A stretch of DNA of 64,000 nucleotides. Origin: Vulcanimicrobiota bacterium. Its GTDB lineage: Bacteria; Vulcanimicrobiota; Vulcanimicrobiia; Vulcanimicrobiales; Vulcanimicrobiaceae. A program made the translations under genes and the position numbers. The DNA lies in assembly GCA_963833095.1 (NCBI GenBank), contig CAWHWQ010000005.1:96001-160000 (forward strand), read 5' to 3'. Of the stretch, positions 1 to 64,000 are shown in pieces; the stretch's first letter is position 1; each line of letters begins with the position of its first letter. The notes below the pieces were generated by a model. The model ran no database searches. It was not told where the DNA came from and was given only the letters and a program-made list of their open reading frames with translations.

Positions 1-366
1 GAGCTGCGCACGCGCGCAAAGCAGCACGCCGGCACGCTCTCGGGAGGGCAGCAACAGATGGTTGCGATTGCGCGCGCACTGCTCAACGGCGGCAATCGCC
101 TTTTGCTGGTTGACGAGCCGACCAAAGGACTCGCACCGCTGGTTGTTCGCAATGTCGTCGATGCGCTCAAACGCGCCGCGGAGGTCGTGACGATTCTTCT
201 GGTAGAACAAAATTTGAGTGTTGCGCACAAGCTCGCGCACGATGCGATCGTGCTCGACCACGGCACCGTCGGCTACGTCGGCACGGTCGACGAGCTGATG
301 AGCGATCCGGCGCTTGCGCGCCGCCATCTCGGCGTTGCGGCCGCGGGGGCAGCGCACGAGCCGTGA
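1..366 (+). CDS. livF: Branched-chain amino acid-type ABC transporter ATP-binding subunit (5' partial)
   Basis: Frame open from base 1: ...AGTLSGGQQQMVAIARAL...LLLVDEPTKGLAP...LLVEQN (signature motif, Walker B and the LivF-type EQN switch). Confidence 0.9.
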   Translation, partial: ELRTRAKQHAGTLSGGQQQMVAIARALLNGGNRLLLVDEPTKGLAPLVVRNVVDALKRAAEVVTILLVEQNLSVAHKLAHDAIVLDHGTVGYVGTVDELMSDPALARRHLGVAAAGAAHEP

Positions 367-1238
367 GCACCGTCATTCTCTTGCTGTTGACCGGCCTTGG
401 ACTCGGCGCACTCTATTTCTTGATCGCGTCCGGACTTTCACTCATTTGGGGTTTGATGCGCGTCTTGAATTTCGCGCACGGCGCCCTCTTTACCATCGCC
501 GCGTACGTCGCGTGGTCCCTGACCGCGCGGCTGCAAGGCGCAGATCCACTCTGGGCATGGCTCGCTGGAATCGTCATCGCCGTCGTCGTCGGCGGCGTCG
601 CGGCTTTGCTGCTCGAAGTCTTTCTGATCCGTCCGCTCTATGCGCGCCCGATCGGGCAAGTTCTCGTGACCGTCGGCGTTGCGCTCGCCGCAGGGGCGCT
701 GATCGAAGGCATTTACGGCAGCGACCCCAAGCAGATGGTGCTGCCTAGCTGGATGTCCGCATCGTCGGCAATCTTTGGCGAGCCGGTTCCGAACACGCGT
801 CTGCTCTTGATTGCCATCGCGCTTGTCGTGCTCGCGGCACTGCTGCTGTTTTTGCGGCGCACACGCTATGGACTCGTCATTCGTGCCGGCGTCGAAAACC
901 GAGCAATGGTCAGCGCGCTCGGCATTAATGTCGAGCGAGCCTTCACGCTGGTGTTTACGATCGGGGGCATGGCCGCGGGACTTGCAGGCTTTCTTTCGGG
1001 AACGTATTTCGGATATATCGATCCGACACGCGGTACGTCGATGCTCATCTTCGCTTTTATCGTGGTCGTGATCGGCGGCCTCGGTTCGGTAACGGGTTCG
1101 GCGATCGCCGCCGCCGTCGTCGCGATCGTTCAACAGTTCCTCAATTTCTACGCGGCGCCCGGTATCGGCGACTTCTCCGTCGTCATCCTGCTCGCGGCGG
1201 CGCTGCTCTTGCGGCCGCGCTCGGGTGAAACCACATGA
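363..1238 (+). CDS. livH: Liv-type ABC transporter permease (LivH family), copy 1
   Basis: GLSLIWGLMRVLNFAHGA motif, TRYGLVIRA, FIVVVIGGLGS; multiple TM segments; GTG start overlaps livF stop. Confidence 0.9.
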   Translation: MSTVILLLLTGLGLGALYFLIASGLSLIWGLMRVLNFAHGALFTIAAYVAWSLTARLQGADPLWAWLAGIVIAVVVGGVAALLLEVFLIRPLYARPIGQVLVTVGVALAAGALIEGIYGSDPKQMVLPSWMSASSAIFGEPVPNTRLLLIAIALVVLAALLLFLRRTRYGLVIRAGVENRAMVSALGINVERAFTLVFTIGGMAAGLAGFLSGTYFGYIDPTRGTSMLIFAFIVVVIGGLGSVTGSAIAAAVVAIVQQFLNFYAAPGIGDFSVVILLAAALLLRPRSGETT

Positions 1239-2278
1239 AGCCGCTCGTGCGTATCGGCGCGCTTGTTGCCGGCATCGCGCTCTTGGCGGCCGCACCGTGG
1301 ATCGGCATTCCGATTCCGCCGCTTTTCTCCGAATCCCTCAACGCTCCGGGATCGTTGAACCTGCTCGCGCTGTGCTTCGTGTTTGGCGCGCTCGCGCTCT
1401 CGTACGACATCATCTTCGGATTTGCCGGATTGCTTTCGTTCGGACATGCGCTCTATTTTGCTACCGGCGTCTATGTGGGCGCAATCGCACTGACCCATTG
1501 GCACCTCGGGTTGTTACCGACGATCGGTGTCACGCTGGTGGTTTCTCTCGTGCTCCCGCTGATCGTCGGTGCCGTCTGCCTGCGCGTCCGCGACATTCAA
1601 TTTGCAATGGTGACACTTGCCTTCGCGCAAGCCGGATCGATTCTCGTGATGCAGAATCCCTTTGGGCTCACCGGCGGCGAGGAGGGCCTCGCGCTTGGGG
1701 TACATGCGCTGCCGGCATTCCTCGTCGGCGTCGAGAACACGCGCAATCTCTACTGGATCGCGCTTGGCTTACTGATCGCCGTCTCCGCTATCGGATGGTG
1801 GGCCGTCAATTCCGCCCCGGGTCGGGTATGGCAAGCGATTCGCGAGAACGAACGCCGCGTGGAGGTGATCGGCCTCAACCCGTATCTCTATAAACTCGGC
1901 GCCTTCGTACTCTCCTCGTTTCTTGCATCCGCAGCGGGGTTCGTCTACTTGCTGATCGAGGGAAGCGCGAGCCCCGACGTCACGACCGCGAGCTTTACGC
2001 TGGTGCTGCTGGTCATGGTCGTGCTCGGCGGCGTAGGAACACTGTGGGGAGCAGTGCTTGGCGGCATCGTCTACGAATATCTTGATTTTCGCCTTGTCGT
2101 GCTCTCAAACGCAACCGGATTACAATCGCTCCCGGCGTTCCTGCGCATCCCGCTCTCGGAGCCCCTCTTCATCCTCGGCGTCCTCTTTATCATCCTGGTC
2201 CTCTTCGTTCCCGGTGGACTCGCCGGCGCGCTGCGCCGGCTCAACCCTGCCTTTCTCGCTTCATCAGGGAGTCATTAG
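1235..2278 (+). CDS. livM: Liv-type ABC transporter permease (LivM family), copy 1
   Basis: GFAGLLSFGHA, FAMVTLAFAQ, TGGEEG, AIRENE, MVVLGGVGTLWGAVLG motifs. Confidence 0.9.
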   Translation: MKPLVRIGALVAGIALLAAAPWIGIPIPPLFSESLNAPGSLNLLALCFVFGALALSYDIIFGFAGLLSFGHALYFATGVYVGAIALTHWHLGLLPTIGVTLVVSLVLPLIVGAVCLRVRDIQFAMVTLAFAQAGSILVMQNPFGLTGGEEGLALGVHALPAFLVGVENTRNLYWIALGLLIAVSAIGWWAVNSAPGRVWQAIRENERRVEVIGLNPYLYKLGAFVLSSFLASAAGFVYLLIEGSASPDVTTASFTLVLLVMVVLGGVGTLWGAVLGGIVYEYLDFRLVVLSNATGLQSLPAFLRIPLSEPLFILGVLFIILVLFVPGGLAGALRRLNPAFLASSGSH

Positions 2279-2279
2279 C

Positions 2280-3494
2280 ATGCGACTATCACGAATCGTC
2301 TCTGCCGTATGTGCGGCTATTCTGCTCTGCGCACCGTTATCGGCCGCACCCGCAACCGCGGCCGATACAGCGCCCATCCACATCGCGGTCATCACCGATA
2401 TGAGCGGCGTTTACGCCTCGCTCTCAGGTCAAGGAGCGGTCGAAGCCACCAAAATGGCGGTCGAAGATTTCGGCGGCAAAGTCCTTGGCCGGCAAGTTAT
2501 CGTCGACACCGTCGATCACCAGAATTCCGGGCCGACCGCCGAAGCCAAGGCCCGTGAAGAGTTCGACAACGGCGCCGAACTCGCGCTCGACATGACCAAC
2601 TCCGCTACCGCACTCGCCGTTGCTTCGGTAGCGAAAGACAAGCACAAGCTCGCGATCGTCACCGGCGGCGGCACGTCGGCGCTAACCGGCGCGAGCTGCA
2701 ACAAATACACCTATCATTACGCCTACGATACCTACGCACTGGCGCACTCCGAAGGCGTCGCGGTCGCCAAAAGCGGCTTGAAGACTTGGTACGGCATCGT
2801 GCCCGACTACGCATTCGGGAAGTCGATGCTCAGTGATTTCACCGATGCGATCAAGCCGTACGGCGCGACTTTTGTGCACGCCGATACGATGCCGCTCGGC
2901 ACGACCGATTTCTCCTCCTACATGCTCGCAGCGAAAAACGCGCACCCGCAAGTCCTGGCCCTGCTCAACGCCGGCGCCGATACCGTCAATAGCATGAAGG
3001 CAGCCAAAGAATTCGGCCTCGACAAGCAGATGAAGATCGTCGTTGGACTCTTCTTCCTGCCACAGGTGGACACCGATCCTTCACTCTGGGCCGGCGCGAA
3101 AGTTGCTGACTCATGGTATTGGGATCAAACGCCAGAAGCACGCAAGTGGGCCGACCGCTGGTCGGCGCGCATGAACGGTGCGCGTCCCGGATCGATTCAA
3201 GCCGCAGATTATTCGGCGGCAATGCAGTGGCTCAAGGCCGTCCAGGCGGTCGGGTCGGTTGACGCCGATAAAGTCGTGGCCTATCTGGACGGACGCAAGT
3301 TCAGCGACTTCTACGCGCAGAACGCTGAGTTTCGCGCTCGCGACCACCGCGTGGTCCACGACATGTACGTCTACGACATCCTTCCGCAGTCGCAAGTCAA
3401 AGAGAAGGACGCCTGGTACAAGCTCGTCGACACGGTCCCCGGCAGCCAAGCCTTCCGGCCGGCGTCTCAGTCGACGTGCGACAAGACCTGGTAA
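2280..3494 (+). CDS. ABC transporter substrate-binding protein (Liv/aromatic-acid class, periplasmic binding type I)
   Basis: ATG at 2280 after a GGGAG RBS; Sec signal MRLSRIVSAVCAAILLCAPLSA; ITDMSGVY...G.G...A..MAVEDFGGKVLG, DYAFG, PLGTTDFSSY, FRARDHRVVHDMY motifs. Confidence 0.88.
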   Translation: MRLSRIVSAVCAAILLCAPLSAAPATAADTAPIHIAVITDMSGVYASLSGQGAVEATKMAVEDFGGKVLGRQVIVDTVDHQNSGPTAEAKAREEFDNGAELALDMTNSATALAVASVAKDKHKLAIVTGGGTSALTGASCNKYTYHYAYDTYALAHSEGVAVAKSGLKTWYGIVPDYAFGKSMLSDFTDAIKPYGATFVHADTMPLGTTDFSSYMLAAKNAHPQVLALLNAGADTVNSMKAAKEFGLDKQMKIVVGLFFLPQVDTDPSLWAGAKVADSWYWDQTPEARKWADRWSARMNGARPGSIQAADYSAAMQWLKAVQAVGSVDADKVVAYLDGRKFSDFYAQNAEFRARDHRVVHDMYVYDILPQSQVKEKDAWYKLVDTVPGSQAFRPASQSTCDKTW

Positions 3495-3506
3495 TCCGAT
3501 AGTCTC

Positions 3507-4382
3507 ATGAGCGCGGACTATCTCGCGTCCCAGCTCTTCAACGGCCTCGCAAGCGGCGCGTTCTACGCGCTGCTTGCGCTGGGCCTTTCGGTGATCTTCG
3601 GCACCTTGCGGATCATCAATTTTGCGCATGGGGCGATGTATATGCTCGGTGCGTTCGCGACGTACTACGGCGCGCAGTATTTGCATCTCAACTTCTTCGT
3701 CGCGCTTATCGCCGCGCCGTTGGTCGTTGGTCTGCTCGGGATGCTCTTCGAGGTTCTTTTCTTGCGCCGGCTCCAGCGCTTGGATCCGGTCTACGGTCTG
3801 CTCTTTACCTTCGCCACGACGCTGGTCGTCGTCAACCTCATGCGCTTACTCGCCGGCGCGATGGGATCGCCGTACAATATACCTGACGCCCTTTCCGGCG
3901 TAACCAATCTCGGCTTCACGCTCTATCCGACCTACAAACTCTTTGTGATCGTCCTGTCCGTCATCGTCTGCACGCTCGTGTGGTGGTTCGTCGAGCGGAG
4001 TTTGCTCGGGGCGCGCATCCGGGCGGCCACCGAGAACCCGTTGCTCGTGCGCGCGCTCGGCATCGACACGCCACGGCTTATCACGCTGACCTTCGGTCTG
4101 GGCGTCGCGATAGCGGCGCTTGCCGGCGTGCTCGCTGCGCCGACGACGAATGTCTATCCGTCGATGGGCGACGACATCATCATCTACACCTTCGCGATCG
4201 TCGTCATCGGCGGTCTCGGCTCGATTACCGGTTCGATCGCAATGGGCTTTGTGCTCGGCGTCCTTCAAACGCTGGGCGCGGTCTTTTATCCGCCGATCGC
4301 CACCACCCTGATCTTTATCGTCATGGTCATCGTCATCGCGCTGCGGCCGAGTGGCCTCTTCGGAAGGCCGGAGTCGAGTTGA
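3507..4382 (+). CDS. livH: Liv-type ABC transporter permease (LivH family), copy 2
   Basis: QLFNGLASGAFYALLALGLSVIFG...INFAHGA, GARIRAATEN, FAIVVIGGLGS. Confidence 0.9.
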   Translation: MSADYLASQLFNGLASGAFYALLALGLSVIFGTLRIINFAHGAMYMLGAFATYYGAQYLHLNFFVALIAAPLVVGLLGMLFEVLFLRRLQRLDPVYGLLFTFATTLVVVNLMRLLAGAMGSPYNIPDALSGVTNLGFTLYPTYKLFVIVLSVIVCTLVWWFVERSLLGARIRAATENPLLVRALGIDTPRLITLTFGLGVAIAALAGVLAAPTTNVYPSMGDDIIIYTFAIVVIGGLGSITGSIAMGFVLGVLQTLGAVFYPPIATTLIFIVMVIVIALRPSGLFGRPESS

Positions 4383-5317
4383 TGGATCGGCGCCTGTGGA
4401 TCCTTCTCGGGATCGTCGGCCTGCTCGCGCTCGCATTGCCCAAGCTGATCTATCCCGTGGTCGCCATCGACATTCTGTGCTTTGCGCTCTTTGCCGTGGC
4501 GCTCGACTTGCTCTTTGGTTTTGCCGGATTGCTCTCGTTTGGGCAAGCGATGTTTTGGGGCGGCTCGGGCTATGTGGTGGCGATTCTCGTGCAAGACCTT
4601 CACCTCGACGGCGCCGTTGCGCTCGGAGCGGGAGCGCTGTATGCAGCCGTTCTGGCAACGCTGGTGGGCATGCTGGTCGTGCGGCGCAGCGGCATCTACT
4701 TCGCAATGATTACGCTTGCGATCGCGCAGATCGAGTACTTCGTGGCCGTCCAACTCAAAGATCTCACCGGCGGCGAGAACGGTCTGCCGATGGATTCACG
4801 TGGGACCTTCTTCGGCGTGCACGTCTCGAACGATACGGCGTTTTATTTCGTCACGCTCGCTATCATCGCGCTGTGCGTATGGTTCGTCATTCGCGTCGTC
4901 GGATCGCCGTTCGGCACAGTTCTCCGGGCGATTCGCCAGAACGAAGCGCGCACAATCGCGCTGGGCTATCGGGTGAACCGCTTCAAGCTCGCGACATTCG
5001 TCCTTTCGGGCGTTCTCTGCGGACTCGCCGGAGGGCTCTATGCCCTGGGCAATCGGCTCGCCGGGCTCGAGATGATCGATTGGCATACGTCGGGCGCTGT
5101 CGTCATGATGGCGATTCTTGGCGGCAGCGGAACGATCGTCGGGCCGATCATCGGAGCAGCCATCTATCAGATCATCGAATACTTCGTTTCAAAAACGGCG
5201 ATCGGTCAAGAGACCGACCTCGTGCTGGGATTGGTCTTTGCCGTTTGCATACTCGCGTTTCGGCAAGGGATCGCCGGAGGAGTGCTCTCAATACCATGGC
5301 GCAAGACTTCGACCTAG
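4382..5317 (+). CDS. livM: Liv-type ABC transporter permease (LivM family), copy 2
   Basis: ATG at 4382 overlaps the upstream TGA; GFAGLLSFGQA, GIYFAMITLA, TGGENG, SPFG..LRAIRQNE. Confidence 0.9.
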   Translation: MDRRLWILLGIVGLLALALPKLIYPVVAIDILCFALFAVALDLLFGFAGLLSFGQAMFWGGSGYVVAILVQDLHLDGAVALGAGALYAAVLATLVGMLVVRRSGIYFAMITLAIAQIEYFVAVQLKDLTGGENGLPMDSRGTFFGVHVSNDTAFYFVTLAIIALCVWFVIRVVGSPFGTVLRAIRQNEARTIALGYRVNRFKLATFVLSGVLCGLAGGLYALGNRLAGLEMIDWHTSGAVVMMAILGGSGTIVGPIIGAAIYQIIEYFVSKTAIGQETDLVLGLVFAVCILAFRQGIAGGVLSIPWRKTST

Positions 5318-6132
5318 AACTGCTGCGCGGGCGGCTGCGCGCGCGGCGCTACGGAAAGCCTTCAGGCGTACCGGCGCTCTGCATTCCCGGTCTTTCGTCC
5401 AATTCGAGCGTCTTCACGCGGCTCGGTGAACGATTCGAACGTGACGGACGCAGTTTAATTGCATTCGATTTGCGTGGGCGCGGCTGGAGCGACATCACCG
5501 AAAAAGGGACCTACGGCTGGGAAAACCATGCGCGCGACATTCTCGAAGCTGCGCAAGCCATGGGCATCGAGCAGTTCGACTACATCGGGCACTCGATGGG
5601 CGCATTCATTGGGATGACGGCGACGTCGATCGATCGCGGGAAGCACATTCGCCGCTTGGTGCTCATCGACGGGCTCGGCGTGCCCTCGCAGACGGCGCTG
5701 ACCGCGATCATCGCCGGCCTTGCGCGACTCAAGGGCACGTTCGCGACCGCGGATGAGTACGTCGCCGCCGTGCGCGAGATGGGCCTAGCAGCTCCGTGGA
5801 ACGATCTCTGGGAGCAGCATTACCGCTACGATTTGATTACCGAGAACGGGAACGTCCGGCCACGCACCGACGCAGCAGCGGTCGGCGAAGATGCAGTCTA
5901 CGGCTCAACGCAAGACCCTCGCGCCGTGTGGCCATTGCTCACGATTCCCACGCTCCTGCTGCGCGCGACCGTACCGCTGGGCGGCCCCGACGGCTTCGTC
6001 GTCACTCAAGCGGACTACGACGATTTCCTCGCGGCGGTCCCCAGTGCCACGGGCGTCGAGATCCCGGCGAACCATTTCGGCATCATGGCAGCGCAGGAAA
6101 CGCTGGACGAGATCGAACGATTCTTGCAATGA
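5296..6132 (+). CDS. Alpha/beta hydrolase (esterase/lipase-like), paralog 1
   Basis: Start MAQDFDL at 5296; DLRGRGWS, nucleophile elbow GHSMG, C-terminal ANHFGI catalytic His. Confidence 0.88.
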   Translation: MAQDFDLELLRGRLRARRYGKPSGVPALCIPGLSSNSSVFTRLGERFERDGRSLIAFDLRGRGWSDITEKGTYGWENHARDILEAAQAMGIEQFDYIGHSMGAFIGMTATSIDRGKHIRRLVLIDGLGVPSQTALTAIIAGLARLKGTFATADEYVAAVREMGLAAPWNDLWEQHYRYDLITENGNVRPRTDAAAVGEDAVYGSTQDPRAVWPLLTIPTLLLRATVPLGGPDGFVVTQADYDDFLAAVPSATGVEIPANHFGIMAAQETLDEIERFLQ

Positions 6133-6971
6133 CCATGGCTGAGGGCTTCTTTCTTCCGTTATCATCGGGGCGCATCCGCGTGGAGCGCTTTGGACCACCA
6201 TCGGCGCGGGCAGTCATCTGCGTGCACGGCATCTCATCGAACGCGCGCGTTTTCACGCCGATTCGCGACGCCCTTGCAATGCAAGGCCGTCAAGTCATCG
6301 CGCTGGATTTGCGCGGCCGTGGACTCAGCGAAAAAAGCGAAGCCGGCACGTACGGATGGTTGCGCCATGCCCGCGACGTCTTCGAAGTCGCCGAACGCCT
6401 AAAGCTAGAGGAATTCGATCTGGTCGGCCATTCGATGGGAGCCTTCGTCGGCATGAACGCCGTCGCCATCGACAAGCGCAAGCAAATCGGCAAGATCGTG
6501 CTCATCGACGGCCTTGGCCTTCCGAGCGCCACGGCCGCCGCTGCGCTAGCGCGAAACGCAACGCGATTGAACTGGATCTACCGCAACGCGGACGACTATG
6601 TGAAAGCCGTGCAGAGCTTGGGGCTGGCTTCGCCCTGGACCGATCATTGGGAGCGGCACTACCGCTACGAGGTCGAATCGACGGAGCGCGGCGTGCGCGC
6701 GCGCACCAAATTCGGCGCGGTCCTCGAGGATGCAGCGTACGCGGCGACGCATTCGCCGAGCACCTTGTGGGGATCGCTTTGCATTCCGGTCCTGCTCTTG
6801 CGCGCGTCGCGGCCGCTTGCCGCTCCGAACGGATTCGTCGTCACACGACACGACCTCTCCGCCTTTAAGCGATCGACACCCGCCGCGATCGTGCAGGAAA
6901 TCGACGCCAATCACTTTGGAATCGTCATGCACGACGATGCACTTTCCGCGATCAGAGGGTTCTTATGCTAA
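6129..6971 (+). CDS. Alpha/beta hydrolase, paralog 2
   Basis: CVHG oxyanion region, DLRGRGLS, GHSMG, ANHFGI; colinear with paralog 1. Confidence 0.88.
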   Translation: MTMAEGFFLPLSSGRIRVERFGPPSARAVICVHGISSNARVFTPIRDALAMQGRQVIALDLRGRGLSEKSEAGTYGWLRHARDVFEVAERLKLEEFDLVGHSMGAFVGMNAVAIDKRKQIGKIVLIDGLGLPSATAAAALARNATRLNWIYRNADDYVKAVQSLGLASPWTDHWERHYRYEVESTERGVRARTKFGAVLEDAAYAATHSPSTLWGSLCIPVLLLRASRPLAAPNGFVVTRHDLSAFKRSTPAAIVQEIDANHFGIVMHDDALSAIRGFLC

Positions 6972-8587
6972 GTACGATGCCGGATCGGCCACTCTCGATC
7001 CATGCGATCCTCGAACATGCCGCGCGCGCGCATCCTCATAAGGGCATCGTGGCGCGCGACGGCCCGGACATCGTTCGCATCGACTACGCGACCTTTGCCA
7101 AGCGCGTGGCCAAACTCGCCCATGCGCTCGACGAACTTGGCGTGCGGCCCGGCGACCGCGTCGCGTCGTTTGCCTGGAACGGGCATCGCCACATGGAGCT
7201 GTACTACGCAGTGCCGATGATCGGCGCCGTACTCCACACGGTAAACATTCGGCTCTTCCCGGATCAGGTCGCGTTCATTCTGGATCACGCCGAGGATCGC
7301 GTCGTCTTTTTCGACGCCTCGCTGGCCAAAGCGGTCCAAGCTGCCCGCGCTCTCCAGCCCCAAGCGCAACGCGTGTTCGTCGCTATGGGCGCGCTGACCG
7401 AACCCTTCGAAGGTGCGCTCGACTACGAGACGCTCGTCGCGACGAAACCCGAGCACTACGAATGGCCGCAGGTCGACGAACGTTCGGCTGCGCTCTTATG
7501 CTATACGTCGGCGACGACCGGCGATCCCAAGGGCGTCCTCTTCTCGCATCGTTCGACCTATATTCACGCACTTGCCAGCGCCCTGCCCGATTACCTCGGA
7601 GCCCGCGAGCGCGACCGTATTCTTCCGATCGTGCCGATGTTTCACGTCAACGCCTGGGGCTTTCCGTTCATCGCCCCGATGGTCGGCGCCGATCTGATCA
7701 TGCCGATGGACCGTCTCGACGCACCGGGCGTGATCGAACTGTGCAAGAACGAACGCGTGACGCTGTCCGCCGGTGTGCCGACCGTGTGGTTGGCCGTGCG
7801 CGACGCGCTGGTTGCGAACAACGATCGCTTGCCCGACCTCAAACGCGTCGTCATCGGCGGCTCGGCGATGCCGCGTTCGCTCTACGACGCCCTCGAGCAG
7901 CTCGGCATCGAGGGCGTTCACGCCTGGGGAATGACCGAGATGTCGCCGATCGGCACGGTCAACTCGCCTGCATCGGAACTCGCGAACAACCCGGAGCGCC
8001 AGCACGAGGAGCGGTACAAAGCCGGGCGCTTTGCGCCGATTGTCCAATGGCGATTGATTGACGAGCACGGCAACGACGTGGCCGCCGACGGCGTCTCCCG
8101 CGGCGAACTGCTCGTACGCGGGTATGCGGTCACGACGAAATATTACAACAATGAAAGCGCGACCGCGGCGGCGTTCACGCCTGACGGGTGGTTTCACACC
8201 GGCGACGTCTGCACGGTCGACGAGTTCGGATACCTCGACATCGTCGATCGCACCAAAGATTTCATCAAGTCGGGCGGTGAGTGGATCTCATCGGTCGAGG
8301 TGGAGAACACGATCATGGGCCATGCCGCCGTACGCGAAGCGTGCGTGTTCGGCCTTGCGCACCCCAAGTGGCAGGAGCGTCCGGTCGCGGCCGTCGTGAT
8401 CCGCGAAGGGCACGAGCTCGACGAGGACACCTTGCGCGCGTGGCTCGCGCAACATTTGGCGAGTTGGCAAATCCCGGATCGCGTACTCTTCATCGATGCG
8501 ATTCCCCGCACGGGTGTCGGCAAATTTCTCAAGCGTGAATTGCGCACACAATATGCGACGCTGCTCACCCAAGGCGAGCGCGTTTGA
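6965..8587 (+). CDS. Medium/long-chain fatty acyl-CoA ligase (AlkK/DmdB-like AMP-binding enzyme)
   Basis: CYTSATTGDPKG, VPMFHVNAWG, HAWGMTE, GWFHTGD, DRTKDFIKSGGEWISS, HPKWQERP, GKFLKRELR. Confidence 0.92.
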   Translation: MLSTMPDRPLSIHAILEHAARAHPHKGIVARDGPDIVRIDYATFAKRVAKLAHALDELGVRPGDRVASFAWNGHRHMELYYAVPMIGAVLHTVNIRLFPDQVAFILDHAEDRVVFFDASLAKAVQAARALQPQAQRVFVAMGALTEPFEGALDYETLVATKPEHYEWPQVDERSAALLCYTSATTGDPKGVLFSHRSTYIHALASALPDYLGARERDRILPIVPMFHVNAWGFPFIAPMVGADLIMPMDRLDAPGVIELCKNERVTLSAGVPTVWLAVRDALVANNDRLPDLKRVVIGGSAMPRSLYDALEQLGIEGVHAWGMTEMSPIGTVNSPASELANNPERQHEERYKAGRFAPIVQWRLIDEHGNDVAADGVSRGELLVRGYAVTTKYYNNESATAAAFTPDGWFHTGDVCTVDEFGYLDIVDRTKDFIKSGGEWISSVEVENTIMGHAAVREACVFGLAHPKWQERPVAAVVIREGHELDEDTLRAWLAQHLASWQIPDRVLFIDAIPRTGVGKFLKRELRTQYATLLTQGERV

Positions 8588-9042
8588 AGGCCGCGATCAC
8601 CTCCTTTGCGCAGCTCGAGGCGATGCGCGGAACCCATATCCAGAGCGACTGGTTCACCGTCACACAAGACGCCATCGGCCAATTTGCCGACGTCACGCAG
8701 GATCATCAATGGATTCATGTCGACTCGCAGCGAGCCGCCACCGAATCGCCCTATCACACCACGGTCGCCCACGGTTTTTTTACCCTAAGTCTTCTTCCGA
8801 CGCTGCTCTCGCAGAGCCTGGGATTCGCTTGCTCGATGATCCTCAACTATGGATTCGATCGCATTCGATTCATCGGGCCGGTGCCGTCGGGCTCGCGCAT
8901 TCGCGGAACGTTCACGCTCGAAGACGTGCTCCCGGCGGGCGAAGGGGCGGCGACGCTCAGGTGGCATGCGCAGGTCGAAGTCGAAGGCCAAGAACGCCCT
9001 GCGCTGGACGCAGTCTGGCTTCAGCGCGCGTATTTCAACTAG
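8584..9042 (+). CDS. MaoC-family (R)-enoyl-CoA hydratase/dehydratase
   Basis: SDWFTVTQ..I.QFADVTQDHQWIHVD...TVAHGFFTLSL, NYGFDRIRFIGPV; TTG start overlaps the upstream TGA. Confidence 0.88.
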   Translation: MKAAITSFAQLEAMRGTHIQSDWFTVTQDAIGQFADVTQDHQWIHVDSQRAATESPYHTTVAHGFFTLSLLPTLLSQSLGFACSMILNYGFDRIRFIGPVPSGSRIRGTFTLEDVLPAGEGAATLRWHAQVEVEGQERPALDAVWLQRAYFN

Positions 9043-9060
9043 CCGATATACTTTATGGGT

Positions 9061-10059
9061 ATGAAACGGCCGGCCGACACGTCGATCACGCACATCTTGC
9101 CTCTCAGTGTCGACCCCGGCCTGCGGCGCAGCTTCCGCTTTGGCTTGTTACTCGAAGTTCTCGACCGGCTTGCCGAACAGACCGCGCTTGCCTACGTGGG
9201 GCCGGATAGCGGTGTACGTTTCGTCACCGCGGCAATCGATCAGATCCGCTTACATGGAGCGCTCGACACCACGCGCGACTTGACCATGCTCTCGCGCGTC
9301 AATTATGTGCGCACGAGTTCGCTCGAAGTCGGGGTCCGAGTCGAACAGCCGACGGAGAGCCATTTTGGTTCGTGTTATTTCACGATGGTCGCGCAGCCGC
9401 GCGGGCGGGAACTGTTGCCGCTGCACTATCTCGACGAGATCGACCGTCGTCGCAAGGCCGAAGCGATCCAACGGCGCGCCGCATCTCCCAGCAAAGCCGA
9501 GGAGATCGCGCCGCCGACACGCGAGGAGCAAGCGCTGCTCGCGCAACTGCACATGGCCCTGGAAGGACGCGGTTTCGACGGGCGATTGGTTTGCGATTTG
9601 GTATCGCGCGGTTACGAGCGCCCCGATCTCGAACACGAGCGGGCTCCGGCAAGAATCTCAGGCGGCTTCGTGACCCATCGCGCCTATCTGCATGCGGCAA
9701 CCTGCGCCGAACTCATCGCGCCCGATAAGCCGCTTCTCGTCGCTGTCAACCGAATCAACTTCTTACAGCCGGTGCGCGTCGGCGATACGTTGCACTTCAC
9801 CTCGCGCGTCACGTACACCGGTGCGACGTCGATCTGCGTCGAGGTCGATATCGTGCGTGAAAGTGACGACCACAGCACGGCGGCGCTGTGCAACACCTGC
9901 ACGTTCACGTTTCGCAACGTCGACGCTGAGCTCAACGGTCGCCCGGTACCAACCGTGTACCCGACGACCTATGCCGAGGACCTACGCTATCTGGCCGCGC
10001 ACCGGCGGCGAACTATTGCGCGAAATGAACGTCCGTTGGCGCCTGCGGCGGGGTCTTGA
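9061..10059 (+). CDS. Double hotdog-fold acyl-CoA thioesterase
   Basis: Two hotdog units: RFGLLLEVLD...FVTAAIDQI...RVNYV..SSLEVGVRV...SCYFTMVA and INFLQPVRVGD...VTYTGATSI.VEV. Alternative start 9055. Confidence 0.8.
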   Translation: MKRPADTSITHILPLSVDPGLRRSFRFGLLLEVLDRLAEQTALAYVGPDSGVRFVTAAIDQIRLHGALDTTRDLTMLSRVNYVRTSSLEVGVRVEQPTESHFGSCYFTMVAQPRGRELLPLHYLDEIDRRRKAEAIQRRAASPSKAEEIAPPTREEQALLAQLHMALEGRGFDGRLVCDLVSRGYERPDLEHERAPARISGGFVTHRAYLHAATCAELIAPDKPLLVAVNRINFLQPVRVGDTLHFTSRVTYTGATSICVEVDIVRESDDHSTAALCNTCTFTFRNVDAELNGRPVPTVYPTTYAEDLRYLAAHRRRTIARNERPLAPAAGS

Positions 10060-10831
10060 TCGAGATAAACCGCAGCGGCGTCGATGAGGTTTGGACTAAG
10101 CCCGCATGGTTGGTGCCCATCGGGATAACGATCATCATTCCGGCTTTGAGCGGCACCTGCTCGTTGCCCAGCCATTCGGTTCCGGTGCCGTCGAGGACGA
10201 CTTGGATTTCATTTGCATCGGCATGATAATGCTTGAGCGCGGTCCCCGTTTGAAGTGCAAGCGTCATGCCGTCGGTGACAACCAGCGTCTTTGAGCGCAG
10301 GTTTGGAAAGGTCGTCGACGGAGGCGGCATGGAGTCCGCCGTGATTGCCATCAAATCGATCGTGGCCGGCTGCAACTTTATCGTTGACGCAGGCGCAGTT
10401 TGCGAACCCGGTAGGAGATGGATGTCGGTCGGTGCCTGGGGCGGCGTCTTGAACGCCACCAAGCGCAACCTTCCGTCGGAGGTATCGACGATGCCGGCGT
10501 GCGCCGTATCGCTCGGGATAACGATCAACATACCGGGTCGTAGCGGTACCTGACGATCGCCCAGCCACTCCGTGCCGCTTCCGCCGACGATAAGTTGAAT
10601 CTCGCTCGAGTCAGCGTGATAGTGCTTGGGCGCGCTGCCAATCGAGAGCGCGGCCGTCATGCCGTCCGTTACCACCAGCGCTTTCTGGTGTAGGTTTGGA
10701 AAAGCTGGCGAGGTCGGCATCGCATCCGGCGAAATGGTCATGAGGTCGATGGCCGCAGGCGCGAGCGGTGCGGCAGCGCCGATCGCAAAGACTGCCGCCG
10801 CGATACCGATGAGGCGTAGAAGGTTCTTCAT
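10013..10831 (-). CDS. Secreted tandem-cupin (bicupin) protein
   Basis: Signal peptide MKNLLRLIGIAAAVFAIGAA; two repeats each with KHYHAD..EIQ...G.GTEWLG...L..GM.IVIP..T.HAG...KTPPQAPTD; AGGAG RBS. Confidence 0.82.
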   Translation of the reverse strand: MKNLLRLIGIAAAVFAIGAAAPLAPAAIDLMTISPDAMPTSPAFPNLHQKALVVTDGMTAALSIGSAPKHYHADSSEIQLIVGGSGTEWLGDRQVPLRPGMLIVIPSDTAHAGIVDTSDGRLRLVAFKTPPQAPTDIHLLPGSQTAPASTIKLQPATIDLMAITADSMPPPSTTFPNLRSKTLVVTDGMTLALQTGTALKHYHADANEIQVVLDGTGTEWLGNEQVPLKAGMMIVIPMGTNHAGLVQTSSTPLRFISIKTPPQAPTDVHFAQ

Positions 10832-10858
10832 TAAATGTAAGCTCCTGTAAGCGACCTA

Positions 10859-11680
10859 TCAGTCGCTCGTCTCCAGAATCCTCCGTTCGCGAAACAATCC
10901 CGGTGTCAAACCCGTGACCGATTTGAAGACACGCGTGAGATGGCTCTGATCGGCAAATCCACATGCCGCTGCGATATCGGCCAAATTCATGGCTTGGTCA
11001 CCAATAAGCCGGCACGCATGCTGCACGCGCAGCCGGCTCACATAGTCACCGATCGTGACGCCCTCGTCAAGGCGAAAACCGCGTGCAAGCGAGGCCGGAT
11101 GGATGCCTACGCGCTCGGCCAATGCTTCCAGCGAAAGCCGCTCGGCGAATCGCTCGCGCAGCGAGCTTTTCACTGCGGTGACCCAGGCGCGCTGCGGCCG
11201 ATCGCGGTCGACCAAGCGCAGTGCAATGCCGAGCATCTCAGAGACGATCGCGTCTGCTTCCAGCGCATCTACTTCGTCGTCTACGAACTGGTTTAGGAGC
11301 GCAACGGCGAGCCACACGGCTTCACCGTACTGCAGCTCCAAACGCCACGCGGACGTATCGAAGTGTATGCCGATGCGCGTTTGCCATTCGTCGCCGAGCT
11401 CGATCGCGAAGAGCGTTGTGTCATCGCCCATTTGATCCGAGTGCACGAGGTTGGGCGGGTGAAAGGCGAGGCTAAAAGGTTCGTAGCGCACGGTCGTACC
11501 GTCATGCGTCTCCTCGTAGGCGCCGGAAACGAGCAGCGTAAAGTACGCGAGCGAATGCTCGTGCACGGCGATCTGTCGGGCACGTGGATGCTGGACGATA
11601 GAGAAGGTCAAGCCGCCCACGCGCGCCGCGCGCGCGACGCTGCCGTACCACTCTCCCGGACCGAGCCTGGCTGTTGCCAT
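10859..11680 (-). CDS. AraC-family transcriptional regulator with cupin-like sensor domain
   Basis: Probable start MATARLG at 11680; HEH in the N-domain; LEALAERVGIHPASLARGF...LADIAAACGFADQSHLTRVFK..TGLTPG.FR. Confidence 0.9.
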   Translation of the reverse strand: MATARLGPGEWYGSVARAARVGGLTFSIVQHPRARQIAVHEHSLAYFTLLVSGAYEETHDGTTVRYEPFSLAFHPPNLVHSDQMGDDTTLFAIELGDEWQTRIGIHFDTSAWRLELQYGEAVWLAVALLNQFVDDEVDALEADAIVSEMLGIALRLVDRDRPQRAWVTAVKSSLRERFAERLSLEALAERVGIHPASLARGFRLDEGVTIGDYVSRLRVQHACRLIGDQAMNLADIAAACGFADQSHLTRVFKSVTGLTPGLFRERRILETSD

Positions 11681-11710
11681 GCCACCATCTTCGGCGCTCG
11701 CGCGGGGATT

Positions 11711-11754
11711 GTCTTGAACGATCCTTGCGCTGCCGGGCAAATTGCGTTCAAGAC
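11711..11754. promoter_or_regulatory. Perfect 10-bp inverted repeat between divergent AraC and DJ-1 genes (probable operator)
   Basis: GTCTTGAACG (11711-11720), 24-nt spacer, CGTTCAAGAC (11745-11754). Confidence 0.55.
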
Positions 11755-11784
11755 GAGCTGCGAAATCCGCGCGATGATAGGAGC

Positions 11785-12486
11785 ATGAATAGACGAAGCC
11801 TGCTGGGCGCCTCGATGGCCACCGGAATCGCCGCAGCCTTACCACGAGCCCTGCGCGCCACCGATCTTGCCGCAGCCGCACCGCTCAAAGTTCCCGCCGA
11901 TGGAAAAATCCGGGTGGCGTTCATGATCTCGAGTGGGGCCAACGTGATCGACCTCGCCGGCGCCTGGGAAACGTTCCAAGACGTGATGCTGCCTAATGGC
12001 GATATGCCCTTCGAACTCTTCACCCTCGCTGAGACGACCAACATCGTCGAAATGACGGGCGGCCTACGAATCGAGCCGACGTACTCGTTCGGAGCCGGCG
12101 ACATTCCGCATACCAACATTCTGGTGGTGGGCGCGCAGAGCGACGGCTCGGACACCTTTATGAAGCTGTTGCGCGATGTTCAGGGCAAAATCGACCTCAC
12201 CATGTCGGTGTGCACCGGTGCGTTCAAGTTGGCAAAGTCCGGCATTCTCGACGGCAAGTCGGCGACGACACACCACGAGTACTACGACGAGTTTGCCAAA
12301 CAATACCCGAAGGTCACGCTGGTGCGCGGCGAGCGCTTCGTCGACAACGGTAGCATTATTACCGCGGGCGGTCTGACCTCAGGCATCTCGGCCGCATTGC
12401 ACGTCATTTCGCGCTACTACGACGCGCCCACCGCTGCCACGACGGCGGCATATATGGAGTTTACGACGACGCCGCGTACAGCCTAA
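11785..12486 (+). CDS. DJ-1/PfpI-family protein with twin-arginine signal peptide
   Basis: AGGAG RBS, MNRRSLLGAS Tat-like motif; IDLAGAWETF, SVCTGAF nucleophile elbow, ATTH, RFVDNG.IITAGG.TSGI. Confidence 0.85.
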   Translation: MNRRSLLGASMATGIAAALPRALRATDLAAAAPLKVPADGKIRVAFMISSGANVIDLAGAWETFQDVMLPNGDMPFELFTLAETTNIVEMTGGLRIEPTYSFGAGDIPHTNILVVGAQSDGSDTFMKLLRDVQGKIDLTMSVCTGAFKLAKSGILDGKSATTHHEYYDEFAKQYPKVTLVRGERFVDNGSIITAGGLTSGISAALHVISRYYDAPTAATTAAYMEFTTTPRTA

Positions 12487-12541
12487 AAACGGCGCACCGC
12501 TCGGCCGCTAATTTGCCCCGATTGCGGGGTACAAATCGGGC

Positions 12542-13102
12542 ATGAATACGCTCGCAAAACTCACCTTGGGGACGGCGCTTGCCGTCGGAATCATTTTCTG
12601 GAGCGCAGCGGCGGACGCGTCGTCCGTCGCGAGCGGTGCGAATCTCAGCCTCGCTTCGTCGCTGATTGCCAGTGGAGGCGGCCCCGGCAGCTATTCGACC
12701 GTACGCGCGTTCAATGCAATGATCGGCGAGGACGCGGTGCTCGCAAACGAGCAACAGATCGCGGTCAGCTTCGGACAAACCAATGAAGATCGCTTCGTGC
12801 GTATGTTCGATTACACGATCGCCGATGCATGGCAGCTGGCCGGAAAGAACAATGTCTCGCTTCCGCCTGCTGCGCAGACGGCTGGCCAGGGGTTGGCGAC
12901 GCAACTCGTGCAAGCCGGTGTCGGCGCCGGCGGAACGTTTGACGCGACGAGAATGCTTACGTCACTCTTCGGCGACAAGATCGCAACCCAAACGATGGCG
13001 GATCTCAACGCCAAATACGGGCCCGGCGCATCCGACAACTTCGACCGGATGGCGGATCAGTTCTTCCACAACATCGGCCAAACGGTCGGAATGAACGTAT
13101 AG
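12542..13102 (+). CDS. Hypothetical secreted protein with two-fold internal repeat
   Basis: Signal peptide; halves LASSLIASGGGPGSY..VRAF...FG...DRFVRMFD and LATQLVQAGVGAGGTF..TRML...YG...DNFDRMAD align by eye. Confidence 0.75.
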   Translation: MNTLAKLTLGTALAVGIIFWSAAADASSVASGANLSLASSLIASGGGPGSYSTVRAFNAMIGEDAVLANEQQIAVSFGQTNEDRFVRMFDYTIADAWQLAGKNNVSLPPAAQTAGQGLATQLVQAGVGAGGTFDATRMLTSLFGDKIATQTMADLNAKYGPGASDNFDRMADQFFHNIGQTVGMNV

Positions 13103-13152
13103 CGAAATCCGTCGCGGGGGAGCGCCAGAGTCAACCGGCGAACGGCGCGCGC

Positions 13153-15015
13153 ATGCGCCGCGTGCAGGTCCCCGGTCCTCTGGCACTTGCCGCGCTTGGC
13201 GTCGTGTTTGGCGACATCGGCACGAGCCCGCTCTACACGCTGAGCACGTGTTTCACCACGGCGAACGCCGCGCCGACGCTCGAGAATACGCTCGGCATCA
13301 TCTCGCTACTCGCATGGGCGCTGATCATCGTCGTCTGCGTTAAATACGTGACGGTGCTCATGCGCGTCGATCACGAGGGCGAAGGCGGCATCCTCGCGCT
13401 GCTCGCCCTCGCGTCACCTCCGCGCCTGCTTGGAAAAATCCACGGGACGCGTTGGCTGATTCCCGTCGTCGTCATCGGTGCAGCGATGCTCATCGGCGAC
13501 GGCATGATCACGCCGGCCATCTCGGTGATTTCAGCGGTCGAAGGATTGAACGTTGCCACCAGCGCGGCGCAGCCGTTCATCGTCCCGATCTCGGCCGGTG
13601 TGCTACTCGCTCTGTTTCTCATTCAATTTCGCGGCACACAAAGCGTTGGATCGATCTTCGGGCCCGTTATGCTGCTATGGTTCATCGCGATTGCATGGGC
13701 CGGCGCAGTCGCGATCGCCGCGCACCCGGTGATCCTCGCAGCGATTAATCCCTTGCACGGGCTTGCGTTCATTTTTCACCACGGCATCTACGGCTTCTTG
13801 ATTTTTGGCGGTGTGATCTTGGTTCTCACCGGCGCCGAAGCACTTTATGCCGACCTTTCGCACTTCGGCCGCATTCCGATCACGTGGGCCTGGTACGGCA
13901 TCGTTCTTCCCTCGCTGTTACTCAACTATTTCGGCCAGGGTGCGATCGTGCTGGGTGATCCCAAAGCGCTCGATTCGCCGTTTTATGCGTTGACGACCGG
14001 TTGGACGCTCATGCCGATGGTTGTGCTTGCGACGCTCGCGACAGTAATTGCCTCGCAGGCGCTGATCTCCGGCGCGTTCACGCTTACCGAACAAGCTATT
14101 GCAATGAACCTTTGCCCACGCATGAAAGTCGTGCATACTTCGCAGGCGCAGCGCGGGCAGGTCTACATTCCGTTCGTCAATACGCTGCTCGCGATCGTGT
14201 GCTTGATCTTGGTCTTTACCTTCCGCAGCAGCGCGCATCTGGCCGCGGCCTACGGTCTTGCCGTAGCGTGCACGATGCTCGCGACGTCGCTCGCCTTTTT
14301 CGTCGTCGCTACCACGGTGTTCAAATGGCGCAAGCGTTACCTAATTCCCGGCATCAGTCTCTTCGTGCTCATCGATACGCTCTTCGTCGTATCGGGCTTA
14401 CCGAAGTTTTTCGAAGGCGCGTGGGTACCGCTCGCGGTGAGCGCGGTCATCGCCTTTGTCTCACTCACGTGGCTCAAAGGACGGCGTTCGCTTGCGCGAT
14501 CGCTTGCGGTCGACCAGCAACCTGTCGGCGAATTTCTCGCCGGGCATCCTCGCCCGAGCGCGCCCGTCGGGCAGACCATTATGTTGACCAACGATCCAAG
14601 TGGCGTTCCCTTCGTGCACAGTCATCACTGGATGCCTGCATTCCTGAGCGACAAGAAGATCGTGCTCCTGACACTGACGCCCGCGGCGCGTCCCTACGTG
14701 GAACAAACAAAACGGGTCGCAATCGAAGAGATTGCCCCGTCGCTCTTCATCCTCAAGGCAAGTTTCGGCTACATGGAGGAGCCCTCGCTGCGTTACATCC
14801 TCCGTGCCTGCAATAAGCTCGATTTCATGATTGACGATGCATCGACGACGTTTTTCTATTCTGCGCCGATCATTACCGGACGCCCGAAAGACGGCATGCG
14901 CCGAAGTCAACGCGCGCTTTTCGCTTGGCTCTCGCGCGTCTCGCGTTCGCTCGTGGATGATATGGAGATTCCGCCTGACCGCCGCGTCGGACTCGGCGTC
15001 GAAATCCAGCTCTAG
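13153..15015 (+). CDS. kup: KUP/HAK/KT potassium transporter
   Basis: ALGVVFGDIGTSPLY, GEGGILAL, GDGMITPAISVISAVEG, TGAEALYADLSHFG, IASQALISG, GQVYIP, FGYME. Confidence 0.95.
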   Translation: MRRVQVPGPLALAALGVVFGDIGTSPLYTLSTCFTTANAAPTLENTLGIISLLAWALIIVVCVKYVTVLMRVDHEGEGGILALLALASPPRLLGKIHGTRWLIPVVVIGAAMLIGDGMITPAISVISAVEGLNVATSAAQPFIVPISAGVLLALFLIQFRGTQSVGSIFGPVMLLWFIAIAWAGAVAIAAHPVILAAINPLHGLAFIFHHGIYGFLIFGGVILVLTGAEALYADLSHFGRIPITWAWYGIVLPSLLLNYFGQGAIVLGDPKALDSPFYALTTGWTLMPMVVLATLATVIASQALISGAFTLTEQAIAMNLCPRMKVVHTSQAQRGQVYIPFVNTLLAIVCLILVFTFRSSAHLAAAYGLAVACTMLATSLAFFVVATTVFKWRKRYLIPGISLFVLIDTLFVVSGLPKFFEGAWVPLAVSAVIAFVSLTWLKGRRSLARSLAVDQQPVGEFLAGHPRPSAPVGQTIMLTNDPSGVPFVHSHHWMPAFLSDKKIVLLTLTPAARPYVEQTKRVAIEEIAPSLFILKASFGYMEEPSLRYILRACNKLDFMIDDASTTFFYSAPIITGRPKDGMRRSQRALFAWLSRVSRSLVDDMEIPPDRRVGLGVEIQL

Positions 15016-15092
15016 ACTCCGCCGCCAAATGCGCGGGGATTCCCCTTTTAGCAACGAATCGTAGCCATCCCCAGCACGGATTGGAGGAACAC

Positions 15093-15974
15093 ATGTTTCC
15101 AGCCCAGTTCGATTATCAGCGGGCGCATTCGATCGATGAAGCTATTAGTGCGCTTGCTAGCCACGGCGACGATGCCCGCGTCCTCGCGGGCGGACAAAGC
15201 TTGATTCCCGCTATGCGTTATCGGCTTGCCCGGCCTGCCGTCCTAATCGACATCAATCCCATTGAAGAACTCGTCTTTCTTCGTGAAAGCAACGGCTTTT
15301 TATGCGTCGGCGCGGGCACGCGAGACTTTGCGCTCGAGGTCTCGCCGCTGATCGCCTCGCGCTATCCCCTCCTCGCCGACACGTCCGCGCTCGTCGCCGA
15401 TCCGGTCGTGCGTCAGATGGGAACGGTCGTCGGTAGCCTGTGCCACAACGATCCCGCCGGCGACTGGCCGGTTACCGCGCTTGCTGCGCGCGCCCAACTC
15501 GTGCTTCGTTCAAAAAGCGGAGAACGTACCGTGTCGATCGATGACTTTCTCGTCGATTCGTTCACAACGGCCGTTAAAGACGGCGAGATGGCGACCGAAG
15601 TTCGGTTCCCAACGCCGGACGAGCGGACACGCGGAGCGTATTACAAGATCGAGCGCAAGGTCGGCGATTTCGCGACTGCATCCGCGGCTGCGCGCGTAAC
15701 GCTCGCCGCCGACGGAACGATCGCCGGCGCCGGCATCGCGATCGGCGCGCTTGGCGCCAAAGCATTGCGGGTTAGCCAAGCCGAGAAATTGCTCACCGGC
15801 GCAAAGCCGAGCAAGGACGTCATCGCCGCCGCGGCGCGCGAAGCCGAGAAGCTGGCCGATCCCACGCCCGACAATCGCGGCAGCGTGCAGTACAAGAAGG
15901 CGATGGCCGGCGTGCTCGTCGCGCGCGCGCTCGCGACCACGTTTGAACGCCTTGGTGTAAAGGGGCTCGCATGA
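15093..15974 (+). CDS. coxM: Aerobic CO dehydrogenase medium (FAD) subunit
   Basis: [70 protein letters not shown]. Confidence 0.92.
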
Positions 15975-16447
15975 AAGTCAGTGTCACCGTCAACGGAACC
16001 GCCTACGAGCGCGACGTCGAGCCGCGCATGCTGCTGGCCTACTTCCTGCGCGAATCGCTCGGGCTCACCGGAACGCACGTCGGCTGCGATTCCTCGCACT
16101 GCGGATGCTGCGTGGTCGTACTCGACGGCGACCGCGCCGTGAAATCGTGCAACATGTTTGCGGTGCAAGCCGATGGCCACGCGATCACCACGGTTGAGGG
16201 GCTCGAACAAGGCGGGAAGCTCCACCCGCTCCAGCAAGCCTTTTGGGACCAGCACGGATTGCAGTGCGGCTATTGCACGCCCGGCATGCTCATGACGTGT
16301 TCCGTTCTGCTCAAGCACAATCCAAAGCCAAGCGAAGCGGAGATCCGCGAGGGCATTTCAGGGAATCTGTGCCGTTGCACAGGGTATCAGAATATTGTCA
16401 AGGCCGTGCAGCAAGCTGCAGCGGCAGAAGAAATGGTGCCGTCATGA
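15971..16447 (+). CDS. coxS: Aerobic CO dehydrogenase small (2Fe-2S) subunit
   Basis: [12 protein letters not shown]...KSC and [10 protein letters not shown]...GNLCRCTGY. Confidence 0.95.
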
Positions 16448-18801
16448 CCACGACCGAAAAGCTACCCGACCGCCACTCGATGGGTCAATCGATGAAGCGC
16501 AAGGAAGACCCGCGCTTCATTCGGGGCAAGGGTCACTACCTCGATGACGTCGTTCTTCCGCACATGCTCTATCTTGCGCTGGTGCACAGTCCGTATCCGC
16601 ATGCGCGCATCACCAAGATCGACAAGACCGCCGCCTTGGCTTCGCCCGGCGTCAAAGCCGTGATTACCGGTGAAGATTTGGTCGCCGCCAAACTTGGCTG
16701 GCTGCCGACCTTCCACGGTTTCGACAATCAGATGGTGCTCGCGATCGGCAAAGCGCTCTATCAATATCAAGAGGTCGCCGGCGTGATCGCCACCTCGCGC
16801 GAGGCCGCCGCCGATGGAGCGGAGTTGGTCGACGTCACCTACGAACCGCTCGATCCGGTCGTCGACCCCTATCAATCCAAGCTCGACAAGATCATCTTAC
16901 GCGACGATCGCGAGGCCAAGACCAATCACATCTATCATTGGGAAGTCGGCGAACGCGAGAAGACCGATGCGGCCATCGCAAAGTCCGACGTCACAATCAA
17001 AGAACGGATTCTCTCCCCGCGCTGTCATCCCGCGCCGCTCGAACCGTGCGGCTGCGTCTCCGATATGAACGGCGCGACGGGACGCTTAACGATCTACATG
17101 ACGTCGCAAGCGCCGCATGTCCATCGTACCGCGTTCTCGCTGGTCACCGGCATCCCGGAAGATAAGATTCACGTGATCTCGCCTGATGTCGGCGGCGGCT
17201 TCGGCAACAAGGTGCCGGTCTATCCCGGCTACGTCGTCGCAACCGTTGCGTCGGTCATTTTGGGCGTGCCGGTCAAATGGGTCGAAACGCGCACCGAAAA
17301 TCTCACCACGACCGGCTTCGCGCGCGATTATCACATGGACGTCGAGCTCGGCGCGACCAAAGACGGTAAGGTCACGGCGCTCAAGGTCTCGACAACAGCC
17401 GACCACGGTGCCTTCGATGCCGCAGCCGACCCGCGCAAGTATCCCGCCGGCATGTTCGGCATCGTTACCGGCTCGTATGATTTTCCCACCGCGTTTGCCG
17501 AAGTCGACGCGTATTTCACCAACAAAGCACCGGGCGGGATCGCGTATCGCTGCTCGTTCCGCGTGACCGAGGCAGCATTCGCGATCGAGCGCGCGATGGA
17601 CATCCTCGCGCACAAGCTCGGCGTCGATCCGGTGCAGCTACGCATGCAGAACTTCATCAAGAAGGAGCAGTTCCCGTACCCCTCACCGTTGGGCTTCACC
17701 TACGACAGCGGCGACTACGCCGCGACCACCAAAAAAGCGCTCGACCTTATTGGGTACGACGCGCTGCGCAAAGAACAAGTTGAAAAGCGCAAGCGCGGCG
17801 AGTTGATGGGCATCGGCGTCTCGACGTTCACCGAAATCGTCGGCGCGGGACCCGGCAAACACTTCGACATTCTCGGGATCAAGATGTTCGATAGCGCCGA
17901 GATTCGCATCCATCCGACCGGCTCGGGCATCGTGCGCGCGGGGACGAAAGGTCAAGGCCAAGGACACGAGACGACCTGGGCGCAGATCGTGGCCGAAGAA
18001 CTCGGCCTCGATCCGCAAGAGTTGATGGTCGAAGAGGGCGACACCGACACCGCGCCCTACGGCCTAGGCACGTATGCCAGCCGCAGCACGCCGGTTGCGG
18101 GCGGCGCGCTCGCGCTGGCGTCGCGCAAGATTCGCGAGAAGGCGCGCAAGATCGCCGCGCACATGCTGGAAGCCTCCGAAGACGACGTTGAATGGAAGGA
18201 CTACAAGTTCTCGCTCAAGGGCGTGCCCGGCAAGAGTGTGACGATGAAGGAAGTCGCGTTCGCCGCGTACACCAATCCGGCGCCCGACACCGAACCCGGC
18301 CTCGAAGCAACCTACTACTACGACCCGCCGAACCTCACGTTCCCCAACGGCACCTACATCGCCGTGGTCGACGTCGACGCCGGCACCGGTGAGACCAAGG
18401 TTCGGCGATTCCTTGCCGTCGACGATTGCGGCGTGGTGATCAACCCGATGATCGTCGAAGGACAGATCCACGGCGGGCTCACCGAGGGCTTCGCCATGGC
18501 CTTCATGCAAGAGATCAAATTCGATGAAGGCGGGAATCATCTCAATACCAATTTCACCGACTATCTGGTGCCGACCGCGCTGGAAACGCCGCACTGGGAG
18601 ACCGGCAGCACGGTAACACCGAGCCCCCATCACCCGATCGGCGCCAAGGGCGTCGGCGAAAGCCCCAACGTCGGCTCGCCGCAGGCCTTCGTCAACGCCG
18701 TGATCGACGCGCTCTCGCCGATGGGCATCACGCACATCGATATGCCGCTCACGCGCGAAAAGGTTTGGAGTGCGATTCAAGGAGCGCAAAAGAAGCCATG
18801 A
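16444..18801 (+). CDS. coxL: Aerobic CO dehydrogenase large (Mo-Cu) subunit, form I
   Basis: Start MTTTEKL at 16444 (785 aa); [20 protein letters not shown], active-site AYRCSFR (17542-17562), [28 protein letters not shown] gene order. Confidence 0.95.
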
Positions 18802-19256
18802 ACTTAGAGTGGACCGGGCAAGAACGGATCCCGGCGAGCAAGGCGACCGTCTGGGCCTTCATCAACGATCCGGGCAAAGTTGCTTCGTGTCTGCCCGATC
18901 TGATTTCGTCGAACGTGAAAGATGCGCACAGCGTCGATGCAACGGTGAAGGTCGCGGTGGGCCCGGTGCGCGGCTCGTTCAAGTTCGCGATCACACTCCA
19001 GCCCGGCGCTAATGGAAATCACATGGACCTCAAGATCAGCGGTGGCGGCTTCGGCAGCGTCGTCGATCTGCTCGCGGGCGCAGATCTTACCGAGAACGCT
19101 GACGGCACCACGACGCTCGACTGGAAAGGTAACGCCTCGGTCAGCGGAACGGTCGCAACGATCGGGGGGCGCGTGCTCGACGCACAAGCGCATCGCGTCA
19201 TCAGCACAACTTTCGAAAACGTCAAGAACCACCTCAGCGGAGCACCCGCGGGATAA
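18798..19256 (+). CDS. coxG: CoxG (SRPBCC fold), no C-terminal membrane anchor
   Basis: VWAFINDP.KVASCLP, KVAVGPVRGSF, G.VATIGGRVLD; directly follows coxL; 152 aa. Confidence 0.85.
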   Translation: MNLEWTGQERIPASKATVWAFINDPGKVASCLPDLISSNVKDAHSVDATVKVAVGPVRGSFKFAITLQPGANGNHMDLKISGGGFGSVVDLLAGADLTENADGTTTLDWKGNASVSGTVATIGGRVLDAQAHRVISTTFENVKNHLSGAPAG

Positions 19257-19260
19257 CGTC

Positions 19261-20079
19261 ATGACCTTGCCACAGGAACCCTACGCCGTTGCTACCGTCG
19301 TCGTTCGGCGCTCTCCGGTCAGCGCGCATCTCGGCGATCGGGCGATCATCAATGCCGACGGACGCATGGACGGGTTTGTCGGCGGTTCATGTTCGCGCGA
19401 TATCGTGCGCCGCCAGGGTCTGGATGCAATCCGCACCGGCCGTGCCCGTCTCGTCCAGATTCGGCCCGAACCCGGCGACGACGCCGACGCGAATGCCGAG
19501 ACGGTGATCGTGCCGATGGGCTGTGCTTCCGAAGGAGCGGTCGACGTCTACGTCGAGCCGCATCTTCCGCCGCGCCCGTTGCTGATCGTCGGTCACACGC
19601 CGGTTGCGCAACAACTCGCGCGCCTTGGAACCGTGCTCGACGGCTTTCGCGTGCAGCGCGTGGTCGAAAGCGATGAGCTTGGCGATCTGCCCGCCAACGA
19701 ATCGTCGGACGCGATTGCGATTGAGTCGCTTGGCGGATATCTCGCGGCGCTGGGCGCGCAGCGCTCGCGTCTGGTAGCGGTCGTCGCTTCGCAAGGCCAT
19801 TACGACGAACGCGCGCTCGCCGCGCTGCTCTCTGGTGAAGCGCAGGCTTTCGTTGGATTGCTGGCCAGTCGCAAGCGCGCAGCCTCGGTCTTCGGCGCGC
19901 TCGAGCAAGAGGGCCTTGCGCGTGAAACGCTGGCGACCGTGCATAATCCCGTCGGACTCGATATCGGCGCGCGCACGCCGAGCGAAGTCTCCGTTTCCAT
20001 CCTCGCCGAGATCATCGCCGCATGCGTTCCGACCGCGGCGATCGATCGCGACGAAGGCCATCCTTGCTGTCACACGTGA
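19261..20079 (+). CDS. coxF: XdhC/CoxF-family CODH maturation protein
   Basis: ATVV...P.SA..GDRAI...GFVGGSC, MGCASEG.VDVYVEP, ASQGHYDE, VGLLASRKR, PVGLDIGARTP.EVSVSILAEII. Confidence 0.82.
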   Translation: MTLPQEPYAVATVVVRRSPVSAHLGDRAIINADGRMDGFVGGSCSRDIVRRQGLDAIRTGRARLVQIRPEPGDDADANAETVIVPMGCASEGAVDVYVEPHLPPRPLLIVGHTPVAQQLARLGTVLDGFRVQRVVESDELGDLPANESSDAIAIESLGGYLAALGAQRSRLVAVVASQGHYDERALAALLSGEAQAFVGLLASRKRAASVFGALEQEGLARETLATVHNPVGLDIGARTPSEVSVSILAEIIAACVPTAAIDRDEGHPCCHT

Positions 20080-21014
20080 ACGCCGACCGGTTACAGGAGG
20101 CTTTCGCCGCGCGCGGTTACATCGCCGACGACGACTTCGCGACGACCTTCGAGTTGATGCTCGCCCTTGGCAAACCACTGTTGATCGAAGGGCCGGCCGG
20201 CATCGGCAAGACCGAGAGCGCCAAAGTACTCGCCGAAGTTCTGGGAACGCGACTAATCCGGCTGCAGTGTTACGAGGGACTCGATGCGGCCAGCGCCCTC
20301 TACGAGTGGAACTACCCAAAACAACTCTTGCACCTCCGCGTGACCGAAGGACAGCATGATTCCGTGCAATCGCGCGAGGCGGAGATCTTCGGCGAAGCGT
20401 TCCTCTTGCGCCGACCGTTGCTCGAGGCGATCGTGCAAGAGCGCGCGCCGGTGTTGTTGATTGACGAGATCGATCGCGCCGATGAGGCCTTTGAGGCCTT
20501 TCTGCTCGAGGTTCTCGGCGAGTTTCAGGTGACGATTCCCGAAATCGGCACGATTCGCGCCAAAGAGCGTCCGGCCGTAATCGTGACGTCGAACCGTTCG
20601 CGCGACCTCTCCGACGCGCTGCGGCGGCGCTGTCTCTACCTCTGCATCGACTACCCGCCATACGAACGCGAGGTCGCAATTCTGCACGCGCGCTTGCCCG
20701 AGATAAACACGCGGCTCGCTGTCCAAATCGCGCGTTTCATGGAGTGGATGCGCGACCAGCCCTTTCAAAAGGTTCCAGGGACCGCCGAAAGCCTCGACTG
20801 GGCGCTTGCACTCGTGCGCCTGCATCGCGATGCGCTCGATGAACGAACGCTCGAAGCGACGTTGGGGTGCATCTTGAAACTGCAAGAAGATTGGGAGTTG
20901 CTCCGTTCGATGCACGCGCGTTACGAGCACTTGCTCACGCCGGATCCAAAGGCGCCGGCTGCGACGTCGCCGCCCGACCCCGACTACGGACTGGGCAGCG
21001 TCCGAGCGCATTAG
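20076..21014 (+). CDS. coxD: MoxR-family AAA+ ATPase CoxD
   Basis: GTG at 20076; EGPAGIGKTE, RLQCYEGLD...ALYEWNY.KQLL, LLIDEIDRAD, DALRRRC. Confidence 0.9.
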   Translation: MNADRLQEAFAARGYIADDDFATTFELMLALGKPLLIEGPAGIGKTESAKVLAEVLGTRLIRLQCYEGLDAASALYEWNYPKQLLHLRVTEGQHDSVQSREAEIFGEAFLLRRPLLEAIVQERAPVLLIDEIDRADEAFEAFLLEVLGEFQVTIPEIGTIRAKERPAVIVTSNRSRDLSDALRRRCLYLCIDYPPYEREVAILHARLPEINTRLAVQIARFMEWMRDQPFQKVPGTAESLDWALALVRLHRDALDERTLEATLGCILKLQEDWELLRSMHARYEHLLTPDPKAPAATSPPDPDYGLGSVRAH

Positions 21015-21025
21015 GGTTCCCTGAC

Positions 21026-22093
21026 ATGTCTGATCTCGCGAGTGCCACGCTCGAATTTTGCGAAATGCTCCGGCGCGAACACGACTTCGCCGTCGGCCGC
21101 GCGGAACTGCACGACGCGCTGCGCGCGACCGAGGCCATCGGCCTGCGCGAGCGTGGACGGTTGCGCGCCTCGCTGCGCGCCGTCTGTTGCTCGCGCCCCG
21201 AGGAGATCGCGACCTTCGATCGCGCGTTCGACGCCTTCTTCTCCAGTGGCCCCGAAGGTATACCGCAACCAAAACACGCGCGACGTTCACGCCCCGACGG
21301 CGGCGAAGAACCGCCACCGGAGCGCCAATCCACCTTCGCGCTCGAGGAAGAGAGCCTCGCGCAGCGCTGGCAATACCTGCAGGCGCGCTACAGTCCGGTC
21401 GAAGGCGCATCGCCTCCGCCGCCGATTCCGCTCGACGGTTATGACGATGCCGACGCGCTGGTGCAACGCCTGATCTCACGCATTCGCTTGGGCCGCTCAC
21501 GTCGCGTACGGCCGCAGCCGCATGGCCGGTACCTCGACCTTCGCCGTACCGTGCGCGCGAGTTTACAGACCGGCGGAGAAATCGTCGCGCTGCGCCGGCG
21601 CGGGTATCCGCTTCGCAATCCGCGTTTCGTCATGCTCATCGACGCAAGCCGCTCGATGAGCGAGCACACGCCGGCGGCGCTCCAGGTCGCCCAAGCGCTT
21701 CTGCGGCGCACACGACGCGCGAGCGCGTTCGTCTTTAGCACGGCGCTGCGCGAGATCACGCGCGACTTGCGGCGCAACCAACCCGTTACCAATACGGGCG
21801 AGGCCTGGGGCGGCGGCACCCGCATCGGGGCGAGCTTAAATACTTTTGTGCGCAACTTTGGGTCACGGCTCGACGATCATACGTACGTGATTCTGGTGAG
21901 CGATGGACTCGACGTCGGCGACATCCCGCAGCTCGACCATGCGATGCAAGAGATCGCGCGCCGAAGCGCCGCCATCGCGTGGGTCAACCCGCATGCCGCC
22001 GAGCCGGGCTTTACTCCGGCCACGCGCGGCATGCTGACCGCGCTGCCCTACCTAACGTCACTGACGGCGTGGGGCGGGCTTGCCGATGCGTGA
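21026..22093 (+). CDS. coxE: VWA-domain protein CoxE
   Basis: LDLRRTVRAS, MIDAS DASRSM, FVFST.L..IT, WGGGTRIGASL, LVSDGLD, WVNP. Confidence 0.88.
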   Translation: MSDLASATLEFCEMLRREHDFAVGRAELHDALRATEAIGLRERGRLRASLRAVCCSRPEEIATFDRAFDAFFSSGPEGIPQPKHARRSRPDGGEEPPPERQSTFALEEESLAQRWQYLQARYSPVEGASPPPPIPLDGYDDADALVQRLISRIRLGRSRRVRPQPHGRYLDLRRTVRASLQTGGEIVALRRRGYPLRNPRFVMLIDASRSMSEHTPAALQVAQALLRRTRRASAFVFSTALREITRDLRRNQPVTNTGEAWGGGTRIGASLNTFVRNFGSRLDDHTYVILVSDGLDVGDIPQLDHAMQEIARRSAAIAWVNPHAAEPGFTPATRGMLTALPYLTSLTAWGGLADA

Positions 22094-22982
22094 GGTCTTT
22101 GCAACCGCCGCCGCATGGCTCGACGAAGGCACGCCTTTTGCGCTCGCTACACTGTCCGAATTGCATGCCGCCAAAACCGCGCCGATCGGCACGACGATTG
22201 CCGTGAACGGCGACGGACGCATCGTGGGAAACATCGGCGCCGGCTGTTATGAGAGCGAGATCATCGAAACCGCGCAACAAACGTTAGCTGACGGCGTCAC
22301 GCGTTCGCTGGATGTCAATCTCGACAATGATGACGAACTCGCCGGTGGAACCGCCTGCGGTGCGGTGATGCGTCTCGTGATCTGGCGACCGCAAGCGGCC
22401 TTCCTCGATGACGCGCGCGCCATTGCCGGCGGCGAACGCTCGGTTACGCTGCGAATCGGCGGTTTCGAGCACATCGTTCCTGCGAAAGAGACCTTGATTC
22501 TGATTGGGGCCACGTCGCTCGCCGCCGATTTGGCGGCCGTTGCCCGGCGCATGGACTTCTGCGTCATCGTGGTCGATCCGCGCCCGGCCTTCGCAACGCC
22601 GCAACGGGTCCCGGATGCGCACGTCATCGTACGCGAATGGCCCGACGACTATCTCCCGCGCGTGCTCTCGTCGCACACGGCGATTGTCGTGCTCTCGCAC
22701 GACCCGAAGTTCGATCTTCCGGCGCTGCGCTGCGCCCTGCGCTCGAACGCCTCATATATCGGATTGTTGGGAAGCCGTCGCGCGCAAACCGCACGGCGCG
22801 CGGCGCTGCGCGCCGAGGGCTTCGACGAAGCGGCGCTCGAGCGCGTCCACGGTCCCGTCGGCCTTGATATCGGCGGCGCCACGACCGCCGAAACGGCGAT
22901 TTCGATTCTCGCGGAGATCGTAGCTGTGCGCAGCGGCCGTCGCGGAACGCCGTTGCTCTCCGCAAGCGGCGCGATACATTAG
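22086..22982 (+). CDS. XdhC/CoxI-family Mo-cofactor insertion protein (second copy)
   Basis: FALATL, GNIGAGCYE, ACGAVM, DPRPAFA, LSHDPKFD.PAL, YIGLLGSRR, GPVGLDIGG.T.AETAISILAEI. Confidence 0.85.
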   Translation: MREVFATAAAWLDEGTPFALATLSELHAAKTAPIGTTIAVNGDGRIVGNIGAGCYESEIIETAQQTLADGVTRSLDVNLDNDDELAGGTACGAVMRLVIWRPQAAFLDDARAIAGGERSVTLRIGGFEHIVPAKETLILIGATSLAADLAAVARRMDFCVIVVDPRPAFATPQRVPDAHVIVREWPDDYLPRVLSSHTAIVVLSHDPKFDLPALRCALRSNASYIGLLGSRRAQTARRAALRAEGFDEAALERVHGPVGLDIGGATTAETAISILAEIVAVRSGRRGTPLLSASGAIH

Positions 22983-22984
22983 CG

Positions 22985-23662
22985 ATGGCGCGCGACGCGG
23001 ACTACGCACTGATGCCGCTCCTCTTCGGCCTGACCTTCATCTCGGGCATGGTCGACGCGGTGAGCTTTTTGCGTCTCGGCCACACCTTCGTAGCGAACAT
23101 GACCGGCAACCTGGTGCTGCTCGGTTTTGCAATTGGGGGCGCGAAGGGCATCTCGATCGTCGGTTCGCTGGTGGCGATCGCCGCGTTCATGGTCGGCGGC
23201 ATCATCGGCGGCCGGCTTAACCGGCGCCACGGCGAGAATGGCGCGCATCTGCTCTCGGTGACGACCTTCGTCAAGATCTTTTTCATGTTGGGAGCGGCAG
23301 CGATTGCCTGGTTTTTCGGCTACGAAGGTTTCGTTGCTTACGGGTTGACAGGAGTGCTCGCCATCTCGATGGGCCTGCAAAATGCGGTGGTCCGCGGCAT
23401 CGGTATTGCAGATATCACGACGACGGTCGTAACGCAGACGATCATCAGCATCGCCATGGACTCGACGCTCGCCGGCGGGACGAACACACGCGTGCGCCGC
23501 CGCGTCACCGCGGTCGTGGTCATGTTTGCCGGCGCGCTCATCGGCGCCATCATCGTTCTGCGATTGGGCGTCCCCGCCGCGCTCATTGGTGCGGCGATTG
23601 CGCTTGCCATCGTCTCTGCCTGGGGATGGAGGCTCAAACAGCTCTCGCAACCGCAACCCTGA
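22985..23662 (+). CDS. YoaK/DUF1275-family membrane protein
   Basis: GMVDAVSFL.LGHTFVANMTGN, MGLQNA, TTTVVT. Confidence 0.88.
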   Translation: MARDADYALMPLLFGLTFISGMVDAVSFLRLGHTFVANMTGNLVLLGFAIGGAKGISIVGSLVAIAAFMVGGIIGGRLNRRHGENGAHLLSVTTFVKIFFMLGAAAIAWFFGYEGFVAYGLTGVLAISMGLQNAVVRGIGIADITTTVVTQTIISIAMDSTLAGGTNTRVRRRVTAVVVMFAGALIGAIIVLRLGVPAALIGAAIALAIVSAWGWRLKQLSQPQP

Positions 23663-23688
23663 CACAATAATCGCGGGTCGGGGCGAAT

Positions 23689-24129
23689 ATGGCACAAGAT
23701 CAAATCGTTCGCACCGCTAACGTCAAATGGGTCGGCGACGTGGCCAAGGGCCACGGAGACATCACGACGGCCAGCGGGAAAGTCTCGGCCTCGTATTCGT
23801 TCGGCACGCGCTTTTCGACCGATCCCGGGACCAATCCCGAAGAATTGCTCGCCGCGTCGCACGCTGCGTGCTTCACCATGGCAACCAGCGCGGTGCTTAC
23901 GCGCGCCGGTCATGCACCCACCTCGCTCGATACGACCGCAACGGTGCATCTCGAACGCGCGGGGGAGGGCTACAAGATTCCCAAGATCGAACTGGCGATC
24001 ACCGGTGTGGTCCCGGGAGTCACGGCCGACGAATTCTCAACCTACGCAAAGCAAGCGGAGGCATCGTGTCCGATCAGCAACGCGCTGCGCGCGGTACCGA
24101 TCAGCGTTTCGGCAACGCTAGCGTCCTAA
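23689..24129 (+). CDS. osmC: OsmC peroxiredoxin
   Basis: W.G....G.G, YSFGTRF...PGTNPEELLAASHAACFTMA...CPISNAL. Confidence 0.92.
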   Translation: MAQDQIVRTANVKWVGDVAKGHGDITTASGKVSASYSFGTRFSTDPGTNPEELLAASHAACFTMATSAVLTRAGHAPTSLDTTATVHLERAGEGYKIPKIELAITGVVPGVTADEFSTYAKQAEASCPISNALRAVPISVSATLAS

Positions 24130-24587
24130 GCGTCGCGCGAGTGGCCGCGCCCGCCGAATTTCTCGAGCTGCACCGGCTTCTCACGGTGTACGAAATCGAT
24201 CTCCCCGAAGCGCTTCGGCATGGCGCCGTGCCCGAGGTTTCGGAGCTCGCGGCGCTCTACGGCGCGCCGAACGCTGCGTTTATCGCGCGCCTCGATGAAG
24301 CCGGCGTCGGCTGCGTGGTGTGCACGTCGCAGGACAGCGCGACGGCCGTGCTCGCCCGCCTCTACGTCGAACCGCACGCACGGAAGGCCGGCACCGGCCG
24401 AGCGCTCGTCAATGCAGTGATCGATTTCGCGCGCGGGGACGGCTTCGAACGTGTCGTGCTCGATACTCACAGCGAACTGCTTGCGCCCGCCTATCGGCTT
24501 TACAACTCGCTCGGGTTTACTGAATATCAGCCCGCGTGTGGCGCCGAAGACGCGTTGTGCTCGACATTTATGGAGTTGCGGCTCTAG
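24066..24587 (+). CDS. GNAT-family N-acetyltransferase
   Basis: GVGCV, LARLYVEPHARKAGTGRALV (motif A), VVLDT, AYRLYNSLGF. Start uncertain: GTG 24066 has a GGAGG RBS but overlaps osmC; alternative GTG 24141. Confidence 0.8.
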   Translation: MSDQQRAARGTDQRFGNASVLSVARVAAPAEFLELHRLLTVYEIDLPEALRHGAVPEVSELAALYGAPNAAFIARLDEAGVGCVVCTSQDSATAVLARLYVEPHARKAGTGRALVNAVIDFARGDGFERVVLDTHSELLAPAYRLYNSLGFTEYQPACGAEDALCSTFMELRL

Positions 24588-25051
24588 CTCGAGGGTCGAG
24601 CCTTGAACGCGGCGCGGGATTCGATGTCACGCTTGATATCGAGCAGAAACTCTCGGGCGGTCGCCTGTGCGATCGCAAATCCAATCAGCTCGTCGAAAAC
24701 TTGACCTGCAGCGCCGAGCGGGGGCGTATAGTGCCCGCGCAACTCTATGAAGCTTTTCGCCGGATCATCCTCGCCCCAGGCGAGCAACGTACCCTCGAAG
24801 CGCGGGAAGATGACCGTACCTTCGGGCTCCCACGCGATACGAACGAGATTGTTGAGATTGCCCTCATCGCGGCCCTCACGCGCTTCTATGCGAACCTCGC
24901 GATCCAGCGAAAGCGCGCCGTCCATCGAAACACGAAGGCGCATCCGCGTCAACCCGTTTGCGTCCTCCCGGGCCGCGAAGAATGCGCGCAGACCGGCCTC
25001 GGTCTGTTCTACCGGGGATTCGAGAGCAGCCCGCTCGCGAAGTTCCTTCAT
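24584..25051 (-). CDS. Uncharacterised SRPBCC/START-like protein, paralog 1
   Basis: Start MKELRE at 25051; W.P...FP.F.G.L...L.G.YTPPLGAAG..FD...G..IA..TA motif shared with 35051-35530 and 39034-39453. Confidence 0.75.
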   Translation of the reverse strand: MKELRERAALESPVEQTEAGLRAFFAAREDANGLTRMRLRVSMDGALSLDREVRIEAREGRDEGNLNNLVRIAWEPEGTVIFPRFEGTLLAWGEDDPAKSFIELRGHYTPPLGAAGQVFDELIGFAIAQATAREFLLDIKRDIESRAAFKARPSS

Positions 25052-25068
25052 CCCGTGACCGTACCAGA

Positions 25069-25090
25069 GACCGGGGAACGACCGGGGAAC
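25069..25090. repeat. Tandem 11-bp direct repeat in the divergent xfp/paralog-1 promoter region
   Basis: GACCGGGGAAC at 25069-25079 and 25080-25090. Confidence 0.7.
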
Positions 25091-25130
25091 AGGCGTTCTC
25101 CGATTATTCATAACGCGTGCGTAGGGTGGG

Positions 25131-27542
25131 ATGGTGGACGAAAGCTTTATCCAACTCGACGCCTACTGGCGGGCAGCAAACTACATCAGCGCCGGACAGA
25201 TCTACTTGCTCGACCGCAACCCGCTGCTGCGCCGATCGCTGACGCCCGCCGACATCAAGCCGCGCCTGCTCGGCCACTGGGGAACGACACCAGGTCTGAA
25301 TTTCGTCTACGCGCATCTCAATCGGGCGATAATGAGGCGCGATCTCGACGTCGTGTTCATGGCCGGACCCGGTCACGGCGGCCCGGCGCTGCTCGCCAAC
25401 GCCTACCTCGAAGGGACCTACAGCGAGCTCTATCCTAACGTGCCGCAGAACGCGGGCGGGCTCGGTCGACTCTTCAAACAGTTTTCGTTCCCCGGCGGCG
25501 TTCCCAGCCACGCCTCGCCCACGACGCCCGGCTCCATTCACGAAGGTGGCGAGCTGGGCTATGTGCTTTCGCACGCCTTCGGAGCCGTCTTCGACAACCC
25601 GGATCTGCTCGTGTGCGCGGTCGTCGGCGACGGCGAAGCCGAGACCGGTCCGCTTGCGACCGCGTGGCATTCGAACAAGTTTTTAAATCCCGCGCGTGAC
25701 GGCGCGGTGCTGCCGGTGCTGCACCTCAACGGTTATAAGATTTCCGGTCCCACAGTGCTGGCGCGCATCCCCGACGACGAATTGATCGCGCTCTTCCGGG
25801 GCTATGGCTACGACCCGGTAATCGTTGAGGGCGACCAACCCACGATGATGCACCCGTTGATGGCGGCAGTCCTCGATCGCGCGCTCGATCGCATTCGTTC
25901 GATTCAGCGCGTAGCGCGTATCCACGGATTCCGCGAGCGCGACACCTGGCCGATGATCATCCTGCGCACACCCAAAGGCTGGACCGGACCAAAGGTCGTC
26001 GACGGCGTCCCCATCGAGGGCACGTTCCGGGCGCACCAAGTCCCATTGCTCGAAGTGCGCGAGAAGCCCGAACACTTGGCCATGCTCGAAGCCTGGATGC
26101 GGAGCTATCGTCCCGAAAAGCTCTTCGATCATGAGGGTTGCCCGGTTGCGTATGTACGCGAGGCCGCGCCGCGCGGCACTCGGCGCATGAGCGCCAACCC
26201 ACACGCCAACGGCGGCGCATTGCTACGCGAGTTGCAGATGCCGGCCTTCGCCGACTACGCGGTGAACGTCCCGGCTCCGGGCGCCGTGCGCGCCGAAGCG
26301 ACACGCGCGCTTGGGCCGATGCTGCGCGACATCATGCGCGAGAATAGCGATCGCTTCCGCATAATGAGTCCAGACGAAACGACTTCGAATCGACTCGAAG
26401 CACTCTTCGAAGTGACCAATCGCTGTTCGGTCGCGCAGATCGTTCCCGGCGACGATCACGTCGCGCCCGATGGCCGCGTGATGGAAGTCTTGAGCGAACA
26501 CCAGTGTGAAGGCTGGCTCGAGGGCTATCTTCTCACCGGGCGACACGGCATCTTCCCCTGCTACGAAGCCTTCATTCATATCGTCGACTCAATGGTCAAT
26601 CAGCATGCGAAGTGGATCAAGATGGCGCGCGAGGTCCCCTGGCGCCGCCCAATCGCCTCGCTGAATTATCTGCTCACCTCACACGTGTGGCGCCAGGATC
26701 ATAACGGATTCAGCCATCAAGATCCGGGCTTCATCGATCATATCATCAACAAGAAGGCCGACACGGTGCGCGTGTATTTGCCCCCCGACGCCAACACGCT
26801 GCTCTCGGTCGCCGATCATTGTCTACGCAGCCGCGACTACATCAACGTTATCGTCTCCGGCAAACAGCCCGAATGGCAATGGCTCGACATCGAAGCAGCG
26901 GTGCGTCACTGCATGCAAGGCGCGAGCATCTGGGACTGGGCATCCGGCGACGACGGCTTGGAGCCCGACGTCGTCATGGCCTGCGCCGGGGACGTGCCGA
27001 CGCTGGAAACGCTAGCAGCGGTCGCCTTCCTACGCACCCACGTTCCCGAACTGCGCGTGCGCGTGGTCAATGTTGTTGATCTGATGGCGCTCGAGTCGCG
27101 CGATCAGCATCCGCACGGTTTGAGTGATGAGGTCTTCAGCTCACTTTTCAGCGAGAATTCGCCCGTGATCTTCGCTTTTCACGGGTACCCGGCGTTGATT
27201 CACCGCTTGACGTACAAGCGGCCCAATCATGACAATTTCCACGTCCATGGCTATCGTGAGGAAGGATCGACTACGACGCCGTTCGACATGACGGTACGCA
27301 ATCAGCTCGACCGCTTCCATCTCGCTGCCGACGCGATCGATCGAGCTCCACGTCTAGGCGATCGCGGTGCCCACGCACAACAGTTCATCCGCAATAAGCT
27401 CAACGAGCACCTTGCGTATATCGAGCGCTACGGCGAAGACATGCCCGAGATTCGCGACTGGTCCTGGCCCAACGCGCGTTCGATGGCGGCGAGCAGTTCA
27501 CGTGGCTCCGCCGGCTTGGGCAGCGCGCTCGCTACGCCGTAG
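25131..27542 (+). CDS. xfp: Xylulose-5-phosphate/fructose-6-phosphate phosphoketolase
   Basis: [36 protein letters not shown] motif [48 protein letters not shown]. Possible alternative GTG start 25134. Confidence 0.96.
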
Positions 27543-27829
27543 ATCTCCATGAAGTCTCGCATCGCGGCATCGATCGTGCTTGCGGTATACAGCGCGACGC
27601 GAAGCGGCCGTGTTCGCTCGTCGGCACGCAGCGCGCGAAGAAACTGCGGTCCGCTCATCCCCGGCAGCGAGAGATCGGTGATAACGAGGTCGGGCTGACG
27701 TTCGAGAGCGAGCTCGAGGCCTTGCTCGCCGCTCGAAGCTTCGAGTGCGGTGTGACCGCCATGCGCGAGCAGCGTGGTGACCAGCAGGCGCGCGTTGGGA
27801 TCGTCGTCGACGATCAGCACGCATGCCAT
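27428..27829 (-). CDS. Single-domain response regulator (CheY-like)
   Basis: [30 protein letters not shown]; 3' end overlaps xfp by 115 bp. Confidence 0.88.
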
Positions 27830-28203
27830 CAGTGGTTCTTCCGATCCAGAAACGCTTGGACGTGCGCAACGAACGTGCGCGGTTCGATCGGTTTTGCGAT
27901 ATAGCCGTCGAAACCGGCTTGCGCGATACGCTCGCGGTCGCCCGACATGGCCAGTGCCGTCACCGCGACCAGTGGCGTCGAGGACACATGCGATTCACTC
28001 TTGAAGCGGCGCGCAAATTCGTAGCCGTCGATGCCGGGCATCAAGATGTCGGTCAGAACGATAGCGAATTCACCGGAAAGCGCTGCTTGGAGCCCGATCA
28101 AAGCGTCCCCATGTCCCTCCGCGTCGTAACGGAAGGCTCGCAGCAGATAGAGCATCAGATCGAGGTTGACGGCGTTGTCGTCGACGACGAGGACGCGCGA
28201 CAC
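27829..28203 (-). CDS. Single-domain response regulator (DivK-like)
   Basis: VLVVDDN..N, VLTDILMPGIDG, VAVTALAMSGDRERI..AGFDGYIAKPI. Confidence 0.92.
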   Translation of the reverse strand: MSRVLVVDDNAVNLDLMLYLLRAFRYDAEGHGDALIGLQAALSGEFAIVLTDILMPGIDGYEFARRFKSESHVSSTPLVAVTALAMSGDRERIAQAGFDGYIAKPIEPRTFVAHVQAFLDRKNH

Positions 28204-28206
28204 GTG

Positions 28207-29361
28207 CTACCGCGCCCGCGGAAGCGTGAACGTAAACGTACTTCCCTTCCCCGGCTGGCTGGTGACGGTCAGCTCCCCGCCGAGCAAGTCCGCGAGATTG
28301 CGGCACAGATATAAGCCAAGACCCGTGCCCTCGAAGCGGCGCGTGCTCGAACGATCGAGCTGTTCGAAGGCCTTGAAGAGACGCTCCTGATCTTCGGGCT
28401 TGATTCCGATGCCGGTATCGCTCACGCAAAACGCGACGGCAGGCTGTTCGTTGTGGTTTGTCGCCGAGACGTCGATATGTACCGATCCGGCTTCTGTGTA
28501 CTTGAGCGCATTGTTGGTCAGGTTCAAGAGAATCTGCGCGAGTGCGCGCCGGTCCGTCGCGATGGGCTTCCCGTCGTCAACGACATGGGTGGTGAATTCG
28601 ATCCGCTTCTCGGCCGCAAGTGCGGCCATCGCGGATGACACCTCTTCAACGACCTCTTTGGCCGAGATCAACTCAACGGTAAGCTCGGTCTTCCCTGACT
28701 CGATCTTTGCAAGGTCGAGTATGTCGTTGATCAACGAGAGCAGATGGCGCGCGCTCGACTGCACGATTTCGAGTTGCCGTTCTTGCTCGGGCGAAAGGGG
28801 TCCGGGCAATTGCATCAAGAGCGTGCCGGTAAAGCCGATGATCGCATTGAGCGGCGTACGTAGCTCGTGACTCATAGACGCTAGAAATGAATCCTTCGCC
28901 CGATTCGCGTCTTCGAGTGCGGTGTTGAGCTCACGTAGCTGGCGTTCGAGCGTTTTGCGTTCCGTCGAGTCGCGAATCGAAGCCGACACGAAGGTCCCTT
29001 CGCGGGTCGAGATCGGGCTCAAGCTGATTTCGACGGGAAACTCGGTGCCATTCTTGCGTAGGCCGTTCAACTCAAGGCCGACGCCCATCGGGCGCACGTG
29101 CGGATCGCCGTAATAGCCCTTGCGCTCGCCCACGTGTCTACTATGGTAACGCGCCGGAATCAGCATCTCGATCGGATGCCCAAGCAGTTCTTCGCGATAG
29201 TATCCAAAGAGCCGTTCGGTCTGCGCGTTCACCAGCCGAATCTTGCCATCGGCATCGACGAGGATTGTCGCGTCGGGCGCGTACTCGAGCAGCGGAAAGC
29301 GGCTTCCCGCTAAATCCGCAAGCGAGAACGTTACTTCACCGGCCGTTTGCGAAGGATCCAT
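28207..29361 (-). CDS. Cytoplasmic PAS-domain sensor histidine kinase
   Basis: Start MDPSQ at 29361; PAS (APDA...VN...ERLFGY...RK.G.EFPVEISLSP...RD.TERK); H box SHELRTPLN, N box NLTNNALKYT, DTGIGI, GTGLGL; no TM segment. Confidence 0.93.
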   Translation of the reverse strand: MDPSQTAGEVTFSLADLAGSRFPLLEYAPDATILVDADGKIRLVNAQTERLFGYYREELLGHPIEMLIPARYHSRHVGERKGYYGDPHVRPMGVGLELNGLRKNGTEFPVEISLSPISTREGTFVSASIRDSTERKTLERQLRELNTALEDANRAKDSFLASMSHELRTPLNAIIGFTGTLLMQLPGPLSPEQERQLEIVQSSARHLLSLINDILDLAKIESGKTELTVELISAKEVVEEVSSAMAALAAEKRIEFTTHVVDDGKPIATDRRALAQILLNLTNNALKYTEAGSVHIDVSATNHNEQPAVAFCVSDTGIGIKPEDQERLFKAFEQLDRSSTRRFEGTGLGLYLCRNLADLLGGELTVTSQPGKGSTFTFTLPRAR

Positions 29362-29415
29362 AGCTCTTTTCAACCGCGGTAGGGCTTCCCAGGCGTGGTC
29401 GCGGAGTAGCCCATC

Positions 29416-29595
29416 GTGGGAACAAACAACCTGCGGCACGATCTGGGCAATCTCCTCGGTGTCGCGCTCGCCAACGTCGAGGGCATGATCGACGGGATCG
29501 TTCCGACTACTAAGGAGCGGCTCGAGGTCGTCGCCGACTCGCTGCGACGCTCCGCTGAACTGGTAGCGAGACTGCGCAACGACGGAAAGGATTAG
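29416..29595 (+). CDS. Stand-alone HisKA/DHp-like microprotein (59 aa, absent from the ORF track)
   Basis: GGAG at 29403-29406, GTG 29416, TAG 29593-29595; translates to MGTNNLRHDLGNLLGVALANVEGMIDGIVPTTKERLEVVADSLRRSAELVARLRNDGKD; fills the gap between the kinase and ackA. Confidence 0.72.
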   Translation: MGTNNLRHDLGNLLGVALANVEGMIDGIVPTTKERLEVVADSLRRSAELVARLRNDGKD

Positions 29596-30614
29596 CCGGC
29601 GCGCAACAGGCGCAGCGTGTGGAACGCGATCATCAGGCTCTCGTCGGTGGGAATCACCAAGGTCGCGACGTCGCATAGATAGTCGATTGCCGCGATAACG
29701 CGGTCGCGAATCGGCGCTGCGTGCTCGCCGATACCGCCGGTAAACACAAGCGTATCGAGGCCGCCAAGTACCGCTATCATCGCACCCAGCTGCTTGGTCA
29801 GTTGATAAACAAAGAGCTCGACGGCATCGCGCGCGGCAGCATTCGTGTTTGCCGCTTCGAGGAGCGTGCGCATGTCGGCGCTCGAGCCCGAGACGCCGAG
29901 CAGCCCGCTGCGATGATAGAGCAGTTCGGTCAACTGCTCGACGTTGTATCGATCCTTGCCGAGCAGCCGCAGCACAACTCCTGGATCCAAATCGCCGGGA
30001 CGCGTGCCCATCATCAATCCACCAAGCGCGGTAAATCCCATCGTCGTATCGATCGGCTCGCCGTCACGTACCGCGCACAGGCTGGCGCCCGAGCCCAGAT
30101 GCGCGATAACCGTTCGCCCCGAGCCCGTAGGTAACTGGGAGACGATGTACTCGTATGAGAGTCCGTGAAAACCGTAGCGCTGCAGCAACGGGTCGAGATC
30201 GTTCGGCAACGGCAGACGATGGGCAATCGCCGGCGATCGCCGATGAAAAGCCGTGTCGAAGCAAAGCACGTTCGGCACGTGCGCCAACGCCAGTGTCACG
30301 GCATACACCAAATCAAGTTCGGCACGCAAATGCAGCGGTTCGATGCTTACGAACGCTTCGATATCGCGCATCACCGCGGTGTCGGCTCGAACGGGCGATT
30401 CGTAGCGCGCTCCACCGAACACAATGCGGTGCCCGACCGCGTCGATGTCGTCGCAATCAACCTGCTTGAGGACCTGCGTCACCAGCGCTTCGGCATCGCC
30501 GCGGGCCGGCAGCGTCCCCGAATGCTCGAGTTGGATCTCGCTCGTTGTTCCGCGCGCGCGATACACGGCAAATTTCAACGATGATGAGCCGCCGTTGAGC
30601 GCGAGCACCTTCAC
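29592..30614 (-). CDS. ackA: Acetate kinase (short, 340 aa)
   Basis: GTG at 30614: KVLALNGGSSSLKF, AVGHRIV.GG, PLH, FDTAFH, RYGFHGLSY, AHLGSGAS, TTMGFT.L.GLMMGTRPGD, FTGGIGEH, IPTDE. Confidence 0.93.
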   Translation of the reverse strand: MKVLALNGGSSSLKFAVYRARGTTSEIQLEHSGTLPARGDAEALVTQVLKQVDCDDIDAVGHRIVFGGARYESPVRADTAVMRDIEAFVSIEPLHLRAELDLVYAVTLALAHVPNVLCFDTAFHRRSPAIAHRLPLPNDLDPLLQRYGFHGLSYEYIVSQLPTGSGRTVIAHLGSGASLCAVRDGEPIDTTMGFTALGGLMMGTRPGDLDPGVVLRLLGKDRYNVEQLTELLYHRSGLLGVSGSSADMRTLLEAANTNAAARDAVELFVYQLTKQLGAMIAVLGGLDTLVFTGGIGEHAAPIRDRVIAAIDYLCDVATLVIPTDESLMIAFHTLRLLRAG

Positions 30615-30622
30615 ATCTGGCT

Positions 30623-30952
30623 TCAGAACGCGCAAGCTCCCGTCGTAAATCGCATGTCGTCCCGCGTCTCGAGTGAAAAGCTGTCGCTGTGTGACGGGAC
30701 GGCGTCGATAATGAACTGCATGTGTTCGCCCCACTGCGTGAGTTGCTTGGCGCCGATATAGAACGGCGTGTCCTCGATCGTTCCGAGCAAGACGTCGTTC
30801 GCTCCCACGCGGAAGTCGCCTCGCTTGTAACACATCGGGGCACTGCCTTCGCAGCATCCTCCCGACTGATGGAAGATCAAGGGCCCATGAATATGCTTCA
30901 GCCGCCGCACAAGGGCGGCGGCTGAAGGTGTGAACACAACACGTTCGGGCAC
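30623..30952 (-). CDS. DUF779-family protein (aldehyde dehydrogenase-associated)
   Basis: HGPLIFHQSGGCCEGSAPMCY...F.VG..DVLLG; follows the ALDH gene. Confidence 0.88.
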   Translation of the reverse strand: MPERVVFTPSAAALVRRLKHIHGPLIFHQSGGCCEGSAPMCYKRGDFRVGANDVLLGTIEDTPFYIGAKQLTQWGEHMQFIIDAVPSHSDSFSLETRDDMRFTTGACAF

Positions 30953-32499
30953 TAGAAGAGTCCCAGGGCCTTATCGCTATAGCTGACCAGCAAGTTCTTG
31001 GTTTGCTGGTAGGCTTCGAGATCCGATTTGTAGGTCTCGCGGCCGAACCCGGACTGCTTATAGCCTCCGAACGCGGCACCTGCCGGATAGAGATGGTAGC
31101 AATTGGTCCATACGCGCCCGGCCTGAATCTCGCGTCCGACGCGATACGCGTTGGTGCCGTTGCGACTCCACACGCCGGCGCCCAAACCGTAGAGCGTGTC
31201 ATTGCCGATCTCGATCGCTTCGTCGACGTTTTTGAAGCTCGTCACCGAAAGCACCGGCCCGAAGATCTCCTCTTGGAAGATTCGCATCTTGTTGTTGCCG
31301 GCGAACACGGTGGGCTTGACGTAGTAACCGCCTTTGATGTCGGCGCCCACGTTGGCCAGGCCTCCGCCCGTGAGGCATGTCGCCCCTTCTTGCTTGCCGA
31401 TGTCGATGTAGCGCAGAATTTTTTCGAGTTGATCCTTGGAGTTTTGCGGCCCCATCATCGTGGCGGGATCGAGCGGATTACCGACCACGATCTTTTCGAC
31501 GCGTTTGATCGCGCGTTCGAGAAACCGATCGTAGATCGACTCTTGGATTAGCGCGCGCGACGGGCACGTGCACACTTCGCCTTTGTTGAAAGCGAAAAGC
31601 GCAAAGCCCTCGAGCGCCTTGTCCAGGTACGAATCATCGGCATCCATGACGTCGCCGAGGAAGATGTTTGGCGATTTGCCTCCCAGTTCCAGCGTCATCG
31701 GAATGAGGTTTTGCGAGGCATACTGCATGATGAGCCGCCCGGTCGTCGTTTCACCGGTGAATGCCACCTTGGCTATGCGCGGATTCGCCGCCAGCGCTTC
31801 CCCGATCTCCGACCCTTTACCGTTGACGACGTTCAAGACGCCCGCGGGTACGATGTCGGCGATCAATTGCATCAGCACCATTACGCTGAAGGGCGTTTCG
31901 GAGGCCGGCTTGAGGATCACGCAGTTGCCCGCCGCTAGCGCCGGGCAGAGTTTCCACGCAGCCATGAGTAAAGGGAAGTTCCACGGAATGATCTGTGCGA
32001 CCACGCCGAGAGGTTCGCGGAAGTGATACGCGACGGTTTCGTCGTCGAGCTGCGTTAGCGCGCCCTCTTCGGCTCGTAGGCATGCCGCGAAATACCGGAA
32101 GTGATCGGCTGCAAGCGGGACGTCGGCCCCAAGCGTTTCGCGAATAGGCTTTCCGTTGTCCATCGTCTCGACGCGAGCCAGTACCTGGAGGTTTTCATCG
32201 ATTCGATCCGCGATCGCGTTGAGGACCGCGGCGCGCTTCGCAGGCGAGGTCTTCCCCCATGCTCGCTTTGCCGCATGAGCGGCGTCCAGCGCGAGTTCGA
32301 TGTCCTTGGGACTCGAACGCGCAAATTCGGCAAGCGGCAGGCCGTTGATCGGGCTGGTATCGACGATATAGCGACCGTCGACCGGCGGCACGAATTTGCC
32401 ACCGATGAAGTTATCGTAACGCGGCTTGAGGCAATCGCGTTCGCGCACGAAGGCGAGTGCATCTTGGAACAGATCGCGCGTTTGGGTTGAGGTGGACAC
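30952..32499 (-). CDS. aldB: Acetaldehyde dehydrogenase (AldB/ExaC/AcoD family)
   Basis: [71 protein letters not shown]. Confidence 0.92.
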
Positions 32500-32527
32500 T
32501 AGAGTCTCCTTCGGTTTTTCTAAAAAG

Positions 32528-33631
32528 CTACTTGAAAAGAATCAGCGGTTTTAGAACGCCGTCGAGCTTACGATCCATGATGTCGAAGGCTTTGGCCATA
32601 TCGCTGAAGTCAAAGGTGTGCGTCGTCAATTTTGTTGGATCGACGGTGCCTTGCTCGAGCAGGCGCAAAAGACGCTTCATTCGCAAACTGCCACCCGGAC
32701 AAAGTCCGGTACGAATCGTCTTGTCGGCCATCCCGACGCCCCACGCGACGCGGGGAATCTGTACGTAGTCGCCTGACCCGTGATAGCCAATGTTGGAGAT
32801 GGTGCCACCGGGCTTGGTTACATCAACGCACCATTCGAAGGTCTGCTGCGCACCGAGTGCTTCGATCGCCGTGTCGACGCCGATGCCGCCCGTTTCCGCT
32901 AGGATCCGCGCGACGGGATCTTCTTTCTTGAAATCGACGACGAGATGCGCGCCATATGCTTTTGCCAGCTCGGCGCGCTTAGGATCGGTCTCGACGGCAA
33001 TAATGAGCCCGGCTCCGCGAAGCTTAGCACCGACCGTCGCCATCAGACCCACGGGTCCTTGCGCGAAAATCGCGACCGTGCCGCCGATCGGAATATTGCC
33101 GTGCTCGGCGCCAAGAAAGCCGGTCGAGAGCATATCGGCACAGTAGACGGCCTGCTCTGACGTAACGCTCTCGGGAATGATCGCCATATTGGCGTCGGCC
33201 TCGTTGACGTGGAAGTATTCGGCGAAGACGCCGTCCTTCACGTTGGCGAATTTCCAACCGGCGAGCGCGCCGCCGGACTGCGACGAGTAGCCGTTTTGCG
33301 CTTCCTGCGAGCCCCAATCGGGGGTGATTGCGCCGACGACCACGCGATCGCCGATCTTGAACTGTTTGACCTCCGCGCCGACCGCGTGCACGATGCCGAC
33401 GGCCTCGTGCCCGAGCGTCAGGTTCTCGCGCGGGCCAACAGCACCGCGTACGGTGTGGGAGTCTGACGTACAGATAAGCGCATGCGTCGTCTTGACGATC
33501 GCATCATTCGGGCCGGGCTGCGGAATAGGTTTGACCAAGAACCCGGTATGCTCGAGGCTGAGCATACAGAAAGCCTTCATCGTCGCTACCGGCGCTTGCG
33601 GTCGCGGCTTTTCGAGTTGTGTTTGAATCAC
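32528..33631 (-). CDS. Zn-dependent secondary (isopropanol-type) alcohol dehydrogenase
   Basis: [71 protein letters not shown], as in Thermoanaerobacter/Clostridium secondary ADH. Confidence 0.9.
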
Positions 33632-33727
33632 TGCAAATTCTCCTTAACAGAGCATCTCCAGTGTAGGCGCGAGAACGGGAAGAACGAGGAAGGCCGTTCT
33701 CGGTTCCTTCCCATTCGGAACTGCGCC

Positions 33728-35002
33728 TTATGTCTTGATGAACCACGACGCGACCGTCCCGGCCGCGCTAGCGAGCATGAGGACGAACGCTAGCCAGAGC
33801 CATACGCGAGCGCTTCGCGAGACGACTTTGTCCTTGAGCACGCGGGGGTCGCTTGCAATGCGGATGATCGCGTAGATCAGCGGGACCGCCGCGACGCCGT
33901 TGAACACCGCCGACCAGAACAACGCTTTGATCGGATCGACGTGGACCACGCCCATGAGCGTGCCGGCCACAACACCGAGGATGATAATGCCGTAGAATCC
34001 GCGCGCGCGCCACGGCTTGACGTCGAGCCCTTCGCGCAATCCCAAGAGTTCGGAAAACATGTACGCCGACGAACCGGCCAGCACCGGGACTGCGAGTAAT
34101 CCGGTCCCGACGATCCCAAGGGTAAAGAGCGCATAGGCGAAGTTTCCGGCCAGCGGACGCAGCGCTTCCGCGGCTTGTTGCGCTGTTGCAATGTTGGCCG
34201 AGCCGTGTGCGCCAATCGTCGATGCAGTGGTCACGATGATGAAAAACATCACCAGATTTGAAAAAATCGCGCCCGTGTTGGCGTCCGCATGAAGGTCGCC
34301 GAGCGAACGCGATTCCAGGTGCGCGTCCTTCTTGCGTGCTTGACGCTCCTCCGCGGTCATTGACGTCTGCCAAAAGAAGAGATATGGCGTAATCGTCGTT
34401 CCGAGCGCGGCCGTAAGCGTCGTCAGCCAGGCGGCATTCCAGCGAACGTGCGGGACAATGGTATTCAAAAGCACGGTCGGCCAATGCGGATGGACGATGA
34501 ACGCGGTGACCACGTAGGCGAGCAGTGAGGCGCACAGCCATTTCATCACATTCGCGAAAGAACGATACTTGAAAAAAACCTCGGCGACGATCACGACCGC
34601 AGCGAAGAAGACCAACCATAGCGTTTGCGGCAAGCGCACGAGCAGATGCGCTGCGGCGGCCATCGCGTCGAGGTCCGCACCGATGTTGAACGTGTTGGCC
34701 AGCCCGACAAGGACTGCAAGCGCTAGGGCAAGCGGCCGCGGCATGCTCCGGGCCAGCGACGACATCAACCCCGCCCCGGTCACGAAGCCAATGCGCGCGC
34801 ACGTGCCGTCGATGACCGCCATCATCGGCGTGGTAATAACGGCCGTCCACAGCATCGAGAACCCAGTCGATGCGCCGGTGATTGAGTAGGTCGCGATTCC
34901 CGAAGGATCGTCGTCGGCTGCGCCGGTGATCAGTCCGGGGCCCAGTGACTTTGCCCAATGTACAATACGGCGCCGGACGTCGGGATTCGCTCGGGTCGTC
35001 AT
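33728..35002 (-). CDS. NRAMP-related divalent metal cation transporter
   Basis: LGPGLITGAADDDPSGIATYS, NTFNIGADL, LGTTITPYLFFWQ, AAEALRPLAG, GLLAVPVLAGS. Confidence 0.9.
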   Translation of the reverse strand: MTTRANPDVRRRIVHWAKSLGPGLITGAADDDPSGIATYSITGASTGFSMLWTAVITTPMMAVIDGTCARIGFVTGAGLMSSLARSMPRPLALALAVLVGLANTFNIGADLDAMAAAAHLLVRLPQTLWLVFFAAVVIVAEVFFKYRSFANVMKWLCASLLAYVVTAFIVHPHWPTVLLNTIVPHVRWNAAWLTTLTAALGTTITPYLFFWQTSMTAEERQARKKDAHLESRSLGDLHADANTGAIFSNLVMFFIIVTTASTIGAHGSANIATAQQAAEALRPLAGNFAYALFTLGIVGTGLLAVPVLAGSSAYMFSELLGLREGLDVKPWRARGFYGIIILGVVAGTLMGVVHVDPIKALFWSAVFNGVAAVPLIYAIIRIASDPRVLKDKVVSRSARVWLWLAFVLMLASAAGTVASWFIKT

Positions 35003-35050
35003 TCCGTAGTTCTTCCCTTCAGCTTCTTATCCACACGGCATGATGGCCTC

Positions 35051-35530
35051 ATGGCACGACTACATCAGCGCCGCTACCTCAAATGTCCGTACAATCGCGC
35101 GCGCGATTTGCTCGCGGAGTCGATTGCGGATGCGCTCCAAAGGGGCGACGGGCGCCTCTTACACTTAAACTTCGCGTTTCCCGCCGTGATGAGCGTGGAG
35201 CTGGGCAAGGATGTCATCGTCAGCGTCAAGCCGGTCGCGGATCCCATGCACTTCGACGAACCGTGGAATCTGCACTGGGCACCCGTTAGCGGTTTATACC
35301 CGGTTTTCGACGGGATTCTCACCATTCGGGCTGACGAATCCTACGCAAGCGCGATACTCGAACTGGAAGGTACGTACGAGCCGCCGCTCGGGCTTGCCGG
35401 GATGATCTTCGATGCGGTACTCGGTCAGCGCATCGCGCACGAAACGGCACGCGAACTCTTACGCAAGCTCGCCGCAACGATCGAAACGCGATACCGCGTG
35501 ACCGAAGACGAAAAAACGCCGGCGCCCTAG
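35051..35530 (+). CDS. Uncharacterised SRPBCC/START-like protein, paralog 2
   Basis: Start MARLHQ at 35051; HWAP...YPVFDGILT...LEGTYEPPLGLAG.IFDAVLGQRIA..TARELL. Confidence 0.78.
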   Translation: MARLHQRRYLKCPYNRARDLLAESIADALQRGDGRLLHLNFAFPAVMSVELGKDVIVSVKPVADPMHFDEPWNLHWAPVSGLYPVFDGILTIRADESYASAILELEGTYEPPLGLAGMIFDAVLGQRIAHETARELLRKLAATIETRYRVTEDEKTPAP

Positions 35531-36213
35531 GCTTTGCGCATCTTGTAGCCGACGCCGTACACCGTCAGCACGAAGGTCGGTTCGTGCACGTTCGGCTCGA
35601 TTTTTCGGCGCAGGTTGTTGATGTGACGATCGAGGGTCCGCTCGAAAATCGAACCGTCATCACTGAGTTTATCGAGCAGTTGCGAACGCGTTAGCGCGAC
35701 CCCGGCGTTAAGCGCCAACACTTCGAGAAGACGAAATTCCGATGGTGTCAATTGGGTGGGCCGGTTGCCGATGCGCACCTCGTGCGCTTCACCGTCGATC
35801 TCTAAGTCCCCGATGCGAATAATCGAATGCGCACCGCGCGTTTCGGCAGTCGTGCGCGTGCGACGCAAGACCGCCCGAACACGTGCGACCACTTCGCGCG
35901 GCGAAAACGGCTTGGTGACGTAGTCATCGGCACCGATCTCGAGCCCGACAATCCGATCCACCTCGTCGGCGCGCGCCGTGACCACGATTGCCGGGATCCC
36001 GCGGTCGCGCACATCGCGAAGGATGTCGAGTCCGCTACCGTCCGGGAGGGCGACGTCGAGCAACATTAGATCCGGGCGGTTCGCCGCGAGCGCTGCACCT
36101 GCCTCAGCCACCGTGGTGCAGACCGTCGTGGCGAACCCTTCAGCCCGAAGATATTCCGCCAGAACCTCGCCGATCTGCGCCTCATCCTCAACGATCAAGA
36201 TCGTGTCTGCCAC
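35527..36213 (-). CDS. OmpR/PhoB-family response regulator (no adjacent kinase)
   Basis: GTG 36213 with GGAGG RBS; ILIVEDE, DLMLLDVALP, GLEIGADDYVTKPFSPRE, LTPSEF, RTLDRHINNLRRKIE, TVYGVGYK. Confidence 0.93.
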   Translation of the reverse strand: MADTILIVEDEAQIGEVLAEYLRAEGFATTVCTTVAEAGAALAANRPDLMLLDVALPDGSGLDILRDVRDRGIPAIVVTARADEVDRIVGLEIGADDYVTKPFSPREVVARVRAVLRRTRTTAETRGAHSIIRIGDLEIDGEAHEVRIGNRPTQLTPSEFRLLEVLALNAGVALTRSQLLDKLSDDGSIFERTLDRHINNLRRKIEPNVHEPTFVLTVYGVGYKMRKA

Positions 36214-36288
36214 GCGCCCTCCGAATGTTCCAGATCCCAAGAAGAGACCTTCCTCAAATACGCGCGAGCGGCCCGCTACCTTGGTTTT

Positions 36289-36414
36289 ATGAGCACAGAA
36301 GGCGACCGCGGGGACACGCCGCTCCCCGGAACGTTGACGTTCGTCCTTGGCGTGGGCGTAGCTTTTCTCATCGGATGGTTCGCGTTATTCGTCCTTCTTG
36401 CGGAGCGGTGGTAA
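36289..36414 (+). CDS. cbaD: ba3-type oxidase subunit IIa (41 aa, absent from the ORF track)
   Basis: MSTEGDRGDTPLPGTLTFVLGVGVAFLIGWFALFVLLAERW: single TM with a GTL...W...R pattern; ends 1 nt before cbaB. Confidence 0.75.
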   Translation: MSTEGDRGDTPLPGTLTFVLGVGVAFLIGWFALFVLLAERW

Positions 36415-36415
36415 A

Positions 36416-36883
36416 GTGCACGTTCACCGCTACGAACGCTGGTGGATGCTCTTCGGAATAATTATGCTCGTTTTGTTCATGGCGACGATTTTCGTAGCGG
36501 CATTCGCGGACAACATCAATCCACCCGACGGATCCCAAACGATCGATCCGGCGAAAGTCAACACGACGCCGCCGTTCGACCACCCCGGGTTGCGCAACCT
36601 CGGTAACGGGCGCTATGAGGCCTATTACGTCGCGTCGGTCTTCATGTTCACGCCCGCGAAGCTGCAGATTCCCGTCGGCGCAAACGTGACGTTCTACGTC
36701 ACCAGCTCTGACGTGGTTCATGGTTTCGAAATCGCGCAGACCGATGTCAACGCGATGGCGATTCCCGGGTGGGTAAACAGCACGAGTCATACGTTCCGCA
36801 CGGCCGGAACCTATCTGCTGGTGTGCAACGAGTACTGCGGCATTGGGCACCAAAACATGTACGGCACGATCGAGGTTAAATGA
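36416..36883 (+). CDS. cbaB: ba3-type (family B) heme-copper oxidase subunit II
   Basis: MHVHRYER.W, single TM, CuA ligands DVVHGF...CNEYCGIGHQNM. Confidence 0.92.
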   Translation: MHVHRYERWWMLFGIIMLVLFMATIFVAAFADNINPPDGSQTIDPAKVNTTPPFDHPGLRNLGNGRYEAYYVASVFMFTPAKLQIPVGANVTFYVTSSDVVHGFEIAQTDVNAMAIPGWVNSTSHTFRTAGTYLLVCNEYCGIGHQNMYGTIEVK

Positions 36884-38517
36884 TGCGAGCAAGCGCGTCT
36901 TTGGAGGCCCAGAACCGCGTCGTTCTGGCCCACATTTACACCGCAACGATCGCGGTGTGCCTTGGCGCCGTCTTTGGCGTATTGCAAGGTTTTTCGCGTG
37001 CCGGCGCGATCGACGCGCCCGCGTGGTTCGACTATTACCGGATGTTGACCGCGCACGGCGTGCTGATGGCACTCGTCTTTACGACATTCTTTATCACGGG
37101 CTTCACGCTCTTTGCCACCTATCGGACGATTGCGCGCCCGGACCGCAGGCAAGCAGTTGGGTGGATCGGCTGGTGGATGATGCTGCTCGGCACCGCTACC
37201 GCCGCGATCACGATTTTGAGCGGCAATGCGACGGTGCTCTATACGTTTTATGCACCCCTCAAGGCAAGCCCCGCGTTTTATCTCGGCGCTACGCTGCTCG
37301 TGCTTGGGACGTGGGTCGTCGCCTTCGAGATATTCGAAAACGCCTATTACTATCGCCGGAATAACCCTGGGAAGCCGCTTCCCCTTCCGGTCTTCATGGC
37401 GTCCGCAACGTTCCTGATGTGGATCATCGCCACGCTGGGCGTCGTCGCCGAGATGGCGTTGCTCATTCCATGGTCGTTCGGCTGGACGCCCGGCGTCAAC
37501 GTCATGCTCACGCGCATGTTGTTCTGGTACTTCGGGCATCCGCTCGTGTACTTCTGGATCATGGGTGCATACATCATTTGGTATACGGTCATACCCACGC
37601 GATACGCTGGAAATATTTTCAGCGACGGGCTTGCGCGCCTCACGTTCCTGATGTTGTTGCTACTTTCTACGCCCGTCGGCATCCACCATGAGTTCACCGA
37701 GCCCGGCATCGCCTCGAATTGGAAGCTCTTGCACATGGTGATGACCTACGGCGTCGCGATCCCGTCGTTCCTCACCGCTTTTGCGATCTTCGCCTCGTTC
37801 GAATTGGCTGCGATCAAGCAGGGCAAACGCGGCTTCGTTGCGACCGTCCGTTCGCTTCCGTGGAATGACCCGTTCTTCTCGGCCGCCGGATACGGCATGC
37901 TGCTCTTTATCCTCGGCGGATTCGGCGGCATGGTGAACGCCTCGTACAGCATGGATACGTTGGTGCACAACACGATCTGGATCGTCGGCCACTTCCATGT
38001 CACCGTCGGCGGCCCCGTCGCGCTGACGTTCATTGGCGCGACCTACTGGCTGATCCCACGGCTCACAGGGCGTGAACTGTGGGGCCGCAGCATCGCGCTC
38101 TGGCAAACGCGCTTGTGGTTCATCGGCATGCTGGTGATGTCGCTTTCGATGCACTATGCCGGATTGCTCGGCGCGCCACGCCGAACTGCGTCCGTTGCCT
38201 ACGCGGGCGCGTCGGTCGCTCAGTCCTGGGAGCCCGCGATGTTGCTCGCCGCGGCAGGCGGGGCGATTCTTTTCATCAGCATCTGCTTCTTTGCCGCCGT
38301 CGCGATCGGCACGTTGTTCCAAAACGAGAAGACGCACGATATGAGCGCCGATTTCGCCGTCGCGGCGCCTGGGAGCGAGCGCGCTCCGGCGATGTTCGAA
38401 CACCTCTTCCGTTGGGGCCTCGTTGCGCTTATCCTAGCCATTCTCGCCTACAGCGGTCCGTTCATCGAACTCTTTCATAGCAACGCGTTCCTCGCACCCG
38501 GCATGCGCACGTGGTAA
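36880..38517 (+). CDS. cbaA: ba3-type (family B) heme-copper oxidase subunit I
   Basis: YY..LTAHGVL, VLYTFYAPL, FWYFGHPLVYFW, GIHHEF, VHNT.WI.GHFH, LGAPRRT. Confidence 0.93.
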   Translation: MMRASASLEAQNRVVLAHIYTATIAVCLGAVFGVLQGFSRAGAIDAPAWFDYYRMLTAHGVLMALVFTTFFITGFTLFATYRTIARPDRRQAVGWIGWWMMLLGTATAAITILSGNATVLYTFYAPLKASPAFYLGATLLVLGTWVVAFEIFENAYYYRRNNPGKPLPLPVFMASATFLMWIIATLGVVAEMALLIPWSFGWTPGVNVMLTRMLFWYFGHPLVYFWIMGAYIIWYTVIPTRYAGNIFSDGLARLTFLMLLLLSTPVGIHHEFTEPGIASNWKLLHMVMTYGVAIPSFLTAFAIFASFELAAIKQGKRGFVATVRSLPWNDPFFSAAGYGMLLFILGGFGGMVNASYSMDTLVHNTIWIVGHFHVTVGGPVALTFIGATYWLIPRLTGRELWGRSIALWQTRLWFIGMLVMSLSMHYAGLLGAPRRTASVAYAGASVAQSWEPAMLLAAAGGAILFISICFFAAVAIGTLFQNEKTHDMSADFAVAAPGSERAPAMFEHLFRWGLVALILAILAYSGPFIELFHSNAFLAPGMRTW

Positions 38518-38536
38518 TCGCAAAAGGAGACACATC

Positions 38537-39028
38537 ATGTTCACTACCATTCTCGTCGCCGTCGACGAATCCGATGCGTCCGGCACGGCACTCGATCTCG
38601 CGCGTCGCCTCGCCAAAGAAGACACCGCGAACCTGCTCTTAGTCAACGTCGTCGACGTTTCCAAGTACCTCCTCGTCTGCGGCTACGAGACGCCTTACCC
38701 GGTCGACACGATCCAGGTGATGCGAGACGCCGGCGCCGATATGCTCGGTGCCGCAAAGGCGCAGTGCGAGGCCGACGGCGTATCTGCGGAAACCGTCGCA
38801 GCCGAAGGCGACACATGCGACGAGATCCTGCGCATCGCAGGCGACAACCGCGTTGGACTGATTTGCATGGGTACGCACGGGCGAAAAGGTCTTGCCCATC
38901 TCTTCGTCGGTAGCGTTGCCGAGGGCATCCTGCGCCGCGCGAACGTGCCGGTCATTGTGACGCGCCCGGCCCAAAAACACGCGCACGACATCGACCGCCG
39001 CACGACTGCAGCGGTCACGGCAGCATAA
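38537..39028 (+). CDS. Universal stress protein
   Basis: ILVAVDES..S..AL, ATP-binding G-2x-G-9x-GS motif MGTHGRKGLAHLFVGSVAE, PVIV; AGGAG RBS. Confidence 0.92.
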   Translation: MFTTILVAVDESDASGTALDLARRLAKEDTANLLLVNVVDVSKYLLVCGYETPYPVDTIQVMRDAGADMLGAAKAQCEADGVSAETVAAEGDTCDEILRIAGDNRVGLICMGTHGRKGLAHLFVGSVAEGILRRANVPVIVTRPAQKHAHDIDRRTTAAVTAA

Positions 39029-39033
39029 GCGAC

Positions 39034-39453
39034 GTGCACCCCGGCAACCGAATCATTCGGGTGGACGCGTTCGCTCGGTGTCCATTCTCCGATGCGATCG
39101 AGCGGGCAGAGGCCTTCCTTGCGCAAGCGGCGGAGCGCGGACGCATCCAGGAATTGATCGTCGAAAGCGAAGTCAACGCGCTCGTCGTCGAGGATTATAC
39201 CGATAGCGTACGGCGCCACGAGGCGCTGGAGTTTCACTGGCGTCCGCGTTCCTCGCTATTCCCCGACGGTCACGCTCTTCTAACCGTGCGCCCTCACGCG
39301 CCGCAAGGCGCGCAATTGCAGCTCAGCATCGCGTATACGCCGCCATTCGGCGGTGCCGGCCGGCTGTTCGACGCGTGCATCGGACGACACATCGCATGGA
39401 TTACAACCGGCCTGCTCCTGCGCCGTCTGCGACGCGAAGTCGAGCGGCTATAG
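39034..39453 (+). CDS. Uncharacterised SRPBCC/START-like protein, paralog 3
   Basis: CPFS N-terminus; HWRP...FP....LTVRP...YTPPFGGAGRLFD..IGRHIA..T..LL. Confidence 0.75.
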   Translation: MHPGNRIIRVDAFARCPFSDAIERAEAFLAQAAERGRIQELIVESEVNALVVEDYTDSVRRHEALEFHWRPRSSLFPDGHALLTVRPHAPQGAQLQLSIAYTPPFGGAGRLFDACIGRHIAWITTGLLLRRLRREVERL

Positions 39454-40035
39454 CCACCAATGCGCGCCGAGCGCCATATTGAAGGTCGCGGCATACGTGC
39501 AGTACATCAGCCAGATCCCGGTCACCAGGTGGAAGAACCCGAGCGGCTTGGAGGAGTGGACTACGCCGAACCGTTCCAACCCCTCCGAGATGTACACGAG
39601 CACGAGACCCAAGAAGATCAGCGCTACCGGGATGTCTCCCGCCGTCCAAAAGACGAGGAGGCCCAACAGTGAGATCAAGGTAAACGCGATCGTCATCCAC
39701 CCGTCGGGCCCTGCGTCGCCGGCGATCAAGCGGCGTCCAGCCAGCGCAAACCAATGCACGCCGTAGGCCGTGAAGGCAAGCCCCGCCATATAGAGCGGCG
39801 CGCCCTTGAACACTTGAAACCAGGTTAATCCGACGAAAATGTATGTGCCGGCGACCAACTGCATGAAGCCGGGCATCCACACACCCCACAACCCCATGCT
39901 CCGGTCGACCTCCGGTGTCGAACGCGGCCAGCCGAAGAACTCTTGACCGCCGAAAATAAAATAGCCCGTGCCAAGCCCGAAAAAGCCAATCGCCAACGGC
40001 ACGTACGCTGACGGCTGGAGTGCGAACGTAGACAT
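39448..40035 (-). CDS. Six-TM membrane protein, SatP/GPR1-FUN34-YaaH-like (possible acetate channel)
   Basis: PLAIGFFG, GFMQLVAG and AFTAYGVHW resemble the SatP motifs PAPLGL, G.AQ..AG and AFTSYG.FW. Confidence 0.6.
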   Translation of the reverse strand: MSTFALQPSAYVPLAIGFFGLGTGYFIFGGQEFFGWPRSTPEVDRSMGLWGVWMPGFMQLVAGTYIFVGLTWFQVFKGAPLYMAGLAFTAYGVHWFALAGRRLIAGDAGPDGWMTIAFTLISLLGLLVFWTAGDIPVALIFLGLVLVYISEGLERFGVVHSSKPLGFFHLVTGIWLMYCTYAATFNMALGAHWWL

Positions 40036-40083
40036 GGGCGAATTGTACCGCAGGACGGCACGGCCTAAACCGGCCGCGGCTGC

Positions 40084-41085
40084 CTAGGAAACGTGCAAAA
40101 CGGCTGCCCCCCGCAGCTCGTCATGCTTGAGCATCGAGAGCGCGCGGTTGGCTTCGTCAAGCGCCATCGGCACGGTGAAGCTCTTGATCGGGATCTCGCC
40201 CGCGATCCGCAAAAACTCTTCGCCATCGGCGCGCGTGTTGGCCGTAACGCTGCGCAGTTCGCGTTCGTAGAACAGCTCGCGTTCGTAGTTGAGCGGCGGG
40301 ATGTCGGAGAGATAGATCCCGGCGATAGCTAAAATGCCGCCGCGATCGAGCGCGCGCAGAGCGGGCGGTACCAGTTGACCGGCGGGTGCAAACATAATGC
40401 CCGCATCGAGCGGTTTGGGCGGCGTATCCTCCGCTTCGCCGATCCAGTCGGCGCCGAGCTCATTTGCGAGATCCCGATGGATCCCGGCTCGGCTCATCAC
40501 GTAGACGGTGCACTTCCAATGCTTGAGTACCTGGAGCGCAAGATGCGCCGAACCGCCGAAACCATATAGCCCAACCGTCATACCGGGCTGCACGCCGGCC
40601 CGCTTGATCGCGCGAAAACCGATGATTCCCGCGCACAGCAGCGGCGACGCTGCTTCGTCGCCGATCGCGTCGGGCAGTGCGTACGCGTACGCCTCGCGCA
40701 CGGTTGCGAACTCAGCGTAACCGCCGTTGTGATCCCAGCCGGTAAAGCGCGCGTTCGGGCAAAGATTCTCTCGCTTGCGCAGGCAGAATTTACACGAACC
40801 GTCGGTTTCGCGCAGCCACGCGATCCCGACGCGATCGCCGAGCTTGAACCGCGCGCATGCGGCGCCCATGCGCTCCACGACGCCGACGACTTCGTGACCT
40901 GGAACGATCGAGGGATGTTTGGGCGGCAGGTCACCCTCGCTGACGTGCAGATCGGTTCGGCAGACGCCGCAGGTGCGCACGCGCACGAGCAGTTCGTCGT
41001 CCGCCGGCACGGGTTGCGCGAGATCTCTGAGCACAAGCGGATTGGTTTCGATCTGAGCCGGCTGCTCAAGCACCATGGCGCGCAT
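40084..41085 (-). CDS. Zn-dependent alcohol dehydrogenase (AdhA/propanol-preferring-like)
   Basis: Start MRAMVL at 41085; CGVCRTDLH, PGHEVVG, C.FC....ENLC, PLLCAGIIG, GLYGFGGSAH. Confidence 0.92.
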   Translation of the reverse strand: MRAMVLEQPAQIETNPLVLRDLAQPVPADDELLVRVRTCGVCRTDLHVSEGDLPPKHPSIVPGHEVVGVVERMGAACARFKLGDRVGIAWLRETDGSCKFCLRKRENLCPNARFTGWDHNGGYAEFATVREAYAYALPDAIGDEAASPLLCAGIIGFRAIKRAGVQPGMTVGLYGFGGSAHLALQVLKHWKCTVYVMSRAGIHRDLANELGADWIGEAEDTPPKPLDAGIMFAPAGQLVPPALRALDRGGILAIAGIYLSDIPPLNYERELFYERELRSVTANTRADGEEFLRIAGEIPIKSFTVPMALDEANRALSMLKHDELRGAAVLHVS

Positions 41086-41141
41086 TCCCAGCGTTTCGCG
41101 AGAACGGAGAGCTCCCACCTGTGGCCGAAATGGCCGAGCTG

Positions 41142-41759
41142 ATGTGCGGACGTTTTACTCTGACCGACCCCCTAAGCATCAGCGCACGGTATCCCCGGTA
41201 TCGCTTCGAGGAATTCAGCGACTATCGCTTACCGCGCTTTAACATCGCGCCGACGCAAGCCGTGCTCGGCGTCCGAAACGACGGTAAGAACGAAGTGATT
41301 CCGCTAGAGTGGGGCATCGACGGACGCATTAACGCGCGCGCCGAGACGGTCACCTCACGTCCGCTGGCTTTTCGCTGCATCATTTTTGCCGACGGCTTCT
41401 ACGAGTGGCGCGGCCGCAAGCCCGTCTATTTCACGATGAAGGACGAGCGTGTCTTTGCTTTTGCCGGCATCTGGACGCCGGTTACGGAGGGACCGGCGCC
41501 GTGCGCGATCGTCACGTGTCCGCCCAACGAATTGGTTGCCCGCGTGCACGACCGAATGCCGGCAATCCTGAGCGATGACAGCCTGGATGCATGGCTCACC
41601 GAGCGCGATATGGCTCCAGCACTTGCCCGAGCACTAATACAACCATACGATCCGAGCCTTATGCAGGCGCGTGACGCCTCGATGCGACTAAATAACGCGC
41701 GCTATGATGATCCGAAAGTCCTAGTCGACGACGACCCGGTCCAAAGGTCACTTTTCTAA
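41142..41759 (+). CDS. SOS response-associated peptidase (SRAP/YedK/HMCES family, abasic-site processing)
   Basis: MCGRF N-terminus, RFNIAPTQ, INARAET, ADGFYEW, FAFAGIW, HDRMPAIL. Confidence 0.92.
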   Translation: MCGRFTLTDPLSISARYPRYRFEEFSDYRLPRFNIAPTQAVLGVRNDGKNEVIPLEWGIDGRINARAETVTSRPLAFRCIIFADGFYEWRGRKPVYFTMKDERVFAFAGIWTPVTEGPAPCAIVTCPPNELVARVHDRMPAILSDDSLDAWLTERDMAPALARALIQPYDPSLMQARDASMRLNNARYDDPKVLVDDDPVQRSLF

Positions 41760-41810
41760 CAACAAGAACGCTTACACCAACAGGTGTTCCGCTGTGGGGG
41801 ATTCTCAAGG

Positions 41811-44219
41811 ATGATGAGCCGCCGTTTTCTTGCTGTTGCGTGCGTTGCCGCATTTCTGGGGAGCTGTACGCCGGGAACCAAACTCGGCGGCCCCCTGCCG
41901 GTCGGGAGTCCGACGCCCACCTCCACAACGCCGCCTCCCCCGCCGGGCTCGACAACGGCTCCGCTCACGTTCACGTTCGCGATGCCGACAGTCGCCTCGA
42001 TGAAAGCACGGCGGCCATTGCTCGCCTCGGCCAACACGCAGTCGCTCGCGATCTTCATCTATGCCGCCGGCTCACAGCCCGGATCGACGCCCACCGCAAC
42101 AGCCAATGTCGGTGCAAGCGCAACAGGCTGCGCGACGGCGGGGGCGCAGATCACGTGTTCGATCACGGTCACGGCACCACTCGGCAATCAGGAACTCGAG
42201 ATCGTCGCGATGAGCGGCCCCAACGGTACCGGAACAGCGCTTGGGAGCGTAACGCAAGCCGTTACGGTCGCGGCCGGTGCGGCACCAATCTCGCTGACGC
42301 TCAACGGCACGCCCGCGCTGATCAAGCTTTCACTCGAAACCCCCGTGCTTGCGCTTGGCACGTCCGGCACGTCGATTCTCGACGTCGACGCATATGATGC
42401 GACCGGCGCGTTGATCGTCGCGCCCGGCTCGTTTACAGCACCGCTCACCATCGCGAGCAGCTCGACGTCGGTCTCGCTGTCGACGGCGACCGCGAGCGCG
42501 CCGGGTACAAAAATCACCGTGACGTATGGTGGATCATCGAGTATCCCCTACGCGGTGCAATTCACTGCAACGGGCGGCGGCGTGCCGACGAGCCTCGTCG
42601 TCGGCGCGACGCTACTCTTTGAGCCAAGTCAAAGTATGGCGATTGTCAAGGGCGGTGGCGGAACCGCGTCGGTTTCTACCCTCGCTATCACCGCCCTCAG
42701 CCTGCCGGCCCAGGCCTTCACCTTCCTTACGAGCCCAACCACGCAAACATTTGCGACCGGCGGCTTTGCTGCGTTGCCCGACGGCGGTTACGCCGCAGCG
42801 GTAACAAACTACACGACGACTTGTTCGCTCGTGATCTATCCCGTCGGCTCAACGCAAGGGACGACCGCGATGACGTTTACGTACTCCGGCGGCACTTCCG
42901 CCATATGTCCGATCGCGAGCGAGCCGGCGACCGGTGATCTGCTCGTTGCCGATAATGGCGGCGGTTCGGAACTGACGGAGTATTCGGTTAGCGGGACGAC
43001 GGTCACCGCAACCGGAAGGACGATCACGGGCGTCGCGCCGATCGGCATCGCCGTCAACGCAACCGGTGCGATTGCGATAATTAATAGCGGCCATGTGGTC
43101 ACGTACGCTGCGGGTGCGTCGGGAGCCGCAGCGCCGAGCGGGTCGGCGAATCTCACGGTTGCGCCAAGTGGCGTTGCCATTGGGAGCGACGGCGCGGTCG
43201 ACGTGATCGCGCCTAAGAGCGGCGGCGGTTATACGATTAACGAATACGATGCAACCCTCGCGTCGCATGTGAGCGTGAACGAAGCGGCGGCGAGCGGAAC
43301 GACCATCACTCCTTACGGTATTGGCATCGACGCGTCGGATGAGGCGCTGGCACTTTACAGTGCAGAGAGTGCATCGATGACCGGCTCCGCTGTCGACGTA
43401 TGGGCACCCGGTTCACAGTCGGCGCCGGCGCGCACGCTAGCGTTGGGGGCTGTCGTGCGCGGGTTCAGCTTATTCGGTCCGATCATCGCGCCATCACCAG
43501 TTCCTCCCTCGAGCAACACTGCTGTGACCGGCGACATGATTGGCTATGCCGCGAACCGCGCGTGGACCTATCAGGTTGCCGCCGATTATTCCACACCGTA
43601 CTATGTCGGACTCTACGCTGACCCGAATCTTGTCAATGGTAACATTCGTCTCGTCGGGTTTGAGTCGTCATCGTCATCGCCATCGACCTTGTTTACCAGC
43701 AGTAACGAGATCGGTAGCCTCGACGTCACCCCGCTCAACGGTAGCTATCTCGCCGCGGCATTCGCATCCGTATCGAGCGGTACGAACGGTACGTCGGGTT
43801 CGGTCCCGGGTTCGCCCTTGCTCGTTCCAGGTTCGATGACGTTGGGGCAAGCGTGGAACCCGCTGCAGAATGCAGGCATCGCTGGGGCTGTGGGCGTGAC
43901 GGCGTCCGCGCAAGTCGTCGCCACCGGGAACGTCCCGGGAATCGCTGCCTGTCCGAGCGGCAGCCGTGGTGCGACCGTATCATATGCGGTCCAAATCGGA
44001 TCGCTCGTGCAAGCACCAGCGGTCGTGAGTTACGTACCCGGGTGCGGGATCACTGCGGTTCAAGCCAGCAGCGGTCAGACCAGCGTCGTCTTGCAGAGCG
44101 TAGGATCGATGCCGAGCCTCGGGCAGCTCGACGCGCCGCGCGGTCAACCGCCGATTGTCGCCGCACTACACGCGCTCTGGCAACGGACTCTTGGCGTGCA
44201 TCCACCGTCACACTTGTAG
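41811..44219 (+). CDS. Large Ser/Thr/Gly-rich putative lipoprotein with beta-rich and NHL-like segments
   Basis: MMSRRFLAVACVAAFLGSC lipobox; Pro/Thr linker; repeats PIGIAVNATG, PSGVAIGSDG, PYGIGIDASD. Confidence 0.78.
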   Translation: MMSRRFLAVACVAAFLGSCTPGTKLGGPLPVGSPTPTSTTPPPPPGSTTAPLTFTFAMPTVASMKARRPLLASANTQSLAIFIYAAGSQPGSTPTATANVGASATGCATAGAQITCSITVTAPLGNQELEIVAMSGPNGTGTALGSVTQAVTVAAGAAPISLTLNGTPALIKLSLETPVLALGTSGTSILDVDAYDATGALIVAPGSFTAPLTIASSSTSVSLSTATASAPGTKITVTYGGSSSIPYAVQFTATGGGVPTSLVVGATLLFEPSQSMAIVKGGGGTASVSTLAITALSLPAQAFTFLTSPTTQTFATGGFAALPDGGYAAAVTNYTTTCSLVIYPVGSTQGTTAMTFTYSGGTSAICPIASEPATGDLLVADNGGGSELTEYSVSGTTVTATGRTITGVAPIGIAVNATGAIAIINSGHVVTYAAGASGAAAPSGSANLTVAPSGVAIGSDGAVDVIAPKSGGGYTINEYDATLASHVSVNEAAASGTTITPYGIGIDASDEALALYSAESASMTGSAVDVWAPGSQSAPARTLALGAVVRGFSLFGPIIAPSPVPPSSNTAVTGDMIGYAANRAWTYQVAADYSTPYYVGLYADPNLVNGNIRLVGFESSSSSPSTLFTSSNEIGSLDVTPLNGSYLAAAFASVSSGTNGTSGSVPGSPLLVPGSMTLGQAWNPLQNAGIAGAVGVTASAQVVATGNVPGIAACPSGSRGATVSYAVQIGSLVQAPAVVSYVPGCGITAVQASSGQTSVVLQSVGSMPSLGQLDAPRGQPPIVAALHALWQRTLGVHPPSHL

Positions 44220-47200
44220 GGGCTCCGGAGAAGCCGGTTTGTGAACGAGCTTCTCGTCCTTGCGGTCTTCCGGCGAGAAGCGTAAGTACATAATCGGGAT
44301 GAGCAGCAACGTGAGCACGAGCGAACTCGAGAGGCCGCCGATGACCACGATGCCCAGCGGACGTTCGGCTTGCGACCCGGGATCGAGTGCGAGCGCGAGC
44401 GGCAGCATGCCGGCGATCATGGCGAACGTCGTCATCACGATCGGACGGAACCGGTGGTGCGCGCTCTCGACGATCGCGTCCATTTTCGACATCCCACGGT
44501 CGCGGAGTTGATTGGCAAAGTCAACGAGCAGGATACCGTTCTTTGCCACCAAGCCGACCAGCATGATGCAGCCGATCAGCGAGAACAGGTTGAGCGTCTG
44601 CCGCGTGAGCGCGAGCGCGCCTAATGCGCCGACCACGGCGACCGGCACGGTGAACATCACGATGAACGGCGTCACGTAGCTGTTATAGAGTGCGACCATC
44701 AGGAGGTACACGAGGAGAATCGAGAGCAAGAGCGAGATGCTCATCTCGTAGGTCGTATCGGTGACTTGCTCTTGGTTGCCCCCGGCCACCGGTGATACCG
44801 TAATGTCGGCCGGCAGGTGCAGGGCGCGCAGGCGCCGCTCGTAATCGCGAATGACGTTCGAAAGCGTCGCACCCGGGGTAACGTTCGCCCCGATGAGCAC
44901 GACGTTGCGCCGCTCGAGGCGAATGATCAACGGGGGCGCCGGGACGTTTTGCAGATCGACGATGTCGCCGACGCGGATGATCGAACCGTTGTTGGCGCGG
45001 ATCGGAATCGCCGAGATGCCGGCCAAATTGTCCAAGTTCTTTTGCTCGTAGATCACCTGGACATTTTTGAGGCCGTCAGGACCGGTGAATTGCGTCGCCG
45101 TGTAGCCGCCGTAGGCGGCACGCACCGCAGTCGAGGCTGCGCCGATGCTCGCGTCGAGCGCTCGCGCCGCATTGCGATTGAAGTTCACTTCGATCTGCGG
45201 CGATTCGAGCGCATTCGAGGTCGTCGCGTCGATCACGCCGGGCGTCTTCTGCAACGCCGCGAAGGCTTGATTCGCGGCATTGGTCGGATCGGCGGTAGCG
45301 CTCTCGATCACGTAGCCGATCGGCTGCGAGATACCGCCCGAGGGATCGGTCGAGGGTACGCCGGTCACTTGCGCGCCCGGCAGCGCATCTTGAATCCGGC
45401 TCGCGAGCTGCTGCGACCAGTACTGGGTCGAGTTGTGCCGTCTGGTTTTCAAGAAGATGTGGATCTGCCCGATCGCGCCATTGTTGATGTAACCGGTAAG
45501 CGCGCCTTCGTAGGCGCCGGCGATCGCGGTCTCCGACTGCACGTCGGACACCTTGAGCACGATCTGCTCGGCTTGGCGCACCGCATTGCTCACCGCGACA
45601 AGCGGCGTGCCCGTCGGATAATTGATGTTGATGAACAATTCACCGCGATCGACCGGCGGATAATATTCGAAGCCCACGACGCCAAGCGGAATAAGCAGCA
45701 GTGCTACGACGAGACTTGCAAAGGAGAGCCACACGACAAGTGCGCGGCGTTCGAGCCCCCAGGTGAGCGCGGTTTGCGCGTACCACGTACGCACGCCGTC
45801 AAACCACTCGGTGAAACGATCGACCACGCCCCACGGCCGCCAGCGCGAAAAGAGCGCCCAGCGCCCCGAGAGCGCCGGCGTCACCGCAAAGGAGACGAAT
45901 AGCGAGGTCAGCGTCGCAACCGTTACGACCAAGCCGAACTCGCGCAAGAACAATCCGACTGAGCCCGGCAAAAACGAGAGCGGGAGAAAGACGACCACGA
46001 TGACCAACGTGATCACGATGGTTGCCACGCCGATCTCGGAGATGCCGTTGATGGCCGCCTCCTTGGGGTTCTCTCCTTCTTCTTGATGGCGCGAAATGTT
46101 CTCGAGGACCACGATGGAGTCGTCGACCAAGATCCCGATCATCAAGGTCATGCCCAGCAGCGAGACCGTATCGAGCGTGAAGCCCAAGACGTTCATCGCT
46201 GCCAGCGTCACGAGAAACGAAGCCGGCACCGCGATCATGACCACGACGGCTTTACGCCATGAACGCAGGAAGAACAGCATCACGACCGCGGTGATGAGGA
46301 TACCTTCGATCAGCGTGCGGGTAACGCCCGAGAGCAGATCTTCCGTGTAGGTCGACTGCACGTTGAGCACCGAGAACTTAATCCCGGGATACTGTTGCTC
46401 AAGACGTGGAATCTGCGCGATCACTGCGTTCGACGCGGTGACTTCACTCGAGCCGGCCGCCTTCTGCACGTCGAGTTCGATCGCAGGCTTTCCGTTGGTA
46501 TACGCGTAGACGCGCTGCGTTTCGTAGGCGTCTTGAATGTTGGCTATGTCGGAGATGCGATAGAGCCGCGAGGTGGCCGTCCACGGATAGACGCTCGACG
46601 AGCTCGACGTACTGGTTGCAGCGGTGGTCGAGTTGCCGAGAAGCAGGTTGGCGACGGTCGGCACGTTCTGCACGTCGCCGCGAATGTCCAGATTCGTCTC
46701 CCGATTGGGCTCATAGACGATACCGCCCGGCGCGCGCACGTTGTTGTTCGCGATCGCATTGATGACGTCGGTCAGCGTGAATCCGGATGCCGAGATCTTC
46801 TGCGGATCGACGTTGACCTGAATCGAGGCCGTGACGTTTCCGTTTTCTTGGACGTACGAGACACCCGGTACCTGTTCGATCGACGGCACGATGTCGTTGG
46901 TGACGATCGCCGAGAGTTGACCCAGCGAGTCGGTCGTGGATGACGCGGCGAGCGAGACGACCACCGCTTCGGATGGATTGTAGATAGAGATCTGCGGTGT
47001 CGATAGATCGCTTGGCAGCTGGTGCAGCGAATTCTGCACGCGTCCCTGCACCTGCACGAGATCGGTGTTCTCATCCGAGGTCAACGAGAAAACGGCGACG
47101 ATCGACGCCTGCCCCGGCTCGATCGAGGTTTCGACGTAGCTCAGGTCCGGTGCGCCTGCGATCTGGTCTTCGAGCGGGCGTACGATCGCGTCGCGCATTT

Positions 47201-47372
47201 CGGTCGTCGAGGCGCCATTGTAGGTAAGCAGCACTTGAATCGACGGGACGTCGTAGTTCGGCAATTGTTGTTTGACCAAACGGAAACCGGAGAGCGTACC
47301 CGCGATCAACACCAAGGCGAGAAAGACGGTAACGAGCGTCGGCCGTTCGACAAAGAGCCGCGTGAATCTCAT
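44208..47372 (-). CDS. RND efflux permease (AcrB family), subunit 2
   Basis: Start MRFTRLFVERP at 47372; GILVDDSIVVLENI, KNGILLVDF, RFRPIVMTT, IVVIGGL.SS. Confidence 0.93.
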   Translation of the reverse strand: MRFTRLFVERPTLVTVFLALVLIAGTLSGFRLVKQQLPNYDVPSIQVLLTYNGASTTEMRDAIVRPLEDQIAGAPDLSYVETSIEPGQASIVAVFSLTSDENTDLVQVQGRVQNSLHQLPSDLSTPQISIYNPSEAVVVSLAASSTTDSLGQLSAIVTNDIVPSIEQVPGVSYVQENGNVTASIQVNVDPQKISASGFTLTDVINAIANNNVRAPGGIVYEPNRETNLDIRGDVQNVPTVANLLLGNSTTAATSTSSSSSVYPWTATSRLYRISDIANIQDAYETQRVYAYTNGKPAIELDVQKAAGSSEVTASNAVIAQIPRLEQQYPGIKFSVLNVQSTYTEDLLSGVTRTLIEGILITAVVMLFFLRSWRKAVVVMIAVPASFLVTLAAMNVLGFTLDTVSLLGMTLMIGILVDDSIVVLENISRHQEEGENPKEAAINGISEIGVATIVITLVIVVVFLPLSFLPGSVGLFLREFGLVVTVATLTSLFVSFAVTPALSGRWALFSRWRPWGVVDRFTEWFDGVRTWYAQTALTWGLERRALVVWLSFASLVVALLLIPLGVVGFEYYPPVDRGELFININYPTGTPLVAVSNAVRQAEQIVLKVSDVQSETAIAGAYEGALTGYINNGAIGQIHIFLKTRRHNSTQYWSQQLASRIQDALPGAQVTGVPSTDPSGGISQPIGYVIESATADPTNAANQAFAALQKTPGVIDATTSNALESPQIEVNFNRNAARALDASIGAASTAVRAAYGGYTATQFTGPDGLKNVQVIYEQKNLDNLAGISAIPIRANNGSIIRVGDIVDLQNVPAPPLIIRLERRNVVLIGANVTPGATLSNVIRDYERRLRALHLPADITVSPVAGGNQEQVTDTTYEMSISLLLSILLVYLLMVALYNSYVTPFIVMFTVPVAVVGALGALALTRQTLNLFSLIGCIMLVGLVAKNGILLVDFANQLRDRGMSKMDAIVESAHHRFRPIVMTTFAMIAGMLPLALALDPGSQAERPLGIVVIGGLSSSLVLTLLLIPIMYLRFSPEDRKDEKLVHKPASPEPLQV

Positions 47373-50300
47373 GATGCCTCCGCCTCCTTCGCGGGTGCAG
47401 TCGGTCCGAGCCACATGAAAATGACGGGAACCAGTACGAGCGTCAAGACCAGCGAACTGATCAAGCCGCCGATAACGACGACACCAAGTGCTTGACGCTG
47501 CGCGCCGCCGGGATCGAGCGCAAGCGCAATCGGCGTCATGCCGGCGATCATCGCGCACGTCGTCATGATGATCGGGCGGAAACGCTCCTTGGCGCTTTCG
47601 ATCATTGCGCTGACCCGGTCCATACCCTGCTCGACCATATGATTGGCGAAGTCAACCAGCAGAATGCCGTTCTTGGTCGCGAGACCCACCAGCAGCACCG
47701 TCCCGATCAACGAATAGAGGTTTAGACTCTGGCGGGTGATCGCGAGCGCCAGCAGCGCGCCGACCGTTGCGACCGGCACCGCGAACATGATAATGAACGG
47801 CAGGCGATAGCTGTTATAGAGCGCGAGCATCAACAAGTACACGAGAAGAAACGAGAGCAAGAGGCCCGCGCCCATGCCGAGCACCGTGTCGGAAAGATTC
47901 TGCTGGTTGCCGCCCGCGTTCGGCTTCACCTGAACCGTATCGGGCAGCTTCAGCGCCGCAAGGTTCTTTAAGAATCGGTTCTGCACGATCGAGAGCGCGA
48001 CACCCGGCGAGAGATTCGCTTGAACGTGCACGACAGTTTCGCGGTTGGTACGAGTCATCAGCGCTTCGGACGGATCTTGCACGAGCTTAGCGATATCGAC
48101 CAAATGAATGATTGAGCCGTTGCTGGCGCGCAGCGGCAGCGCGAGCAACGTCGCGATCGAGGTCTGGAAGCTGCGCGGGTAGATCACCTGCACGTATTTG
48201 ATGCCATGCGACGTCTGGATCTGCGCGGCCAGCGTACCGCCGAATGCCGCGCGAATCGCTGAAGCCGCCGTACCGATGTTGATATCGAACGCTCGGGCAC
48301 GGTCGCGATCGAAATCGATATCGATCTGAGGCGCCAGTTGCAACGCCGAACTGTTGACGTTGATCGCGCCCGGCGTCTCCTGCAGTGCCTGGAGCACTTT
48401 CGGCGCGTATTTCTCGGGCTGGTCGTCGGTCGAGGTCACCAGGTAGTCGATCTGTTGCGAGCTGCCACCACCTATTCCGGTCGCCGCCACCGATACGATT
48501 TTCGCTCCCGGTGCAATCTTGCTCGCCATTCCACCAAAGCGCTGCGCCCACGACTCGGTCGTGCCCTTGTGGTTGTCTTGCAAGAACACGTGCACTTGTC
48601 CGACGCTGCCCTGATTGACCGTTCCGCCGAACCCGCTTTGCGTCGCACCGGCCAACGCGGTCTGCGATTGCACGGCGGGGATCTTTGCCAACTCCTTCGC
48701 CATCTCGGCAATCTTGGCGTTGACGAACGCGAGTGGAGTGCCGGTCGGATAGGTGAACTGTATGAAGACTTCACCGCGATCGACCGGCGGCATGAACTCG
48801 AACCCGATGATACCCAGCGGAACGAGCATGATCGCCGCGATCACCGCGCAGAACGAAACGATGACGACCAAACGCGGACGCCCCAGGGCCCACGGCAAGG
48901 CGGTTTGCGCATACCACAGGCGCGTGCGTTCAAACAGTTGGCTGAAGCGATCGATGAGTTTTGGCGGCTTCCACGTGGAGAGCAGCGACCAATTGCCGGC
49001 CAGCGACGGCGTCACCGTGAACGAGATGAAGAGCGATGTCAGCGTCGCGGTCACGACCACGAGCGCAAATTCCGAGAGAAAACGGCCGACCGTACCGGGC
49101 AGAAAAGCAATCGGTAAAAACACCACGACGTCGACCAAGGTGATCACGATAGCCGCCGGACCGATCTGCGAGCGCCCTTTGATCGCGGCGTCTTTTGGTG
49201 GCTCGCCTCCCGCATGATGGCGCTCGATATTCTCGAGCACGACGATCGAATCGTCGACGAGGATCCCGATGATCAGCGTCATCGCGAGCAGCGAAACCGT
49301 GTCGATCGAAAAGTTGAACGCCCGCATCAGTGCAAGCGTCACGCCCAGCGATGACGGAATCGCGACGAGCACGACGATCGCGTTGCGCCACGAACGCAGG
49401 AAGAACAGCATCACGATCGCGGTGATGAAGATTGCCTCTGAGAGCGTGCGCACGACGCCGAAAATCTGGTCCTCCGTGTAGGCCGCCTGATTGTTGAGAA
49501 TCTGGAACTGAATCTGAGGATATTGTTTCTCGATGCCGGGTAGCGCTTTGAGCACGTTGTCCGCTGCCACGACTTCGCTTGCGCCCGTCGCCTTTTGGAC
49601 GCCTAGCGAGATCGTGGGAATCGTGCCGACGTAGCTGTATTGGCGCTGCGGTTCAAAACTGTCGATGACGTTCGCGATGTCCGAAATTCGCATTTGGCGC
49701 CGCGCATAGGTCCACGGATTGACGTTCGAAAGCGATGGCCCGGAATAACCGCCCCCGCCGCCACTCGAAGGAGCCGCGACCGTGGATGAGCTCACGGTCG
49801 CGTACTGCGGCGCGACCGACAGCTGGTACGTCGCCGCAGGCGCCGTGGGTTGCGGCTGCGTCGACTGCACCGGCAGCGACAACGTCGGGGGCGGCGTAAC
49901 GGCGGTTGGTGTCACGATACTCGACGTCGTCGAGGAGGATGAACTCGCCGAAGCGGGTGGCGCGGTCGGCGCAGCCGAGAGCGCCGCACTGCTCGACGCG
50001 TTGCCCGCAGCCGTCGCCGAGCTTAGGCTCGAAGACGCCGCGGACGGCGCTCCGGGAACGCCGGCGGCAACCGGCTCGCTATAGCTCGCGTTACCGAACG
50101 AGGTCGTGTACGAGGAGGCCGCCGAGATTAGGAGATTCTCTACCGAAGAACCGGTGGTGAGGTCGCCGCGCACATCGATCGTCGTCTCGTGTCCGGGAAG
50201 ATAGGCAATGCCGCCGGGCTCGCGGTTGTTGTTGTTCTGAATCGAGCTGACCACGTCGCTGAGCGTATAACCAGCCGAGGTGAGCAAATTCGGATCGACC

Positions 50301-50860
50301 AGCACTTCGAATGCGGGCGTGACTGCGCCGTTGGCGTTGACGTTTGAAACCCCGTCGATTTGCTCGAGCGCGGGCACGATGTCGTTGCTCACGATCGCCG
50401 ACATCTGCCCGGGACTGACAGCGTTTGAACTCAGTCCGATCGTCAGAACGGTCGCTTGGGCCGGATCGAACGTACCGACGGTGGGAGCGGGCATGTCGCT
50501 AGGCAGTTGCGATTGCGCGATCATGACGCGGCGTTGCACTTGCACCAGATCCGTCGTCTTATTGGAAGAGAGATTGAAGGTGGCGGTGATCGACGCCTGA
50601 CCCTGCTGAACCGTTGTGTTAATGTACGAGAGATTCGGAGCGCCGGCGATCGCGTCTTCGAGCGGTCGCACGATCGCATCGCGGATTTCCGTGGTCGATC
50701 CGCCCGGGTAGCTCGCGCGCACACCGACGACCGGAAAATCCACGTTGGGAAACTGTTGCTGCGTGATCGTCAGCACGCCGAAGGTGCCTACGACGGCGAT
50801 CAACGCGAGCATCACGAAGATGATCGTCGGCCGCTGGACGCAAAGCCGCGTGAGCCACAT
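47369..50860 (-). CDS. RND efflux permease (AcrB family), subunit 1, with long low-complexity insert
   Basis: GILVDDSIVVLENI, KNGILLVDF, RFRPIIMTT; Ser/Ala/Pro/Thr insert at about 49710-50126. Confidence 0.93.
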   Translation of the reverse strand: MWLTRLCVQRPTIIFVMLALIAVVGTFGVLTITQQQFPNVDFPVVGVRASYPGGSTTEIRDAIVRPLEDAIAGAPNLSYINTTVQQGQASITATFNLSSNKTTDLVQVQRRVMIAQSQLPSDMPAPTVGTFDPAQATVLTIGLSSNAVSPGQMSAIVSNDIVPALEQIDGVSNVNANGAVTPAFEVLVDPNLLTSAGYTLSDVVSSIQNNNNREPGGIAYLPGHETTIDVRGDLTTGSSVENLLISAASSYTTSFGNASYSEPVAAGVPGAPSAASSSLSSATAAGNASSSAALSAAPTAPPASASSSSSTTSSIVTPTAVTPPPTLSLPVQSTQPQPTAPAATYQLSVAPQYATVSSSTVAAPSSGGGGGYSGPSLSNVNPWTYARRQMRISDIANVIDSFEPQRQYSYVGTIPTISLGVQKATGASEVVAADNVLKALPGIEKQYPQIQFQILNNQAAYTEDQIFGVVRTLSEAIFITAIVMLFFLRSWRNAIVVLVAIPSSLGVTLALMRAFNFSIDTVSLLAMTLIIGILVDDSIVVLENIERHHAGGEPPKDAAIKGRSQIGPAAIVITLVDVVVFLPIAFLPGTVGRFLSEFALVVVTATLTSLFISFTVTPSLAGNWSLLSTWKPPKLIDRFSQLFERTRLWYAQTALPWALGRPRLVVIVSFCAVIAAIMLVPLGIIGFEFMPPVDRGEVFIQFTYPTGTPLAFVNAKIAEMAKELAKIPAVQSQTALAGATQSGFGGTVNQGSVGQVHVFLQDNHKGTTESWAQRFGGMASKIAPGAKIVSVAATGIGGGSSQQIDYLVTSTDDQPEKYAPKVLQALQETPGAINVNSSALQLAPQIDIDFDRDRARAFDINIGTAASAIRAAFGGTLAAQIQTSHGIKYVQVIYPRSFQTSIATLLALPLRASNGSIIHLVDIAKLVQDPSEALMTRTNRETVVHVQANLSPGVALSIVQNRFLKNLAALKLPDTVQVKPNAGGNQQNLSDTVLGMGAGLLLSFLLVYLLMLALYNSYRLPFIIMFAVPVATVGALLALAITRQSLNLYSLIGTVLLVGLATKNGILLVDFANHMVEQGMDRVSAMIESAKERFRPIIMTTCAMIAGMTPIALALDPGGAQRQALGVVVIGGLISSLVLTLVLVPVIFMWLGPTAPAKEAEAS

Positions 50861-52149
50861 TAGGGTTGTTGCTGGTTCTTCTGACCGGGCGACGCGCCGG
50901 GTGATGCCGACGGGACGACATTTTGCCCCGCGGCGATGCCGAGCTGACCATTGGCAACGACTCGTGTACCGTTCGCGATCCCGGTGACGATCGAGGTCTT
51001 TCCGTCGCTGCCGAGTTCGGTAACGGTCTGCTGCTTAGCATCGCCGTTCGCGTCGACGATCATGATGGTTTTGTGCGAATCGTCGAGAAACGCGGCGGTC
51101 GGAATCCCCGTGCCGCTCACCGTCGGAAGTTGGATCGTTCCCGTTACGGCCATGCCGGATTGCAGCCGGTCACCCGGATTCGCCGCGATGGCCTCGACGG
51201 TAAAGTTGGTCGAACCGGGCTGCACTTGCCCGAGCACCGCATTGACCCGGCCCTGATACGTCGCGTTGGTCACCCCGGAAACCGCAAGACTCACCGGCGC
51301 GCCACGCTGAATCGTGAACACGTTGGACGACGACGCATTGAGTTCTGCGTAAACCGGATCGAGTTGCTGCACGGTGAAGATCGTGCGCGACCCCGGGTAT
51401 TCGCCGGGATTGAGATTGCGGTTGACAATGACGCCGTCGACCGGAGAAACGATCGTCGCTTTGACGATTGAAGCTTCGATTTGATCGGCTTGCGCGTGCG
51501 CCGCCTGCGCATCAGCGATCGCCGAGGCAACCGTCGCGGCCTGAAGACCCTGCTGGTTATTGCCGTTGACTTGCGCGTTGAGCACGGCCGTGTTATAGGT
51601 TTGCTGGTCCTGCACGTAGGCGGCGTGCGCAGCCTCGAGCGTCGATTCCGAAACGTAGCCGCTCTTGTACAGCGAGTTGTCCTGATTGTAAACCAGCTTG
51701 GCGTTGTTCATCGCGGCCTGCGCGGCCGAAACGCTGTTGGTACCTTGGCCGAGGTTGAGCTGCGCTTGATACTTGGTCTGGACGGCACGCGCGTCGGCGG
51801 ACGCTGCGTTACTCTCGTCGGCGTTGTAATTCGCACGCAGATCCGTCGTATCCAAGATTGCGAGCACCTCGCCGCGGTGCACGTGATCGCCTTGGATCAC
51901 GTTGACGACGTCGGTCGGTTCGCTCAACGAACTCGAGATCGAGACGTTCTGATAGGGGGCGACGATCCCGGCGATCTGTGCCGTCGGCTTCACGGTTGCC
52001 GGTGCAGCCGTCACGGTCGGAATTGCCGCTGCGCCGGCAGGGCCGCTACCGCGGTGGTGGCGCTGGCTGCCCCCGCATCCGGCAAAGATAAGCGCAAGTC
52101 CCCCGAGCGCGGCACACAGAAGGGGCTTCTTAAAGCGGTAAAGCAGCAT
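50860..52149 (-). CDS. RND periplasmic adaptor (membrane fusion protein), lipoprotein
   Basis: Probable start MLLYRFKK at 52149 with IFAGC lipobox; V.V.QGD.V..GEVLA.LD, coiled coil, IVSPVDGVI..RN..PGE, L.SGM. Confidence 0.9.
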   Translation of the reverse strand: MLLYRFKKPLLCAALGGLALIFAGCGGSQRHHRGSGPAGAAAIPTVTAAPATVKPTAQIAGIVAPYQNVSISSSLSEPTDVVNVIQGDHVHRGEVLAILDTTDLRANYNADESNAASADARAVQTKYQAQLNLGQGTNSVSAAQAAMNNAKLVYNQDNSLYKSGYVSESTLEAAHAAYVQDQQTYNTAVLNAQVNGNNQQGLQAATVASAIADAQAAHAQADQIEASIVKATIVSPVDGVIVNRNLNPGEYPGSRTIFTVQQLDPVYAELNASSSNVFTIQRGAPVSLAVSGVTNATYQGRVNAVLGQVQPGSTNFTVEAIAANPGDRLQSGMAVTGTIQLPTVSGTGIPTAAFLDDSHKTIMIVDANGDAKQQTVTELGSDGKTSIVTGIANGTRVVANGQLGIAAGQNVVPSASPGASPGQKNQQQP

Positions 52150-52243
52150 CGCCGCAAAGGCTACGCCACCAGGCAGAGCGATTCCTGAGAGCGCTTGCTC
52201 ATTTGAACGATTTCTCAGCTTCATGCGGTACAGTGATACCGTT

Positions 52244-52717
52244 ATGAAGAGCTGGGTCAAACAGGCCCTGCGTACCATCCCCGCAGTGGCCGCTTCTATC
52301 GCTTTCCTCGGTTTGCCGAGCATTGGGCTCGCGCAGCAGTCGATGCCGAGCTACGCCGTGACCAAGATCGAGACGATCAAGGGCACCGTTTCGAGTTTTA
52401 ACGGGAAATATTCGATGTACGTGCGCGACGTGCGCGGCTACATCGATGACGTCACGCTGCATCAAGGCACGATCATCAACCCGACCGGAATCCGCCTGCA
52501 ACCGGGTTATCCGGTGACGATCTCCGGGCGGCCCAATGGTTCGACCTTTCTGGCCGATCAGATCGACACGCCCTTCCGCGTCGTCTACGGGTACGGCTAT
52601 CCCGCATACCCCTACTACGGCTACGGTTACGGCTACCCGTATCCGGCCTACGGCCTGAGCCTCGGCTTTGGGTGGGGTGGATACGGCGGTTGGGGCTGGG
52701 GCGGCCGGCATAGGTAG
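52244..52717 (+). CDS. Hypothetical secreted protein, small beta domain plus Tyr/Gly/Pro/Trp-rich tail
   Basis: Signal peptide; IKGTVSSFNGKY..YVRD.RGYIDDV.LHQGTIINPTG..L.PG..V.I.G; tail YGYGYPAYPYYGYGYGYP...GWGGYGGWGWGG. Confidence 0.8.
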   Translation: MKSWVKQALRTIPAVAASIAFLGLPSIGLAQQSMPSYAVTKIETIKGTVSSFNGKYSMYVRDVRGYIDDVTLHQGTIINPTGIRLQPGYPVTISGRPNGSTFLADQIDTPFRVVYGYGYPAYPYYGYGYGYPYPAYGLSLGFGWGGYGGWGWGGRHR

Positions 52718-52745
52718 CGGGCGCCCGCCGTCAAATTGTCGCTGA

Positions 52746-52883
52746 ATGTCGAACGCAACCACCACCGATGATAAGCGTAAGGCAGAACGGCGCGGAGGCG
52801 ATCGCCGGGTGTTGAACATCGCCGTGACCTCTGACCGACGTAGCGGAATCGACCGGCGCGAACGCGACCGGCGCGCCAACTAG
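52746..52883 (+). CDS. 45-aa [D/E]RR-repeat peptide (absent from the ORF track)
   Basis: ATG 52746 to TAG 52883: MSNATTTDDKRKAERRGGDRRVLNIAVTSDRRSGIDRRERDRRAN; no clear RBS. Confidence 0.62.
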   Translation: MSNATTTDDKRKAERRGGDRRVLNIAVTSDRRSGIDRRERDRRAN

Positions 52884-52924
52884 CACCCAACGCTAGAACC
52901 GCGCGAGTAGGCCTCAGACAGCCC

Positions 52925-52952
52925 GCACACGAGGGCTCGAGTTTTCGTGTGC
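52925..52952 (+). terminator. Stem-loop downstream of the DRR peptide (possible terminator or stabilising hairpin)
   Basis: GCACACGAGGGC-TCGA-GTTTTCGTGTGC: 12-bp stem including three G-U pairs; no poly-U tail. Confidence 0.35.
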
Positions 52953-53013
52953 GCCGTCCAGGAGAATGCAAAGTCCGAGCCAATGAAGAGCATGCTTTGC
53001 ATTTGGATGGCCT

Positions 53014-53928
53014 ATGAACGTCAAAGACCTTCAGTACGCGCTCGCGCTCGAACGGCGGCGCAGCTTTAGCCGAGCTGCCGAGGAGTGCGGCGTGGCTCAG
53101 CCGACCTTGAGCGCCCAGATCCGAAAGCTCGAGAGTGAGCTCGGCGTGGAGCTCTTCGAGCGCGACGGCCGCACCCTTCGCGTCACGCCCGCAGGCGAGC
53201 TGATCCTCGATCAGGCACGGGTCGTGCTTGACGCCGTCGCTCGCATCGAGGAAGTAGCCCAATCTCGCGCCGACCCGATGGTCGGACCGATTCGCTTGGG
53301 CGTCATCCCGACGCTGGCTCCGTACCTTTTGCCGGGCATCCTCGGGCCGCTGCAAAGACAGCTCCCGGCTGCGCCGCTCGTCGTCGTCGAAGACATGACG
53401 CATCGCCTGCTCGAGTCAATTCACGCGGGGCGACTCGATGCGGCGCTGGTGGCCACCGATCACCGCGACGGAAACCTCTCGGAGATCGCGCTCTTCGACG
53501 AGCCGTTCAGCTTGGCGCTCCCCAGCGACGATCCGCTTGCGAAGCAAACGAGCGTTCGGGTCGAGGAGCTCGATCCGGCAGCGCTTATTTTACTTGCCGA
53601 CGGACACTGCTTGTCGGACCAGGCATTGGCGCTCTGCGGTCAGGCACGCGGCCGCGGCCTGCGTAGCGACCTCTCGGCAACCAGTCTGGAGACCGTGCTC
53701 AATTTGGTCGAGGCCGGCCTTGGGATGACGATCGTCCCCCTCCTCGCGCGGACGCACTTCCAAAGCCGCTTTACGCGCATCGTCTTTCGGCCGCTCGAGG
53801 GTCCGCACTCATCCCGCTCGATTCGCGTGATTCATCGTGCCTTTGTGCCGCGACGTCCGGCAATCGAGCGCCTCGCCGCGACGATCCGAGAGAGCGCGCT
53901 CGTAGGCGTTGCCGTCGAGAGCGTGTAA
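53014..53928 (+). CDS. oxyR: Hydrogen peroxide-sensing LysR regulator OxyR
   Basis: LysR HTH F..AAE.C.V.QPTLSAQIRKLE, LGVIPTLAPYLLP, LFDEPF, GHCLSDQALALC with both redox Cys, ATSLET. Confidence 0.88.
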   Translation: MNVKDLQYALALERRRSFSRAAEECGVAQPTLSAQIRKLESELGVELFERDGRTLRVTPAGELILDQARVVLDAVARIEEVAQSRADPMVGPIRLGVIPTLAPYLLPGILGPLQRQLPAAPLVVVEDMTHRLLESIHAGRLDAALVATDHRDGNLSEIALFDEPFSLALPSDDPLAKQTSVRVEELDPAALILLADGHCLSDQALALCGQARGRGLRSDLSATSLETVLNLVEAGLGMTIVPLLARTHFQSRFTRIVFRPLEGPHSSRSIRVIHRAFVPRRPAIERLAATIRESALVGVAVESV

Positions 53929-53937
53929 GATGAGTTC

Positions 53938-54375
53938 ATGGCCGACGTGAATCGGGATCTTTTTCCGACTACGAAAATCAACGTGCCGAACCTCGTCCCG
54001 CTGATGGATCGTTTGCGCAACGATGCGCTCAAGCGCTCGATCACGGTGCTCCACGTGCGCACATCCGAAGAGGGCGAATGGATTTGCTCGACTGCGGCGG
54101 CGCGTCTTACGCGCGAACGCGTGCAACTGCTCGCTCCACAAGACGGCAGGGTGATCGATCTCGTCGAACAGGCCATCCGTGCAAAAATACCGATCGTCTT
54201 CGTGGGAGAGATCCGTCGCGAAGAGGATGCGCGCGCACTGCGCGCCGCAGCAACACTGGGCATCCGCACGGTCGGATTTTTGGTTCGCGACTCGCGCAAG
54301 GAAGCCCACGACACCCTGAGCATCCTCGGCGGGTGGAGCAGCTTCGACGTCGCGTTGCTCAGCGAAACCGCTTAA
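53938..54375 (+). CDS. Hypothetical protein resembling the C-terminal half of PilT/PulE secretion ATPases (no Walker A)
   Basis: AIRAKIPIVFVGEIRREEDARALRAAATLG resembles ALRQDPDVILVGEIRD.ETA..A..AA.TGH. Confidence 0.55.
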   Translation: MADVNRDLFPTTKINVPNLVPLMDRLRNDALKRSITVLHVRTSEEGEWICSTAAARLTRERVQLLAPQDGRVIDLVEQAIRAKIPIVFVGEIRREEDARALRAAATLGIRTVGFLVRDSRKEAHDTLSILGGWSSFDVALLSETA

Positions 54376-55235
54376 AGCTCGAGCACGCTCTCGTAGACCT
54401 CCACGCATTCACCGCCGGCCACGATCTGCTGCACGGCCGTCCCTTCGACGGTGAAGCGCGCATGTAAGACCGACGGCCGCTCCATCGCGTGGCCCTGATG
54501 CACTTCGAGCTTGGTGCGGCTGGGGTCGAGCAGGCGCCACCACCCAAGCGCCGCGCAAAGCGGTGCAATCGAACTGCCGGTCGCGGGATCCTCGCCGATT
54601 TTGCTCGCGAGGTCGGGAAACATCCGCGAGTAGGCCTTGCCGCCTTGGTAGCTTAGGATGAGCACGTTGCCTTCGCCGATGGTTTCGCTTGTCGCCTTGA
54701 CCAAGTCGCCGCGATCGAGCATGACCCAATCAACGTTCTGCTCGGTATCCAGCAAGACGATCAAGAACTCAACACCGCGCCCGCCGAAGACCTGCGGCGG
54801 CATCATGACGGTGGAAACGGGCAGCCCGAGAGCTTGCGCGACGGCGGCGCGATCGGCGGCCGGGCTAAGTGCTTCGGCCGGCGGTGGCGTCATCCAAAGC
54901 ATCTTGCCCTCCGTGCGCACGGGGATGATGCCTGCCTCCATTTCAAACGCCAAGTCCGGCGTGCCGCGACCCGAGTGCTGCAACACGAACGCCGTTCCCA
55001 ATGTCGGATGACCTGCGAATGGCAATTCTTTGCCCGGGGTGAAGATGCGCACGTGGTGCGTTGCGCGTTCGTCATTCGAGCGCGTCACGAACGTCGATTC
55101 GGAAAGGTTCATTTCGCGCGCGATCTTCTGCATCGTTTCGCCGTCGAGGCCCTCGGCGTCGAGAAACACGGCGAGCGGATTCCCGCCGAACCGGTGGGAC
55201 GTGAAAACGTCCACATGATATAAAGGCATCTTCAT
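54372..55235 (-). CDS. PhzF-family isomerase/epimerase
   Basis: VDVFT...FGGNPLAV, MQ.IAREMNLSESTF, RIFTP..ELPFAGHPTLG, EDPATGS, QG.AM.RPS. Start 55235 or 55229. Confidence 0.92.
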   Translation of the reverse strand: MKMPLYHVDVFTSHRFGGNPLAVFLDAEGLDGETMQKIAREMNLSESTFVTRSNDERATHHVRIFTPGKELPFAGHPTLGTAFVLQHSGRGTPDLAFEMEAGIIPVRTEGKMLWMTPPPAEALSPAADRAAVAQALGLPVSTVMMPPQVFGGRGVEFLIVLLDTEQNVDWVMLDRGDLVKATSETIGEGNVLILSYQGGKAYSRMFPDLASKIGEDPATGSSIAPLCAALGWWRLLDPSRTKLEVHQGHAMERPSVLHARFTVEGTAVQQIVAGGECVEVYESVLEL

Positions 55236-55983
55236 GACCATTCCACTCTACCATGCCGTTGCGTCCGGCGCACCCGATCCCGCGGCGATTTTCACGCGAG
55301 CGCAAACGGTCTGGAGCGCGCGAACGGAGCCGCCGTACGAGTCATTCACGTTGTCATGCGAAGACACGTTCCTCGCCGACAAATGCCAAGCCGGCACGCA
55401 GGTCCAGTTCATCGTGCGTTTAAGCGACGGCCGGACCTTCGCGCAAACAATCGCCGCAAATGGGCGCCCTGCAAGCGTGCTCTTGCGGGGCGGGTATATC
55501 GTCGGACCGGCCGGTGCACCGTTCGGGTTTTATCGCCGCTCCCCGGTTCCCGGCGCAACGATCGCTGCGCCGCCGCCGAATCTCGCAGAAGACCCGATGA
55601 CGACGATTGCAACGGTCGCCGCGGTCGATCGCGCGTACGCGATTACACTCGCTGGCACCGAGCTCACCGGCGCGTGCACGTGTTATCATCTACGCTTGCG
55701 CCCGCTGCGCGATCCGCAAGCGTACCCGCTTCGTGATCTCTGGATCGATACGATGACGTACAACGTGGTGCGCTTGACCTACGCGTGGCCGTACAATGGC
55801 ACCACCGCCTCCGTGACCTACGATTTTGCGCCGCTGGGTCCGCGGGCGATCTGGACGGTCGTGCACATTGACGCGCAGGCGGTCTCACACGGACTCTTTA
55901 CCACACATGTCGAGCGCGTCAGTGAAGGCTTGCAAAACATCGCGTTCCCGGAAAGCGAGCCCGATGCCGATTTCACGCCTTAG
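55234..55983 (+). CDS. Hypothetical protein
   Basis: Long ORF in the expected coding frame; YHLRLRP..DP..YPLRDLWID..TY motif reminiscent of LolA-like folds; no signal peptide (in-frame TGA at 55216-55218). Confidence 0.7.
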   Translation: MTIPLYHAVASGAPDPAAIFTRAQTVWSARTEPPYESFTLSCEDTFLADKCQAGTQVQFIVRLSDGRTFAQTIAANGRPASVLLRGGYIVGPAGAPFGFYRRSPVPGATIAAPPPNLAEDPMTTIATVAAVDRAYAITLAGTELTGACTCYHLRLRPLRDPQAYPLRDLWIDTMTYNVVRLTYAWPYNGTTASVTYDFAPLGPRAIWTVVHIDAQAVSHGLFTTHVERVSEGLQNIAFPESEPDADFTP

Positions 55984-56568
55984 TCACTGCTTCAAGTAAC
56001 GAAGCGCAACGCACCCCGACGTAAGAATCTTGGAATCAACAAGTTTCAATTGCAACGTCTCCTCCAAGCTAACACCGTCCAACAACCGTCGTCCTTCTCC
56101 CGCCACGATTGGCTGAACGACAAAATGAAATTCATCGACGAGACCAAGCTCTATGAGTTGTGAGGGAATGGCTACACCACCCGTTAAGATATTCTTACCT
56201 TGTTCTCGTTTTAGTTTGAGTATTTCGTCGTGAATATTCGTACGAACAAGTCGCGTATTTTTTGATTCAGTGCTGTCTAACGATTGCGAGAACACAACTT
56301 TGTTTATGGAGTCAAATGCTTGAGCGAATTCGTTCGCCGCTTTTGTCCCAGAACGATTTTTTGCGAGATCCGGCCAAAAAGGAACCATCAATTGATAGGT
56401 TTTGCGCCCGCATACGAGCAGATCTACATCTTGCAAGAGGCGCGTATGATATTCATATATCTCCTCACTACCTTCGATTGAACCGCCGGACGATCGCTCC
56501 ATGACTGTTTTGGTGTGGTCGCAGCAGCCATCTAAGGTAATGTTGATTGCGAAGACGACATTTCTCAT
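55984..56568 (-). CDS. Dihydrofolate reductase-like (RibD C-terminal domain) protein, low GC
   Basis: INITLDG, GRKTYQLM..FWP, KVVFSQSL, LK...GKNI..GG, GLVDEF.FVVQPIVAGEGRRL. Confidence 0.9.
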   Translation of the reverse strand: MRNVVFAINITLDGCCDHTKTVMERSSGGSIEGSEEIYEYHTRLLQDVDLLVCGRKTYQLMVPFWPDLAKNRSGTKAANEFAQAFDSINKVVFSQSLDSTESKNTRLVRTNIHDEILKLKREQGKNILTGGVAIPSQLIELGLVDEFHFVVQPIVAGEGRRLLDGVSLEETLQLKLVDSKILTSGCVALRYLKQ

Positions 56569-57734
56569 TTTTGCCCCAGCCGCTGGACGATCTCGGATCG
56601 AAGATCCGCTCGCGTCGGAAATCCGTTGACGGCCATGAATAGGTCCGCTTCAGCAAGCAAACAACGCAAGACGTGCACGATCCCGTCGACGCCCCCAAGC
56701 GCGAGCCCGTAGGCGTAGGGACGTCCGATACCAACTGCGGTCGCGCCCAAGGCTAACGCCTTGATGGCATCGACACCGGTTCGCACGCCTGAATCGAAGA
56801 GCACGGGAATCTTTCCGGCTGCCTCGATCACGTCCGGCAACATGTCAATTGCCGCGATACCGCCGTTGGCTTGACGTCCACCGTGATTGGAGCAATAGAT
56901 CCCGTCCACACCACCGTCGATTGCTCGGCGTACGTCATCGGGATGACACACGCCCTTAACGAGCAAGGGGAGTTTCGTCAACGAGCGCAGCCATGGCAGA
57001 TCATCCCACGTCAACGGATTGCCGAATATTTTGGTCCACTGCATCGTGGCGGCTGCCACATCGTCTTGTGGACGTTTCGAAAGCATCGCGCGAAAACGTT
57101 CGTCGGAAAAATAGTTTTCGAGGCAGTGGCCTCGCAGCTGCGGAAAACTTCCCGACGCCAGATCGCGCGGGCGCCAACCTGGAATCCAGGTGTCGAGCGT
57201 GACGACGATACCCTTGAAGCCGGCGGCTTCCGCGCGCCGCACGAGGCTCTGGGCAAGGTCGCGATCCGTTGGCGTGTAGAGTTGAAAGAATCCCGGCGTA
57301 TCCCCAAAGTGCGTGGCAACGTCTTCGAGCCGATCGACCGATAACGTCGAGGCGACCATTGGGACGCCCGTGCGGGCTGCGGCTTGTGCTGTCGCAATAT
57401 CACCGTGGCCGTCCGGTGCGCACAAACCGATCACGCCAACGGGCGCCATGAATAGCGGCGTCGGAAGCTTGAGGCCAAACAGATCGATCGAGAGGTCACG
57501 CTTCGTCGCCGCTCTGAACATGCGCGGCACAATTCCCCAACGGTCGAACGCGCTGACGTTGAGGTCTTGCGTGCGTTCGTTCCCGCAGCCGCCCGCGACG
57601 TACGACGCGAGGCTTGGCGGCAATGCCGCAAGGGCCTTCGCTTCGAGTTCTTCGTAACGGATTGGAAAACGCGGATTATTCCCGTGCAACGCCGCCAGGT
57701 AAATCTCAAATTGAAAATCTCCGAAATTTGCCAC
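56565..57734 (-). CDS. FMN-dependent alpha-hydroxy acid oxidase (lactate 2-monooxygenase-like)
   Basis: YVAGG.G.E.T, MAPVGV, FFQLY, VTLDT...GWRPRDL, KGV.HPDD, SNHGGRQ, FDSGVR.G.D..KALALGA, GRPY.YGL. Confidence 0.92.
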   Translation of the reverse strand: MANFGDFQFEIYLAALHGNNPRFPIRYEELEAKALAALPPSLASYVAGGCGNERTQDLNVSAFDRWGIVPRMFRAATKRDLSIDLFGLKLPTPLFMAPVGVIGLCAPDGHGDIATAQAAARTGVPMVASTLSVDRLEDVATHFGDTPGFFQLYTPTDRDLAQSLVRRAEAAGFKGIVVTLDTWIPGWRPRDLASGSFPQLRGHCLENYFSDERFRAMLSKRPQDDVAAATMQWTKIFGNPLTWDDLPWLRSLTKLPLLVKGVCHPDDVRRAIDGGVDGIYCSNHGGRQANGGIAAIDMLPDVIEAAGKIPVLFDSGVRTGVDAIKALALGATAVGIGRPYAYGLALGGVDGIVHVLRCLLAEADLFMAVNGFPTRADLRSEIVQRLGQK

Positions 57735-57743
57735 AACGACTCC

Positions 57744-58448
57744 CTACACGACGGCAACGACGGTGACGTCCGCACTTTCCAGTGCTGCGCGAATCGCGCG
57801 AGCAAAGGTGAGCGCATGCGGACTGTCTCCGTGCAGGCAGATCGTTTCACCCGCTCCGGATCGCGCGAACGCCAGCGCCTGCGCGACCGCAGCGTCGGCG
57901 TCCTCGATCAACGCGCCGGGCTCTCCGCGCGGAACCAGCGACCCGTCGGCTTGATAACGGCGATCGGCGAAGACTTCGGCAATCGGCCGTAAGCCGAATG
58001 CGCGGGCGCTTGCAATTTGCTCACCACCGGCAAGAGCGAAGAGCGCAAGCTGCGGATCGACCGCGTGCACCGCGCGCGAGATGGCGTCGGCGACTGCGCG
58101 ATCGCGCGCGGCGACATTGTATAACGCCCCGTGCGCCTTGACGTGGCGCAGCCGGGCGTTATGCGCTTGCGCAATTACCGCGAGCCCGCGCACCTGCGTC
58201 ACGACGTCATCGAAGATCTCGTCGGGCGTTCGACGCAACACGAGCCGCCCGAAGTTTTCGCGATCCGGATACGAAGGATGCGCGCCGATTGCAACTCCAT
58301 GGCGTATCGCATCGCGCACGGTGGTCTCCATCGTCGCCGCGTCGCCGGCGTGCGCGCCGCAGGCGATATTTGCCGACGTGACGATCGCGAGCAGCGCGTC
58401 ATCGTCGCCGCATCCTTCACCAAGATCGGCGTTGAGATCGATGGTCAT
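57744..58448 (-). CDS. pxpA: 5-oxoprolinase subunit A (LamB/YcsF)
   Basis: [61 protein letters not shown]. Confidence 0.94.
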
Positions 58449-59287
58449 TACAGGTTGTACTCCACGAAGCGCACCTGCGCGCCAATCGGCGCTTGCGCCA
58501 GCATCCATAGATCTTCTTCGTGTACTACGCCGGCGAGCGGATATCCGCCGGTGGTCTGCGCATCGCTCATGAGCACGATCGGTTCACCTGAGGGCGGGAG
58601 CTGAATAAAGCCGGGGAAGACGGCGTGCGAGCGCATCGCGCCGATGTCGTGCGGCACGGCCGCACCTTTCAAGCGGTACCCCATGCGGTTACTTTCGTGA
58701 CCGACCGTCCAGATGCGTCCCCAGAGATGACCGCCGAGCGGTTGCGCCGACGCGCGAAGCACGGAAGCGGTGCGCGGCGGTTCGACAGCCCCACGGCGCG
58801 GTTCGCCGCGTGTCGCACCCAGCACGAGACGATCTCCTGCGCGCAAGGCTCGACCGGAAAAGCCGCCCATTGCGGCGGTGAGATCGGTCGTGCGCGATCC
58901 GAGAACGCGCGGCACATCGAGACCGCCCTCGATTGCGAGCGTCGTTCGCATCCACGCGCGTGGACGCCGCAGTACGAGTCGCGATTCCGCCTGCGCCGAA
59001 TGCGCAGCCCAGGTCGCGATCGGTCGACCGTCGAGCTCCGCGCTGCAATCCGCCCCCGCGAGCGCGAAATGCGCGGAGGATTCAAATGCGATGATGACGT
59101 CGCCGAGCACGATTTCAATAGCGGCGGCATCCTTGTCGTTCCCTACGAGTTCGTTCGCGATTGCATAGCTGCGCAAATCCATCGCCCCGCACCACCCGAC
59201 GCCTTGATGGCGCAACCCAAAGCGCCCGCGATCGACGATCAAGGTCTGCAAGCCGGCGCGCTCGATGGCGATCGCGCGTCCGTTCAT
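58448..59287 (-). CDS. pxpC: 5-oxoprolinase subunit C
   Basis: Start MNGRAI at 59287; G.QT...[51 protein letters not shown]. Confidence 0.92.
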
Positions 59288-59931
59288 GCCGGAACAAAGC
59301 GCACGCGGTCGCCTGGTTGGACCAGCGCGGCGGGTTCTCGACCCGGATCGAACATCCGCTGCGCGGTGCGACCGATGACGTGCCAACCTCCGGGCGAGTC
59401 GAAAGGATAAACACCGCTCTGCGCGCCGGCAATCGCAACCGATCCCGCCGGCACGCGGGTGCGCGGTTGGGCGCGGCGAGGAAGATGTAAACGCCCGTCG
59501 AGACCATCGAGGTAGGCAAAGCCGGGGAGAAAACCGATGAACGCAACCACATACGACCCCGAAGCGTGCAGCGCAACGACCGTATCCTCGGACAAGCCGC
59601 ACGCCTGCGCGACCGCCTGGAGATCCGGCCCGTCGACGCCGCCATAATCAACTGCAATCTCGATCGTGCGTTCGCTCGCGTTTTCGCCGATCGCGCGTCC
59701 CCACGCCGATTCAAGCTCGCCGCGAAGCGCGTCGTAGTCGACGCAGCGATGATCGAAGGCCAGCGTGAGATTTCCCGCTCCAACGACGGCTTCAGCGACA
59801 TGCGCCCAGCCGCGAGCCGCGCGAGCGAGCGCCCAGAGGCGCGGCTGCAGGCGCGCACCCGTCTCCGCGGCCTCCAGCACGATCGTCGACTGCCCAACTC
59901 GTCGAAAGTTAGGCGTTCCAAACTCTTTCAT
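59284..59931 (-). CDS. pxpB: 5-oxoprolinase subunit B
   Basis: YGG.DGPDL..VA, Y.V.FIGFLPGFAYL, PRR..PRTRVPAGSVAIAG.Q.GVYP..SPGGWH.IGRT. Start approximate. Confidence 0.92.
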   Translation of the reverse strand: MKEFGTPNFRRVGQSTIVLEAAETGARLQPRLWALARAARGWAHVAEAVVGAGNLTLAFDHRCVDYDALRGELESAWGRAIGENASERTIEIAVDYGGVDGPDLQAVAQACGLSEDTVVALHASGSYVVAFIGFLPGFAYLDGLDGRLHLPRRAQPRTRVPAGSVAIAGAQSGVYPFDSPGGWHVIGRTAQRMFDPGREPAALVQPGDRVRFVPA

Positions 59932-59972
59932 CAAAGAAGGCGATTCGCTATCGACGTCCGGAAGCACCGCTC

Positions 59973-60776
59973 ATGGATCCGCAGGAACCGGTCGTCACCG
60001 AGATCGTCGTCGACATTCCGGGCTGGCAGAGCGTCAAGCCGCGCATTCCCGATACGTTGCAGCGGCGAAATCTCGAGGCACAGCGGAGCGTGCGCGAGAT
60101 TGTCTTCGGCGCGCAAGACGGCATTCTCACGACGCTCGGCATCATCACCGGCGTCGGCGTCGCCGAAGGCGCGCGTTCGGCGGTCTTTATCAGCGGATTT
60201 CTCGCGATGCTCGCAGGCGCGCTCTCGATGGCGGTCGGCGAGTATTTGGGCGGCCGATCCGAACGCGAAGTGGTGCAAGCGACAATCGCGATGGAGAAGG
60301 CCGAAATGGCGGCCGATCCGCAGGGCGAGTTCGCCGAGCAAGTCGCTTATTATAAGATGAAAGGCTTCTCAGCTGAGGAAGCGCAGATGATCGTGCGCCG
60401 TCTCGCGCAGCATCCCGACATCTACCTTTATGAAATGATGCGTGACGAGTTCGGCATCGACCCACGCGTCGCCGACGATACCGATCTGCGCGCGCCGATC
60501 GCGATGGGGGGATCGTTTGCGTTAGGGTCGCTGGTGCCGATTATTGCCTACATCATCCCGCTCTCGATGATCGGCTCGACCATTCTCGCGCTCGTGCTCG
60601 CGGTCGCCGCACTTTTCGGCGTCGGATTCTATGCCGCGCGCAACACCGATCGCAATCCGGTGAGCAAGGGACTCGAGATCGTCGCCTTCGGCGTCGTCGT
60701 GTTCGTCCTCTCGTATCTCGCGGGCCACTACATTCCGCCGCTGTTCGGCCACGCGCCGGTTTCAGTGGGCGGATAA
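59973..60776 (+). CDS. VIT1/CCC1-family Fe/Mn transporter
   Basis: REIVFGAQDG, AGALSMAVGEYL...SERE, Glu-rich cytosolic segment, SFALGSLVP. Confidence 0.9.
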   Translation: MDPQEPVVTEIVVDIPGWQSVKPRIPDTLQRRNLEAQRSVREIVFGAQDGILTTLGIITGVGVAEGARSAVFISGFLAMLAGALSMAVGEYLGGRSEREVVQATIAMEKAEMAADPQGEFAEQVAYYKMKGFSAEEAQMIVRRLAQHPDIYLYEMMRDEFGIDPRVADDTDLRAPIAMGGSFALGSLVPIIAYIIPLSMIGSTILALVLAVAALFGVGFYAARNTDRNPVSKGLEIVAFGVVVFVLSYLAGHYIPPLFGHAPVSVGG

Positions 60777-60777
60777 T

Positions 60778-61467
60778 TCAGGGCAACACTCCGTCAAACG
60801 ATTCTCGCTGATATGCGTCCAAAAACGCTTGCAATTCCGCGACTCGCTGCGCGCCCATCCGCTGCGCCGTTTTGGTGATCAACTTGGGCGGAATGTCGTG
60901 AATGAAGCTGCGTAGCGCTTTTATCGCATTCGCCGCGCTTGCTGCGGAGGCACCGGTGAGCGAAATCATTCGCACGGCACCGATCGCTCCGAGAAAATCG
61001 AGCGAGTCGGCATCATGTAAGACGATCGCATTGGGATCGCTGCCCGGGTCACTGTAGTACATGTGGCCCCGCATTGCCGCTTGCACGCTTGGAAACTTCG
61101 CCATCGGAAAGCCGGCATCGCGCAGGATCGATTCACTCTCGCGCGCGGCGACGTCGCCATGCTCACCCTTGGCTTGATAGGGCGCAAAGGCCGCCATATC
61201 GTGCAGCATACACGCAGCGAAAAGGACGTCGGTATCGATGGTAAGACCATCGCCTTTGGCGAGCTGGAGCGCGATTTGATAGTTGCGCTCGCCGTGCTGC
61301 CAACCCCAGGCCGGATGCGTGAACGATTTCCGCGCCAGCTCGTAGATCGTCACTTTCCAAGGCGCATCCAGCGGAATTCCGCTCGCGGTTGTCGGACTTG
61401 CGCATACCGGACTCGAGATCGCAAGCGCGAGCACCGCAAGGGTGATCGAACGGACCAAATTCTTCAT
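60778..61467 (-). CDS. HD-domain phosphohydrolase with N-terminal signal peptide
   Basis: MKNLVRSITLAVLALAISSPVCA; QHGER, AACMLHD, GEHG, HM, LHDADSLD.LGAIG..R. Alternative start 61479. Confidence 0.85.
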   Translation of the reverse strand: MKNLVRSITLAVLALAISSPVCASPTTASGIPLDAPWKVTIYELARKSFTHPAWGWQHGERNYQIALQLAKGDGLTIDTDVLFAACMLHDMAAFAPYQAKGEHGDVAARESESILRDAGFPMAKFPSVQAAMRGHMYYSDPGSDPNAIVLHDADSLDFLGAIGAVRMISLTGASAASAANAIKALRSFIHDIPPKLITKTAQRMGAQRVAELQAFLDAYQRESFDGVLP

Positions 61468-63454
61468 GGCTAGCGTCATTCAACGTATCGTCACCAGCGC
61501 ATTTCGGATCGAACGCAACGGGGTCGAGCCGGTCTTCGCCGTGCGCTCGGGCATCGGCGTCGCAGTCGCGCTCCTTGCCGGCTTTGCCAGCGGCGTCCCG
61601 ATCTATGCCGTCGCCGCCGGTATCGGCGCGTTCAGCGTGGGGTTCGCATCGCTGCAGGGCGTGTATCGCACACGCGCCGGCACGATGCTCGGCATGGCGT
61701 TTGCAATGGCATTATCGACGGCGGTTGCATCGCTCTGCTCGCATTCGGCCGAACTCGCGATCTTGGCGCTGGCGGTTTGGGGCTTTGGCTATGGGATGAT
61801 CGCCGCGCTCGGGCCAGGCGCCTCTGCGATCGGCGTGAATGCAACGACCGCGTTGATCATCTTCGAACGCTATCCAATGCCGCTACACGTTGCGGCAATG
61901 GTGGCGCTCATCATGTTTGGCGGCGGTTTGCTCCAGACGCTTTTGCTCGTCATACTCTGGCCGATTGAGCGCTATCCGCAAGAACGGCACGCGCTCGCCG
62001 ACGCCTATCGCGAGCTTGGCCAGTACGCGCAAGCCGGCGACGCGTCGACGCGTGTGCCCTCTACCACCGAGCTCATCGCGGTTCGTAAGACGCTAGCCGA
62101 TCCGCGGCCTTTCGGACGTCCGCTCGTACTCGCCGCGTTTCAGAGCCTCCTCGATGAAGCCGTTCGCATCCGCGCGTCGCTCGCGCTGCTTACGACCGTC
62201 GGCGGCGACAAGTATGCGCGCCTTCGTCCGGTGATCGCGCGAGCGCTCGATGCAATCGCGCGAGCGCTCGACGATGCGCATGCACCCGACGACGACGCGC
62301 TGTACGGCATGCTCAACACCGAGACGAACGATCCCAACCTGCGCGCGCTCTACGGACAGATCCGCGCTGCATGGCGATCCGCGAGCGTTCCGCTCGGCCG
62401 ATTCGCGTTGCCCGAACTCCACTATCCGACACGCCTGCCGAGCTTCAAGAGCTCGGTAACCGTGCTGCGCGAGCATTTCCATCTCCGTTCGGCGTTTGGG
62501 CGGCATGCGGTTCGCCTCGCTGTAACGCTCGCGGCAGCGGGCGTGCTTGGCGATATCTTGCCGGTTCAGCGCGGCTACTGGATCACCCTGACCGCCGTGC
62601 TCGTCTTGCGCCCCGATTTTACGACAACGCTCTCGCGCGGCGTTGCGCGCATCGCCGGAACAATCGTGGGCGTCGTCGCTGCCACGGCAATCGTCCTTGC
62701 CGTCCCGAATACACCGCATATCACGCTGGCACTGGCGATCTTCTTTGCTGCGATCAGCTATGCCGCGTTCCAACTCAATTATGGCATCTTCAGTCTGACG
62801 GTTACTGCGTACGTTGTTTTCTTGCTGGCGCTCTTAGGAACGCCCGAATCCACCGCAGTGCAAAACCGCTTGGTAGCGACAGTCATCGGGGGTCTCCTCG
62901 CGATTGGATCGTATCTTATCTGGCCAACCTGGGAGTCGCCGCGCACGGTCGCGAATTTGCGCGCGCTCATAAACGGCTCGCTCGACTACACGCGTCTTCT
63001 ACTCATCGGTTTGATCGATCCAAGCGCGCGCGACCTTACGAAGATGCGGGGAGTGCGCGCGAAACTCTGGAGCGTGCGTGCGAACGCAGGGGAATCGCTC
63101 GAGCGCATGCTCAGCGAACCCGGAGGCACCCACGAAATCGATCCGGACACCGCACTCGGCCTCATGGCCGCATCCGAGCGCCTCGGTCTTGCCAACACAG
63201 CGCTTTCGAGCCTCTATCAAGATTCGCAGACGGCGGCCTTTCCCGCGCTTGCACCGCTTGCGGCCGCGCTGGCGAGCGCCTCGATCGATGGAGCGACGGG
63301 ATTACGCGAGGCTTATGCGCAGGTCGCGAGCGCTCTCGAACCCGGCACCGATGACACGACGCAAGCGCTGCTCACGGCGTGCGACCGCATCGTCGACAGC
63401 ACGAACACGATTGTCGAACTGTGGGGAAGAGCGACGCCCGCGACGAAGCTCTAG
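61466..63454 (+). CDS. FUSC/YccS-family membrane protein
   Basis: N-terminal TM cluster; RHAVRLAV, RGYWI.LT..LVLRPDF..T..RG..RI.GT..GV, NRL..T.IGG. Confidence 0.88.
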   Translation: MASVIQRIVTSAFRIERNGVEPVFAVRSGIGVAVALLAGFASGVPIYAVAAGIGAFSVGFASLQGVYRTRAGTMLGMAFAMALSTAVASLCSHSAELAILALAVWGFGYGMIAALGPGASAIGVNATTALIIFERYPMPLHVAAMVALIMFGGGLLQTLLLVILWPIERYPQERHALADAYRELGQYAQAGDASTRVPSTTELIAVRKTLADPRPFGRPLVLAAFQSLLDEAVRIRASLALLTTVGGDKYARLRPVIARALDAIARALDDAHAPDDDALYGMLNTETNDPNLRALYGQIRAAWRSASVPLGRFALPELHYPTRLPSFKSSVTVLREHFHLRSAFGRHAVRLAVTLAAAGVLGDILPVQRGYWITLTAVLVLRPDFTTTLSRGVARIAGTIVGVVAATAIVLAVPNTPHITLALAIFFAAISYAAFQLNYGIFSLTVTAYVVFLLALLGTPESTAVQNRLVATVIGGLLAIGSYLIWPTWESPRTVANLRALINGSLDYTRLLLIGLIDPSARDLTKMRGVRAKLWSVRANAGESLERMLSEPGGTHEIDPDTALGLMAASERLGLANTALSSLYQDSQTAAFPALAPLAAALASASIDGATGLREAYAQVASALEPGTDDTTQALLTACDRIVDSTNTIVELWGRATPATKL

Positions 63455-63457
63455 CAT

Positions 63458-64000
63458 GTGCCTGAATACGTGTATTCCATGTTTCGCGTCGGCAAAACGG
63501 TGCCGCCGAAGCGTCAGATTCTCAAGGATATTTCACTGAGCTTTTTTCCCGGCGCAAAGATCGGGATTCTCGGTCTCAACGGTGCGGGAAAGTCCTCGCT
63601 GCTGCGCATCATGGCCGGCGTCGATACCGAGTTCGACGGCGACGCCGCGCCCGCGGCGAATCTGACGATCGGTTATTTGGAACAAGAGCCCAAACTCGAT
63701 CCCGAGATGACCGTGCGCGAAGCCGTCGAGGAAGGCTTGGGTGAGTTGATCGCGGCGCGCAAGCGCCTCGAGGAACTCTACGCCGAGTACGGCGATCCCG
63801 ACGCCGATTTCGACAAGCTTGCCGAAGAGCAGTCCAAGCTCGAAGCGGTGTCTGCAAGCTGCGGGCGACGATCTCGATCAACAGCTCGAGATCGCGGCCG
63901 ACGCGCTGCGTCTGCCGCCATGGGATGCGAAGATCGGGCCGCTCTCCGGCGGCGAGAAGCGCCGCGTCGCGCTATGCCGTTTGCTGCTCTCGAAGCCCGA
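63458..64000 (+). CDS. ettA: Energy-dependent translational throttle ABC-F protein, 3' partial, with apparent frameshift near 63851
   Basis: [51 protein letters not shown]; homology ([33 protein letters not shown]) continues only in the +1 frame after 63851. Confidence 0.88.

Follow-up and report, generated by a model that had tools for sequence, protein, structure and literature searches.

The window, i.e., the whole stretch of 64,000 nucleotides analysed here, contains a gene for a stand-alone DHp (HisKA-like) protein of 59 aa, which, as judged from sequence comparison, represents the reduced extreme of a kinase family of Vulcanimicrobiota and descends from the own kinase of an OmpR regulator. 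With a probability of roughly 0.55, the protein would act as a minimal dimeric phosphotransferase, in a relay leading from a PAS kinase via a receiver to the DHp His and on to OmpR. The following features of the window are relevant:

29416-29595, +: stand-alone DHp (HisKA-like) protein, 59 aa (from Pfam, homologs, dN/dS and predicted fold)
28207-29361, -: PAS-HisKA-HATPase kinase, cytoplasmic, putative phosphate source (start inferred from homologs)
27829-28203, -: REC1, receiver-only, candidate first acceptor (best match BarA receiver; Asp52 and Lys104 in 53/53 orthologs)
27428-27829, -: REC2, receiver-only, candidate donor to DHp (Asp52 and Lys105 in 54/54 orthologs)
35527-36213, -: OmpR/BaeR-type response regulator, putative final acceptor (ancestral cognate of the parent kinase of DHp)
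25131-27542, +: phosphoketolase, which makes acetyl phosphate; possible regulon member
29592-30620, -: acetate kinase (start approximate); possible regulon member
36398-39028, +: genes for subunits II and I of a heme-copper oxidase and for a Usp protein, divergent from ompR; may belong to a low-oxygen regulon
29380-29405, +: bipartite upstream element between the divergent genes; candidate promoter or regulator site

The DHp gene and its locus

The reading frame begins with GTG, ends with TAG and was recovered with the position and the peptide given in the original prediction. Its H-box reads H8-D-L-G-N12 (codon of His8 at 29437-29439), with an acidic residue at H+1 and Asn12 at H+4. HisKA was found as the sole Pfam match (PF00512, E=6e-4), as expected, though its 20.2 bits are below the gathering cut-off of 26.9; the same profile hits 32 of the 45 short members of the family, and the full-length relative P0108 is above the cut-off with 28.0 bits. 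AlphaFold2 predicts a hairpin of two helices (residues 3-25 and 33-56, pLDDT 94), for which the DHp domains of SrrB and HK853 rank first in Foldseek, with no match at E<=0.001. A profile search of the PDB returned AdeS alone, at E=1e-3, and NCBIfam holds no family for the protein.

Short homologs were searched among candidates of 53-64 aa, of which 24 out of 25 matched, the window's own protein being counted among them. His8 and Asn12 are invariant among the 24; intact short orthologs with the conserved His thus exist, as had been anticipated, and homologs are not confined to full-length kinases. The records of close homologs belong to Eremiobacterota/Vulcanimicrobiota, Ca. Aquilonibacter, Ca. 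Cybelea and others. Besides the window's genome (G000; 2.8 Mb, 81% complete), 12 of 17 genomes of the same genus carry a short DHp frame, each opposite the same PAS kinase. The gene had been described as uncalled, which is too strong because the exact protein is already present in a gene-call collection; its homologs are named 'hypothetical protein'.

The dN/dS ratio was computed over 45 codons in all six frames for six genera. In the sense frame it amounts to 0.20 (genus g1, 13 sequences), 0.13 (g33, 20 sequences), 0.27 (g31, six sequences) and, in three smaller genera, 0.22, 0.11 and 0.15, and lies below 1 throughout, as predicted. The sense frame has the lowest ratio of the six frames in 6/6 genera and contains zero stops; the antisense shadow frame is second lowest (0.21-0.47). 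GC contents by codon position (0.73/0.39/0.75) resemble those of neighbour genes. The ORF is a real gene under selection. An antisense shadow of the PAS kinase, whose frame is open through the ORF in G000 (28207-29676), was ruled out, since homologous kinases start at or below 29361 and the sense frame has the lowest dN/dS.

That the ORF is what is left of a lost, decaying kinase, or that frameshift-prone assemblies produced it, is largely refuted and highly improbable. Many frameshifts occur in G000, which is why we relied on its relatives, and some short representatives may be contig-end fragments. Against both possibilities stand the purifying dN/dS of 0.11-0.27 in six genera without stops, a length which is alike in several near-complete genomes, the gene's own start codon, its relocation away from ompR and the absence of any leftover of the ATPase when the 900 nt behind each of the 67 short copies described below were read in three frames. 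Sixty-four of these 67 copies end 46-65 residues after the His, just past helix 2. The frameshifts found in otherwise ordinary genes of G000 (e.g., a kinase at C1:416647-417837 and a secA-like gene on C5) are likely assembly errors.

The DHp gene is arranged head-to-head with the PAS kinase gene, which is followed by the two receiver-only genes; the divergent kinase operon with only output-less receivers was thus confirmed. At its other end it lies tail-to-tail with the acetate kinase gene, with a 4-nt overlap. According to gene coordinates, a kinase adjoins 9 of the 12 above-cut-off OmpR-type genes of G000, but none stands beside ompR 35527-36213, in accordance with the claim of a regulator without kinase. 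The GGAG taken for an RBS is present, but it is part of the longer upstream element and is not conserved as GGAG. This element (TAGG-N14-22-CGCGGA-like) occurs in 18 of 43 loci, in the genera g1, g33, g39, g42, g46 and g47, and a looser pattern has three matches in G000. In 8 of 13 same-genus genomes (L034-L041) the start codons of the DHp and PAS kinase genes overlap in one CATG palindrome, so that the upstream region of each gene is coding sequence of the other. A scan for sigma-70 promoters and terminators found nothing, and a search for RNA listed no holder.

The genes for phosphoketolase and acetate kinase (xfp and ack) adjoin the DHp locus in many relatives, whose neighbouring genes further encode heme-copper oxidase, Usp proteins and alcohol dehydrogenases. 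An unnamed family of ~150 aa is multicopy around the system, with three paralogs at 24584-25057 (-), 35048-35530 (+) and 39034-39453 (+). It has no Pfam match, its nearest named Atlas clusters are SRPBCC-like, and it is fused to DHp in P0026, P0027 and P0046. Upstream of the cluster, the region 16243-22982 encodes a large subunit resembling that of molybdenum CO-dehydrogenase, together with accessory XdhC, AAA and VWA proteins, and is kept in several relatives.

Ancestry within an OmpR-linked kinase family

A profile of the 45 short members was run on 301 genomes of the phylum, a tally which includes the unpublished G264, a genome used for no other result. It matched 157/301 genomes of the phylum and 130/206 of the own family, nearly always with one copy per genome; eight weak matches (E about 1e-6) were obtained in other families of the phylum. 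For closer reading, 117 loci from 115 genomes were chosen from the matches to cover the genera, hence not at random (e.g., 20 of the 30 g33 matches), giving 120 copies. Full-length relatives were taken from the genome searches, because the search for longer homologs scored only 8000 candidates, with four matches. After reading the ATP boxes, the 120 copies were divided into 38 full kinases (including G093, G285 and G023), 14 with a degenerate ATPase and 68 without ATPase, the latter consisting of 67 short copies and one fused to an unnamed domain. The N-terminal hairpin is clearly kept in 10 of the 67 short copies and partly kept in a few others. The series seen thereby leads from the full kinase via the degenerate ATPase and the N-terminal hairpin plus DHp to the DHp only.

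The position of ompR connects these forms. It is found directly upstream of 32 of the 38 full and all 14 degenerate kinases and adjoins 44 of the 68 ATPase-less copies, 23 times directly upstream and 21 times directly downstream. Within the genus g33 the DHp gene is directly upstream of ompR in 20/20 loci read, and the gene order is REC2-REC1-PAS kinase, divergent to DHp-ompR (REC1 is missing in one). Both the ancestral operon and the g33 arrangement support the proposed pairing with an OmpR regulator. A second ompR paralog lies within about 4 kb of the DHp-ompR pair in the g33 loci L137, L140, L143, L144, L147, L149, L152 and L156. The suggested BaeS-like ancestry was likewise substantiated, as the best NCBIfam match is BaeS_SmeS for a full-length relative and BaeR for the regulator.

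Closest to the full-length relatives in the PDB is the DHp-CA part of SrrB (E=7e-28). Compared with SrrB/BaeS-type kinases, which represent the ancestor type, the ancestor in this family would be sensorless and cytoplasmic, as the full-length kinases are, and would carry four near-invariant Cys in the ATPase domain, which the window protein has lost. These Cys are present in 37, 37, 35 and 36 of 37 full kinases (the frameshifted G023 being excluded) and in 7, 5, 6 and 4 of the 14 degenerate forms. Two of the four align with cysteines of SrrB. A redox-sensitive disulfide is described for the CA domain of SrrB (PMC8534201), and the two may correspond to the pair that forms it. The four-Cys sensorless kinases (e.g., P0108, L121, L126) are candidates for a built-in redox or metal sensor.

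For the history of the loss, a tree of OmpR and DHp with 109 rows was used, 11 copies without usable ompR being excluded. The ATPase-less state needs 15 changes on this tree and 16 on the tree of OmpR only, and a single clade of ATPase-less copies was rejected by the AU test (p-AU far below 0.05). Reading these gene trees, whose deep branches are weak, we suggest about ten or more ATPase losses. Two loci deserve separate mention. L121 (G038) contains three tandem ompR-kinase pairs, one full, one degenerate and one ATPase-less with the His replaced by Ala. In P0101, DHp is joined to a partial receiver and an OmpR winged helix, which could reflect a genuine fusion or a misassembly.

The partner PAS kinase and its receivers

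In the same locus (14-20 kb, some shorter), a PAS kinase related to that of the window accompanies 56/68 of the ATPase-less and 5/14 of the degenerate copies, and 0/38 of the full ones. Counted by genome, the partner is present in 65/66 ATPase-less, 9/12 degenerate and 5/35 full-kinase genomes and in 0/2 genomes holding both short and full copies (G038, G303), where the counts combine a genome search for 64 genomes with locus matches for the rest and for two frameshifted kinases, and the assignments of 35 genomes rest on locus-level matches. The uniform genome search alone found the partner in 15/18 ATPase-less versus 5/35 full-kinase genomes, and in 1/16 genomes without DHp, the contig ending inside that kinase. 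For the short DHp of G232 (94% complete, 370 contigs), no partner kinase was found. Eight phylogenetically independent pairs could be drawn from the OmpR+DHp tree, about 5.6 of them in the same direction and 0 in the opposite one (median p 0.031); the OmpR-only tree gave six pairs with 4.6 in the same direction and 0 opposite, which is not significant (median p 0.0625). The predicted link to the PAS kinase and receivers is supported by this comparison across genomes, in which ATPase loss tracks the presence of a heme-PAS-like kinase with output-less receivers, at p values of 0.03-0.06 from few independent pairs.

The partner kinases form two clades. In one, a simple PAS-HK precedes REC1 and REC2; the other consists of hybrid PAS(-PAS)-HK-REC kinases without Hpt, and in G163 the order is ompR, DHp, hybrid kinase. 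The catalytic core of the window's PAS kinase is BarA/TorS-like. FixL and DosP are the best named matches of the PAS domain, with the heme-ligand His aligned and kept in 73/76. Oxygen may be the signal of the PAS kinase and the regulon a low-oxygen one. A comparable arrangement is described for NmpRSTU of Myxococcus, where a heme-dependent kinase stands upstream of another component of kinase origin and of the regulator for an oxygen-utilisation regulon; in contrast to the present system, the REC-HisKA-CA kinase NmpS is intact, and NmpR belongs to the NtrC type (PMC11841059).

Both receivers keep their Asp and Lys in all orthologs. REC2 is the better candidate for the donor to DHp in the simple system, because it is fused to DHp in P0088 (seen on two contigs), lies beside DHp and away from the kinase in G183 and G231, is kept in G126 where REC1 was lost, and is missing from the locus of the full-kinase genome G052. 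The receiver of the hybrid clade is REC1-like. A metagenome scan with the REC2-DHp fusion yielded 80 receiver loci, none of them with this DHp. In L180 and L182, kinases of the type REC-HisKA-HATPase-REC, located downstream of REC1, have a REC2 homolog as their N-terminal receiver, which suggests that REC2 itself arose by truncation. Neither REC1 nor REC2 contains the FATGUY motif reported from several relay intermediates; according to the same source, ShkA lacks it as well (PMC9981736). As to Hpt domains, the single match of G000 lies inside a frame of 665 aa, and none occurs in the g33 genomes (0/6). Separate short Hpt frames are found in six g31 hybrid-kinase genomes and in G230, where they could serve the hybrid kinase instead of DHp.

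A candidate relay, its alternatives and related systems

In the relay that we prefer, phosphate would move from the heme-PAS-like kinase to an output-less receiver (REC2 and/or REC1), from there to His8 of DHp and finally to the OmpR regulator, while Asn12 may have kept a drain (phosphatase) function. HisKA DHp domains are homodimeric four-helix bundles, and DHp would accordingly dimerise. The relay is preferred on the grounds that the partner kinases are BarA-type and come with receivers of their own, that Asp and Lys are kept in these receivers although they lack an output, and that ompR has no other kinase beside it. Among the 68 ATPase-less copies the His and the acidic H+1 are kept in 67 each and the H+4 Asn in all 68, so that carrier and phosphatase chemistry are both possible; the sole His-less copy belongs to a genome with full paralogs in which the PAS partner was not found. 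H+1 changes from Glu to Asp with ATPase loss (27/68 vs 2/38), which is not significant in independent pairs (median p 0.25). As a precedent, PhyT and PhyK are described to pass on phosphate from a single-domain receiver with no need for ATP binding (PMC5898713, PMC5964349).

It speaks against the relay that the H+4 Asn, the only invariant column of the 45 short proteins, is at least as conserved as the His. The non-significant pair test on the OmpR-only tree, the separate Hpt frames in hybrid-kinase genomes, the missing FATGUY motif and the genomes G232, G038 and G303, in which no partner was found, likewise count against it. The main rival, which we regard as unlikely, holds that DHp is a phosphatase only, resetting via Asn12 an OmpR~P which would be phosphorylated directly by the PAS kinase or by acetyl phosphate. 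The complete conservation of this Asn fits such a role, the genes xfp and ack flank the locus in many relatives, the co-occurrence with the replacement kinase is equally expected, and DHp alone suffices for phosphatase activity in EnvZ and NtrB (PMC3510030). The latter source assigns the H+4 Asn to the phosphatase activity of HisKA proteins, but H+1 to the kinase activity, and His and H+1 have nevertheless been retained in 67/68 copies each. Furthermore, the partner kinases are BarA-type and own receivers, the simple ones examined being followed by output-less receivers with intact Asp, and a REC2-DHp fusion exists.

Retention of the acidic H+1 and the tight linkage to the PAS kinase would also suit a split kinase, in which the ATPase of another protein, in the simplest case the PAS kinase acting in trans or as heterodimer, phosphorylates His8 and DHp provides specificity for OmpR. 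A split three-protein system of this kind is Rv0600c/Rv0601c/TcrA of M. tuberculosis. This explanation is distinctly improbable, since it leaves the retention of the receivers unexplained and no orthologous free ATPase was found in G000 (81% complete) with the queries used, where the best matches are 28-39% to intact kinases and the two short ATPase-like frames checked are frameshifted ordinary kinases. A non-catalytic inhibitor or sink, with the hairpin sequestering OmpR or a receiver or poisoning the PAS kinase dimer, finds parallels in the small DHp-binding inhibitors Sda and KipI (PMC12189002) and in PhyT, which is reported also to sequester PhyR (PMC5898713). It is quite improbable as well, as His, H+1 and H+4 are conserved as in the active ancestors, and if DHp were purely an inhibitor, nothing in the locus would activate the orphan OmpR.

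For the relay, the nearest parallels are Spo0B (Bacillus KinA-Spo0F-Spo0B-Spo0A) and ChpT (Caulobacter CckA-ChpT-CtrA), described as kinase-derived DHp proteins with a His and without autokinase activity, which link an output-less receiver to a DNA-binding regulator (PMC6136694, PMC5898713, PMC3433190). The window protein shares with Spo0B, ChpT and PhyT the conserved His on a kinase-derived DHp without working ATP site, and kinase, output-less receiver and terminal regulator co-occur with it. It differs in being the hairpin alone, with 59 aa (the ChpT chain of 4fmt has 208 aa), in its BaeS/SrrB-like origin and in having intact ancestors in sister genera. Spo0B and ChpT keep a degenerate alpha/beta domain, whereas a C-terminal degenerate CA-like domain is absent here and occurs only in the 14 degenerate relatives. 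The SPOB_a and HPTransfase profiles do not match the protein at E<=1 and are absent among the 25 families listed for the 45 short members. Nor is there a match to Hpt (PF01627) for the protein or the 45 short members, and two helices do not make a single-chain four-helix bundle. The HATPase_c of a sensor histidine kinase is missing too, the stop following 52 codons after the His. Lacking the CA-like domain and the profile matches, the protein is no member of the Spo0B, ChpT or PhyT families, though by analogy it likely works like Spo0B, ChpT or PhyT/PhyK.

PhyT and PhyK (Pak-SdrG-PhyT-PhyR; MrrA-PhyK-PhyR) resemble the present case in history, each being the former cognate kinase at the regulator's locus, now a phosphotransferase fed by other kinases via a single-domain receiver; their CA domain is degenerate in one ortholog and intact in another, a stage which the 14 degenerate forms resemble (PMC5898713, PMC5964349). 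They differ in being membrane-bound and HWE/HisKA_2-type with the CA fold kept, whereas the family described here is cytoplasmic, of HisKA type and repeatedly reduced to DHp. Isolated DHp fragments of EnvZ and NtrB are phosphatase-competent as DHp alone (PMC3510030), but are engineered and not natural genes. Archaeal 'HisKA, no HATPase' proteins possess a His-bearing HisKA-like domain and are proposed to be phosphoacceptors or phosphatases, but carry PAS/GAF sensor domains and belong to another lineage (PMC5847659). In the literature covered, from which subscription journals were mostly absent, no description of a natural DHp-only protein, or of the present system, was found.

How new signalling architectures arise has been called unclear (PMC6136694). 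For the family as a whole we propose, tentatively and at somewhat less than even odds, that in Vulcanimicrobiota one two-component system became a four-step phosphorelay on about ten or more independent occasions. The original kinase, sensorless and bearing a four-Cys redox site in its ATPase domain, would have been displaced by a heme-PAS kinase of two separate clades, have lost first the ATPase and later the N-terminal hairpin, and survive as a phosphotransferase of 55-60 residues, with every intermediate in living genomes. Spo0B, ChpT and PhyT are thought to be degenerate kinases, whose intact ancestors and intermediates are mostly not at hand. Here, one single-copy family holds intact, degenerate, hairpin-plus-DHp and bare DHp states beside the same regulator, and the repeated ATPase losses track the arrival of a replacement kinase. 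While the type of protein has precedent in kind, the captured and repeated series from kinase to relay would be new. The finding also flags a class of genes of 55-65 aa that are below the Pfam cut-off and annotated as hypothetical, and DHp would define a minimal phosphotransfer part. If the relay is true, the family displays two-step signalling turning into a four-step relay, and as each of its states can be purified and profiled, the origin of phosphorelays would become directly testable.
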